From NCBI GenBank assembly GCA_030704615.1, contig CM060732.1:54994001-55058000 (forward strand): DNA of 64,000 bases, read 5' to 3'. The stretch comes from Takakia lepidozioides. Lineage: Eukaryota > Plantae > Bryophyta. Position numbers and translations under genes: made by a program. Below are positions 1 to 64,000 of this stretch, piece after piece. The notes under the pieces were generated by a model. It saw only the letters and a list, made by a program, of their open reading frames with translations, was not told where the DNA came from and searched no databases. How positions within the stretch are numbered: the first letter of the stretch is position 1; each line of letters begins with the position of its first letter.

Positions 1-95
1 TCTGTCTTTCTTTCTCTCTCTCTTCTTCTCCCTGCCAGTGCCACTATTATTCTTGCGCTGACAGTTCCCCTGATACCTTTCATGTGCTGGTTCAG

Positions 96-3000
96 TGGGA
101 AGGATTAGGTGGCGCACAATTGAAGTCACCAGAACGAGTTCAGATGGATCTGGAAGCAAGTGCTGATTTTGCCTCAGATCGAAATGCAGCAAGTTTGTTA
201 CTTGATGGGGTGGGCTGGTCTATACCTCAGTCACCAGTTGGAAAGTGGAATAAATCACCAAAAACCAGTCGATATTCAGCAGAATCTAGCAGCGAGCAGC
301 CCAGAAACAACAGTTTGGAAGTATTGTCCACTGAGGATGAGGGGGCCTGGTTTTGGGTTCCTGGGAAAGGAGATAACTGGGGGAGCCCGGAAGCCTTTTC
401 TCGAACAGGAGCAGGATTGGGATTGGCCAAAGATGAGCAACCTTGGGAGTTGAACTCTATAATATTACACTCATGGCGAGTGCATAGTGGCTCAATGAGA
501 GTCACAGCCGTTGCTGAGGATGAAAACACAATTTTTACAGCAGGGGGAGGGCCAAAGGGAGGTTCAGTAGTCCGACAGTGGAAACTAGCAACTTCTGAAT
601 GTTCTATGGAGTATGGGGGGCATCAAGAGGTTAGTGTTCCCCATGGCTCGTCTGGAAGAATGCATCTAAAGAGACCTTGTCACGTTGAAATTGTTGGAGA
701 TAGGTCTGTTCATGGGTAGTGCTGAGCACAATGTACAGCTCCAATAAACTCAGAATCAACCCCCTCCCCCCCCCCTTTTAATTTTTTCATTTGTAGCATT
801 TGTCATTGACTGGATGGCCTAATAGAATACAAGCAAGCAGCCACTCCAGTGATGCTGTTTAATTATATGGTCAAATTTGTCAGATCTTATGGATCCCTGA
901 CTAGTACCACTGCTTGGCCAGGCGGTGATCGACATCTGCACTCTTCCAGGGAGAGACAGGGTCGCTTCTTGTGATGGGACACTTCATATATGGAGTTCAC
1001 AGACAGGTGAACAGGTTGCCTTCTTTGACGAAGCATCAAGTCCCACATTATCAAGAGTGGCTGCAAGCCTGGACAGTAGTACTGTGGAGGGAAGCAGGGT
1101 TCCAATTAATGGCAGTATCCCACTTGGGGCCACCACGTCAAGTGGTGGTCTACCTGTTAGCTTGACTGGGGGCCATCTATACACATGTCTCCACTCCCTG
1201 GAAGCTGAAGAGAGGCTTGTTACCGGCATGGTCAATGGATCCCTGAGGTAAGGGATCTCAGGTAGCAGCCATTATGATAGAGTGACACGAGCCTAATTCA
1301 AGATTAGCTCCCATGGTCTTACTAGGCTAATTGCTACTTATTCCAGGGGTACTCCATGCTGGATTGACCATCCTGTTGTCTGTGTGGAAGGGCAATTTCC
1401 TTGCATTCCAGTATGGTCACCCTAAACCATAGAAAGTATTGACCTTGTGGACATGCTGTGGCCTTGCAGATTAGACTGACTGTTTCAGGCGTCGTAGGGC
1501 AGCTTTCTACTTGTTCTTGCACTCTTTGGAGATTACCTATAAGACGTTGTTTGCCGTAGCCTTGTGGCCATTGACCCCGCGCCCAGTTTGCACTCTATGG
1601 AGATTACCTGCACACAACCAGAGTGACGGGATGCCTTTTCCATGCATGTTATTTCTGTGATAAACACAGGGCCATAAATTACATCAGTAACTGTCCAACC
1701 GGGCTGTCGAGTTTGCATGTGGACAAGTGCCTCTGTGAGCGCCTTAATGGCAGTTGCGCTGGGATGAGCTAAACTCTGTTGGGTGCGAACCACAAAATGC
1801 TCCAGGGTTGATGGCCTTAAGGCTATGGCAAGCCAATCCTAGCAGGGAACGGCATGAGTACATTCTATGGAAACTCCTGTCTTTGAATTTTCGCTACAAC
1901 TGATCAGAGGTAACTTGCTAGTATGATCGATTGGGAACAGCATTCTTGTTACATTGAGTTCATTTTTATGCCCCTTCTGTATTACAGATTCATCGACATT
2001 GTTGAGGGGCGTCGACTCTTCTCATGGCGTTGTGACCCAGGGGAGGGCTCTTTGTCATCATTTGTGTCAGCCATAAGCTCATCGGGACAGAGGACATCCA
2101 TGGAAGGTGGCACCAAGCATGCCCTGTCTTCTGGGTGGTTGGCAGTAGGTTTCAGTTCTGGGCAGTGCCGTCTTCTGGACTACCGGAGCGGAAGCGTGGT
2201 GGCCCGCTGGCGAGCCCACGATGCTTCAATCACTAAGGTATTAGCTATCTTTCACTTCTTCTCAACTTCCATGTATGGAAGCCCTGTATCTTTGAGTGCA
2301 TGTCTCTCCATCTCTCTTTTCCATGCATGTATGTTTTTGTGACTTAGCAAAGCCTTGATGCAGCTGGAAGCGCTGGAGGAACATCTTCTGGTTTCAAGCT
2401 CTCTTGACAAGACCTTAAGCCTTTGGGATCTACGAAGGTGCTCATTCGTATTCACTTGTTCCTACATCTTTGAGTTGCCAGTGTAAATGTCGTCCTAGGT
2501 TTAGTTGAATACAGATTCATGGTTTTGGGTTTCAAGTCTTTCATCACTTCAGCAGCTGTTGATTAGAATATTGACTATTCTAGTAGGTTACGTTAAATCT
2601 ATCTCCATCTTTAGGTACATGTCTCTCCATCTCTCTTTTCCAGTGTGGCTAAGGCAAACAATGTCTCATGACTACATTTTTTTTTTTGTCAGTGTGGCTG
2701 GAAGTGCAGCCCCAATCTATGTGCTGTATTTGCTTAGAACTAAGCCTTGAGATCAGACCTCAACGCCATATTAGTTTTGTACACAGGTGAGTGTCATGGC
2801 ATTACAGAGCTGAGTCCCATTCGGTGATTGATGTACCCTCCATGCCTAGCTCCAGGCATTCAGTATAACAACCTGTTCAAAATACTGAGTTAGGTGGGCA
2901 CGACAATGGATGGACTCTTACGAGTTTATGAAGAAGAATTCCTGTTCTGTGTAGGGGTGTGCCAAGTCAGCTGCAAACATTTCGAGGCCACTCAGATGGA

Positions 3001-3699
3001 GTAGCAAGCTTTGCCCTTAGGGGCACAGATATGCTGTCAGTTGCTGGCAACAAGATTGGTCTCTCTTCTCTCACGAAGTCACCGCAATCAGTATGTCTCT
3101 TTTTTCTCAGAGAGGTTGAAATCCTTGTCAATTTCTACTCACACACAATACAATAGGGTTTGACAGCGAGACATATAGGGCTTTAATAATGCATCCAATT
3201 GTCTGTCACAATTTTTGAGCCTTAGTGTCAAGTAGGATGGTTCTTTGATTGTGGTACCCAGTGGAGAAAATGGGCATGTGTCATTTTTTACATTGTATGC
3301 TTCTTGATTAACAGTGATGCTACTGAACACCAACATCCAAGTGTGCCCTGTACAAGCATGACCCATGAGTAACTCGGAATCCGTTACAAGTTCTCAAATC
3401 TGACCGAGAAAATCCTTAACACAAGAGATCCATAACTTCAAAGGATTTTAACCTTTTTGTATGTGAGACTGACAGCTTTTTCACAAGGTGGTTATCCTGA
3501 TTTGAAGCCCCTCTGACATCTTAATCTAATGGACATGGGGTTGCAGGGTGAAGAGAGGCAGGTGATTCACCCCCAAAAACTCTACTCTGCTCACCGAGGC
3601 ATACGAGTTCTCTCCCACATTGTCAGCATTGGTGTTCTTCCCTTTTCTCGGTTCTTTCTTCTGGGCACTGAGGACGGCTTCCTCAAAGTATGTACTTAG
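96..3699 (+). CDS. GFS12: 3' part of BEACH/WD40 protein GFS12 (WDR81-like); exons 96-629, 922-1247, 1988-2237, 2364-2437, 2955-3090, 3547-3699; gene starts upstream of the window
   Basis: GT-AG introns with consistent phases join WD40 repeats (RVASCDGTLHIW, WRAHDASITK, LVSSSLDKTLSLWDLR, FRGHSDGV). C-terminus GVLPFSRFFLLGTEDGFLKVCT* resembles plant GFS12. Confidence 0.85.
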
Positions 3700-4209
3700 C
3701 ACACGTCTGCCTCAGTTTCCATCAAGTTTTCTAACTACAAGTCTGAAATGCTTGTGCAAATCTGGGCCCCCAATCCTGTTTTGAGAGGGCTTGATGTTGC
3801 AAGTTCTTTTTTGAGTTAAGTGACAATCTCAGCGTCACACAAAGGTTTCCAGGAAGAGGATTTGCTTACAGCTTGATGGCACCTTGACAACACTAGATCT
3901 GGGATCATTTGTGGTCAATTAAGCAATCCAAGATGATGTAGCAGGCCTAACTTTTCCTTGATTCAAAAAGAATTTTGACGACTTTCTTGGGAGACCCGGC
4001 TTTGTATGAAGGCACCCCCAACAGATGGTCAACTCTGCTGAAGCACGCCGAACTTATGGTATCACATCACCCGAATAAATTATTTTAGTGACGACCTTGA
4101 GACTAATTTTAGTGTAGAGCAGGAATAGGGGGCCATATTGCCACATCATCGGTAGCCACGTCCTTGTCAGCCACGTCATCGTCTCTTTTTTAAGCTTAAA
4201 AAAAAGACA

Positions 4210-5959
4210 TTTTTTATTTTTTTCCCGAACAGGGGACGGTGACCCTGATAGAAATTTTATTAAAAAAGGTGGGAAAATGTAACAGAGAGAAGAAAAAAAT
4301 AACCTCCTAGAAAGGCCATAAAGGCATATCGCATGGGGCACATGGGACAAAACAGCGAGTAGGGGGAAAAGCAGGATGAGGCCTGCCATAGGCCAAGTTG
4401 GACTAGGAAATAAAATCAACCGAGAAGAGAGTTGATAGAGCTAACAAGATATTTGCCTAAGCCTGGCAGAGGGAGCACTATCTGAGTGGAAATACTGTGA
4501 ATGCCTTCGAAACACGAGTGCAGGCAGGAGGTAGTTCTGCAACTCCGGGGTGCACTGTGCTCATCAGGCCCCAAAGTCTAGGTGCGCCGTGGACCTGGAG
4601 GGCCCCTGCTTCTAATGGCACCAGTTGATGTCTGGTGCCTCGGAGTCAGCAGGCGATTTTCCAGGGCCCGGGGACGTCGTCGTGCCAAACAATCCTGGAT
4701 TCATTGAGCCTGGAGAGATGAGGTTGCCCTTTACCCAAGTGAGATCGAATTTCTCGAACAACCGTTGGCGCTTCCTTTCACTGCACCTGTTGGAAGCTGA
4801 AAGCAAAGACATCCACGCCTTACGCCCCTCAGTCATCAAATCAGCATACAACTTGCCAAGGAGCGATCTGATGCTAGGGCGCTTACCCTGGTAGACTAAG
4901 GAACATCTAGCTTTCCAAACTGACCATAGAGCATGACCTCTGAGGGTAGCCCAAATCGGGCATCTGTCCCGCGCAGTCCCATTGTGCAAATCGAGCAGCA
5001 GCAAAGGGGCAGACAGAGGTGGCAGTACTTTCCAATTAGAGTAAAAGTTCCCCACATATCCCCACATTCTGGAGGAAAGATTACAATGAGTCAGGCAATG
5101 CTCCAGCGTTCCCTCGCACCACAGCTGCATAGTAGACAGTTGGGGTCTCCGTTTGTAAAATAGTCGGCTACAGGTAAAATATGATTGGCTATTTTCCACA
5201 AGAAAGCATTGACTTTGGCCAAGCGGTGCTTGGCCCAGATATCTCCCCACACCCTGTTCCAGCACTGGCCTAATAGATTTAAAGGACCATTTGCTGTTCC
5301 ATTTGACTTTGAAATCAGCTTTTCCCAATAACATCATGTAGTCTGCCTTGACTGTGTATCCCGTAAGGGGGTTTTTGTTCTGTCGGACCATTTCCACTCC
5401 CCCGGGTCCATCTGCAGTCTGCTCAGAGGGAAGCATAGGAACCAGAACAGGGGAGTTTTAGAGGCCCAGTATATCTCTTCACCTAGGATGGGTGTTTTGG
5501 GGTCAGGAGTACCTGATTTTACTTCCAGAACTCTGATCCTAACACCTTTTCATGATGCATCTCCCCTGTCCCGAGAATGGTTAGCAACCCGTCAGGAGAG
5601 GCTTGGAATACAAAGCCTATCCAATGTGAAGAATTGGAGGCAGTGGGCAGTAGTGTAAAATTGCCATTGCGTTTGGATGTGCCAAACTAGCAGGGGAGGT
5701 CGTTAATAGTACAGCCACATCCCGTGAGCAGCGGCATCAAATTCGAAACCCCTTGCGTAATATGATCCCAACCATACCTTAAGGAAGAAGCTGACAGGAG
5801 GGACGCCAACATGGGGCGCTCCAAGAAAGCCCCATTCTCCCACACGTTCGCAATGTGCGAGAACCCACGGGATTCCCAAGTTGACCACTTCTTGTTCAGA
5901 GTGGCGAGAGACTCATGGCACAGGTTAGGATTTCCGAAGAGGGGTTGACGTACAGCTTC
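4210..5959 (-). mobile_element. L1-type LINE, 3' part (ORF2 C-terminal zf-RVT-like region, 3' UTR, A-rich tail), degenerate
   Basis: ORF 4612-5436 has TLEHCLTHC...MW and ALWSVWKARCSLVYQ, typical of L1 ORF2 C-termini. AATAAA and an A-rich tail lie on the minus strand near 4210-4265. The element resumes after the LTR insertion at 17673. Confidence 0.8.
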
Positions 5960-6592
5960 TGTCACAGACATAGCCCAGAGGAACTTACTAGGAGTAAACT
6001 CCAGAAATTACCAAGTTATCATGTTATCGGAAGTTATCATGATTTATCATAAGTTATCATTAGTTACCATTAATTACCAAGTTACCGGGAGTTTACCAAA
6101 TTACCGAGAGTAACTTGGGAATGCTCAGGAAGTTTCATTTGGAAGAAACATCTCCATCAAGATACCTCATATGCTTAAGGAAACTTCTCCATCAAGAAAC
6201 CTCCATTGGGGAAGCTTCTTAGGGAATTTCCTAGTAACTAGTATATATAGGAGGTGAGACTAGACACTCTTCAGTCTCGCCAACACAAGTTCAAGCTTCT
6301 CTTGTTCCCAGTCCCAGTACTCCAGTCCAACTTCTAGTATTCTAGTCCAACAGGAAGCTTCACGGTGAAGATATGACTCCCCATCGGTGCGGAGCGTGTA
6401 GGGGAAAACTCCGGGAAGGTTAGAATCAAAGTGAGCGAGGGTCTTGTGGAGGAGCAAAGGGGGACCGTTATGTCCCGGTGAGCAGCCGAAACTCCGAGTT
6501 GGCCCGGCGGCCAGTTTGGGAGTTAGGCACGCGCATCAAAGCGAATAACTATGACTTGTAGGAGAGCTTACCGAAGTGAGGTGTGCGACACT

Positions 6593-6604
6593 TGGTATCA
6601 GAGC
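6593..6604 (+). promoter_or_regulatory. PBS complementary to initiator tRNA-Met
   Basis: TGGTATCAGAGC 2 nt after the LTR-terminal CA. Confidence 0.9.
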
Positions 6605-6639
6605 TTAGAGTTCAGTACGCGATCGTCTTTGGCCTCATC

Positions 6640-9600
6640 ATGGGGTCGGGCAAGACAAAACGAAAGCGGAACGGCCCGAAAGATGATGATCCTGGTGAGT
6701 CCGGTGGGGGCGACATGTCACCGAAGCGGCAATTGGAAGAGGCGATTCATGCTTTTGAAAGCGAGGCCGCTCAAGAACGGGAGGAATTTTGGGAGTCGGA
6801 GCCCGAGGACTTCCCAGAGGCTCCGCCAGACCAACAGATGTCTCTCATGCCAGCAACCTTTTGGGAAGGTTCTTGGCGCAGTTTGGCGGGACGTTGAAAG
6901 ACGTATTGAAGGCGGCTAATATCACTTCCATTAAGGCAAAGTTTAAGGTGAAGCCTAAGGAACCCGGCATCTTCGAGGGCGTCCGAAATCGGAAGGCACT
7001 CAACACCTGGCTTTTGGAGCTAGAGCAGTACTTCCAAGCGACCAAGTTGAGTGACGAGGATCGGGTGGAAGTGGCTCCCACCTATTTGAGGGGCTATGCT
7101 CAACAATGGTGACAGAAACGCCTTCATGACCAAGGTCCAAACCCATAAACCTTGAGCTGGAGTGGGTTCAAGGAACTTATGAAAAGACAGTTTGTGCCCC
7201 TCAACGCGTTCTGGCTCACCCGGGACAAGATGAGGAATTTGAAGCAAACGGATGACATTTGGGGATATGTTCAGGCTTTCAATGTGATGTTGCTCGAAGT
7301 CGTGGATATGACGGAACCAGAAATGGTCTTCAATTTTGTGGCGGGACTGGCCCCATGGGCCAGGCGGAAGTTGGAGGAGAAGCCACCTAAGACTTTGAAT
7401 GAGGCAATTGAAAGGGTTGAATGTTTCTCGGATGTCCCTAGGGGCGAAAGACAAGGCCGTACGGAGCTAAACCACAAGAAGGCTCGGCGGGAGGGTGATT
7501 CCTTCCGACCGGAAAAGAAGTGGGATAGGCCACGCGGTGAAAATGGCACATGGAAATCGAAGGGAGGGCATTCACACGTCAAAGCAGCACTCGATGCTCC
7601 GAAAAGAAAATCAGGTGCGGCGGCTTATGGCAGACAGAAAGCAACATTTGATGGAGTGTGCTTTAATTACGGGGAGCCCGGACACATGGCCAAGAGGTGT
7701 GCGAAACCCCGACAATTGAACATGACTCAGGCGACCACGGAGCTGTCCGAAGAGTCCATCAACCGCTTGGTGGAGGCGGTGGTCGCCAAGACTTGCAAGG
7801 TAAGCAACTACGCTTGTGAATTGTATCAGGAGACTGGCCCCTTGCGTAAAGGGAGTCAGTTAATGTTCGTGAGTGGGATAATTTTCGGAACTAACATGCC
7901 GTTGTTGATGGACACAGGAGCGTCGCACTCCTTCATGACACCGACAACGGCACGGAAGCTAGGGCTCCCGACAAGTGATGTGGGGGCCTCTATTGAAGTG
8001 CGTTCTGCCAAAGAAGAACCACAACTGGCGACGAGGTTGGCGTTCGATGTTCCTCTTCAGCTCGGGGGTTGGGAGGGACGTAAGAACCACCATTTGCGAG
8101 ATCGATGGAGTGGATCTCATTTTGGGAATGACCTTTTTGAGCAAATCCGGAGCGGTCATAGATGGTCGCAAGAGAATAGTCATGCTACCGTGTGGGAATG
8201 GGGGGCGAAGTTAGGGGTATTGAAAACGCCCAACCGAGTGGGAGGGCGAATAAACCTGCTATCAGCAAAGGAGTGGGCCGTGGAGGAGCCACACGAGCCC
8301 CAATTTTTGCTTTACGTAAGACAAGTGGAAGGAGAAGTCGATAGGGAGCCCAGATTGGATCAAAGGGATCTTGGAGAAATACCAGGATGTGATGCCGGAG
8401 GATTTACCAAACGGATTGCCACCGCGAAGAGGAGTTGACCACAAGATAGAGGTGATACCGGGATCGGAACCGCCTGCCAAGGCGCCCTACCGGTTGAGCC
8501 ACAGAGAGTTGGTCGAGCTGAAGGCCCAGCTCAAGGATCTAATGTCAAAGGGGTACATCTGGCCGATTAAGTCACCTTATGGAGCCCCGGTACTATTCGC
8601 AGACAAGAAGGATGGGAGGCTGCAGATGTGTGTCGATTACAGGGCTCTGAATAAGGTGACTATCAAAAATCGGTACCCTTTGCCAAGGATCGACGACCTC
8701 TTCAATCGGTTGGCAGGAGCAAAGTATTTCAGCCGGATCGATTTGCGCGCAGGTTACCATCAAATCCGAGTGGCGGAAGGAGATGAGGAGAAGACCGCGT
8801 GCAAGACAAGATATGGTTCATATGAGTTCTTGGTGATGCCTTTTGGGCTCACCAATGCACCCGCAACCTTTAGCACGCTAATGAACAGCCTTTTCCAAGA
8901 GTGGTTGGATGACTTTGTGATTGTGTACATCGACACATCTTGGTGTATTTGAAAACAAATGAAGAGCATCTGGAACACCTCAAAAGGGTGTTCCAGAAAT
9001 TGTGAGAAGGGAAGTTGTATGCCAAAGCTTCAAAGTGCGAATTCGGGGTCACAAAATGGAGTTCTATGGCATATGATTACACAGGATGGGATCAAAATGG
9101 ATAAGAGAAAGGTGATGGCAATCTTGGACTAGGAGCCTCTGACTTCGGTCCCGGGAGTGCGATCCTTTCTAGGACTCGCCTCCTATTACTGAAAGTATGT
9201 GAGAAATTTTGCCAAGATCGCGGGGCCGCTGTCAGACCTTCTGTGTAAGTCCGAGGTATGGGTATGGAACACATTTTGTGGCCAAGCTTTTGCCGAGTTG
9301 AAGCAGCGGATGGCGGAAGCTCCAGTCCTGAAAATCCCGGAGTTTGACCATCCATTTGAGATTCATACAGACCTTCTGTATTTTGCCACACAGCCTAAGT
9401 TGTCCCCAAAACAACTTAGGTGGCAAGACATTTTGGCAGTGTTCGACGTGGATATCCAGTACAAACCGGGACGGGACAACGTGATGGCCGATGCTTTAAG
9501 TAGAAAGCAGCAGCTCCTGTTGGTGTACAGGGGCGAGACGGCGCTCCAAAGGAAGATCCGGAAAGTTTACCGGAAGGATGAGATGACGAAGTTCGTGATG

Positions 9601-10994
9601 GAGGACTTGAGATTAGGGGTTAAATCGCAGTTCCACTTGTATAATGGACTGCTCCGGTACAAGCAAATACGTCTCTACGTGGCGAAGGGAGGCATCAGAG
9701 ATAGTCTCTTGAGAGAATGCCATGATGGCCCGCTTGCGGGCCATGACGGAGCCAAGCGCACTGCGGCACTCTTGAAAAAAGAGTATTTCTGGCCCAAACT
9801 GAGGGAGGAGGCCGAGGAGTATGTCAAGACATGCACCACATGCCAACAAAACCGGAGCGAGTACAAAAAGCAAGCGGGGCTGTTACAACCCTTGTCGATT
9901 CCAGAGGGGTCTTGGGAAAGTGTCTCGATGGATTTCATGACTGCTTTGCCGCTGTCAAAAGGATTCGATGCAATCATGGTGGTGGTGGATAGGTTCAGTA
10001 AAATGGGCCATTTCATCCCCACCAAAGAGACGGCAACGGCGCAGGAGACGGGGCGACTTTACTTCGCCAACATCTTCAGGCATCATGGACTCCCGAAGGA
10101 TATTGTCTCGGACCGCGATCCAAAGTTTACAAGTAAATTTTGGAGGGCACTTTGGTAGAAAATGGGGACGAGGCTCAAGATGAGCACGGCCTTCTGACCT
10201 ACGACGGACGGCCAAACGGAAAGAGTGAATTTTGTGGTGAAGCAGATCTTGCAGAATTTTGTGTCGGCAAAATAGTCAGACTGGGTGGAGCACTTGGATG
10301 CGGCAGAGTTCTGTTATACTAACACAAAACACTCCGCAACGGGAGTTTCCCCTTTCGTATTGGTCTAGGGAAAAACACCTCTGGCGCCGACAAGTTGGGT
10401 CGCCTAGGACATTGAGGAGCCGGCAGCAGCAGCGGTGCTAGAAGAACGCGAGTGTTTGTTGGAGCTCGCAAAGTACAACATTGTCAAAGCTAGGAAACGG
10501 TATGAATGGCAGACGAATCGGAAACGGAGGGAAGTTAAGTTTGAGGCAGGCACGGAGGTCTGGTTGAACATCAAGAATTTCGACTACCTCCGGAAGTGAG
10601 TCCAAAGTTCGTACCTCCGTATGCGGGGCCCTTTTGCATCCGGAAGGTTATGAATGAGGATGTGTATGAATTGGAGCTGCCGGCAAACAGCAAGGTGCAT
10701 CCGGTATTCCACGTTTCCTTTTTGAAGCCTTACTTCAAAGATGAAGCGCGTCTGAATCGGCATCAAGTGTTCCGTCCGCCACCAGTGCTGTTGGATCATG
10801 AAAATGAACCTGAGTACGAGGTGGAGGCAGTACTTAAGTTGAGGAGGTTCAAGAATCGAGAAATGGAGAATCTCGTGAAATGGAAGGGCTATCATCAAGT
10901 GGAGGCAACTTGGGTGCGTGCCTCAGAAATGGGAAACGCATCTGAGGCGGTTGCAGTTTTCGAAGGGCAACCTCAAAAGCGGAAGATTCGTTGA
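6640..10994 (+). pseudogene. Degenerate gag-pol of the inner chromovirus (gag, CCHC knuckle, protease, RT, partly deleted RNase H, integrase, chromodomain)
   Basis: ORFs 6789-7112, 7152-8438, 8371-8952, 9199-10158 and 10596-10994 contain [44 protein letters not shown]...IVSDRDPKF and EYEVEAVL...LVKWKGY. Confidence 0.9.
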
Positions 10995-11834
10995 TGGGGA
11001 CAACCAGCACCACCCAGTGCACTCTTCTTAGCCCACTTCAAGGCCAAGGAACGATCCTCCCCGAGGATCGAATCGCCTTACTGCAACAACATTGTTTGCG
11101 ATCGCTCATGATGTCGCTTTTTGGTATCACCTTGAGCAAGGGTTCACCTTGAACCCTTTTTTACTAGGAAGATAACCTTGAACCAACCGTGCGCCCCAAT
11201 CATTACAATTGGGTCCGCCTTGGAATGCTGGCCTGAGGTACGAGAACACGCCGAAGCCGCACTACGACTTCGTCCCGAGGTTACACGATTATAGTACGTG
11301 AATGGAAGCACGTAGCTTCTGTGTTAGCCCGCACTACAAGACAACCCCCTCGGTAACGCAGTTATAGTACGCACACGCGCCAAGTGCGCACTAGCACATG
11401 AACTCCCAAAGAAGGCGCAAGTTTCCTTGCCCCTTGGATGTGAGTCACTCGATTTCGGCACTGCGCAAACACACGATTAATCCAATTTACCTCTCCCATT
11501 TTTGAAGCACAACATTTGGAAACCATTTCATTTATAAACAAAAATTTGTGCAACACAAGTTTTTGCAATCGGATTTCTGAGCTAGCTAAGCCAGACTAGG
11601 CATGCATTTCCTCCCCCCACGATCCAAGGTTGATGTCCACCCTTGGCCGGGACTTGGAGGAAGTCAACCGAACTAGCTAGTGGAGAGTAGAGTCAAGTGG
11701 GGGTTTGGTTCTTTGCCAAGGGACGCAATGGTATGGAAACAAACTCCTTGATGTAGGACGCCACAACTTGGATGTTAGTTTCTATAAAATGGACAAGTCG
11801 ATGAGGACATCGACTCCCTGTTGGTAGGGGTGTG

Positions 11835-12558
11835 TGTCGTGGCTCTTTGCCTTATGAACAGGGGGTCGAGACACAAAAGGGGCTGCCCCTGTGGTGGGGG
11901 CAGTGGCAACAATAGGTACGGGGGCTGAAGCACCCTTGAGTGCCCAAGGCACTCAAGGAGCGGAGACGCTCACTAGGTGGAGCCCCGTACACCGGGTTGC
12001 GGTGGGGGTGGTTCCACGAGGGGTAGTGGTAGCTTAGTGGGTCTTAGTGGGGGTGACGTAAGACTCACCATGGGGCGGAGACCTTGTGGTGAGAGTCGTG
12101 GGGAGTCTTGGGACTCATCACGGTCCATTGGGGCCGTGGTGGGTGGGCCAAGACTCACCGCGACTCATCACCGAGAGTCAAGGGTCTTCATGGTGGTTCG
12201 CCATAAAATGATTGGGTTGTTTGTGAAACCCCAACGGACAGTCACAGAAGTATATATATGGAGTAGTAACCCCGATAACGGTGTAAGTCCGTTGGTGACC
12301 AAAAACTAGTGAGTAAGCGTACGAGCCGGAAAGCGACCAAGGTGTAGGGAGTTGTTCCGGACTGCCAACAACCAAAGGGAATTTCCACTAGGCCCAAAGT
12401 GAGCAAGGGTTTTGTGAAGGAACAAAAGATGACCGTTATGTCCCGGTGAGCAGCCGAAGCTCTGAGTTGGCCCGCTGGCCAGTTTAGGAGTTAAACGCGC
12501 GCATCAAAGCGAGTAACTATGACTTGAAGGGGAGCTTACCGAAGTGAGGTGCGTGACA
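11835..12558 (+). repeat. 3' LTR of the inner chromovirus
   Basis: TGTCGT...GTGACA preceded by a purine tract; its 3' part matches 6428-6590. Confidence 0.85.
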
Positions 12559-12680
12559 CATCATGCATTCGGCCACGCCGACCTTGACTTCTTGTCTAGT
12601 TTTGTGCCTCTAGTCTGATATCTTGTTTGGGTTCAGTCATGTTCTCGTTTGTGTTCAGTCATGTTCTCGTTCTTGACAGT

Positions 12681-12691
12681 TTGACGAGACT
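12681..12691 (+). promoter_or_regulatory. Self-priming primer-binding site (Tf1-type)
   Basis: TTGACGAGACT lies 2 nt after the 5' LTR end and is complementary (10/11) to AGTCTCGCCAA at 6273-6283, about 31 nt downstream of the LTR TATA box. Confidence 0.75.
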
Positions 12692-15600
12692 ATCGTTTGT
12701 TCAAAAGATGTCAAGAGAAGCGATCTAGATGGTCTACGACGCAACATGCCGATACTACTACGACACCAAACACAACGATCCATCAAACATCCGGTACTGA
12801 TCATATGCAGATTGATATTGTTCGATTCAAGCCATTGACGCCACAAGAAAAACAAAGACGATGCTCGAATGGATTATGCTTCTATTGTGGAGAAGAAGAT
12901 CACATAGCAATAAACTGCCCCAACAAGAGAAGATTCAAAGCTCGAGGCGCAACTCAAGTGTTCGATACGATGAGGTCGGAAAACGAAGATGTCCAGTTAC
13001 AGTATGGACCATGCGGCTGGACACCACAAATTTCTCACAAAAAAAATGTTTATTTTTACCTTCAGACCCTGCACCTTGCTTCACAGTTCCGGTAAAAAAT
13101 AGAGTGCAAAATCGAGATATCTTTGTAGAAGCAATTTTGGACTCAGGGGCTTCAGCATGTTTTATTGACAAAAACCTTGCGAAGCAACACAATTTAACGT
13201 TCCTAAAGAAGAAATTTTTGGCCCCCGTTGAAGTCATCAATGGACGACCGTTAGCATCAGGAAATGTTGACCATGAAACTCGACCACTTGAAGTGAAGCT
13301 TAAAGATCAAGCATCACATATTGTTTTCAACGTCATCCAGTCTCCAACGAATCTTGTGACCCTTGGACTTCCTTGGTTCGTACTTCACAATCCTGACATC
13401 AACTGGCGATTGCGAAAAATTTCTGCAAGACAAAAATGTAAAAATATCAAAGGTACCACAACAGAAAAATGTACTTCAACACACTCAATATCAAGATTTC
13501 AAGGATGTATTCGAGAAGAAAAATGCAGACATATTGCCAGAACATCGACCTTATGACTGTGCAATTGAGTTACAAGAAGGAGTTCAACCACTATTCGACC
13601 CAATCTATAACTTATCCCAAACGGAGTTGGCTGCATTACGTGAGTACACTGATGAAAATTTGTCGAAGAACTTCATTCGACATTCAAAATCACCTACGGG
13701 GGCGCCTATCTTGTTTGTGAAAAAGAAGGACGGATCATTACGCACGTGTGTAGACTATCGCGGTCTCAACAAAGTCACAATTAAGAATCGTTATCCGTTG
13801 CCGCTGATTTCTGGGTTTCTCGACCAGCTGGGACGTGCGAAGATTTTCACCAAAATTAACTTGAGAGAAGCTTATAACTTTATACGGATAAAAGAATGAG
13901 ACGAATGGAAAACAACTTTTCGAACAAGGTATGGACATTTTGAACACAGTGTTATGTCTTTCGGTCTTACAAATGGTCCAACAATTTTCCAACATATGAT
14001 GAATGACATCTTTCGAGAATTTTTAGATGACTTTGTAGTTAATCTATTTGGACGACATTTTGATATTTTCACAGAATGAAGAAGAACATGGCCGCTATGT
14101 ATGTCTTGTCCTTGATAAATTAAGAGAAAGATGACTATATGCCAAGTTGAAAAAATATCTTTTACATCAATCTGAGGTCGAATTTCTGGGCTATATTATT
14201 TCCGAAAAAAACGTCTTTATGGATCAGAAGAAAATACAAACCATCATCAAGTGGATTAAACCAATTTCGATCGGAGATGTACAATGTTTTCTGGGATTTG
14301 CAAATTTCTATAGAATCTTCATCAAGGACTACTCCAAAATTGCTGCACCATTGACACGACTAACAAAAATTGACAAATTTATATGGGACGAGAAGGCTGA
14401 CCAGACATTTGAAAGGTTGAAGTAGACATTTACAACGACTCCAATACTGGTACATGCAAACCCATCTAAACCATTTTTTTTAGAAGCAGATGCATCGGAC
14501 TTTGCACTTGGCGTTATACTCTCTCTATACGGTACAGATGGCCGACTTCACCCTGTTAGTTTTCGTTCTCGCAAATTTTCCGTTGCAGAGATCAGTTATG
14601 AAATCCATGATAAAGAACTTCTAGCGATCATCGATGCTTTTGAGGAGTGACGTCATCTATTGGAGAGAGCTAAACAGCAAGTCACTGTCTACACCGATCA
14701 CAAAAACCTCGAATATTTTATGAGTACTCGTGTTTTGAATCGACGTCAAGCAAGATGGGGTATGTTACTAGCAATGTTTGATTTTGTTATTATGTATTGC
14801 CCTGGACATCTTCAAAGGAAACCCGATGCTCTTTCTCGACGATCGTATCTTGCGCGGAAAAAAAGGGAGACAACTTTCGACCAACAAAAATCCATCATTT
14901 TGAAACCAACAAATCTCCAATTGAAAAATGATATCCATGTCCACCTATGACGATGTAGAGATCATAAAGGAGATTTAGGAAGCACTGAAGAACGACCAAT
15001 TTGCTACGACATTACGAAGTCAACTAAATCGACATCGAGACAACCCACATGTTACAAACGACTTCGAATTCAAATATGACATTATTTCAAGGGACTTCTC
15101 TATGTACCTCCAGGACCTACACGACTTCGAATTCTTCAAACATGTCATGATCTTCCGGCTGCAGGACATTTCGGCTTCAACAAAACAATGGAATTGATAT
15201 CCAGGGACTATTGGTGGCCGCAGATATGGAAACTCGTGAAAGAATTTATAAAATCTTGCGACACGTGTGCTAGAGCGAAGGGACCACGACATCGACCTTA
15301 CGGCCTTCTTCAACCATTACCCATTCCTAAGGGTCCATGGTCGTCCGTGTCTATGGACTTTATTACGAACCTTCCAATTTCCAAGACCACCGATTCAATC
15401 ATTGTTATTGTAGATCGTTTTACGAAGATGACACATTTCATTCCATATAATAAGATGGTTACCGGCGAGGAAATTGCAAGACTTTTCCTCAATAATATCT
15501 ACCGCGTCCATGGACTCCCGAAGGACATCGTATCTGATCGAGGACCACAGTTCATATCAAATTTCTGGAGTGAACTATTTCACATATTGGATACTAAGAT

Positions 15601-16402
15601 CAACCTCTCTACAGCTAATCATCCACAGACTGATGGTCAAACCAAACGCATAAACCGGATTTTGGAGTAGTATCTTCGCTGTTCGATAAATTATCACCAA
15701 GATAATTGGACGGACTTTCTGTCATTTGGCTGAGTTTGCCTACAACAACACTATACATTCTTTGACCAAACAAACTCAATTTTTCTCCAATTATGATCAT
15801 CATCCTCGAGCAAACCCTTTCCACATGAAGACTGTTGGAAGCCATGCTGCAGAAAACCTTGCTACTCATCTTGCTATGATTCACAATGAGCTTACATTCC
15901 ACCTCGCAGAAGCTCAAAAACTATACAAGGAGTATGCAGATCAACATCGTCAACTCCAACCCCAGTTCAAGGTTGGAGATCGTGTGTGGCTTTTTTGACG
16001 GGACATACAAACCTCGCGACCATCAATGAATGAAACATGAAAGACTGGATGGATGCGCGTACTTCGTGGGAGTTCAAGCCGAAAACTGACCGGATTTATT
16101 TGTCGAATAATTTTGAATGGTCCCAGATGTTGATAATTGGAGTTGTATCATCCATCAAATATTCCAGGGAAAGTCTCCGTATCACCTCCACCAATCGAAG
16201 TCAATCAAGAAATCGAGTATGAAGTCGACGAAGTCCTAGACTCTCGCATCAAGTATAAACGTCTTGAGTATTTCGTACATTGGAAAGGCTACGACATCAG
16301 CGAACGAACGTGAGAACCTTCATCCAACCTTGCCAATGCATTTGACAAATTCCAAGAGTTTCATCAACGATATCCAGCTAAGCCCCGAGCTACACGTCAA
16401 TA
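12690..16402 (+). pseudogene. Degenerate gag(3' end)-pol of the outer chromovirus (zinc knuckle, protease, RT, RNase H, integrase, chromodomain)
   Basis: Motifs [65 protein letters not shown]...IVSDRGPQF and EYEVDEVLDSR...YFVHWKGY. There are many stops and frameshifts, and most of gag is deleted. Confidence 0.9.
12978..13022 (+). promoter_or_regulatory. Putative -1 ribosomal frameshift signal (G GAA AAC plus stem-loop) between gag and pol
   Basis: The heptamer is in the gag frame and pol is in the -1 frame; GTCCAG (12991) can pair with CTGGAC (13017-13022). Confidence 0.65.
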
Positions 16403-17000
16403 AGACTTCAGAACGATGATGTCAGCCAAGTTAGCTTCAAGGTGAAGACTTTACATTTAGTGTACCTGATACACACTAAGAAGGGAGGAGCACCACACAT
16501 CAGTATATGTAGCTACATTTCCAACACTCTTGCATCTTGTATTGACAGCATAGAGTCACAGGAACCAGATACATTGGAGCTGTCATTTACCCAACTACCA
16601 GATCAGCCGTTCCGACTCTCACGACCTTCAACATCACGCCGACGCTCTCGAGACGATGGGCCATCAATGCGATTGCGTACTTCCTCGTCTGGACGACGGC
16701 AATTGGATCTTACTTGAAGTCTGATAATCCTGTTGGAGGTTGAGGCTTCGAACCCAGATGACAACGAAATCATGTTTGAAGGTAGCTTCGAAAATCAGAA
16801 TGCTCAAATCACTGCGTGATCCCAAGTTCAAGGTATTGGACACTATCGATGGTTGCACGGACCTATAAATCATTTGAGTCAAGAACGAAGAGCCGAATAC
16901 TTGACAAGTACCATTCGCCGGATTTTGGATTTTCTCCAACTCTAATTAAGTCCAAGATTTTACCGTTCCTCGAGGAACTCGACGCTAGAAGAGGGGGTGA

Positions 17001-17672
17001 TGTCACGGACATATCCCTGAGGAACTTACCAGGAGTAAACACCAGAAGTCACCAAGTTACCATGTTACTGGAAGTTACCATAATTTACCACGATCTACCG
17101 TGATTTACCATAAATTACCATTAGTTATCAAGTTACCAGGAGTTTATCAAATTATCAAGAGTAACTTGGGAAACTGCTCTGGAAGCTTCATTTGGAGGAA
17201 ATTTCTTCATCAAGATACCTATTTTGTTTAAGGAAACTTCTCCATCAAGAAACTTTTGTTTAACCTTGGAACCTCCAAGAAACCTCCAGTGGGGAAGCTT
17301 CTTAGAGAACTTCCTAGTAGCCAATATATATAGGAGGCAAGACTGGACACTCTTCAGTCTCGCCAATACAAGTTCAAACTACTCTTGTTCCCAGTCCCAG
17401 TACTCCAGTCCAGCTTCCAGTACTCTAGTCCAGTTTCCAGTATCTGGTACCCCAGTCCAGTTTCCAATATCTGGTACCCCAGTCCAATTTCCAGCATTCC
17501 AGTATTCGAGTCGAGTTCCAGTATCTTGTACTCTTGTCCATTGTTATAAAGATCATCTTGATTCATGTGTTACCCATCATGCATTCGGCCACACCGACCT
17601 TGACTTCTTGTCTAGTCTTGTACCTCTAGTCCGATATCTTGTTTGTGTTCAATCATGTTCTCGTCCTTGACA
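17001..17672 (+). repeat. 3' LTR of the outer chromovirus (672 bp) with internal TTACCA-type and CCAGT-type short repeats
   Basis: TGTCAC...TTGACA; homologous to 5960-6349 and 12559-12678. Confidence 0.9.
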
Positions 17673-18395
17673 ACTTCCTCAAAGCAGGTAGCTTTGCTTT
17701 GCTTTGCTTAAGATGAGGCCTCATGGAGTTCCACGCAGCCCAAATCGAGTTCCAGGCAGACGAGCCCCTGCCTTTAGTTTTGACTGGGCCCTGGACCATT
17801 CATTTAAGAGATGGGGCCTAGGAGCTAGAGCTGGAAGATAAAGCATTAATCAGATGCTCTCTCGCTAACATGCACCATGGGCTTCTCCAAAGCAAAGAGT
17901 CATAGGAATCCACTTAGCGAGCAGCGCAAAATTTTGAGTGTAGGGGTCAATTAGCCCAAGGCCTCCCTCTTTCCGAGGTCTGTAAATTTGAGCCCAAGAG
18001 ACCAATGCCCTCTTGGTTGGTGCAGAAGGGGACGCCCCCCACAAGAAGTTTCTCATCATAGCATTTAATTTTTGCTATGAGCTTCGATCCTGGGGTCCTG
18101 TCTAGAAGCTAGATAATGTCCCAGAGCATCTGCTGCTATTAGAAATAAATAGGGGGCCAGGGGACAGCCTTGTCTAACAGACCTGTGAAGTGCAAAAGGT
18201 TTGGATATAGCTTCATTGACAGAAACCTTGCTAGACGCGGAGCTTAGAAAAAGTCCCAGCCCACTTAGATGAGGTCTCCAACATACCAATTTTAGCCAAA
18301 ACTTTATGCAGGAAGCCCGAATCAATATTATCAAATGCTTTTTCAAAATCTAGCATTAGAATTGCCAGTGGCTACTCCGAGCATTTGGCCTTGTT
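17673..18395 (-). mobile_element. L1-type LINE, 5'-truncated RT part (same element as 4210-5959)
   Basis: Minus-strand translations give ILMLDFEKAFD, SVRQGCPLAPYLFLIAADAL and RNFLWG...LVSWAQIYRPRKEGGLGL, which are LINE RT motifs. Confidence 0.85.
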
Positions 18396-21084
18396 GACCT
18401 GAATGTTGATTTTTTTCTGAATTTGCTCTAATGTCATTTTCTTCATCTCTTTTGTTCCTTCACACATTCAATGTAAATGTTATAGCACTCCTAGATATTA
18501 ATTACGATAAATTCACTAAATATAAACTAATGGCATGCCCCAATTTTCGAAGCCCTCATAAGCTCATTTTTTTTTTTTTTTTTTTGGTAAAGGAAAAGGG
18601 GAGGCGGCCCTTGAGAGTTCAATTCTTTGGTTTTGTGTTGCGCATTTCAACTTACTCATATCCTTTATCAGCCTCCATGGCACTCTACGGAGGTTATTTT
18701 TTCCTCAATTGTTCTGCTGGGACAGCTTGTCTCCCTGTTTTTTATACAATTTCAAAGGTGTTCAGTGTCCACTCTCTTTTTCTCAAAAGAAAAAAGAAAA
18801 TAAATCTAATAAATTAAAATAATAAATATTTATTATATGTCAAAACTCAAAACTCTGAATATTGGATTTTTCTCTCTGGTGTATGTTTTGGATAATTAAA
18901 ATACAGATCATTAATTCATTAATACAAATCAACCAACTGTTTAAACTGATTTATCGAAGCACGTCAAAAAAATAAAATAAAATAAATAAATAAATAAATA
19001 TATATATATACGCGCTTAACCAGGTTTGTCTGGGATGAGGTCGTAGCAGCTTTTGAGTGTCTACTATGACCAACCGGCCTATCGAGGGAGCTGAAGCATG
19101 ATTGGCTTCGTCACATCTGAGACGAGGGAAGGGCCACGCCCCCTACCATCGAATATAGATGTATGTACATCTATTTAGTCTCTATGTTTAACCCTTAAAG
19201 GACGACCAGCCTCTTTTGGGCTTTTTCAAAATAAAAATCTTAACCCCTAAAGGCCGGACCGACCCAAATTGGGTTGGTACCTTTATTGCTGAAGTCCTAC
19301 CTTGTGTGTATGAAGTCCGAGGAATGTGGGCCTTGAATGAAAAAGGTACATCTAAAAGAGAGGCATCCAACGCCGTAAGCGCGGCCTTGTACAGTAAAGC
19401 AGCGGCCTTGTACAGTAAAGCAAAACGGCTGAAAAAAAGATAGGATTTGCATGTGGGTCCGCCATTTGCATGGTTGGGGTGGGTAGTTGACCATGGTACA
19501 TGGCAGTCTGTACGTGGCAGCTGGAAATGGACATGTGCCCTGACCATCCCGGTGGCCCACCAAAGAGCATGCCAGAAATGTTCAGCTGGCAGTTCACATT
19601 AGCATGATGAAAATGACTATGCCACAGAGAAAAAATGACATCTACAAATGTGGTTTTGAATTATTAAAAAAAAAACATTAATCTTTACCTTCTTGCAAGG
19701 GAGGACTGCACCAGAGGAATTTCCATTCTGCTAAAAAAATCATCTTCTATGAAACTTTCTCATCTGGCTTTGTCGTTGAATATCCATCTTACCCCCCTCA
19801 TTCGACATATAAAAGAGCCAGTTGAAATTTTTAGAATTTGATCTTCAAATTGGGAGAGCAATCTGTAACCCTCCTTGCTTTTTTTTAATGTGTGCCCCAG
19901 GAAAATTATCAAGACAGCAAATCACCTTGGTCAAACGAGAATTTTTCATCAATTTTTCTGTGGAGTTGATAATTCCACCATGGATTTTTGCTATAATCTG
20001 CCATTTTTGACAGTTTCCAAAATTTTGTGAGTAGTTAGATGTGGTAGGTAGATAAATATTCGTAAGGTTCATTTTTGCGGATGAATACCTAGTCACTGCC
20101 AGATACAGCCTCATCAATGAGGCTAGGTCCTCTTTTGGGGGTGGCCCACCAAACTGGCATCTGGCGTTTAGGGGTTCATAACTATTTCAGATCTTCAAAA
20201 AATTGGCTGAAAATTTCTACACTTTTTTCGTGTCACATGTCGGGCTCATTGATTGAACTCGATCTGATAACAATTAGGGTTTTGATGTCTCGAACATGAG
20301 GGGGTCTGGGCGCTCCGGAGTTTTCTTCTTCTCGCACCGGGCACCCTTAGCGTCTTGCTTGTGCAAACTGTACATGTGTCCGTTCTTCTGTGCACCACCT
20401 GCCCACTCCTCCCCCAACTTTGACCAAGTGCCTAGGAGCCTACACTGCCCTGTCTGACAAGTTCATGGGCTCAAAAGATACAGATTCTCGCGAGCATTCT
20501 AACCTATTCTCAAAATCTCAGTCCATTTGACAACCGTCCGGATACTGAAAAAGTGGAAAACTGCCAGGGAATTGATTCTAATTTTTTTTAAGGAAAAACA
20601 AATCATCCAATTTCTCAACACTGACGTTTCCTGAGATCTTCCCTGATTGGCCTGAAATTTTTTCAGCAGGGGCTGCCAGGTAGTTGAGAACCTACTGTCT
20701 GGTCAAATTTTAATTTAATTTTTTTTTCCTGAAAGTTATGCTTGATTTTCGTGCATGGGTTGACTTTTGGGAAAAAGTCACACTAAGGTGGTGGCTGTAT
20801 AAGGGTACTCCAAATCTACTTGTTAAGATTTGATCTAAGAAAACCTTTACAGAATCCACCACTCACAAGAGTAGTATGCTAAAATGAAATGAAGTGGCTC
20901 TTACTTACGTCAACTCTAGCTAGACTCATTTAGTTTTTTCTAAAATAAAAACAATACCATTTGATTGATTGAATATGGGTTTATTTTAAAATTGATTATA
21001 ATTATAATTTCAATATGATTTGAAGTGTACTGTTTAAAAATCTATTCTGCAAATGGTTTGTCCACTCTATGTTTCTAGCTTGTT

Positions 21085-21776
21085 GATGTTAAATAGGCTG
21101 ATCAAAAAAGAACTTGGATGGAATGATCCCAAAATTGCGCCCCCTTGGACACGGACACCTCACACCTGGTTCATTGCAAAGCCCTACGTGGAAAAAGCCT
21201 ATACACTTTGGTTGGTTACTATTTGAAGAATATCGACAAACCTGGTTTCAAATTTGTACATCGCAATATTAGTGCTGGACAAATGCAGAATGGGCTTGAT
21301 GAGTATGTCAAGTACGACGCCTCATCAATTAAAAACAGAGTGTGTCTAACACATCAAAATCTATTGGAATGTGCACAAATGTGGTTGAAGCACAAAATGG
21401 GAAGGCAACTCGGTGCTGTGTTCTATTGAACATGTTGAAGTCTGGTCAGTTTTATCCTACAACATCTTGGGTCGTTCTGTTTAAAAATAGCGGCATGGAC
21501 TTCAACAGGGCTCAATCGATCTGGAAGGCAATGATCGAGCCGCATGTGTTGGAAATGGTAGATGTAGTATGGATCTTTTTTGAATGTGGTACAGCTAGTT
21601 CCTGTTTACGGGAATTGTATTGTACTGAGTTTGCAGACAAGACTACTGTTGAGTCGGGCCTGTCCGGTTTTGTAGATTCAAAAAGTGTTGTTACTCCAAT
21701 GCATACTTTGGTTGCTCAACAAGTTCCCTATATGCCCGTCTCTGGTAGAACTCGTCAGAATGAGCATGCATTTTAG
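21085..21776 (+). mobile_element. Replitron (HUH endonuclease transposon) transposase remnant, 5'-truncated and frameshifted
   Basis: Translation IKKELGWNDP...VHCKALRGKSLYTLVGYYLKN...FKFVHRNIS...EYVKY...NRVCLTHQNLL...MLKSGQFYPTTSWV...GMDFNRAQSIWKAM resembles Replitron Y1 and C-terminal regions as I recall them. Confidence 0.7.
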
Positions 21777-22029
21777 ATTTGTATATTTGTTTCCTTTCCT
21801 GCTTTTATACCCTGGTAACTTTCAAATGTTTATACTTGTAAGCAAAGTTCCGGACCATCAAGTATTAAATCAATGCGTCAATACTGATACTGACATCAGT
21901 TAGGGTTAAGTACAGCTGTTGCGCTTCTCTTTCTTATCTTTACTCTCTTCTCAGACTTGTGTTCTTTGTGGCTACGAAGTAGTGTACCCTTTTTACAGAG
22001 GGTTATTTTTGCCTAATTGTACTCCAACG

Positions 22030-22292
22030 TTTTTTTATTGGCGAATTTTCGCCAGATTTCGACCTCAAGAAATAAAATAGAATATTCTGTTGCGAATTCC
22101 CTGTTTTTTCATGGATGAAATCGCCAAATTTCTCCAAATAAAAAATAAATTATGGGTGAATTCGCCATATGTGGATGATATAAATGGATTGAAGTACATA
22201 AATGGATGAAATTCAATGGATGAACAGAATGTACCGCTATTTCCTGCAAAACTCTGTAGCCACTCGTGCTGTATTCCAAATTTCTTTAAGAA
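22030..22292 (-). mobile_element. Short interspersed repeat/MITE (about 260 bp), inverted relative of 47743-47993
   Basis: TTTTTATTGGCGAATTTTCGCCAGATTTCGACCTCAA...ATGGATGAAATCGCCAAA is the reverse complement of sequence at 47890-47993. Confidence 0.65.
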
Positions 22293-24456
22293 AAAAAAAA
22301 TGTTGTACTCTTGGGACGACTTAGTCCACCTGTTTCTGTATAAAGTTGAAGGGTGTCCTTTCTCCCAGGTAAAAACAGAAAGGAAAAAAAAGGGAGAAAA
22401 AGGAGAAAGGTTGTCGGGTGTGAAGATCTCGTATGAAGGATATGCCAATCCAGTCTGGACACGTGTATCCAAAGTACATTTGTTTGGAGGGTAGCATCAC
22501 CGGTGGGTTCAGTGCGGACCCAACAATTGTCGGCGGCCTGACCTGGGTAGCCCAAATGACACGTGGCCTGCCACCGAGGAATAGGAATGTTTATATGATT
22601 AACGGGGCCACAGAAATACATATATGCGTATATATATGAGAGAGATTCCTCAAGGATGAAATCGGATAAGGATGAGCTACATGATATCATCGATTAGGTG
22701 GATGTGAGATGATCGAAAGCCTGAGGTTCCCCCGCGAAACGGATGAAACGCCATGAACCTACATCCTACGCTCAAGAAAGATATTCGGCATTCTAATTTT
22801 AGACGTTTTTCATTCCTGAGCAGACGGCGGAGATTCGTCTTGACACAACCGTGCGACGCACGGTTTGGGACCCTCGTCCCTCTCCCAAGCGGCGGAGATC
22901 CGTCTTGACACAACCGTGCGACGCACGGTTGGCAGCGCGGTTGGGGATCCTCGTCTCTCTCGCAAGTTGCTCGGCTGCGAGGGCTTCCCAGTGTCCTCGC
23001 AGGCAGATCTGCCGGAGCCCATCTTTTTTTTTCGGTGTCGATAGGGGGATAGGGGTTTGCTTGCCCCTGTGGAAGAGCTCCTCTTTCACCTTTTCTTCTT
23101 CCTCTTCTTTCTCTCTTTCAGTTTTGCAGATTCTTCGTCTGACGTTGGTCGGTGGTGTTTGCTGAGGTTTGCTGCGGTTTGCTTCGTTTTGTTTTTCTTT
23201 CCGGGTGTGTGTGGAGCAGTGCTGTGGGTGTAGGTAGTAGAGAGTGTACCCCGTGTGTGGGGTTTTTCCCTGTGTTGGCCCTTCATCTCTGTGTGATGAG
23301 CGTACGTGCACGCCAGCATTGTGCGGGGCGCCACAATGGCGCCCTTTCTTGTGCTAAGATTGCATCTCAGTGATTTGCAAACCCTAGAACCTTGGTTTTT
23401 TTTTCTATCTCGTTCAAGCATGGATAATCTTACAGTGAAGTCCGGGTTAGGGCATGAATGATCAGTTAAGATTTTCAGACTTGAGGTGAAAAAGTATGCT
23501 TGGTCGACGTGAAGCAGCTGAAATTCATGGATGAGCGATTCTGACGCAATTGATATTAGGGTTAGGTCATCCGAATCACGCAACGAACAGGTGCTTCACA
23601 GGATTGGTTTGGTTTCTCGGAAGGCTTCTGGTACTATTTCCAAAGTAAAGGGCGAGTAAGTATATGAGAAGCTTACTAATTCGTCCTGGTTTTTCTGTGA
23701 ACAAAATTTTCAACCTTTCAGTCCCACTCTCTCTTTGAGCCTGAAAATGTCCCACTTCTCAAGCGCGCTTTGTGAAATCGTAGTGGGCGCATTCTCCTCT
23801 ACTTGGGCCTCCTCCCCTTCTTCTCACCGTTTCTGCTCCCTGCAAATTGTGCGGGGAAGTCGCAGAGCTGTGGAAAGCAATTCTTTCGCAAACATAACAT
23901 TATTCTCTTAGGGATTCTAGATGATATATTGAAGGTGTAGCTAATTCCTTTTTTCAGAGGTGAATCAAACGACTGGTGTGAGCAGGCAGCTTGGATAGTG
24001 GCTCTGGTCCAGCTCAGGGCTTTTCAATCCCTCTTCCTGCCGCATCCAAAGTCATCCTATGTGAAATCCTTGTTGGTAACTTTTACATTTGTCTTTTCAA
24101 AATCAAGAAGGCCCAGCAATTGCAGTAAGGCAGGTTTGGACGACAAACGAAAGGTCCAACCCTTGTAATCACACTGAAGTGCGCCTCTATAAGCAAGAGC
24201 ATTTGCCACTTGTGAAAATCCTGGAAAACTAGGTGGAAGCCTGTGTATCACAGTTTAGTGAGTTTATGAAAAAAGTGGACATATGTCACACTCCTCTTGC
24301 GATGTTACCTAATAGCAATAACTGATGTGCATTTTGGACTAATGAATCCTTAGCTGCTTGTTGTTGCAACTCCCTGCAGATTTGAGCATTCAGAGTGCTG
24401 CAGAGTTTAAGGGCAGAGGTTTTAGTGGATGAGTCTTTGGCGAGTGTGAGAAGAAG

Positions 24457-27400
24457 ATGAGTGCTGGGGTGGCATCATGCAACAGCACACCAGCAACCCA
24501 GGAGCCACCCTGGCTGCATGTGCGGCGTGAACCATTTGAGTATGGACTTCTGCCTATCCCCAGTCTTACACACAATGATGGTGTGGCTGGATTAAAAACT
24601 CTTCGTGGAATGCTTCTTCAGCAAACTCTTTGCATCTCTGATTGTTCAACAAACAAGTTTGCTTGCTCCCCTATCAATGCTGGATCTCAGGAGGGGGGTA
24701 AACACGTGGCTACAGCTGGAATAGCTGCAAGCTTAGGCCTGCCAGAGGCTCACGCTCATTTGATTCTTGACACATTGGCTTCTATTTTACCTGATGAGGG
24801 AGCAGGGGTTGACAGCCTATCCTGCATCTCAGTAACAGATATTGATTCTGTTGGTGCGGATGTCAATGATCTGTTGCTGTTCCTGTACCTTCAAAACTAT
24901 CGAAGGGTCCCATCTCGCCCGTACCGAGATGCTGCAGCAGTAGCTGATGTATGGCCTTCAACTTCAGCGATTGATGGATTTCTTCCTGCCATTTCTCCCT
25001 TGCAGGTGGGTTCTCCCCCTTCCCTACTGTACCCCATGTCAAAAGCTACTCTGGGATAGTTGAGTCTAAGAGGTAGGAGGGAAGAGATGGAGGGTACGTA
25101 GGTTTGATATTGAGAGCATGTGTGGAGTACGAATTCCATTGGTCACGCCATTTCAGCAATCACATATGGTAAAGTTGAATGGAGCAAAAACTAGCTACCT
25201 GCTATTTAGCAGGTCCTAGAAGATGGTTCTCATTGCCTGCATTAAATTGGAAAGGCATTGGTGTGCAATTTGAATGCACATTGCTGAGATGCTGATTTGG
25301 AAGCGCATAAATATGGTGTATGACTTCTGGTCTTAGATGAACAATGTGCTGCTCTGAAGAGCAGCTGCAATCTTCAGATGTCGGCAAGTGAGCATAGATT
25401 CACTGCTGTACTATCAAAGGTGGCCTAAGAGGCCTTTCAGGAGCAGGCTGGAAACAAGAAAGATCAGCAGCCGTGTCTTCTGCCCAGGACTGGATCAGAA
25501 TCTGAGTCTCCTGAAATACGATCAAGGACAGCATTCTATTTCAACAGTAGGATCATCAATTTGATCCCCTGATCTGTTGAGCTGACTGGTCTAGCATCAA
25601 GTTTCCTGATGTGCCTGCCCATTCACAGTTCTAGGATGCTGTAATTGCAACATAAAAGCTCTTCTGGGTATGGAAGACTTCTGGGCTCTCATGACAGAGG
25701 GCAATTGACCAGAGGCCTTGTTTTGCCTCCATTATACTGGCACTTGAAATTTGTCTAAAAAGGTCTTGGTGTGCAGAATTACATGTAACCACTTCATTCT
25801 TTGTGTAACATGCAAGAATAGTCATACAGGTAACTTAATTGTGGCCTTCAGACTGCACCTGCAGTTCTATTTGAATGTATGCACTACATCTGTGCTCATG
25901 AATGTCCAGCATCATGCAAGTGTGAAGGCTTGAAGTATTGAAGTGCTCTTGTGCTGGACAAGTTGCGGATTTTGAGAGGAGAAAGATGTGCTCTTTGGTC
26001 TTTTACTCAGTGAAGACAGCAGTTATTTTTCGAAGGTTTCAGAGATGAGATACTCTGTGAGGTAGTTTCTGTCTTAAGGTGAGGGTGTCTTGCTGCAGGC
26101 AAGATCAGCAGCACTTGCTCGACGATCAATGCCTTGCCAAGCAGAGGAGGAGATTCATCAGCTGGCATATGTTCAGAAGCATTTGTCATCCCTATTAGAC
26201 CTATTGGCAGAGTCGACAGATGAAGAGAGTGACACCAAGGTAGGGAATCTTTCCTGAAAAGACGTTTGTAGATTGATCATGTTGGTAGTTTAACTGAGCC
26301 CTGTGTGTTCTGCTGTGTTGTCGGGCATCAATGGTGTCTTTGCTATTTGTCTTTCTGTGCATGCTTGTGTGCATGTTTTAATGTTCCTTTCTTTCTGTCT
26401 TTTATCTCCTAAGGGAGTCAGCGGTAGAGATCAAGGGCACAACCAGTAAGGATGCTGTAAATGCTGTGCAGGACTACTACTATACTACTACTACTATACT
26501 GTCCTGTACTATATTCTATGCTAGTTATAAAGTACTAGTCCCAGCGCTGCACTACTCAAGCCACTTTCTGCACTGTAGGGGGCCTGGGTTCTATTTCACT
26601 GGTGGCCTATGTTGTAGGTTATGTAGGTTACCTGGCCATATTGCTCATTTAAGGGCTTCTGAGGGCCTTACGGAGGAATTTGTCAACAACATCTATTGGT
26701 GAGGTTGTAACTGAGTCTGAAAAACTGCCAACCTAACAGTGGCAGCATCCTGCAGGAACATTGTAGCATCTTACGTGGACTAGCTCTGGCTAGATCATGT
26801 TTTTCACATTACCAGTGTACTGTTTTAGGAGTGCTATTCACTGCAGCATTAACCTTGTTTTGACATCAACTGTAAAATGGATGTAGTTCCAGTAGTCCAC
26901 TTGCATTGTAGTTGGGTTGAGAGATTGGTTTCATGAATGGGTTATGAGGTTGTGGCGTCATGCTGTGAATTGTTTGCCCAGGTTGTCACGGCGGAGAAGT
27001 TTGAACACCTTGGGTTGCTTCTCAAAGCAAATGATGGAGGCATGAAAACTCTGCCGCTAAGTCAAGCAGCCCCCTTCTTTTCCAATGCAGACCCGGTTAT
27101 GCCAGCTGCTCCTGTACCATTTGAGCAAGTACTGGATTGGTTATCACAGCATATTTGTGCTGCATCAGAAAATTTGCGAGAAAGACCGTTGACCAAAGAG
27201 AATGGCCTAGCAGATACTGTTGCCTCTGAGGCAACAGATGTCACAATGGAGGATGTGTCTGGCTCAACGCCATCTAGTACCCAGACTATCATTCTACCCA
27301 ACGGGTTGTTGCAGTTGCAAAAAGACTGGCACCCTGAGGGTCTAACCTTTGTAGATGGAGTGACCCGAAGCTCAGTGTTGAAAGGGGAGCAGGACATAAC

Positions 27401-30400
27401 GGGGGTTTCCGTAAAGGTAGATTTCTCTGTCTGTCTGGCTTTGTCCCTGTCCCCTTGACACACCTGCAGACTAGCAAATATCGTTCATTCAGTCTTCTTG
27501 TCTTGTTCTGTTGGCGGCCTTCAATCTTGAACATTATCTGAAAGCAGCCGTTGGTGCCTGTAGACAAGGGCTTTGGCACATTCTACAACGAGGACATCAT
27601 TTCTATCAATATAATCCCTTGTTTGGTGCTGTAAGTAGGTCATCAGCAGTTTAGTAATAGTTTTGGCAGATGCTAGATGTGGGTTTTGCACAGCTCTTGG
27701 CGCTTTGTGAATTTCTCTCAGAACCATACACATTCGTGAAAACCATTCAAGACAGTGAGATGGTAGGATTGGGTCTAACTATGACTAAGATTGAACACTG
27801 ACTTTAGAGGGACTGATATAATACATATGCTTGATGGCAGGTATCACACTGTCATGACTCTGTAGTGTATGTCCTGGCACCATTGAAGTATGTCTCTGTG
27901 TTTGGCTGCTCCGACTCAATTGTTGTGCTCGGTGCTGTTGGTAAGGTGAGCAAGATATCTGTAACTTTTTTACATTGGAGACTTGAATGAAGAAAATCTG
28001 ATGATTTTTCCGTTCTAGGTTTGGGTATACAATCAGAACTTTCACCTGTCATTTTAATCAAAAGTCTCCCTCTAGTGCAGAGGGCAAAATCAGGTAGAAA
28101 ACTACAAACAAATTTGTGAAAGCTATAGTGGGTCTTGTTGTCAAAAGAGGTGGCCACAGTCCTATAGATTATTGTAAATAATTTTGTAGGCGCACTCTCA
28201 GGGTTTCATACAGGCTTTTAAATTTGTAAGCAGTTGGCTGCCAGAATGAGCAGCCAACCTTCTGTTTAATTCATCCTTCCTTCGCTCTTCTTGGGAAATT
28301 TTGAATTAAGATGGTCTAGCACATGCATGCAGGCAGTGAGGGTGGAGCACTGTGAAAGGGTACAGCTAATTGTACCATGCGCTCGCATTTGCATCGCTAA
28401 CTGCCGGGACTGCCTCTTTTATCTTGGCGTGAATCAACGGCCACTCGTTGTTGGTGACAATTACAACCTCCAGGTACATTAAGGTAGCATTGTGTTCTCA
28501 GTGAGTGCCTGGTATCTCAGTGTCAGGACAGTATCCTCAAGAAGTTAGTCTACTGAAGGTGTCTAGTGCCACGGAGTACATTTGTTTGATTTTCCTCTAA
28601 ACAGCTGAGCTATCGTTGAGGTGAGGAGAGGCATCATGATATGCAGCCTGGTTGCCAACAAGAAATGAAATGCAGCCCTAAAATGCCATAGAGCAGTTGA
28701 TCATGAGAGAGACACATGTGGCTATATTTGGTGCGGTTTTCAATTCCTAACCAAATCTGGTCTGCACTTGTTTTGTCAAGATTTTGATCAAGGTTCTTGG
28801 TTGTAAAGATTGTACTATGAAGTATTGTAGTCCGTATGAGGTATTTTAGCCTGGTGGCTGGGTTCGACTTACCAAAATTGCCCTAATGCTTGCTCACCCC
28901 AGTCAACAACCCATTACAGGAAGCTGGTGTTGAAGTAAGGTCTGATATGCTAGAAAGGACATTGTCGATTGCAGCACTGCTGCTTCAGCCCCATATCTGA
29001 AATGAGGTGACATGGGAATGTGATTGCACTGTCAGTCACCGCATAAAGATTGTCTATGATGCATTATTGATGGTATAATCCCAAAAGATGTTAGCCCTTC
29101 CGAAGCAGTTAGAAGTTGTTGAACTTAAAGCCCCTTGCACCACTGACTGCAATGTGGGTCAAGGATTCGCCTTTTGATTAAACCTCTACACTGATGGTAT
29201 ACTGGTGAGGAGAATGTAGAATCCAGCCCCGTTGCCGCAGAACTGAAACTTCACACAGTTGTGAGTGGTGGCTGTGGTTATGCTTCCAGTCACCACATGC
29301 AGAAGAAAGGACAGAATATAGCTCTGGCGAGCACGGATGTCGCACGTGTGGGTGATACTCTCCCAGTAAAACTGCAGGGAGCAGAGGGATGGAGAGACCG
29401 GCAATAGAATGTTAAGCACACCCTATTGAATGTCAATGATGCTTTAATGCAACTCAGGTGCTAATGTAGCTTCAAATCTGATCTAGCACTCCACTATACT
29501 GTGCTCATATGTGCCATTTCTCACTTCAGGAAGGGTTGGTGATGATACAGGTGGCACCCTATAACACTTTCTATCCGAGATTGGAGGCGCATTTGGCAAA
29601 AGTGGGGGTCGATATAACAGTCAATAGATGGGACCGCATTTTAACTCTGGGAGGGGCTGACCCACATGATTCCTTCTCCCACCCTGCTGGTGATGCAGAT
29701 GGCCAAGCTGAGGGAGTGGGGCTTCTACAGCCTGAGAAGTTCACCATGTTTACGGTATGTTTGTCTCACGTTTACATCGATCTTTGTATGTGTGATATCC
29801 ACCACTATGGCTCACATTGGTCCTCGTAACATCTTCAGTCTTTCAAGGTTAGGGACTAAACTGGTGACACTTTTTCTGGATAGCTGCAATCACGGGCTTT
29901 CTGAAGTGAACTAATTGTACTGGTTTGATAATTATCAGGTTCCAAGATGGAGCGAAGTCAAATCAGAGCAGCAAGTTCTCACCAGGGCTAACCCTTTCCT
30001 GCTTCCAAAACCTTACTTGTTGGCTCAGCAGCACAGGGTAAGCCGCCTGTTTGTGTTCCAGGTTCTTCAATTTACAGTTTTTAAAGCAGACTTTGTGGCC
30101 TGGAGAAGATGCTGAGCCTAGAGCAAACATGTCCTTTGAAACCCAGTGTGTACGTGTCTATTAGTCTTCCAGCGGATGAACAGAGGTCCCCTCCTCAAAA
30201 ATAAGACTTGCTAAGGTTTGTATATGTTTCGCTGTGAGACCAGGGTAAGTCGGCAGAGTGTCTGAGGCAGATGCTGAAGGCCGTAGCGCTGGAGGACAGC
30301 AAAAAGCGGGAGCTCACCACGGCCATTCATGCCCACTTCCGTGAATGGCTTTTTGGTATGGCTCATACTCTCTTTCCACTGTATAGGAAGCCAACTATGG

Positions 30401-30692
30401 CATAGGGTTATTTTCCAAGCAATCTTTGGTGATGGTAGTGGGTCCTTCCTGGTCGCCTGATTGTAATCCCTACTCCCCTGTTGCTCTACTAATTTAATTA
30501 GGATGCAGGGTTGTATGGCTACAAGGCTAAGCCTAACAAGCAATCTCTGTCTGGGCCTGCAGTGGAGTAAGCTTCTTCTGCTCTCTTCTGGTCTCATTGG
30601 GTGGTGGTGCTGGTGTCTTTGCAGCCTCTGGTAACATTCGCCAACTTTATGAACTGCAAGGCCTTGACGGGGACTCCAAGACAATGGAGTAG
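24457..30692 (+). CDS. TBCCD1: TBCC domain-containing protein 1; exons 24457-25005, 26099-26239, 26982-27416, 27841-27945, 28333-28473, 29551-29754, 29939-30037, 30244-30355, 30625-30692
   Basis: RREPFEYGLLPIP, DVWPSTSAIDGF, the C-CAP/TBCC beta-helix (CHDSVVYVLAPLKYVSVFGCSDSIVVLGAVGKAVRVEHCERV...VAPYNTFY) and the end FREWLFASGNIRQLY. All introns are GT-AG and phase-consistent. Confidence 0.92.
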
Positions 30693-31889
30693 AGACACAT
30701 CTCATATTTACTCCACATTATTTCCCCTCACAGCCGTAGCCCAACACACCTGTATTTTTCTTACCCCTCTATCCTGAGGGGTTTTCCCTAAAACACAAAA
30801 GTGCCTGCTATGGCCATTTTGGCGTTCACAGCCAGAATGATTGATCTTCAGAACTTCCCAGGGGTGTTAGAATAGGTGCAAAGCAACCATTGAGATTGAC
30901 AGGGATCCCCTGCCTTGTGCAAATGTCTGCTTCTATATGTTTGACAGCTGGGAGCAAGATGCTTCAATTGGCTTCATTCAGACAGTCTCGTACTCACTTC
31001 TATTGATAGGTTGGGACTGGAGCCCTGTCTGGCATCTTCACAAATCCTTCTCTGACTGTCTGTAGAGGCTGGTTCTGAAAGCTTTGCAGACCATGGGTGC
31101 TGGAGAGGGGAAGCTACATAATGTAGATCAAGGCTTTATCATCTTAGAACACTAGAATTTAATAACTGGGAGCTAAGTTGTGATTAGTGTTTGCATTTGG
31201 TTCGTCGATTGCTGGTGGAACTGCTGTCCATGTAACAGTGTAAAGTTGTCTGCTGAATTGGAAGAAATACTTCTGACCCACCTGTATGTGCTTGAGACCC
31301 AGTCATGATTGTGTGCAACTGAACACTAATTGCTGTATGACAGTGACTTTATTCTGCAGCAGCTTCAGACTTCATGTTGGGTCAGTATTCACTTGTGTGA
31401 TCAAAGCACTCTCTAGACATGTGACGGATGTTGAAATACTTAGTTTCAAGATTCAACTTGGAATGGCACTAGACATTAAATGCCTGGTAATTCTGTGTTG
31501 CAGTTGAGAGGCAACATCAAAAATAGTGGATACAGTTGGAGACATGTCTAGAATCCAAGAAAAGAAATGACCATGGATTTCAACCTGGGAGAAAAAAAAT
31601 AGAAAACCAAGAGTTATGGGGTCTGAACCAATAAAGAGACAAAAATAAGATTGTCCTGGACTGGCACAGGGAATCTCTGTCACCCTGACCAATTGTCTTC
31701 CACACTAGACTAGAGGTCTCTTTGTTGAAGCTCAATGTACATTGTTGATTTCAATGCTATAGTTATTTCCCTCCATCGAGAGGAGACTCTGCATTTTGTG
31801 TGGCACAAACTTGATTCAACTCTTTCCTAAATAATGACAATTGACGATGACCTTTTCCCCTCAAATTTGGACAGCACACATGCCTTGGT

Positions 31890-34800
31890 TCACCAGTAAT
31901 TGTTACAGGAACAAACTCCATCTTCAAAATGATGGAAACGGTTGGCATCCCGTACAATAACTGCTCGCCTGGCAATCTTTGAAATGAACTTTGTGGCGGT
32001 GTGGCAGTCATCACATATCCGAAGGTTCTTTATGATACGGATAGGCATCCCAGGGGGTGTGCGGATGAGCCCAAAAGCAATGGCCAGCTTTTCACTGTGA
32101 TGAAAAAGAGAGAGTTCCTTTTGCTCCTCTTCCACATCATGCAATACAAAGCGCGTGTCAGGCACGTACCCGGCCTCCTTCATGTGCACAGCCAATCTCC
32201 TCAGCTCTGCGTGGATTTCCTCAATTTGTGGATGCAATTTGTCTTCTACCAGGAATGTATGGACCTGGTTGTCCACCTCAATGCAGCTGTGCCCTGCTTC
32301 CTTTCTGACACCTCTGTCCTCCATCATCTTTCTCACCTTCGCCTTATCGTCCCACCTGCCAGCCGCAGCATATATGTTCGATAACAACACGTATGCTGCA
32401 GCATGCTGTGGATCACTCTTGATGATGCTTTTGGCTGCACGTTCTGCTACCTCCACAGCACCATGAGTTCTGCAGGCACTAAGTAAGATCCTCCAAATCC
32501 GAGCACCTGGTTGGGTTGGCAGTTTGTTAATGAAGTCCTCCGCCTCATCCAGTCGCCCTGCACGGCCAAGAAGGTCCACCATACAGCCAAAATGCTCCAC
32601 CGTAGGGGCAAGGCCATGATCTCGACTCATGGAATCAAAGTAGCGACGGCCATCATCTACTAGGCCCACATGACTACATGCAGAAAGTAGAGATATAAAG
32701 GTGACTCCATTGGGCTTCAAGCCTTCCTTTTGCATCTGTTCAAATAGTTGCAGGGCCTCCCTACCACATCCATGCTGAGCATATCCTGCAATTATTGCAC
32801 TCCATGAGATGACATCTCGTTGGCCCATATTGTCGAAAACTTGACGTGCATCCTTCATGCTCCCACATTTCGCATACATGTCAACAAGGGCAGTCTCCAG
32901 TTTTATATATGATGCAACTCCAGCTTTGCCAATATGAGCGTGGACCTCTTTGCCCTTTTCCAGGGTTCCTAGGCTGGCACACGCATTGAGAACACAAACA
33001 AATGTGACCCTGTTAGGTGTCACCCCTTCCAGCTGCATCTGCTCATACATCTGAAAAGCCTCCCTACCACATCCATGTTGAGCATATCCTGTGATCATAG
33101 CATTCCATGAGACCACATTTCGTTCAACCATATTGTCGAACACTAGACGCGCATCCTTCATGCTCCCACATTTTGCATACATGTCAGCAAGGGCAGTCTC
33201 CAGAATGACATCTGCCGCAATTCCAGCTTTGATGATGTCAGCATGGACCGCTTTGCCCTTTTCCAGGGCTCCTAGGCTGGCACATGCATTGAGAACAGAA
33301 ATAAAAGTCACGCTGTTGGGCATTACCCCTTCCCGTTGCATTTGCGCATAGGTCTTCAAAGCTTCTCTACCATGCCCCTGGTGGGTATATCCCGCTATCA
33401 TTATAGTCCAAGTAAACAGGTTTCGTTCGGGCATCTTGTCGAACACTTGGCGTGCATCTACCACCCTCCTGCACTTGGAATACATATTCATTAGCGTGTT
33501 GGATATGAAGATATTTGGCTTGAATCTACTTTGGATAATGTGGGTGTGCACCTGCTTTCCCTCTGCTAGGGCTTTCAAGTTGATGCACTCCTGCAAGAGA
33601 CAAAAATATGTATGGGAGTCAGCCTGAATGCCTTGTTGGTTCAAAATGTTCAGTGCCTCTTTCAGTTGTCCTGCCTTACATAGCATCCTTATATCTCCAC
33701 AAGTGCGTGAAGAGTTCTTGTTGACTCCCTCTCTTGGTCCTCTTTCCAAAGTAGTGGTCATGGTGGAGGCATTAACCCCGCTGCCATTCTCATGTCCGAC
33801 AATTAACTGCGCTTGGTTCGCCGCTGGTATCCTGCATGACTCCAGTCTCTTAGCTACAAATTTATATTATGCTCACACCTACATATAAAGGGATCCTAGA
33901 TACTTCAAAGAAAGGTCCCTCCATTCTTGATGCATATCAACAGGGTTACAAAAGCCTTGCAGTCATCTGATTCTGCATGAAGACAATACCCATTGCATTC
34001 TTGGCCTGGAGCTCCATGGTACATATCGACATTACAACCACCGCCTGATTGTGCTTGACGTTCTAGCATGGCAGCAAGCTCTGCTTTCACCCAAGGGGGA
34101 TTCAACCGACCGTCAATCCAAAGGACCTCCTTTGTGCGCTTGTGTCTGAAGTCTGGCGATCTTGGACCTCTCTGTAGAAACCGCTAAGCAGTAATGCCTT
34201 TAACGTCAGCCCATATGCACCAAGGTACAGCCACCAAATCTCCACAAGCATCACTTCAAACAACAGGACACACCATTGAACAAACGAACTTCAGTGCGAT
34301 TCAATTCACAATCAGCTGATTCAAGAAAGAAAAAACAGCTAGGTAGGTTTGACAGACACAGATTTTGGGCATTGATCAATTAACTGAAACAATTGTCCAA
34401 TCTACAGATGTACATATCACACCTAACCCATTCACAAAGGAGCACTGTCCTTGATCCTAGATAAGAAAAAATCAGTGGACAAAATACAGATAGCCTCACC
34501 TTATCAGACCTGTTGTCCCACCACTGCGAAGGATCTGACATGAACTCCTTCCAAAGCAGATCTATGCTCATTGTTTGGCCTGGATGCAAGCACCACTAAA
34601 CCATAGATCTTTAACAGCTCCTAATTGTGGGCGTCGCTCGTGAATGCTCTCCATTTTATTAACTCTCTCTCCCTCTCTTCGCCCGCCCCTGCCCTTTATC
34701 GAGGAGTGTGATTGGCAGTGCGATCACAGTCACACGGGTCCGACCATAAGCAAAGCTCATTGACCAAATTGTGTGGAGTTTATGCGCATCGAACACATAA

Positions 34801-35085
34801 GGGAGCATAGATCGTTCCAACGCAGAAAACGTCGACACCACAAAAGAATACGCAAAGAGTTGCAATGTCCATACCTATCTTCGGTTTTCCTGAAGGCTGG
34901 GGAGCCGTAACAGCCATCAATTGGAAGGGTCTTGCCCAGCTGGACGCCCATTCCAGTTCCGCATCCTGGCCCGCTAATCTGATGCATGATGTAAGTCCTG
35001 CTGCCCATTCACCGCAAGGAGAAGGCAGCGCCTTTTTTAAGGCGTCTACCTGGGCTGGCAGTACAGCACCAGAGCACCCTGCCAT
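31890..35085 (-). CDS. PLS-class PPR protein with E1-E2-DYW deaminase (organellar C-to-U editing factor) and N-terminal OSB-type PDF motif; predicted exons 35085-34875, 34579-34500, 34171-33990, 33831-31890
   Basis: Eleven clear L/S/P repeats, E1/E2, HSEK...CDDC and terminal NYW. The upstream exons splice in frame (phases 1, 0, 2) and encode LWKEFMSDPSQWWDNRSDK|RGPRSPDFRHKRTKEVLWI. The start codon is less certain than the rest. Confidence 0.88.
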
Positions 35086-35195
35086 CGCTCCAGAGATCGA
35101 AGAAGGGCCACAGTGAGAAGAAGGGCCCGTGTGGGATGAAGGCACTCAGGGTGGATGAACACGTGTCCTAGATATGTAAACCTGGACGTTGGCTT

Positions 35196-35198
<3 letters not shown>

Positions 35199-35237
<39 letters not shown>
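35199..35237. repeat. (GA)n microsatellite in the divergent promoter/5' UTR region
   Basis: About 19 GA units between two head-to-head start codons. Confidence 0.9.
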
Positions 35238-35238
<1 letters not shown>

Positions 35239-35337
35239 AGGGAATTCACATTGCGGGAAAATTAGGGGCAGACCTGAAGGCGGAAGGTGTGTGGGTTTGG
35301 GCAAGAGAGGAGGGATCAGGAAGAAATTGGCGGCGTC

Positions 35338-36241
35338 ATGGCACTGACCAACTTCATTCTCACTGTGGTGGGCGTGGGCGCGGCATACATTGTGTTGCAA
35401 GGGGACGTGCGCAGGTCGGCCGTGACACTACGCCGAAATTTGAAGCACATCCGCCATTGGCTGGAGCAGGAGCATCCCTCCCCTGAGTCTGGTATCAAGT
35501 ATGTGAAACCCTCTCTCTATTTGTCTCTCTGAATGAAATGGTGTTGCTGCAGTATGCAATCCGAGCAGTTAAGGTAGAGGCCTACAGTGACAGGAAATTT
35601 TGTCTAATCTGAAGTTGATGCAAATGCACCTCGTCACTCCCCTATAACTGGTTTATCGTTGGCTGCGCTCTAGCGCTTTGGTGATTCTGGGCTGAACTCG
35701 ATACCCTGGTGGGTAAAACTGGATTGGAAAGAGAGATCTTATGGCTCCGTTGGTCGGTATCCCGCATTTGCTATGTCTTATAGTACACGGTCACTGAGTT
35801 CATCTATTGGAGGCTACTGCAAGTGCAGGGTAATGAGCAGAGGTTCTAGATCTTGTTTCCTGGGCGTATACTGGGTGCTTCGACGCTATTGTAATTATCG
35901 CAACGGTCCTGGAGGTTGTAAACCCATAAATTTCGGCTCTTTTACCCACTCAATCCACTCTTGTACTAAATTCCAGCTTTCCCACTAGCATCAGAAAGAT
36001 GAAGTCTTCGGATAGAACACAAGTTTAGTGGTTGGCATGTGTGTCTTAATCTGAAGTTCATGCTTCCAGTCGAGGAGTCTTGCAGCCCCAGTGTACCTGT
36101 TTGTGGATTTCGTTGTGGTCCTGTGGAGAATTACTCAGTACTGATTGGCATTTTCCTTTGTGCAGGGCTGGGCAGGCTAAGGTCAGGGAGGTAGAGCCCA
36201 GAGCATCAGAAAAGACTGCAGTGAAAGAGGAGAAGCACTAG
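35338..36241 (+). CDS. Small conserved plant protein of unknown function (about 78 aa, N-terminal hydrophobic segment); exons 35338-35498, 36166-36241
   Basis: MALTNFILTVVGVGAAYIVLQGDVRRSAVTLRRNLKHIRHWLEQE resembles a conserved land-plant small-protein family. A phase-2 GT-AG intron leads to ...VKEEKH*. Confidence 0.8.
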
Positions 36242-38251
36242 GCGTGTTGCTTGCAGGAAACTTCTTCAATTTAGGGTTCTTTGCAGGTCATTCTCATGGA
36301 TTGTGCGGTTGACTCTGGTATGTTGTTATCTCTTTCTCGGGGAAGTAGGACCAACTCAATGTATGCTGATTCACTGCCAAGTTTATTGCAGCGATCAGTC
36401 TGATGAGCACTTGGGAGGGCCTTGAAAGAAGCCCCAATTATCTCCAAAGAGTTGACTCCATGATGACATTTGACTCTAAAAGGGGCCTTAATGTTGAGCG
36501 TTCTGTCTCCCTTATCCTCTGTCCCCAGTTTCAACAAGGATCATTGATGGACTGTGTCCCTCTTGTTACAATATGTAGTACGTCTTATATTTCTTAATAT
36601 ACCCGTCCCCTCAGGTTGAAACCCCTTAAATCTGTTCAGTCCCACTTTGCAGGAATTTGGAAACAATCACCATCACAGTAGTGAGTACTTTGTTTTGACT
36701 CCTCTCTATGTAACATTGTTTTTTTCCATGTTACATGTCTCAAAAGGTCGCACTGATGGGTGATGCAGACTCCTTCACTTATGGTCATCCTTCATCGACT
36801 ATCATGTTGCTCCCAGACAATCTGGAGTGTGGGAGTTGGTTTTCATCTGTATCCAGGGTATGGGTACATTTGGGCAGCTTGAGGGTTGAAGGGATCTTCA
36901 CAGGCCTAGAGAGTAGTTTTAAATATCTTCACATGCGCCATCTTTTTCAGATTTTGATGTGATTTGATGTTAGTAAACATGTACAGACTACTTTAGCCAG
37001 CACTACGCACAGCAAGACTGTAGCTGGCCCTGCTATGTGAATACATTCTAAAACTAGTATCTTGCATTGTAATTTAGGAGGATCCTGTGCTGATGAAAAG
37101 GTGCTGCACTGCATATGTAAGGCCATCCCCCTATGAAAAATACGAGCCCCTGCGGGTTCACATGTACTCAGAGAGATGTTGGAACAATGCCCCTTGTCAC
37201 ACACAATCAAGACCACATTGAAGGTGAAGCACCTTCAGGCCTGAGATAGAGGGTAAAAAACTTAGCTGGGATCTATCCCATACAACAACCCAGCGGCCAA
37301 TTGCATCCTCACACCCCACTGACCAAATCATTTAAGCACTTACCACGTGATCAACTGCTAATATTATGCTGTCATTGAACTTTGCCCAGTGAGCCTAGAT
37401 GTCAGATTCAGACTTCTACCTTCCGCATCCACACAGTTAGATTGAATTCCAACTGAAGAAACCTTGCCACGGGAACATGATTTGAAATGGAAGCCACGCT
37501 GACATGTTAAGGTTTGTACTTGCTCATGCTTATCCCAACCTGGCCTTTGGACTCTATTTGGTGTCCATGCTTTTGTACACAGACTCACCCACCACCACAC
37601 ATTGCTGAGTACCACACACACCTTTGACTCTGTCTAACCTGCAGTATCCATGTTACACTTGGCCTCATGCTGAGCATGTGCAGTAAGACGGTCATCTACA
37701 AAGTGAGTCCACTGACTAGGGTCAGCCATCCCTGCATTAACTGGCGCCCTGTGTGAAAGAGAAATACACTTCCTATCATACATAACTGGAAAGGACTAAA
37801 CTTATTAGTGCTGGAGCGCACTGCTGTTCTGCTGTTCTGTATGCAAATGTTACAAGGCCGGGGGGTCATCAAGAGCACAAGTCTAGCAAGAAACTTGGCA
37901 ACTTCATACCTTAACTTCAACTCTCACAACTTCTGACCATTTGAAAATTAGGAATATATTCTGGTTGATTGTTCTCTTTGCAAACTTCTATCAACAATGA
38001 GAGCATGCTCCTCCTGAATTTTCGCACTCTTAACCTGGGTACACATTCAGAAGACCAATTTTCAGATGGAAAGTTTTTGGGGCTCAATTTTTGGATGACA
38101 GATTACCAATATATTTAGTCAAACTTCCCCATTATGTTAGCCACTTTCAGTAGTCAACTTGTGTTGAAAACCAAAACAGTAGGACAGCCTGCCCTTGCAT
38201 GGACTGTTCTGACTCCAGAAATCTATTAAAACGTTCAGCCGCTGTGAGGCT

Positions 38252-38672
38252 AGATTCCGGGTTTATTCCTCTCTATCCCAGGAAATTACCTGCATTGGGG
38301 ATGTATGCCTTGTAGAGCGAGCACGCTAAATAGGGGGGAATCTTCCAACAACTTAACACAAAGAGCCACTTTTCATCCAACACAAGTACACCAAATGAGA
38401 TAAAATATGCAGCACCCGTTCTCTTGAGTGCTTTGATTTATATAGTACTTAAGCAAGTAATCTTATCTAGGCCAAATGGCTGCCTTCTATTGGTTAGCCA
38501 GATGCCATCCTAGCTGGACCACACAAACCTGCCACATCCTCTAATCTGATCCTAATCTAACTGTTAACTAAAGACAACATCAACTTAATATAGCCAGCTG
38601 TACCAACATCTAATGTGTAACGGGTACTCCACCTACATCCAGCTAAGTTTAACTGAAAGCCTCATCCGGTGT
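38252..38672 (-). repeat. Direct repeat A (LTR core), 3' copy
   Basis: Nearly identical to 44799-45222 with a few substitutions and indels. Confidence 0.9.
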
Positions 38673-38871
38673 GTGCTAGAGATGGCATCAGATTGTACCA
38701 GGCTTGGGGTTTTTCCACTTTGATCTTTTCTCCTTCGCCCACCTTGCAGGGCAAGGTTTTGTTCATTTGGTTTTTTCATCCCAAGCTTGATTGGATGCCT
38801 AATTTTGTTATAGATCCCTTGTTCACTTTTCCTTGATTGCTCGCTGGACTTGCTTAGTTAGTGGGGCCTTA

Positions 38872-38972
38872 AGCCTCACATATGTAAGGGCTTGATTCCC
38901 ACCTGCTGGCTTTTGGGCATGGATGAATGGTATCGTGGATGGAGCAGGATGGTGATGCTCATTCAGGCTAAC
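38872..38972 (+). repeat. Internal complementary region: inverted copy of the element's 3' terminal 9 nt + TA + 5' terminal 90 nt
   Basis: 38883-38972 is the reverse complement of 45228-45317 (88/90 identical); 38872-38880 (AGCCTCACA) is the reverse complement of 38243-38251. Confidence 0.88.
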
Positions 38973-39266
38973 TCAAAGACTAACTATGGCTCAGATTCGA
39001 CAGATTGCAGGCGGGAGAGAGGAGCCTTAGTTGGAGTATAAATCACCTATCTATTTTCCACATTCAAACATGTCAAGTCAAATGTTAGAGTGCAAAGAAC
39101 TAAGACACATGGACTGAACCAGCCAGATGAGGAGTGGAAGAGTGTTGTGGGAGGAGCACATACTATCTACCTGGAAGAATTTCAGTGATAAGGTAAGGGC
39201 CATCTATGCGCCGTTTAGCCTTAGAGACTTGCTTCCCTAGTTGCAATCGGACACAAACAGATTGTC

Positions 39267-42200
39267 CTAATTTAAAAGACTCAGAATAAACAACCTACGG
39301 TTATAATACTTAGCCTGAGATGCCAGAGCAAACTGGATATTGGACTTGGCAATCTCACGAAGCTGCCGGCGTTTAGCATCCATAGTAAGCACACGTTTAG
39401 TGGCCGACACCTGCAACCACGAAATATGCAAAGAGGTACGGCACTTCCTGCCATACAACAACTTAAAAGGAGAAAGCTCAGTACTAGCATGAATAGAGTA
39501 CGATAAGCAAACAACAGAGTTGGAACAACCATGTCCCACTCGTCAATCAAAGTCCCATTCTTCTCCAACATCTGACACATGGTCTTGTTAAAACGCTCCG
39601 TCAAGCCACTGCATTGGGGGTTATAAGGGGCAGTCACCACATGACTAGTATTCACGTTAAACAAGACAATATCCATGAGTTGGTTACAAAACTCGGTACC
39701 TTGATCCGTGAGGATCTCAATGGGACATCCATGGCGGAGGATCACCTTGTCAAAGAAGAATTGAACCTTGCATGGCTCAAATTTATGCAGGGCCTTTGCA
39801 TTCAAAGCCATGCATTCAAAAGGTGGCATAAAGCGAAAGGGTCAGTAATAGCAAGAGCAGGAATAGGTTGAGTTGTGGGAGAGGGAACAAGAAGCAAGTC
39901 ATCAAGGCTGGTGTAAGAGGCTGCTCACTTAGTTTCCCCATGAGTAAGGGCGTCAGCATTGATGTTGTCTTTGCCCCGCTTGTAGGTAATCTTGAAATCA
40001 TAAGCATGTAGAATCAGCGCCCATCTAGCTAACCTCCCAGTTAGCTCCCTAGGAGTAAGCAAAGCTTTCAATGGAAGGTGATCAGTTTCAATTACAAATG
40101 GGCATCCATGAAGGTACTGGCGAAAATACTTCACACCAAAAATTACAGCTAAGCCCTCTTTGTCTATGATACAGTAGTTGCATTTATGTTTATCTAAGCG
40201 TCGAGAGGCATAGGCCACGACATGTTCCCACCCATCATGAACCTGGCTGAGCACTGCAGAGATTGCCAAATCACTGGCGTCAGTTTGTAGCAGAAAAGGT
40301 AAGGTGAAGTCTGGATAAGCAAGAACAGGGGCAGAAGTCAAGGCGATTTTGAGCTTTTCAAAGGCAGAGGTTGCAGCGAGGCCCCAAACAAAACGTGTAT
40401 CTTTGGACAAGAGCCGAGTCAAGGGTGCGGCAATCTTTGCAAATTGAAAGATGAATCTGCGATAAGAGCCTAATCCAAGAAAAGCTTTGACACAGTGCTT
40501 GTCTTTGGGTGTGGGATACTCCCACACGGCTCGGATCTGATTGGGATCAGGACTGATACCAACAGCAGAAAGGAGGTGGCCAAGAAAGTGCAGCTGTTCT
40601 ATACAGAAGTCGCACTTCTTTGCTTTAACTTTAAGTCCTGCGGCACGAAGTCTGCATACCACTCTTTGCAAGTCCAACATATGAGCTTCAAAGGTAGTAG
40701 AGTAAACATTGATGTCATCTCTATAAACAAGTGCACATTCCCATCGTAAGTTACCGAGACCACATCCATCAGTCGCTGAAATGTAGCAATGGCATTACAA
40801 AGCCCAAAAGGCATGGTCTCAAACTGATACATGCCCATCCTGCATGTAAAAGCAGTGAGGGAGTGAGAGGTACTTGCCAGAACCCAGCAGCAAGATCTAA
40901 GGATGAGAAAATCGTGGCACCATTGAGCTGATCTAATGTCTCATTAATGCGAGGAAGAGGGTACACATCACGTTTAGTAAGAGCATTCAACCGGCGAAAC
41001 TCAACACAAAATCGAGTGAAGCCATCCTTCTTACCTACTAACACAATAGGGCTGGCCCATGGAGAGATAGAGGGAGTGATTACGCCTGCATCAAGCATGC
41101 GGGTGATTTCCTCCTGGATGATCTTGCATTCACGAACACTTTCCCGGTAGGCATGTTGTTTGACAGGGGAGCCATCAGTGACTATGTCATGTTGCAAAAT
41201 ATCAGTTTTTCCAAGATCATGAGGACCACGGCTAAAGATATCTAGATTGCAGCGAATGAAAGAATGAAGCTGATGCATCTGGGGAGAGGTTAGATGATCA
41301 CCAACCTTAATGTCCTGGAGCACTTGCTGGAAATGAGCTTCCTCGTCAGGGGTCAGGCTGGGGCTGACAACAGGACCACGATGAGCAGCAAAACTTTGTA
41401 GTTGGTCAACAGGGGAGTCAACTAACCCAATATCTTGCAAGTTGAGGGCTGACTGCACAGTCGTTACATCGGAGAGTGGCACGGCAGTCAGACGTGCAAG
41501 CACTTGCCCTTCGCGGATGGAGACAGTAATGCGTTCGGGATTAGCAATAAGAAGCCGGGTTTCTCCTTTGAACCCTCGGTCAAGGACACCAGCAGCAATG
41601 AGGCAGTGTTTCTACAAGGCTAACTTCTGCCACCCTTCAATTTCTAAAAAATGACCCTCAGGACATAGAAATGCAAGCCCTGTGGGAACAATTCGCTGAG
41701 AAAAGGCAGGGATGACAAAGTCAGTAGGAGCCCTTAATAGAAGTGAATTTTTTGGTATAGGAAAGGGAGCACTGCCCTTGCTGCCAGGGGCAGGAAATTG
41801 CCATTGATGCAAGCAGTTATCCACAGGTTGGAATTGACTGAAACAAGACCAGTTGTAGGCCAGTCCCACTTGATCCCGCATTGCAGCAGCTTGCAACTTG
41901 GTTTTGGCATAGTTGGTCATAGATGTACCAGCAAGCAAGGTCACAGGCGACAGATTGACTTTGTAAGGACTGCCCTCTCCGTTGTGCAGCCACATCACAT
42001 GTCCCATGATGTCAAGGCTAGCTTCAGCCCCTTGCATCCAATCCAGACCTAACAAAAACTGTTCCCCAAGAGTGACAATACATGTCAGTACCACGCTTTT
42101 GCCACTGACTCTGATGGGCAAGGTGACCAAGCCTATAGGTTCATAAGCAGTCCCATCTGCAATGGAAACAGACAAACCCTTGGCTGATTGCAGTTTAAGT

Positions 42201-43640
42201 CCTAAGATGCGAACCACACTGAGAGGGATGGCAGACATTGTACACCCTGTATCAATAATGCAGGAGAATGAAAGGTGACCAACATGACATTGGGTCATCA
42301 ATGGATACACTCTGAGTTCGCTGACCTTGCGAAGGGCCTTACAATGTAGCAACTTGAAATCTTGAGATAGGACCGCACTTACCAGGGAGAGAGGGCTGAG
42401 GAGACGATCGCCTGGCACCCTCACAGACGACCGTTTTAAAGCTCCCTTCTTCTCCTTTTTAAGCTGCTCAATTAAAGCTAGCAAATCTGACTGATAAGGG
42501 CACCAGCGAGTGTAGTGTTCCATGGACTTACAGATCATGCAAGCGGATAATGAGGCTTTATTCACATACCTCGTGCCGGGTTGGGATTTGCCCCTAAAGC
42601 CACCCTGCATGGGCTCTTGTTGATTCTGGCTAGAAGGATCAGATCCCGAGGCACGCCAAGTAGCCTCATTTTTCATCGCCAGGAACTGTTCTTGAACATC
42701 ACTACGAAACTGGCTCAACTCATGAACCAACGTGGGCAGTAGCTGATCTGTAGTAATGGTCACCTCAGGATGCACATCAGCGAGGTTAGTGTCCTTACTA
42801 ACAGCCAAAAAATTCGTAGCCTTGAGAGGGGAGGGGCTCATGCCAGCCTTGGCTGCCTTCAATCTAAGTCGTTCCTCCAGTTACCTACCATCTCATTTTC
42901 ATGGTGATTATGTTGTTTTTGTAAAAAGACCCTGTCAGCTGGGGGTAACCTTTGATGAAGCAATGCTTCCGGATAGCTGAGCGTTCAGATGGATCGTCCA
43001 CTGCCTTACATACGGCTGTACGAAGATCAGAGTAGTACTTCCAAATACTGTCACCAGGGGCGAAGGTTAGCTCAGGAACTGTGTAAGCAATGGGCTTCAC
43101 TTCGCGAAACAATCTATCTGCCAATTGCCTAGCTTCCTCCCAGGTCAGCTCGTTCTTTCCTTTAATGCTGGACTCAAAAATCTTCCTAGCCTCACCTTTT
43201 AAACACAAACGGAAGGCCTTGACAATGAACTTCCGAGGGACAGAGTTAATTTCTCTACTGATCTCAAAAAACTCTAGAAAGGATTCAAAGTCTTCACCCA
43301 AGTTGAAATCTGGAAAGGGTTGTTTGTGCATCCTCTCAGACGAATCAATGGGTTTGTTACCTGTTGTCACCGGAACATTTTGATTGATCAACATTTTCAT
43401 CAAAGGTGGACAATTAGATATGACTCCCATAGCCTCACAAAGCTCTTCTACATCAAGAGCTGACTCATGAGCAGCCTTATCTTTTTCTACCCTCCATGAC
43501 CCGTAGATCCTTCACCATGCGCAGCTTCACTCCGGTCAACAGCTAACTCTCTCTCTCTTCTAGCTTCAAGCTCACTTAAGCCTACCATTTCCTCAGTCTC
43601 CTTTTCCAGCATGGCCCTAGTGTGGACAGGCATGAGCATG
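39267..43640 (-). pseudogene. Degenerate gag-pol: gag, CCHC knuckle, aspartic protease, dUTPase-like domain, RT, RNase H, partial integrase
   Basis: CMICKSMEHYTRWC, IIDTGCTMS, AGVLDRGFKGE, SPWASPIVLVGKKDG...MPFGLCNA, LQTDASD...ETDHLPL and ILTDQGTEF...GLTERFN. The integrase N-terminus appears deleted. Confidence 0.9.
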
Positions 43641-43652
43641 GGCTAACACCTC

Positions 43653-44610
43653 TTACCTCCTATCCGCTAGGGCCTGAATGAAGTCTTCCCAGTTCGCCAC
43701 ACAATGGCAGCTGATGTAACGCTGTTTGGGCCAAAGATAGACGACATCTCCCAATTGTTGCCAGACTTCCCGTTCACTTTTGAGCAAAAAGGCAACCTTG
43801 ACCACCGTACGCACTCTTCGCTCTTTAACTACCAGTGTGTGCGGAGGGTAATCAGCCGCCTTGTCCAATTGAGTCAGTCCAACACGTTCTTGTTTGAAAG
43901 ATCGGCCTGGAAACACTACCACGTCCGATGGATGGTGGTGAAAGCGCTGTTCCAGAACACCCGCCACAACCTCTTCCCAGGTGGGGTCGGCCTCCTCGGA
44001 AACAACACCGTTCAGACGAAGGTTGGCAAACACAAGGGCAATACCGCCTTTAATGAATTCCCAAAGTCGCAATGGACCTGGCTTGTGAGGGTGGCGCGGG
44101 GAGGTCGCGGCGCGGGGAGGTCGCTGCCCCCCCCAAATGCAGTAGTGCATGAACTTCCAATTCAGTGTGTATGTCCCTGCTCATTGTGAACTGCAGCACA
44201 CCTATTTGAGGCCAGCTAAAAACCTCACCAGCACGCATGCGCTCCTGAAGCTCGGGAAAAGGGAGCTTCATAGCAATCTCCTCGGCATGCAGTACCTGCA
44301 ACAACTTCCCAGCCTAGGCACCCTGCAAGGCTTGTTCCACCTTGCGCTTCTGCTCACGTTTTTGAGCAGGTGTGATGGCCTCTTTGGCCGCTTCCTCCGC
44401 CGCCTCAACTTCAAATTTGGCAATCCAAAAATCCGAGGGTGTATCTAACTGAAGTTCCTCGCGGGGCCAGGGTTCATTCTCATCAAAGGCAGTATATCTG
44501 CAAATCTCATCGCTCAAACGCACCCTCAACTCATGCAGAAAAGTCTGCTCAAATTTTTGGTCAGGCGTGAATTCGCTAATGATAGGAACAGACTCAGAGG
44601 GAGACGCCAT
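43653..44610 (-). pseudogene. Extra ORF (about 320 aa, one stop, one frameshift) between the PBS and gag of the gypsy element
   Basis: ORFs 44314-44622 and 44050-44304 are in the same frame, separated by one TAG. The frame shifts at the run near 44127-44134 into ORF 43653-44150, which stops just before the gag ATG. Confidence 0.6.
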
Positions 44611-44778
44611 TGCACACAACAAGGAGAAACGCAGCTAGCTTGAACACGAAAGAGAAGAAGACATACAAACGAAAAGTGAGACTCGCCGCCATTTCGCCTT
44701 TCTGAAGGCTGTACCTTATGCCCTTGCCACACACACAACACCTGTGATGATTAATACATTCGTTCCGGTAATAGATTA

Positions 44779-44798
44779 GATGCCCCCCATCTCCACCA
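44779..44798 (-). promoter_or_regulatory. PBS complementary to the 3' end of tRNA-Ala
   Basis: Minus strand TGGTGGAGATGGGGGGCATC versus the recalled plant tRNA-Ala complement TGGTGGAGATGCGGGGTATC. Confidence 0.75.
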
Positions 44799-45222
44799 AG
44801 ATTCTGGGGCCGTCGGATTATTCCTCTCTATACCGGGAAATTACCTGCATTGGGGATGTATGCCTTGTAGAGCAGAGCACGCTAAGTAGGGGGGGAATCT
44901 TCCAACAACTTAACACAAAGAGCCATTTTTCATCCAACACAAGTACACCAAATGAGATAAAATATGCAACACCCCGGTCTCTTGAGTGCTTTGATTTATA
45001 TAGTACTTAAGCAAGTAATCTTATCTAGGCCAAACGGCTGCCTTCTATTGGTTAGCCCGATGCCATCCTAGCTGGACCACACAAACCTGCCACATCCTCT
45101 AATCTGATCCTAATCTAACTGTTAACTAAAGACAACATCAACTTAATATAGCCAGTTGTGCCAGCGTCTAATGCTACTCCACCTACATCCAGCTAAGTTT
45201 AACTGAAAGCCTCATCCGGTGT
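44799..45222 (-). repeat. Direct repeat A (LTR core), 5' copy
   Basis: Nearly identical to 38252-38672 and directly abuts the PBS. Confidence 0.9.
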
Positions 45223-47742
45223 CATTTGTTAGCCTGAATGAGCATCACCATCCTGCTCCATCCACGATACCATTCATCCATGCCCAAAAGCCAACAGGTG
45301 GGAATCAAGCCATTACACCGCGAAGCTCCAAAATATGAGTTCAACGACCGATCAAATTTTACTATCATTACAAAAGCTTCAACAAACTCTGTTTACAACA
45401 TAGGGCACAGTTATTTTCTACAACAAACTTTCCAGCCCTATGAAATGGTTAGCCACCCATAAGGCCAACAAAACTCTGATTAACATCTAGTGCAAAACAG
45501 AACCGAGTGCAGGCTGCAGTTAGTTAGAAAACCGGCGATGCAGCCCACAAATCTGGCAATGGAGAACCTTCTAGGTCAGCAACGCAGTTCCAAAACCAGT
45601 TTGATCCCCTTGTACCTTCCCCAACTAACCTCTCTGCTTGTACAGTAACTGACCAAGAAGAAATGGATGAAAACATGACCATTGAAGAATGATGAAATAT
45701 TATAAGTGTACAATCTTATGGGTTCTTAAATTTATTATGATGAACACATTGCGTAATTAGCCGCTTGTTTTCCTGAAGGACTTTCTTGAACTTATAATAA
45801 TCTTACTTATGATGCACGGAAGTAGTAAGTTGGTGATCATTTCCTGCAGATAACTATGTATGATCCACATGACTGGATGGCCCTGCACCTCCTCTGCAAC
45901 AGGCTTCATCCACTTTTCCAGTTTTCAAACACTTGTCCCAGAGCCTGCTCACATACTCAACTCAACTCCCAGGGACTGTGCACTAGGTACTACCCAAACA
46001 GTAGACCGGAGCTGTAACTGCCTCCTCCACACACTTTGAAGCGGCCAATGAGATGAGATGAGAAGAGATGACTCGGGAGAGAGAGATGAGAGATGAGAGC
46101 AGACATGAGGGAGAGAAGAGGTGAGGGAGAGTTGAAAGGGAGTCGTGGAGCGTGGTGACACGAACTGCGGTGTTGACGAGCACATGCCATGAGCCTTCCG
46201 TAGTGGGGATCCTGAAGCAGCCGGCAAAAAGTGGTGGGCCTTTTGGCGAAACCTCAGATGTGGGGTATAGCCAGGTCATTGACCAATCTGAAAGTGAGAC
46301 CCCTACCTACATTTTCCTAGCTAGTACTGGGAGAGTACACAAGTAGCCACTTATGGCGTCCAGTACTCTTAAGGGCCCTCCCCTTGCTCCTTCTCATTTA
46401 TCGCCCGGGCAGATATCATTTCAAGTTGGGCTACATAGTGGGCTGGTGCTTCTCCCCTTGAAGAGATTGCGAAGCTCTTGGGCGCTTTGACTGAAGAGTA
46501 CTTGGTGAGCTTGAGGCGCCCTGCACGCATTGTTTGGCCTGCCTTCCCACACCCAAACAATTTTCGGTAAGCGTCTAGAGGCCGCACAGATTTAGGTTGG
46601 GTTCACCTCATAGAGGAGGGCCATCCTGAAGTCAATCTAAGACATCCTTAGACACTCGACACTCTCGACACTCGAGTCAGTGGCTGCTGTTTTGGGAACT
46701 CTACAATACTATCTTTGGCTTTCACAAGTTTTTTTTTTTTTTTTTTTCTGCTACCCATAACGGTACAAAGAAAAATGTAGACAGTTTTTGCTGATTTTTC
46801 TTGTGAGAATGGCTGATTTGGAAATAACAAAAAATAAAAACCCCACCAAAACACAGGCTCTAGTCTTCTAATTTCTGTGGTCAAATTTTTCAAAGATTGT
46901 GGGAAGGATGCATGCGGTAAAATGTAAGGCTAACTTTTTTGGATGTAACATGGCTGGTTTCACTACCCAGGGATACCAAAAATTGGGAGGAAAGAAAGCT
47001 CTATGTATGTTAAGGGTTAATTTCAATGTTTTCTCTTAAAAGATAGAGTTCCCTTTTTAATAAATAAAATAAAAAGATAGAGATGAAGATAAAGTTTTAA
47101 AGGAGAAGAAGGACCAAAAAAACATAAGCCCTAAACTTTTGCAGGTTACTGACTGTTGGAAATTAGGTCACGGGCTCCTTGCCGGCGGCAAGCCTGGCGC
47201 AAGAATACGACACGCAGGTCGGCATGGGCGGACCTTACGAGAGCACGAGGCGCGCACAGTCATAATATGCACCCCCCTCCTCGCTCTAGATGTTGCGGCC
47301 TCCGCACGTGCCTGCATGCCTTATCCACGCGACCTGCCAGATCGGCGGGTGGCCCGATGAATGACGACCGACTTTTCTCATCCGCAAGTGGAACGGAATC
47401 AGTTATGGATATGGACGGACTGCAACCGAACCTCGATTTAATTATTTTATATGTCTGATTTATTGGCGCGCAATGATTAGCATTAATGATCGTCCCATGT
47501 TCCGTTTATCACCATCCTCACATTGGTACTTGAGCTGGTCCTGGGTTCAACCCTCCAACGCGTGGATGCCTTCCACCCACTGAGAACTCAAAAGAAAGAG
47601 AAATTTGCGATAAGTAAAGTCTATTTCATTCAATGCTTCTCAACTGGAATCACTTTATTGCGCTTGTTTTATATCAAAGAATAAAAATAAAAGGGGAGGA
47701 AGCCCTTGAGAGCTTTATTTAGCTTGCCAGATTGAAACTTAG

Positions 47743-47993
47743 CAGTGTTTTTTTAAAGAAATTTGGCGAGTGGCTACTCGTACATTCTGTTCATCCACTG
47801 AAATTGGATAGAATCATCCACATCCGTACCTTATTCCGTTTATATCATCCATATTTTGGTGCATTCATCCCTAATCTATTTTTTACTTGGAGAAGTTTGG
47901 CGATTTCATCCATGAAAAAACAGGGAATTTATGACGGAATATTCCCTCTCGTTTTTGAGGTCGAAATCTGGCGAAAATTCGCCAATAAAAAAA
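47743..47993 (+). mobile_element. Short interspersed repeat/MITE, second copy of the 22030-22292 family
   Basis: CAGTGTTTTTTT start and internal blocks shared with 22030-22292 in the opposite orientation. Confidence 0.65.
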
Positions 47994-50900
47994 GCTTTGA
48001 AATTTGAAAGTATGACAATAAACCAAAAAAAGAAAAAAAAAGAACAGTAAATATCTCAATTTAGAAAACCTGTAAATATCTCCCAAAAATAGAAAAAATA
48101 AAAAAAGGTATCCATGGATTCCGTTCCGTCATATGTTCCCAGTCCATTAGAACGTATTAATAATCGTGAGATTCTGGTTTTGACTTTTCGTGGGAGGTTT
48201 GAACTTTGAAGTATTTACGTATTTACTCAATTTAATAAACCTCTCGCATTATTTGGTACGGAGGGATCAGCTACGGGTCACTGTCGTCCTCCAGCGAGTA
48301 CTGTTATTGGTGGAACCGGTGGAGCGAATGTGGAGCGTTGGATACGGTGGGAGGGAGGGGCGAGATGGGGTGGGGAGGTCCAGAATGTAGGCAGGAAGGC
48401 GGCACACAGCAAGGGGGCGGAATGTTCCTGGCGGGGCGACAAGGGCGGCGGGGCGTTACGAGGGGGCGCGAAGGGCGGGCGGGCGGGCGGTACGATGGGG
48501 GGGGCGCAGGGAGGGGCAGGGATCTAGTGAAGGGGTTGGAGCGTGCGGAGGGGGCGCGGCGGATTGTGGCAGGATGATGGCACGATGGCGTGGGGGGAGA
48601 GAGGGGAGCGTGTGTGAAGCGCTGCGCTGCGAGAGGGTTGCCAGGAAATGAAGCGGGGTTTTGGTGAAGTGCGTGATCCGTTTTGCGTGTGCTGTTTTTT
48701 GTTACACTGTTGGTTGGCCACGCTGGAGGTGAGGTTGTTATGTTGTTATCCGGTTGTTGAGAGTTTGTTAATGAGGACGAAGTGGTTTTGAGAGGGAGGG
48801 AGAGAGAGAGGGAGAGCGAGAGAGAGAGTCAAAGTTGGAAGAGGAGCAAGCGCGGTTTGACTGGTAGGCTAGGGGCCTGAAGTTGAGGTTGTTAGAGTGT
48901 TTGGCTACAGATTGCGGGTGATTAATGGAAAGAAGAGCTCGGAAGTGGCGAGTGTGAGCATGTCTGTGTTTTCTCTGAATCTGGGAGTTTCTCTTGAGCT
49001 GTGTGTGTTAGCAGGCCGCTGTAGAGGCGAGGTTGTTAGCAGTTGTTGACAACGAGAGATATCTAGTCTGGCTCCAACGTGTGAAGATGGCCGGTGATTG
49101 ATGGAAAGCAGCTTGGAAATGGTCACTGTGTTTGATCCTGCGTCTCATAATCTGAATCTGGTCCTTTTCAGGCCACAGCGGAGGCGAGGTTGTGAGGACT
49201 TGGTTGATGCGAGACGAGTCTAAGATGGCTGGTCATTGGTGGAAAGCAGCTTGCAAATGCTAGTGGAGTAGTGTTGCTGAATCTGGAGCCTGCTTTCCCT
49301 GTGGCTCGGTAGGCCTGTGCGCACGACTAAAATTCTGAGGAGGACTGAGCTTCTAAGGTGACCGGTGTAGATTGATACCTTGCAAAATGCTGGTGCGTCG
49401 CCTTATCTGAATCTGGTCGTTTTTGACGTGATCTATTTGTTCTCTGCTTGAGTGAAGAGTGAGAGGGAAGGCTGGCCTCAGAAGCCACCGCTCGACCATG
49501 GCGATGGGGGAAGGATTGTAGACGTGTTTGTTTTTTTTGTGTTTGTTTACGCCACGACGGTAGAGATGGTGCAGGCTAGTTTAGTGAGGGGTTTGCTCAT
49601 CGGGAGAGCACTCAAGTATTGTCCGTTGATGGCCCTGAATAGTTTGATCGCATGCTTAGCAAGAGTGACTGCCCTTGGAAGTTTGGCGACACCGATGACA
49701 ACTGCAAGTTACATGACCTGGACCTGTTCTTTCTTCAGGCGTTCCTACATTGACCACGATCGTTTCTAAAGCGGACCGGGCCCGGAAGATTGTTTGTCGA
49801 GAGTGATGCCATGATAAGAGACTTTCAAAGATGGATCGCTAAACAGTTTGCAACTGCAGGTTTTCTTGTCGGTTTGAGAGAGCGCAAGACCAGATCATTA
49901 TCCTATTGTACAGCGGAGCGGATTATGAGACTTATGAAGCTCCGGACTTCGTATTGAGTCTAGAGATTCTCTAGTGAGGCAGATACCTTCTCGCGCGCGG
50001 AAGGTATCTAAGCTTGAACGCTGCAAAGAATACAGTAGTTCCTTGACCAGGACTGAAGCTATCTCCCGGTACTTCCATAACTGGACCTAGATGATTTAGT
50101 AACTTGAACACGATACATGTCATTACTTAATTATGCTTCTGCGTTGACGTAGATTTGTGCATTTTGTCACGATGACTCGTCGGCGAATATGAGAGCTCTG
50201 GCTTCGTTGATGACCAAAGTGACGCCTGCATCCCTGTCAACTCAATCTCGTGCACTTTTGATGATCTTCACATGTAGAGTTCCCCCAATCTCCCCCCAAT
50301 CACCAGAGTATCGTGGGAGAAGCCTGCAGGGTTTAAGGCAGGATTTACTTGGTTTTGGGAGTGCTAGAGCATGTGAAGTTGGCGTCTGCCCCCATCCAAA
50401 GCGACAGGTGACACAAACTTTGTAGAGCAATTATCCTATAGAGATAATAGTGTTAGGACGGCCCGGGAGTTCGAAGTACCAGTTGGCTGTTTCCACATAC
50501 TAGTTCCTTGACCGCACTGACCACAAGCGAGTGGAGCCCAAGGTCAATGTTCCTTTTCAACTATCCTGAGCCTCTGGTTGTGCGATGTCTGGTTTCTTTC
50601 GTCATACTTTGACTCTGCGTTGGAGCATGTACTGAGCTTGCTGGTGAAGTGAGATTCCCGTGACGTAAGGCTATGTCGTCTATTTGGTTGAAGCCTTGTC
50701 CGACCTATTGTTATATACAATCTTTCAAGCCTTTTGTCAGTAGTTATCTGTAAGGGTCCTTGACCAAAGGACAAGAGAGGTTTTCGCACTGATCAGCATG
50801 AACCTACCACAGGGCCAAATATATGTCCAGATGCCCGTAGTGCAGACCTGCAACTTATTCTATTTACTTGTGAAACTGTAGTTGCCATGGTCTTGTGGCT

Positions 50901-51477
50901 CTGGAGCTTTTGTCCAGTGTGAACTGACCAAAGACACTGGGTGAGAAGTAGGCCTCTTTGAAGAGAACAGTGAGACTAGATGTGAGACTAGTGATCTGCT
51001 TTTGATGCAGATTCTTAAAATATTAACTTCACTAGAGAATTGCTTTGTCTTGAACTTTGATAGTCCATAAAGTAGAATTTGTCTGTACATGTATTGTGAA
51101 GATAACTTGCTGAAGCTCTATATGTCTTTGGTTCTTAGTGTGTACCTGGCTGTGGTAAAGCTTTTCTTCTATAACAAAGCTTGAAGGAAAAAACTTTTAC
51201 TTCTGTGTGAGATGATAAGAAAGTACCATTTTCGCCCCCCTTTCCTTTCTCTGTATATTTTGTGCTTACGGAATGTGTTTTTGTGCAGATGAAAGTGCTC
51301 TCTGACTACCGACCGAGTAATCCACTGAAGAGGACACAAAGGAGCATGCATTACTGCATTGGGTCATTCCAGTGAGACCCGTAGGGTCTAAACAGTGCCC
51401 ATGCCTCAGTGACCTGGGGGCACTTGCAAGCATCGGGATCATGGGGATTGGAAGTTCTGACATGCAGTTTTTAGTCT

Positions 51478-53241
51478 ATGGAACGCTTATCATCTGTGCC
51501 ACTGGCAGCTCTACCAGCCAGCAGGCGCCAACAACTTTGTGCACATCTCAAATCGGGTGCTGTTTCTCTGGCGGATCTGAATACTGCCTTGTTGCAAGCT
51601 GCTGATACAGGGCACCAGTACCTTTTGCATATTCTCATCGATACTGGGGCAACGAACCTTGTAGGTGCCATGACTCGCGCCGGATCGTCTGGCCACCTCC
51701 ACATTGTGGATGCGCTTGTTTTACAATCCAAACCCGTGCCCTTTAGTGCTGCCTTTGTAGGGGCATTGGTGGGGCTTCGCAAAGACGTGGTGGATTATGT
51801 GGTGTCTGTGGCTGATAAACAGGGTCTGGACAACTGCTTGCTTTTGGGAGCAGCTCGTATCTGGAGCTGCAGAACACCTGAGGAGGTGACATTTCTGCAA
51901 TATGCAATGGAAAGCATGGTGAAAGCTGGGGCCAGGGATTTTGAAAGAGCCTTGCAAGTCAGCTGTAGTGATGCTGTCATTGGCCACTGGAATGGTAATG
52001 TATTCAAAGATAAAGCCAAGATCTTGCAAAGAATATTAGTGTTAGGATCACGGAATCTGTCCGCAGAATTCATTGGCGGGATCCTCTTGATGATTTGTGT
52101 CACTTTTTTGTGCAAATTGATGAATTCTGGTGGAACGAGGACTACGGCAACTATGACAGGGGGGTCTAAAGGAAAGCAAGTTGGTACGATGATGTCGGAC
52201 TCCACAACTGCAGATATCCGGTGCCCTGGAGCAGTCGTGCAGGATATGATAAACATCCTCTCTGTTGTCTGCCAATACGGAGCAGCAGAAAAGATTAACA
52301 GCTGTCGGCTCCTCGACTTCACTCAAATGAACATGGACAGTGTCAGATCTTTGCTCCACGTCCTACCCTGTCTCCATCAACCTGCAGGTGCAAGTGGGGA
52401 CTGTGCAACTTGCAGCGCCCAATGGCCCCTGAAAGTGATGAAGTTTCTGCTTTTGGAATGTGGAATTCGAGAACTAGGTGGGAGAGTGACCCTCCTTGCA
52501 GCATTTCAAGCAGCCCGACATTCAAAGGTGCTCCTCCCAGTGGTACGATGTTTTCTTGAGCAGAAATGTTTTGATGCTTTTCCTCGGTACCTTGATATGT
52601 CCATAACCTTTTGTCAGGGTGATGCCATCCAATACCTCCTCAGCGTTCTTCCGAGGCCAATAGATACTGCCAGGGTGGTTAATGCTGTGAGAATTGCAGC
52701 GTCCGACACAAGGGGTGCGCCACTAGGCCCAGAAGGAGTGCTCTTTGCTCTCCATGCGAATTTCCTTGAGGATACCGAAGCCACTCTGGCTGAAGCTACA
52801 GCATTGGCAGACTTAGCACATACAGATGCGCTGGTGAAGAAGCGACTGAAGCAAGAATGGTCCCTGGAAGCCTTTCAAGCAGGGACCCAGGCAGGGCAGC
52901 AACATTTTTTGAATTGCATGCTTGTCAGAAAGCGGAGCTGCTGCTGGTTGCGTGTAGGTGACCTTCCTCTTGAGCTGCAGGTAGCAATTGCCTACCTTCC
53001 ACTTTATAGAGACTGCTCTAGAACCCCTGGCAGTCTGCTGTCTGAAAGGCAGCGAGGAGAGTTGGTAACAGCTTTATGCTACTTGTATCAAGGCAGCACG
53101 ATGGTGACTGAAGCAGAAGTTCTGGAAGCAGATAAGCGTACTTTGCTGCGCCTGCTTAGTGTCCGCCTGCCTGATTGGTGTCGGGATGTTGGGGGATCAG
53201 ATGATGGAGCATCTGTCCGTGCCTTTTTTAGGTATGGATGA
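51478..53241 (+). CDS. Divergent SKIP35-like ankyrin-repeat protein, intronless CDS (587 aa)
   Basis: Long clean ORF with C-terminal motifs GVLFALHANFLEDTEATLA, LKQEWSLEAF...GQQHFLN, DLPLELQVAIAYLPLYRDC and LLSERQRGELVTAL, as in plant SKIP35 family proteins. Confidence 0.8.
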   Translation: MERLSSVPLAALPASRRQQLCAHLKSGAVSLADLNTALLQAADTGHQYLLHILIDTGATNLVGAMTRAGSSGHLHIVDALVLQSKPVPFSAAFVGALVGLRKDVVDYVVSVADKQGLDNCLLLGAARIWSCRTPEEVTFLQYAMESMVKAGARDFERALQVSCSDAVIGHWNGNVFKDKAKILQRILVLGSRNLSAEFIGGILLMICVTFLCKLMNSGGTRTTATMTGGSKGKQVGTMMSDSTTADIRCPGAVVQDMINILSVVCQYGAAEKINSCRLLDFTQMNMDSVRSLLHVLPCLHQPAGASGDCATCSAQWPLKVMKFLLLECGIRELGGRVTLLAAFQAARHSKVLLPVVRCFLEQKCFDAFPRYLDMSITFCQGDAIQYLLSVLPRPIDTARVVNAVRIAASDTRGAPLGPEGVLFALHANFLEDTEATLAEATALADLAHTDALVKKRLKQEWSLEAFQAGTQAGQQHFLNCMLVRKRSCCWLRVGDLPLELQVAIAYLPLYRDCSRTPGSLLSERQRGELVTALCYLYQGSTMVTEAEVLEADKRTLLRLLSVRLPDWCRDVGGSDDGASVRAFFRYG

Positions 53242-54551
53242 TCTACTTTTGACATTGAGCCTGAACGGCAGCGTCCGGACTCGCCACTTGTGAACAACTG
53301 CTTGTTGTGCTTGATGGAGTCTTCAAAATCATGGCGGCATTTTTGATAGTACATGTTGACCACATACTGCCGGATGTTTCTTTTAGCGGTTTGCAGAACA
53401 GTCGCATCCTGGTTTATAGAAGTACTCTGGTGTAGCTGCTTGCAGTGTCAATGGAGTAAATCGGTTTACAGGTCATTAGCTGCTCTATTGAAGTCGTTTG
53501 GAGACATGCAAGCACTAAACTATCGTAGAGATATGTTGCTTTGGATTGGATTGGATTGAATTTTGAAGACAGTGAGGCAGAGGATGGTCGATGGTGAGAC
53601 AGATGACCTCAGGACGCTGGCAGGCTTAAATTAGGGTGCTTTGGGTTCTTTATCTATCTCTCTCTCAGAGAGGTATGTATTCTACGGATACATCATTGTA
53701 CATAATTGGAAAAATCAAGTAGTCTGAAGGAGCCTTTGGGCTACTTGGAAGTAATTGAATTGGTAACATGGCAGCAGCTGATTTCTATTGTTCAAATGTG
53801 CAGTAGGCTACTGGTTTCTTCTTGATGTTTTGTACCGCATGACGCATCCAGTTAGACAACTTTTGTAGCAGTCCAATTTCAGTGCAGTATGAGTTCAGGC
53901 AGCTCTGTGAAATATTGCAAAATTTGATGTAACTGCAGCCAAGAGACTCTCTCAAGAAATGCATGATCTGAGGGTTGTGAACTAATTGAACTGTGACAAC
54001 TGTGTTTGAGATGCGTGCAAGCTTTTGGTGAGAGCTTAAGCAGATCTCATCCAATTCAGACTACTAAGGCGACTCGGGCAGGTTACACTTTTGGACTTCC
54101 GAGAGTGAGGCTGGAATTGCTCTGTCTTTGGGGCCAGCCACTTGACATCCATTTTTTATTTTTATTCTTTCAAAGTAGTTTTGAATTGTGAAGTTAAGAG
54201 GAAGTGGGATGATTGACTTGGGGGACCTGCGGTTTTCACGAGAGCGAGGTAGAGCCTCCCTTGTTTGTGTTGCCAGTGATGGTGGTGTGGAAAAGTATGG
54301 TGCTCCCTCTCCAACTTGGAATTACTGATGGAGTATTTTTCAGCCACGGTGAGTCAGCAAGGTTTTCTACAGCTTTTTCAAGCACAACCAAGCATCAGAT
54401 CCAGGTGAGGTGTGCACAAGTTGAGGCCTGCCATTGCCTCATGATTGTTGGCCTTTTGCAGCTACCGAGGAGCCTGAGTATTGAAGTGGTGCCACTTTAT
54501 GTGGGCTGTTTGGAGATGCGTTGTGTACAGTGAGTTCCTCCGGGTAAGATG

Positions 54552-54803
54552 CACAAGACCCTTGTTGGAAACTCCACCATGGAGTTTGGAAAGCTCTGAA
54601 CCCACGTGGGTTTCACGGGAGGGTGACTTCATCACCCACAAGACCCTTGTTGGAAACTCCACCATGGAGTTTGGAAAGCTCTCAACCCACGTGGGTTTCA
54701 CGCGAGGGTGACTTCATCACCCACCAGACCCTTGTTGGAAACTCCACCATGGAGTTTGGAAAGCTCTCAACCCACGTGGGTTTCACGGGAGGATGACTTC
54801 ATC
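54552..54803. repeat. Tandem repeat, three copies of an 85-bp unit containing two palindromes
   Basis: Units start at 54552, 54637 and 54722; each contains AAACTCCA-CCA-TGGAGTTT and AACCCACGTGGGTT. Confidence 0.92.
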
Positions 54804-54849
54804 TTCCCGCGATGCCTGGCGTCCAACAAACATTGCTGACAAGAAGCCC

Positions 54850-56000
54850 TGATGGAGGATGCGATAAAGACAACTCCAAGTTCAAGATATAAGGCGGTGC
54901 CTTATCTCGAGAAGCCTGATATCAGATGTTCGGGGAATCGGGGGATGTTCGTGTGGATGACTGGATATCTACGAATCGAGCAGGTAGGGTGGATGTCTGC
55001 TTCCTTCGCTAAAGGAGCTGAAAAGGAGATCATATTCTGTAGCTCGAGAAAAGCTCGGACGCTGTAGTCTCGGGGAAAGTACCCATGGAATCTTAATTAA
55101 GACAGAACTTGCTACACAGGAAACAATATGCAACACATCATGCAGAGAATATGTCCCTTCTGCATCTGCTGCACAAGAGAACAGATCTCTAGACTCACCG
55201 ATTTCCATGATCTGATTTATATTCAACCCGCGTCCTGGGGAGCCTTGGACCTCCTCCTGGTACACCGGAATGTTTAAGAGTAAAATTGGGGAAGAGCTAT
55301 CATTACGAGACCCTCCAAGTTTCGAACTGGTAATCATGGATCATGGCCTCTGGCCAGTGCCCCGAGCGCTCTTCTTCGATGATCATGTGATGCATCTTCT
55401 GGGCATGTCTGTGCTGTGGGAAGCTTAAATCAGACAACCGATCGCAGAAGCTTGAAGGCGGAGGGCTTTCCGCACATCGAGTCAATCCATGGTCTGGGCG
55501 TGAATGCAGCTTCAACCGCCCATATGTTAACTTTGTTTGCGATCAATAGAACGAGCATGTTTCGGGATAGGGGGATCGATCATTGACCCGCAGGGCTGTA
55601 GCTCAGCCTAAAATACAGATCCCACTCGGTCGAACGACGACCTGTAAGCTCACACTTGATTACCAGGTGGTGACTGGTGACCTGCTCTCTGAAAGGAGGG
55701 CCAAATCAACTATTGAGCTCGCTTCGTGGGGCGCTGGAGTTGAAAAAAGCAGCAATAGACCGAAAAACTCCTAGCCATTTGAAGGTAAGAACATCAGACC
55801 ATCTGGAAGCTCTACACCTGCACCATGAATCTACTAGAGATCATCAAGAAACCAAGATCGATCGGAAATTTTTCCTACCTGTGCAGGATAGAGGGGCGAT
55901 GGCCTACTGTGCCGCAGAAATGCTGCATCAAAGACCTCAATCAGCAGCTCTAGCATCTTCCGACCTACTGAGAAATCTTTATGTACAGTTACAACAAACT
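54850..56000 (+). mobile_element. Highly decayed LINE-like RT remnant (tentative)
   Basis: Weak, correctly ordered echoes of LINE RT motifs: EQVGWM, GILIKTELA, RPGEPW, FFLPVQDRG. Confidence 0.3.
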
Positions 56001-56288
56001 CGAACAGCAGACAAACCGTTGGGTAGGCTGCCATCATGACACAAGATGGTGCTGGCGACCTCGGTTTTCAAAGCTTCGGAGAATGCCCGAGGCAAGATCA
56101 AGATCAGCCCCCGATCAGCCGAGCTATCTCTGTTTTCATAATGGGGTCTGTAACCAGACTCGGTTAGCAACTGTCAGGCGGATGGATGTTCACGGTACCC
56201 ATCCTAATCGCATCTGTCGGTGCATTTCAACACACTGAAGTAGTGGTCACGTGAGGAAGCGCTTTTTCACGAGATGTCTGCTGAAGAA

Positions 56289-57965
56289 TGTTAAGACTAT
56301 ATGAAGCGTCACACTCTAATTAGCTGAACCGCTGAACCATTGTACAGCGGTTACAAAGGATTGTCTCTTGACATTCTACTCCTATGGTCACGGTAATTGG
56401 TTGCAACAATAAAGGTCAGACCAGCCGGGGCTATGAATTATTCCTCTACCTGTATGAGTGCTTCTCGTGCCTCTCGATTCTGTAATCTGGGTCTTGTCCT
56501 AGGTGATAGTGAAAACTTGTCATGGTATCAGAGCTGCAGGTTAGTGGCCAGGACGAAAGACTAGACTGATTCATAGCAGAGAATAAATCAGATCATAATC
56601 ATGGCAGCAGTAGTAGCAAAGACGTCTCAAGGCAAACTCCTTATCATAGCTACATTTGACGGAGAGAACTTCCATATTTGAAAGTTGAAGAACCGTATGA
56701 TCCATTTGTGTGTATTGAAAATGAAGACGATGCGAGAGTTGATGGAGTCGAGTCTACTAGTGATGAAGATGAAGAAGTTGAGCCACGATTCAGCCTCCGT
56801 CTCAACATCAGACATAGACACACCCTCGTCGTCCTAAGCTCTCGATTATTCTATGATTTCTGGGAACGAAGAATCACAAACGTTTAAGGAATCTCAATTG
56901 TGGAGAGGCTTCAAGGTGGAGAGAAGCCATGGATGAAGAATATGCATTTCTGTTTTTAAAGTGATACTTGGAAACTGGGAAGGAGAGCTGTTGGTTGAAG
57001 TGGGTCTAATTCAGCTGAAATTAAAAGCAGATGGTTTGGTGGAAAGGTATAAAGCAAGACTGGTTGCAAAGGGTTTTTCTCAGCCTGAAGGGATTGACTA
57101 CGATGAAACTTTTTCAAGATTTATTCCATACAAAGAGTGCTTTGGCAGCTATCAAGGACCTGGAAATAGACCAAATGGATGTAAAAACAGCCTTAGTAAA
57201 TGGAGATTTAGAGGAGGTGTACATGGAGCAACCCCAGGGTTTTGTTGCTCAAGGACAGGAAAGCTGATGTGTAAGCTTTTGAAAACCCTATATGGGTTGA
57301 AACAATCAGCATGGTACCAGAAGATTAATGTTTATCTCATGTCAAAAGGGTTTTTGACATTTGAAGCAAACAACAATGTCGATGTCAAGTCCAAGAAGAG
57401 CAAGTTTGTATTACTTGCACTCTATGTGGATGACTCAATATTAGTCAGTAACGATGTGACGGTGTTAAGTGAAGTGAAGAAAATAAAACATTCTTAATAG
57501 TTTGATATGACAGACTTTTGAGATATACATGACAGAAATGCACCATCCACGTGAGCCAAAAGGAATATGTGAAGAACATTTTGAGCAAATTCGAAATGAG
57601 CCTTTGTAAACTAGTGTGTACTCCGTTTGATTCAGGTGTGAAGTTGTCCAAGGAGATGTATCCGAAGACAGATGAGAAAAAAAAGGATCTATCTGTTACT
57701 CCATATTGGAGTGTCGTGGGAAGCCTAAGGTAATTGATGGTATGCACAAGGCCTGATATTGCCTTTGCAATAGAAATAGTTAGTAAATTCTTTGATAAAT
57801 CCTGGTTCCCTAGAGTATAGATCTTTCGTTATTTAAAAGGCACATGAGATCATGGCATGTGCTTAGATGGGAGCAACATACAATTACAAAGATTTTGTTA
57901 TTCTAATTGGGCAAGTGATGCAGTTAGTAGTATATCAACTACCGGATATGTTTTTCAAGTTGTGG
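56289..57965 (+). mobile_element. Ty1/copia remnant (putative 5' LTR 56289-56522, PBS, gag start, RT, RNase H start), internally deleted
   Basis: PBS TGGTATCAGAGC at 56523; motifs TFDGENF, RYKARLVAKGFSQ, QMDVKTA, YGLKQ, LYVDD, TRPDI and STTGYVF. Confidence 0.88.
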
Positions 57966-58129
57966 CGTAAATTTGCGAGCATTCGGTGAATTGCAGAGGG
58001 AAATTCCCATCTTTTCAATCTCAAACATCATTTCGAGTTTTCTTTGTACCGCTTGAGATTTGGATGCCGATGGGGGATCCAGTAGTCGAGGAGTGTTTTT
58101 GGATGTCATCACCTCTAACTTACCAGAGG

Positions 58130-58300
58130 GCCTCGTTTCCGTAGATACTCTCTTCAACGAGGTGTGTCCAACCTGTTTTGAGAGTTTTGTTTGTGGAGAA
58201 AGATTCCGGGAGCTTCCAGTTTGCAAACATAACTATGATCATGAGAAATGTATTGACAAATGGCTTCAAGTGCAATGACAAGCTTTAGCTGTTTGATTCT
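58130..58300 (+). pseudogene. RING-H2 zinc-finger gene fragment
   Basis: CPTCFESFVCGERFRELPVCKHNYDHEKCIDKWL followed by a stop before the final Cys pair. Confidence 0.6.
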
Positions 58301-58403
58301 GCTTCAAAAACGCGTCAATGACAAAATCGAGTTTGTTTCTACCTCAAACGGTAGATACATATGAACTATGGAGTTAGAACGTTGTTTCTTGTGAGGTCAA
58401 ATC

Positions 58404-59200
58404 CTTGGGGGGGGGTCACTCCCCGTATTTTCAAAACCACATGAGAACAAATATAGGGTGTAGTTTATTTTTTGAGGTAAATTTTAGAAAAGTTTTACTT
58501 AGAAAATATGGTAGGGCAATATCATTTCACCTAGTTTTTTAAAAAAAATTGTCACAGAAAATCCAGAGTTTTACTTTAAAAATTAATGTAATAAAAGGTT
58601 TTATCTGTAGACAGTATAATGTATCTATCCTTATGAAGTTTCTCATATTTCATCCAACTCTAATCCATCACGATGAAATCTTCTCAAAACTTCATTCTCT
58701 CATCAGGCTTATTTGATGAATAAGCCTACCCAAATCTGGGGTCCTTCCATTATGATGTTTTTAAATTGGTTCTCTAATAGAGGTCACCTAAAGTTCAAAT
58801 ACACAGTGGATTGATGTTGAGACCATAATCTCAATAGTGTCTATGACATTTGAACCATCTCAGAACTTTTACTTTTTAGATCCAAGTGATGCTACGGCTT
58901 TGAATGAGTTCGTGGCTAATGGAAATTAAACTATTCTTTGGGTCCGGCATTTGACTTATGTATGGAATGTTGTTTGTGTGCATGCTTTGAAATTTTGCAA
59001 TATTTAAAATGATAATTTAAAATATGGTCTAATTAATTGTTGTAAAATAAAAATAAAAAATAGGATATTTTGAAACAAAGGGTTTTACAATATTACCTAT
59101 AGATAGGGTGAAAAAAATGTAAAATTTTAAAAATATAGCCTAGTATAAATATACCTTTGTACGCACGTGATATAGAAAAAATACATATAGTGACCCCGTG
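58404..59200. mobile_element. Non-autonomous TIR element (about 800 bp) with 8-bp TSD GTCAAATC (hAT- or P-like)
   Basis: Inverted ends GGGGTCACT....GTATTTT; GTCAAATC at 58396-58403 and 59201-59208. Confidence 0.7.
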
Positions 59201-59770
59201 GTCAAATCTCGAAATGAAATAAAAACGATGTTAGAGGGTATTATAGACTCTCATATATTTCCTCAAACAATTTTGGTGCTATGGTGTCATACATTGATCC
59301 TATTGATTACCCAAAATCCAAACTACTTCAACGTCTATTTTGCGGGATCAAACCTAATTTGAAATGATATTTGTCGTAGTTCCACGATATCTGAAGACTT
59401 TGTGGTGTAGTCTTCAGCTTCAGGGACGGTAGAAAATTTATAGGTTTGTCCATATTGCACATTGCGATCATGAGGTGGATGTCCTCGTATATCCAAGGCC
59501 CTCCCGCGTTTGGCACTAACCGCAACGTGCTCATATTATGAAAACACTTCATATGGCGGGGGATCAAAAGAAGGTGGTGTTGATTTTTTGAATATTTCCC
59601 GTTGAAGAAACTGATATAGAACTCAGGGCAGACTAAAGAGCCAAATCTCTGAACTATCAAAGACGCCATGATGTTGCGCCTCGGTATGAAGATGACCGAT
59701 GACAACTGTTGAAGATCATTTGTATATGCTATAGCAGGACTATGATCCAGCATTGGTCATTGTCTCAACA

Positions 59771-60540
59771 TCCCGGTGGATAGTTGCAAGATATGGTGTC
59801 TCACTTTTGGTATATGGTGACGTACACGATTTTTTATTTTTTATTTTTTTTAATTTTGTTTTTGTTTTTGAGCATATGTTCTCAGTTTGATTCTTATAAA
59901 TATAGACAATAGTATACTTAACATCTTTAGTAAAGGATATAACCCCAAATATCATAAATATTATTTATTAAAAAAATTAATTTTTAATTGAAAAAAACTT
60001 TTAGGAGTCAAATCTTAGAGTGTATGACCATTTGTCCATATACCACCTGGCCATCCTAGATTGTATGTTTGTATATTTATTAGTGAAAAATGATATCCCA
60101 AAAACCCAAAAGACAATATGCTATGGACTCATACCTCTTTTTTGGTATATAAAAAAGTCCATAGCTTGGTAAAAATGAGATAGATTTCCAAAGTACTTTC
60201 ACCTATTTAAACATTGCACATTTTCTACACATGGCTTTTTGTCCTTATTACAATTGGTTACATTTAGATATGTTTTTTTAAGAGTCCATAGCAAAAAAAT
60301 CTGTGTCGATGACAAAATGTGTTTTGAGATTCAAAAATCCATAGCATTCTTAGAGTCCATCCAATTTGCAAAAACATGTTACATTATATAGGTCTCGTAG
60401 GTGGTACACAAGAACCAATGTCCTTTATAATAAAGATGAATTATTGTGAATAAAAAAAAAAAATCACATGAAGCACAGTCACTGAAAAACTGCCCGATAA
60501 CGTCCAAACTGAGACACCATATCTAGCAACTGCCCCGGGG
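59771..60540. mobile_element. MITE (770 bp) with about 38-bp imperfect TIRs and 5-bp TSD CAACA
   Basis: AGTTGCAAGATATGGTGTCTCA is inverted as TGAGACACCATATCTAGCAACT; CAACA at 59766-59770 and 60541-60545. Confidence 0.75.
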
Positions 60541-61729
60541 CAACACTTGAGCTCATATAGAGAGAGAATTTTGAAAGTTGAGGGACTAGGATACGCACTC
60601 TCGTCAACATGCAGAATCCAGTGTTTAGCTCTTGGATTAGAGACCTACGCTCTATTGCACCCTACGAGATATGTTTAATTTTTCTCTAGTTCTCGAACAC
60701 CATCTTGTCCGACTCGAATGGTATTTCGTAGACGAAACTACACAGAGATAGGGACGTCACTTTGAGATGACTTCTCAAAAAGCCAGCTTTAGCTTACCTA
60801 CTGCTTATTGTGCAAATTGGTCTGTTCGAAATGGGCTAAAACTCTCACATCTGCTGGTGATATAAGGAACCTATGCAAGCTGAGCACATGAGCATGCAAT
60901 TGTATCGCCAATATTGCACTCTGAGATTGAAACCGGACACGAGGCATATTGGTTTTTGCTATTTAAAAATATCACGAAGACTCCAAAGAGTGGCTATATA
61001 AATGAACTGGAGGAAACATTTATAAAAGTCTCTCCTTTTAATAGAATTCAGTCATGTCGTGCTCCATGAAGAGTTGTCTTGAAAAGCAGCTTGATGTCGA
61101 TGTCATGGCTAAGCGATTCAAATCCACTTTGGGGAGATATTATCATTGAGATTGTCTGCGAGCCAGTCTACGAGTCATTGCTGAAGAGTTTCAAATGTTT
61201 CTTTTACTCTCTTAGAAAAATAGTAAGTTTCGCTTGCGAAACCTAACATCCTCTAATGTTGTGATTATTGTAATCTCGAAGACTTAGTCTTATGCAAATT
61301 TAGGTGAAGAGTCTTGCAGACATATTACTGGTATTTCTGAGCTGGATCGATAATGTTTAAATTTGTTTATGAAACATAAATCTTCAATGTGTTACAACTC
61401 ATGTGGTGTTCCTATGGTGTTCTATGGTATTCTCCGTTGATTGTCTCGGTTAATTTGAGATTTTTTCCTTTGCTGAGTGTTTGTGGATCTGAAGTCTGTC
61501 TTGGAAAGACTACTCATCTGCATTCTATTTCCCATTCTTTGGGATTAGAATGTTAAGTTTATGTTTATGATTGACTGCATCGACAGTGATTGTTCCCGAG
61601 AAGAGTAGAATGACTTTTGTCCTGGTGACCCTCCATACATCGTCTATTCTTGCAAATGGTAGACATAGCTACTTAACAGTGTTTATTATCGGACCATTCT
61701 TCTTTTGCCTGAGCATTCTCAAGAAGATG

Positions 61730-62850
61730 GTCACTCTACCTGCATGTAAATCAAAACGTACATAAGTTTTGAGTCTTGATTGCTAAACATGTAAAAACAT
61801 AGGTGTCTCACGTGGTCTAAATCAAATATTCAAATTTGCAAAGGTCTTTACACTCAAGGAGGCGTTCGTACCAATGGAAATATTCATACTCCTTGAAATA
61901 CCGAGCAGGCACATGTGAAGGTCGAAAACAACCATTCTTGTTGATTTGGCGGACTTGGTGAAGGTTCCACACCCCTATGTATTCGTCAATGACGGACCGT
62001 AGGATGGGAATGTAGACCGCCGTGAACGAGGCACTCTACCAGCCATCATCCACATCCAATAAACCTACAGTCTCCATGGTCTGGAAAATCATTGAACTTG
62101 TAGAAGAAGATGACACGCTCCCACAGATGTCGCCACCAATGTTCGATTCTCTGCTATGTGAACACATATACAAGGTCATTTTCATAACATAAAAAATAAA
62201 GGCATCTCCCCCAATTAACAGTTCAAGAAGCATATTTCAATACCTGGTTCTTAGTGGAGGATCGAGTCAAAAAAGGATTGTGAATATCTGTCCGCACAGA
62301 TTCTTGGTACTCTTTCATGAGGTTGTGTTCTGAAGCAAATGTGAACGGATCCGCAATGGTGCCCATACTTGGTTACAACATCCATGTACCCAACAAAAAT
62401 CGTCTCTGCCCTTTTGTTGTTGGCTACCTTTGCCCACAACAAAATTTGAGGCCCCATCTATCCCTGCATGGACTCGGATATTTCCAAACATTGTGAGCTT
62501 GTCATAAGCTGCACAAACAGACAGAAAATAAATCAATCTCTGCATCAATTGGAGAGTCAATCCAACAATGCCTCAATAGAGATAACACGGAGCTCTAGTA
62601 CTAGTGGGATACACAAAGAAGGGATTGCAGTGACTTACAGTCAATGTGCCATAGTGCCATTGGCTTGGTCACGTTGTATTGACCTCTGACAAGGCCGCAT
62701 GCGCTACGCCTCCGCTCATAGTGGTACCTGGAGATGATCCTCAAAGCGCGTGCGATCTTGATGCGAGAGACTCGGAAGATCTGTAATGGAGGAAGGGTGT
62801 CAAGCATGTTCGAGAAGCGAGGATGTGTGGGTGGAAGCCTACAGGTTGAA
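61730..62850 (-). mobile_element. Integrase-like DDE transposase remnant (IS3EU-type motif set), apparently intron-containing
   Basis: YNVTKPMALWHID, DKLTMFGNIRVHAGIDGASNFV, SSTKNQ and YIPILRSVIDEYIGVWNLHQVR occur in the expected order on the minus strand. Confidence 0.55.
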
Positions 62851-63659
62851 AACAAACAAAACACCCATACGTTTAAATTACATCAATTATTGGATAAAAC
62901 CAAGTTTCTGTCCTCTGGTTTGTTTTTTACTTAACGAAAGGGTATAACAAGGAATATCCTTGTGAGTTTTAGTACAGGGCCAAACAAACAGAAAAATAAA
63001 ATAAAATAAAAAGGATAATAGTATGAAGCACCAAAGCGACCGGGAATTATTATCCGTACATTCACCAAAAAAAATGACAACCAACAAAGTTCATTCAATT
63101 GGTTGCTTAGTTATAATAGGAAGCCTTTGTAAAAGAAACAATTGTTTGGCAAATTGTTCGGTATTCGTATGATTTTAGTTGGATCGAATTTTGTACAGAC
63201 GATTATCATACATGTATATATGTTCACAAAAAATGTTACAAGGAACGAAAATCATCCAGGCATGGAACGATCCGTTCAATACCTGTATGCAAAACTTTGC
63301 AAGGGCGAACAGTCTCTATATACGTATATTCACCAAAAGAAAATGACAACCAACAAAATTCATTCAAGTGTGGTTGCTTAGTATTGTTTGGCCTTTTGCC
63401 GTTATAGGATGCATACCCACCCTTTTATTTTTAGATGCAGTAGCCTTCAACACTATCATAAAATTACATGAACAATGGATTGATAATATAAGTCTTCTTG
63501 ATCAAGCCTTCCAATACAAAGTCGCAGGTGGAATAGATGATTGTCGCTGGATCTCTATCTTCTGAGGACCGTACATCGAAAACACATGTTGGTGCTCTTC
63601 CCCACCATCCTCCCTCAACAAGTGAGCTTTTGGGAATCTCGACTTTTGTGGTGCTTCCA

Positions 63660-63875
63660 CTAATATGCGACTTAATTTGAATTTATCCATGAAATCGAAC
63701 AGTTGTTGTTTGGCTTTTGCATGGTTATTGTCTTCTAAAATGTCAACATTAAAATCGCCCAAAATGATAATTGGACAATGTTTGGGTGAATTTTTAATTA
63801 GAGCTTCAAGTTTGTTTAGGAACGTATAACTGTACATGAATGAGCTCTATAAACACATACAATATATAACACATA
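63660..63875 (-). mobile_element. APE-type endonuclease fragment (endonuclease-bearing Helitron or LINE origin)
   Basis: IVCVYRAHS...FLNKLEALI...PIIILGDFNVDIL. Confidence 0.6.
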
Positions 63876-64000
63876 TTGAACACATGTATGCAACATGGGA
63901 TACAATACATATATTGTATATTGTATGACACAACCACATTAGAAACCATGCTAGCTACTCGGATTGAGGGTGGTGGCCGGGGCTGAGGCGCGGTGTGGGG

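What the first reader, a model, noticed from the sequence alone, without database searches (positions are those of the whole stretch)
31890..35085. RNA-editing PPR-DYW deaminase fused to an OSB-type PDF ssDNA-binding motif
Seen: the 623-aa PPR-DYW ORF is not the whole gene. Three upstream exons with canonical, phase-matched splice sites add DLLWKEFMSDPSQWWDNRSDK|RGPRSPDFRHKRTKEVLWIDGRLNPPWVKAEL. Established: this pattern (W...WWDNR...PDFKHK...LW...P.W) is the PDF motif of plant organellar ssDNA-binding OSB/PTAC9 proteins. The DYW domain keeps HSE and CxxC. Inference: the deaminase may be tethered to nucleoid ssDNA or R-loops for co-transcriptional editing, or may even be brought to DNA substrates. 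Similar fusions may already exist in fern or bryophyte annotations, but I know of no functional study.
Basis: partly seen in the sequence, partly recalled or inferred. Interest (0 to 1): 0.85.

Follow-up and report, generated by a model that had tools for sequence, protein, structure and literature searches.

The report
RNA-editing PPR-DYW gene with OSB PDF module
This is an intact, transcribed plant gene for an organelle RNA-editing enzyme (PPR-DYW type) whose front end carries the small 'PDF' module otherwise known from OSB proteins that bind single-stranded organellar DNA; the combination is old, shared by liverworts, mosses, clubmosses and ferns, and I found no paper that describes it.

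Summary
On the minus strand, four exons (35085-34875, 34579-34500, 34171-33990, 33831-31890) with GT..AG sites and matching phases add up to 2415 nt, that is 804 codons plus a stop. Transcript contigs of the same organism leave the three introns uncovered. One contig joins exon 3 directly to the PPR exon.

Exons 2 and 3 together encode one PDF module. A profile built from the same N-terminal module of seven PPR proteins finds 1281 proteins. These include SSB-fold plus PDF proteins and Physcomitrium patens 'protein OSB1' (89 bits).

The intron inside the module lies at the same residue and phase 0 in this gene, in a Ceratodon PPR-DYW gene and in P. patens OSB1. This fits capture of the module from an OSB gene, intron included.

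PDF plus PPR proteins are annotated as 'hypothetical protein', 'unnamed protein product' or simply PPR protein in Diphasiastrum, Ceratodon, Sphagnum, Calypogeia and Adiantum. None appeared among the many gymnosperm homologues examined.

The deaminase centre (HSE, CxDCH) is intact, but three minority variants occur (AG, SC, NYW).

What the module does in an editing factor is untested. Tethering to single-stranded nucleic acid is an inference.

The scan has already found this fusion at eight or more other places in this genome, so the family is the novelty, not this locus.

The parts
35086..35188 (-). 5' untranslated part of exon 1. It holds no ATG upstream of 35085.
   Evidence: X1 record 7 covers 34874-35188 with 0 mismatches. 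ATG count is 0 in 35086-35188.
34875..35085 (-). Exon 1 coding part: 70 codons plus 1 nt. This is a non-conserved N-terminal region, presumably holding the organelle-targeting sequence.
   Evidence: Transcribed (X1 record 7, X2 record 14). No conservation with the N-termini of homologues. No Pfam hit.
34580..34874 (-). Intron 1 (295 nt, GT..AG)
   Evidence: Zero contig depth over 34582-34843.
34500..34579 (-). Exon 2: first half of the PDF module (...LLWKEFMSDPSQWWDNRSDK). It also holds an in-frame ATG at 34572-34570, just before the motif.
   Evidence: 39.7 bits to the PDF profile, positions 4-26. Aligns colinearly with PDF-PPR proteins. Covered by contigs.
34172..34499 (-). Intron 2 (328 nt, phase 0), inside the PDF module. 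Its position is shared with the Ceratodon PPR gene and with P. patens OSB1.
   Evidence: Zero depth over 34189-34450; paralogous contigs join at 34500.
33990..34171 (-). Exon 3: second half of the PDF module (34076-34171, RGPRSPDFRHK...LWIDGRLNPPWVKAEL), followed by the start of a low-complexity linker.
   Evidence: 55.6 bits to the PDF profile, positions 21-59. X2 record 13 covers 33989-34172.
33832..33989 (-). Intron 3 (158 nt, GT..AG)
   Evidence: Skipped by X2 record 13, which lies on 33660-33830 and 33989-34172..
31890..33831 (-). Exon 4: linker, PLS-type PPR array, E1/E2 motifs, DYW deaminase and the stop codon.
   Evidence: ORF. Pfam PPR families, E_motif, Eplus_motif and DYW_deaminase.
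32466..33698 (-). PPR array. By my reading of the repeats it is S, three P1-L1-S1 triplets, then P2-L2-S2. Pfam counts 10 PPR stretches.
   Evidence: PF01535 6.1e-64, PF13041 4.3e-66. The motif order is read by eye from the translation.
32193..32465 (-). E and E+ motifs (Pfam names), corresponding to the E1/E2 extension motifs of the PPR literature (ORF residues 433-523).
   Evidence: PF20431 1.9e-17 and PF20430 3.1e-05.
31893..32171 (-). DYW cytidine deaminase domain (ORF residues 531-623). HSE and CDDCH are kept; the C-terminus reads NYW.
   Evidence: PF14432 3.9e-44. Matches PDB 9kfx at 1.3e-70 and 7o4e at 1.9e-45. Variant frequencies.
35189..35245 (.). (CT)n/(GA)n microsatellite lying between this gene and a divergently transcribed neighbour.
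   Evidence: Reported as a skipped repeat.

Best explanation
The locus is an intact, transcribed four-exon nuclear gene for an 804-residue protein. Its parts, in order, are a variable N-terminal region, one OSB-type PDF module, a linker of about 75 residues, a short PLS-type PPR array, E1/E2 motifs and a canonical DYW cytidine deaminase.

Shown here: the gene structure, the homology of the module to the OSB PDF motif, the conserved phase-0 intron inside the module, and the presence of the same architecture in liverworts, mosses, lycophytes and ferns. The shared intron indicates that an ancestor of this PPR family captured the PDF exons from an OSB gene by exon shuffling.

Inferred from the established function of PLS-DYW proteins: the protein enters an organelle, the PPR array reads the RNA just upstream of one or a few target cytidines, and the DYW domain converts C to U.

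Inferred more weakly (about 0.35): the PDF module, held on a flexible linker, is a sequence-unspecific grip on single-stranded nucleic acid. It would keep the editing factor at the transcribing nucleoid (displaced ssDNA) or on nascent RNA. This would raise local concentration or affinity in plants that lack the MORF-type helper proteins of seed plants.

The confidence given (0.8) is for the structural and evolutionary part, not for the role of the PDF module.
For: Gene model: (GT..AG sites, phases, 2415 nt, no stops).

Transcription and splicing: (zero depth in the introns; X2 record 13 joins E3 to E4; X1 record 7 ends at the E1 donor; exact-match contigs along E4).

PPR-E-DYW identity.

PDF identity:
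- Profile A2 finds 1281 proteins.
- P0151, P0155 and P0163 have a Pfam SSB domain followed by PDF copies.
- P0163's family includes 'protein OSB1, mitochondrial [Physcomitrium patens]'.
- The profile hits that protein's residues 258-314 at 89 bits.

Same architecture elsewhere: (Diphasiastrum, Ceratodon, Sphagnum species, Calypogeia, Adiantum, and a Pteridium fragment).

Shared intron, phase 0: WWDNRAKK|PSPKTPDF in OSB1, WWDNRVAK|INPRSPDF in Ceratodon, WWDNRSDK|RGPRSPDF here.

Origin: a single origin of the PPR-linked PDFs is not rejected (AU p 0.655). The label clusters on the tree (5 changes against 22 in shuffles).

Fold: the module is predicted to be an independent small domain (pLDDT 89).

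Literature:
- PDF motifs bind ssDNA (PMC6963530, PMC13393729).
- OSB1/2 prefer ssDNA to RNA (PMC4166229).
- Mosses lack the non-PPR editing helpers of Arabidopsis (PMC9459714).
Against: - No functional data exist for a PDF module in any PPR protein.
- PPR56 edits in E. coli without its N-terminus (PMC10482289), so a moss PPR-DYW core can edit without its native N-terminus. Whether PPR56 carries a PDF motif was not tested here.
- The E1/E2 and E2/E3 joins of this exact copy are supported only indirectly.
- The runs are labelled RNA only by guess, although a spliced contig and intron-free coverage argue for cDNA.
- The N-terminal 70 residues hold six acidic residues and do not look like a textbook presequence. 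No targeting predictor was available.
- The DYW domain has three minority variants: AG for PG (5 of 99 homologues), SC for SW (0 of 99) and NYW for DYW (2 of 120). A P-to-A change in the PG box lowered PPR56 activity (PMC10482289).
- Earlier notes report that several other copies in this genome are decayed.
Confidence: 0.8

Rival explanations
1. The PDF module in PPR proteins does not grip nucleic acid. Instead it is a protein-protein contact or oligomerisation piece. It might, for example, bind OSB or other nucleoid or editosome proteins, or make editing factors pair up.
For: - OSB2 assembles as a tetramer (PMC6963530).
- The module is rich in invariant Trp, Pro and Phe residues.
- The only weak fold resemblance is to WW domains, which bind peptides (E 5.8, not significant).
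- Editing in E. coli works for PPR56 cloned without its N-terminus (PMC10482289).
Against: - The cited work states that the PDF motif of OSB1 is sufficient for ssDNA binding (PMC6963530).
- The conserved basic residues (R19, K22, K/R31, H32, K33 in P0104 numbering) fit nucleic-acid contact.
- No interaction data exist.
Confidence: 0.2
2. This particular copy is a transcribed but functionally decaying member of the family. The architecture is real, but this protein no longer edits.
For: - Minority variants occur at three conserved DYW positions.
- A PG-box P-to-A change weakened PPR56 (PMC10482289).
- Earlier notes describe several broken PDF-PPR copies in this genome.
- The PPR array is short.
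Against: - The 804-codon frame is open across four exons, with canonical splice sites.
- All 13 nearly invariant PDF residues are kept.
- HSE and CxDCH are kept, and similarity to active DYW domains is very high.
- Exact-match transcripts exist in two studies.
- AG and NYW also occur in other full-length homologues.
Confidence: 0.12
3. The PDF exons are not part of the PPR protein. They would belong to a separate upstream gene or a non-coding leader, and translation would start at ATG 33761.
For: - The 623-aa ORF is complete on its own.
- The E1/E2 and E2/E3 joins of this copy were not displayed as single contigs.
Against: - X2 record 13 joins exon 3 to exon 4 in frame.
- The first AUG of the transcript (35085) and the AUG in exon 2 are both in frame with the PDF module and the PPR ORF.
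- Annotated proteins of six other genera have the same colinear order.
Confidence: 0.04
4. The PDF module brings the DYW deaminase to single-stranded organellar DNA, and the enzyme deaminates DNA cytidines. This would be a mutator or DNA-editing role.
For: Only that OSB PDF motifs prefer ssDNA (PMC4166229) and that the deaminase superfamily contains DNA deaminases (general knowledge).
Against: - The protein keeps a full PPR-E1-E2-DYW layout, which is the established RNA-editing layout.
- Target choice in this layout comes from the PPR array reading RNA.
- No evidence of any kind for DNA substrates.
Confidence: 0.03

Closest known systems
[quoted passage not shown]
   Same: - They carry the same roughly 55-residue PDF module, with the invariant W, P, WWD.R, K, PDF.H, LW and P.W positions (89 bits).
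- They have the same phase-0 intron inside the module.
   Different: - OSBs have an SSB-like OB fold in front of one to several C-terminal PDF copies and no PPR or deaminase.
- This gene has no SSB domain. Its single PDF lies at the N-terminus, in front of a PPR-DYW editing factor.
Moss PLS-DYW editing factors such as Physcomitrium PPR56 and PPR65
   Same: - The PLS PPR array, E1/E2 and DYW deaminase have the same layout.
- These proteins work alone as C-to-U editors in E. coli (PMC6397227, PMC10482289).
- This locus's DYW domain is very close to active DYW domains.
   Different: - The 2022 overview of all 107 P. patens PPR proteins lists RRM, LAGLIDADG, SMR, NYN, CBS and SAP as additional domains, but no PDF (PMC9459714).
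- The functional assays used proteins cut just before the first PPR.
- Whether any of the nine characterised factors has the module was not testable here.
PPR proteins with an accessory nucleic-acid-binding domain (maize PPR4 with an N-terminal RRM; PPR-SMR proteins)
   Same: A PPR array is combined with a second, unrelated nucleic-acid-binding or -processing module in one polypeptide (PMC9459714).
   Different: - Those are P-class proteins for splicing, stability or translation.
- Here a PLS-DYW editor is combined with a module known for ssDNA, not RNA.
MORF/RIP helper proteins of seed-plant editosomes
   Same: Possible functional analogy only: a non-PPR element that helps PLS-PPR editing factors engage their substrate.
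   Different: - MORFs are separate proteins with a different fold and act in trans.
- They are reported to be absent from moss genomes (PMC9459714).
- No sequence relation to PDF.
- The analogy is my inference and is untested.

Membership tests
PLS-class PPR-DYW RNA editing factors | Tandem PLS-type pentatricopeptide repeats | tested here: met
   PF01535 6.1e-64 (10 stretches) and PF13041 4.3e-66. The P1-L1-S1 periodicity is visible in the translation.
PLS-class PPR-DYW RNA editing factors | E1/E2 (E, E+) extension motifs between the array and the deaminase | tested here: met
   PF20431 1.9e-17 and PF20430 3.1e-05.
PLS-class PPR-DYW RNA editing factors | DYW deaminase domain with the zinc-binding HxE and CxxCH signatures | tested here: met
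   PF14432 3.9e-44. HSE and CDDCH align with the synthetic PPR-DYW 9kfx and with the At3g63370 DYW domain 7o4e.
PLS-class PPR-DYW RNA editing factors | PG box and terminal DYW tripeptide | tested here: inconclusive
   The sequence reads AG...SC and NYW. AG occurs in 5 of 99 homologues, NYW in 2 of 120 and SC in none. These are variants, not losses, and their effect is unknown.
PLS-class PPR-DYW RNA editing factors | Import into plastid or mitochondrion, and C-to-U editing of a defined site | not testable with these tools
   No targeting predictor, no organelle genome or transcriptome of this species, and no assay were available.
OSB family (organellar ssDNA-binding proteins) | PDF motif | tested here: met
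   E2 scores 39.7 bits and E3 55.6 bits to the profile that hits P. patens OSB1 at 89 bits. All nearly invariant positions are kept.
OSB family (organellar ssDNA-binding proteins) | SSB-like OB-fold domain N-terminal to the PDF motif(s) | tested here: not met
   No PF00436 hit in any exon translation, whereas the OSB-type hits have it. The gene is therefore not an OSB; it only shares the module.
OSB family (organellar ssDNA-binding proteins) | Preferential binding of single-stranded DNA | not testable with these tools
   Known for OSB1/OSB2 (PMC4166229, PMC6963530). Never assayed for a PPR-linked PDF.
PDF-PPR fusion family of seedless land plants (not described in the papers searched) | One or more PDF modules N-terminal to a PLS-PPR(-DYW) protein, in one reading frame | tested here: met
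   Exon phases, the spliced contig, and colinear alignment with P0020, P0086, P0104, P0030, P0067 and P0028.
PDF-PPR fusion family of seedless land plants (not described in the papers searched) | Phase-0 intron after the K that follows WWDNRxx, five residues before PDF | tested here: met
   Window junction 34500|34171, Ceratodon L002 2246|2555, and also P. patens OSB1 L001 2895|3038.

The most novel reading that the evidence does not exclude
In seedless land plants, a whole class of organellar RNA-editing factors is anchored by an OSB-derived PDF module to the single-stranded DNA exposed at transcribing or recombining nucleoids. Editing would then be physically coupled to transcription or DNA maintenance. 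The module would be the cis-acting forerunner of the trans-acting helper proteins (MORF/RIP) of seed plants, and it became dispensable when those arose.
Probability: 0.15. Interest if true: 0.8.

Novelty: new variant of a known kind. Interest (0 to 1): 0.6.

Why it matters
PPR-DYW proteins are the enzymes of plant organellar C-to-U editing and the basis of programmable RNA editors. OSB proteins guard organellar genomes against illegitimate recombination. A conserved, intron-marked transfer of the OSB DNA-binding module onto editing factors links two systems that have been studied separately. The fusion has been kept since before the bryophyte and vascular-plant lineages diverged.

It gives a concrete, testable handle on how editing factors of early land plants work without the helper proteins of seed plants, and on whether editing is coupled to the nucleoid.

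The module has no Pfam model and no solved or similar structure. That explains why the architecture sits unnoticed under 'hypothetical protein' or plain PPR labels in public annotations. A small, autonomous single-strand-binding domain could also be useful as an add-on for designer PPR editors.

For this locus alone the news is modest. It is one more intact and expressed member of a family that the scan has already met at eight or more other places in this genome.

Tried and rejected
- Pfam on the exon translations found nothing for the PDF exons. Pfam has no PDF model: P. patens OSB1 shows only the SSB domain.
- A word-indexed region search with the Ceratodon PDF part found only 3 proteins and was too insensitive. 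It was replaced by the exhaustive profile search.
- The window's own protein, or a near-identical one, was not among the listed homologues (best 58 % identity). No public annotation of this gene could be consulted.
- The look-up of encoding contigs had no record for P0231 or P0067, so the intron position was checked only in Ceratodon and in P. patens OSB1.
- Fold searches with the PDF model found no significant match. Foldseek against the PDB gave a best E of 5.8 (WW domains). VIA-align against 48,161 chains gave a best Z of 3.4. This is not evidence of a new fold.
- Aligning exon 1 with the N-termini of homologues showed no conservation. Nothing can be said about targeting.
- The first run of the one-clade test did not finish. 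The repeat did. The tree has only 66 columns and is weakly resolved.
- The original OSB paper (Zaegel et al. 2006) is not held. Its statements are cited second-hand.
- Literature searches found no paper linking the two: 'PDF motif' with pentatricopeptide or DYW, 'PDF domain' with PPR, WWDNR, and OSB with DYW.
- The spliced four-exon model was never joined. All searches were done exon by exon by reference, so no search, fold or targeting prediction of the joined 804-residue protein was run.
- A PPR-code target prediction was considered and dropped, because no organelle sequence of this species is at hand.
Full report
**What is in the sequence.** On the minus strand a 623-residue ORF (33761-31890) encodes a PLS-type PPR protein with E, E+ and DYW domains. 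Pfam gives PPR 6.1e-64, E_motif 1.9e-17, Eplus_motif 3.1e-05 and DYW_deaminase 3.9e-44.

A script that checks each piece separately gives:

| Exon | Coordinates | Length |
|---|---|---|
| E1 | 35085-34875 | 211 nt |
| E2 | 34579-34500 | 80 nt |
| E3 | 34171-33990 | 182 nt |
| E4 | 33831-31890 | 1942 nt |

- Every intron begins with GT and ends with AG. The entry phases are 0, 1, 0 and 2.
- No piece has an internal stop. The sum is 2415 nt, that is 804 codons plus the stop.
- The 103 nt between the microsatellite at 35189-35245 and the ATG at 35085 contain no other ATG.
- A second in-frame ATG lies in E2, just before the motif. Whichever start is used, the PDF module is translated.

All searches used single exons by reference, and nothing was run on the joined model.

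**Is it transcribed and spliced?** Two runs of the same organism from two studies hold about half of the sampled words of 31700-35600. That share is what a spliced transcript would hold. Laid on the stretch:

- Their contigs cover the exons and leave the introns empty (depth 0 in 34189-34450 and 34582-34843).
- X2 record 13, a 355-nt contig, lies on 33660-33830 and continues at 33989-34172. This is the E3/E4 junction; the one-letter shift is the G shared by both sides.
- X1 record 7 matches 34874-35188 without a mismatch and stops at the E1 donor, although at least 37 more letters of the contig remain. These therefore do not continue into the intron.
- Several contigs from paralogues join an E3-like part to an E2-like part exactly at 34500, with 10-11 differing letters next to the junction.
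- Summed depth on E2 and E3 is about 1000, against about 25 on E1. Many related PDF-bearing transcripts therefore exist in this plant.

The runs are labelled RNA only by guess, but a spliced contig and intron-free coverage are what cDNA gives. Direct single-contig proof of the E1/E2 and E2/E3 joins of this very copy was not among the rows shown.

**Is the motif the OSB PDF motif?** Pfam has no model for it, so I went through relatives.

- Among the 120 best PPR-DYW homologues, six carry the same N-terminal motif: three from Diphasiastrum complanatum, one from Ceratodon purpureus, one from Sphagnum fallax and one Sphagnum-type JGI protein. A profile scan added one from the liverwort Calypogeia fissa.
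- The window's E2 and E3 translations align end to end with these continuous motifs.
- A profile of seven such PPR-linked motifs (A2) was scored against 1.84 billion representative proteins. It found 1281 proteins at E <= 0.001 and 559 at E <= 1e-10.
- Most top hits are 260-560 residues long with two or more copies of the motif. P0151, P0155 and P0163 have a Pfam SSB domain in front of the copies, which is the published OSB layout (PMC6963530, PMC4166229, PMC13393729).
- P0163's relatives include 'protein OSB1, mitochondrial [Physcomitrium patens]' (P0298). The PPR-derived profile hits that protein's residues 258-314 at 89 bits.
- The window exons score 39.7 bits (profile positions 4-26) and 55.6 bits (positions 21-59). 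They are the only such hits in the six frames of the window.
- All 13 positions that are at least 90 % conserved over 142 PDF copies of both kinds are kept here.

The motif is therefore homologous to the OSB PDF motif. The gene is not an OSB, because the SSB-like fold is absent.

**Origin.** The intron inside the motif lies at the same place and phase in three genes:

| Gene | Junction |
|---|---|
| P. patens OSB1 | ...WWDNRAKK\|PSPKTPDF... |
| Ceratodon PPR-DYW gene P0030 | ...WWDNRVAK\|INPRSPDF... |
| This gene | ...WWDNRSDK\|RGPRSPDF... |

- In each case there is a GT donor directly after the AAG codon, so the phase is 0.
- A shared intron inside a 55-residue module points to a DNA-level transfer of the two PDF exons between an OSB gene and a PPR gene.
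- On a tree of 123 PDF copies the PPR-linked ones cluster (5 label changes against 22 in shuffles). A tree that holds them as one clade is not rejected (AU p 0.655).
- The alignment has only 66 columns, so this is permissive evidence for one origin, not proof.

**Distribution.** The architecture is annotated as 'hypothetical protein', 'unnamed protein product' or simply as a PPR protein in:

- Diphasiastrum (many genes)
- Ceratodon (at least two)
- Several Sphagnum species
- Calypogeia
- Adiantum capillus-veneris (two PDF copies)
- A Pteridium transcript fragment

Some members have two or three copies. None of the homologues that I take for Ginkgo, nor those named Cryptomeria, Pinus-type or Musa, has the motif. 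The Ginkgo assignment is my reading of the Gb_ gene identifiers. This is a biased sample and does not exclude seed plants.

**What the module looks like.** An AlphaFold model of the Diphasiastrum module, built with the 142-row alignment, is confident (mean pLDDT 89.2, pTM 0.73). It shows a helix, three short strands carrying WWD, FKH and LW, and a longer helix.

Foldseek against the PDB found nothing significant (best E 5.8, WW domains). An exhaustive VIA-align search reached only Z 3.4. So there is no solved analogue to borrow a mechanism from.

In this gene the module is followed by about 75 residues of low-complexity sequence before the first repeat. That fits an independent domain on a flexible tether.

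**The catalytic part.** The last 146 residues match the synthetic PPR-DYW protein of PDB 9kfx (1.3e-70) and the At3g63370 DYW domain of 7o4e (1.9e-45). HSE and CxDCH are aligned.

Three conserved positions carry minority residues:

- The PG box reads AG (5 of 99 homologues).
- The following SW reads SC (0 of 99).
- The C-terminus is NYW (2 of 120).

In PPR56 a P-to-A change in the PG box weakened editing, more so on the weaker target (PMC10482289). I therefore keep a 0.12 chance that this copy is drifting out of function, although its frame, splice sites and PDF residues are all intact.

**Mechanism.** That a PLS-E1-E2-DYW protein binds RNA upstream of a cytidine and deaminates it is established for the family (PMC6397227, PMC10482289) and inferred for this member. 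What the PDF adds is unknown.

- The cited work says the OSB1 PDF motif is sufficient for ssDNA binding and that OSB1/2 prefer ssDNA to dsDNA or RNA (PMC6963530, PMC4166229).
- Mosses lack the non-PPR helpers of the Arabidopsis editosome (PMC9459714).
- PPR56 edits in E. coli when cloned without its N-terminus (PMC10482289), so a moss PPR-DYW core can edit without its native N-terminus. Whether PPR56 itself carries a PDF motif was not tested here.
- My preferred reading (about 0.35) is an accessory, sequence-unspecific single-strand grip that concentrates the factor at the transcribing nucleoid or on nascent RNA.
- A protein-contact role is the main rival (0.2).
- Deamination of DNA has no support (0.03).

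**Novelty and context.** No paper in the searchable library combines the PDF motif or domain with PPR or DYW. The 2022 catalogue of P. patens PPR proteins lists six kinds of additional domains but not PDF (PMC9459714). The 2026 survey of OSB evolution required both an OB fold and a PDF, so it would not have seen these proteins (PMC13393729).

The scan itself has met the same fusion at eight or more other places in this genome, with follow-ups that reached the same reading. Some of those copies are intact and some decayed, and one note says the module came with its intron. My calls reproduce those points independently for this locus.

The family is a new variant of a known kind. This locus is one clean, expressed example of it.

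Noticed in passing
window 35246-35499 (+), with 35189-35245: This is the first exon of a divergently transcribed neighbour gene. Contigs of 865 and 798 nt cover it, and a GT donor lies at 35500. A 57-bp (CT)n/(GA)n run separates it from the PDF-PPR gene, so the two genes probably share a bidirectional promoter. The 54-residue ORF part, which looks like a membrane segment, has no Pfam hit.
   Followed up: partly
window 31893-32330 (-): The DYW domain of this copy carries minority residues at three conserved spots: AG for the PG box, SC for SW, and NYW for the terminal DYW. The zinc-binding HSE and CxDCH are intact.
   Followed up: partly
P0167 (profile hit, 1526 aa): A kinesin-motor protein (Pfam Kinesin 1.8e-86) has three PDF stretches in front of the motor. 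This is either another PDF fusion or a merged gene model.
   Followed up: no
P0123 (1160 aa), P0124-P0127: These proteins have 9 to 13 PDF stretches, far more than the one to five copies described for OSBs. P0123 has its weak SSB match near the C-terminus, not in front of the copies.
   Followed up: no
P0137 (1371 aa), P0152 (Adiantum), P0189 and P0273 (Diphasiastrum): These PPR proteins have two or three tandem PDF modules, so copy number varies in the PPR-linked family as it does in OSBs.
   Followed up: partly
window 38243-45317: Another first-stage note on this window flags a Ty3/gypsy element here (s1-473024). I did not examine it.
   Followed up: no
window 31962-33664, tables 2 and 5: Thousands of contigs (7248 in X1) of at least 90 % likeness pile up on the PPR exon, with many false 'joints' between repeats. 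This plant therefore expresses a very large PLS-PPR family. Depth and joints on this exon cannot be read as features of this gene.
   Followed up: no
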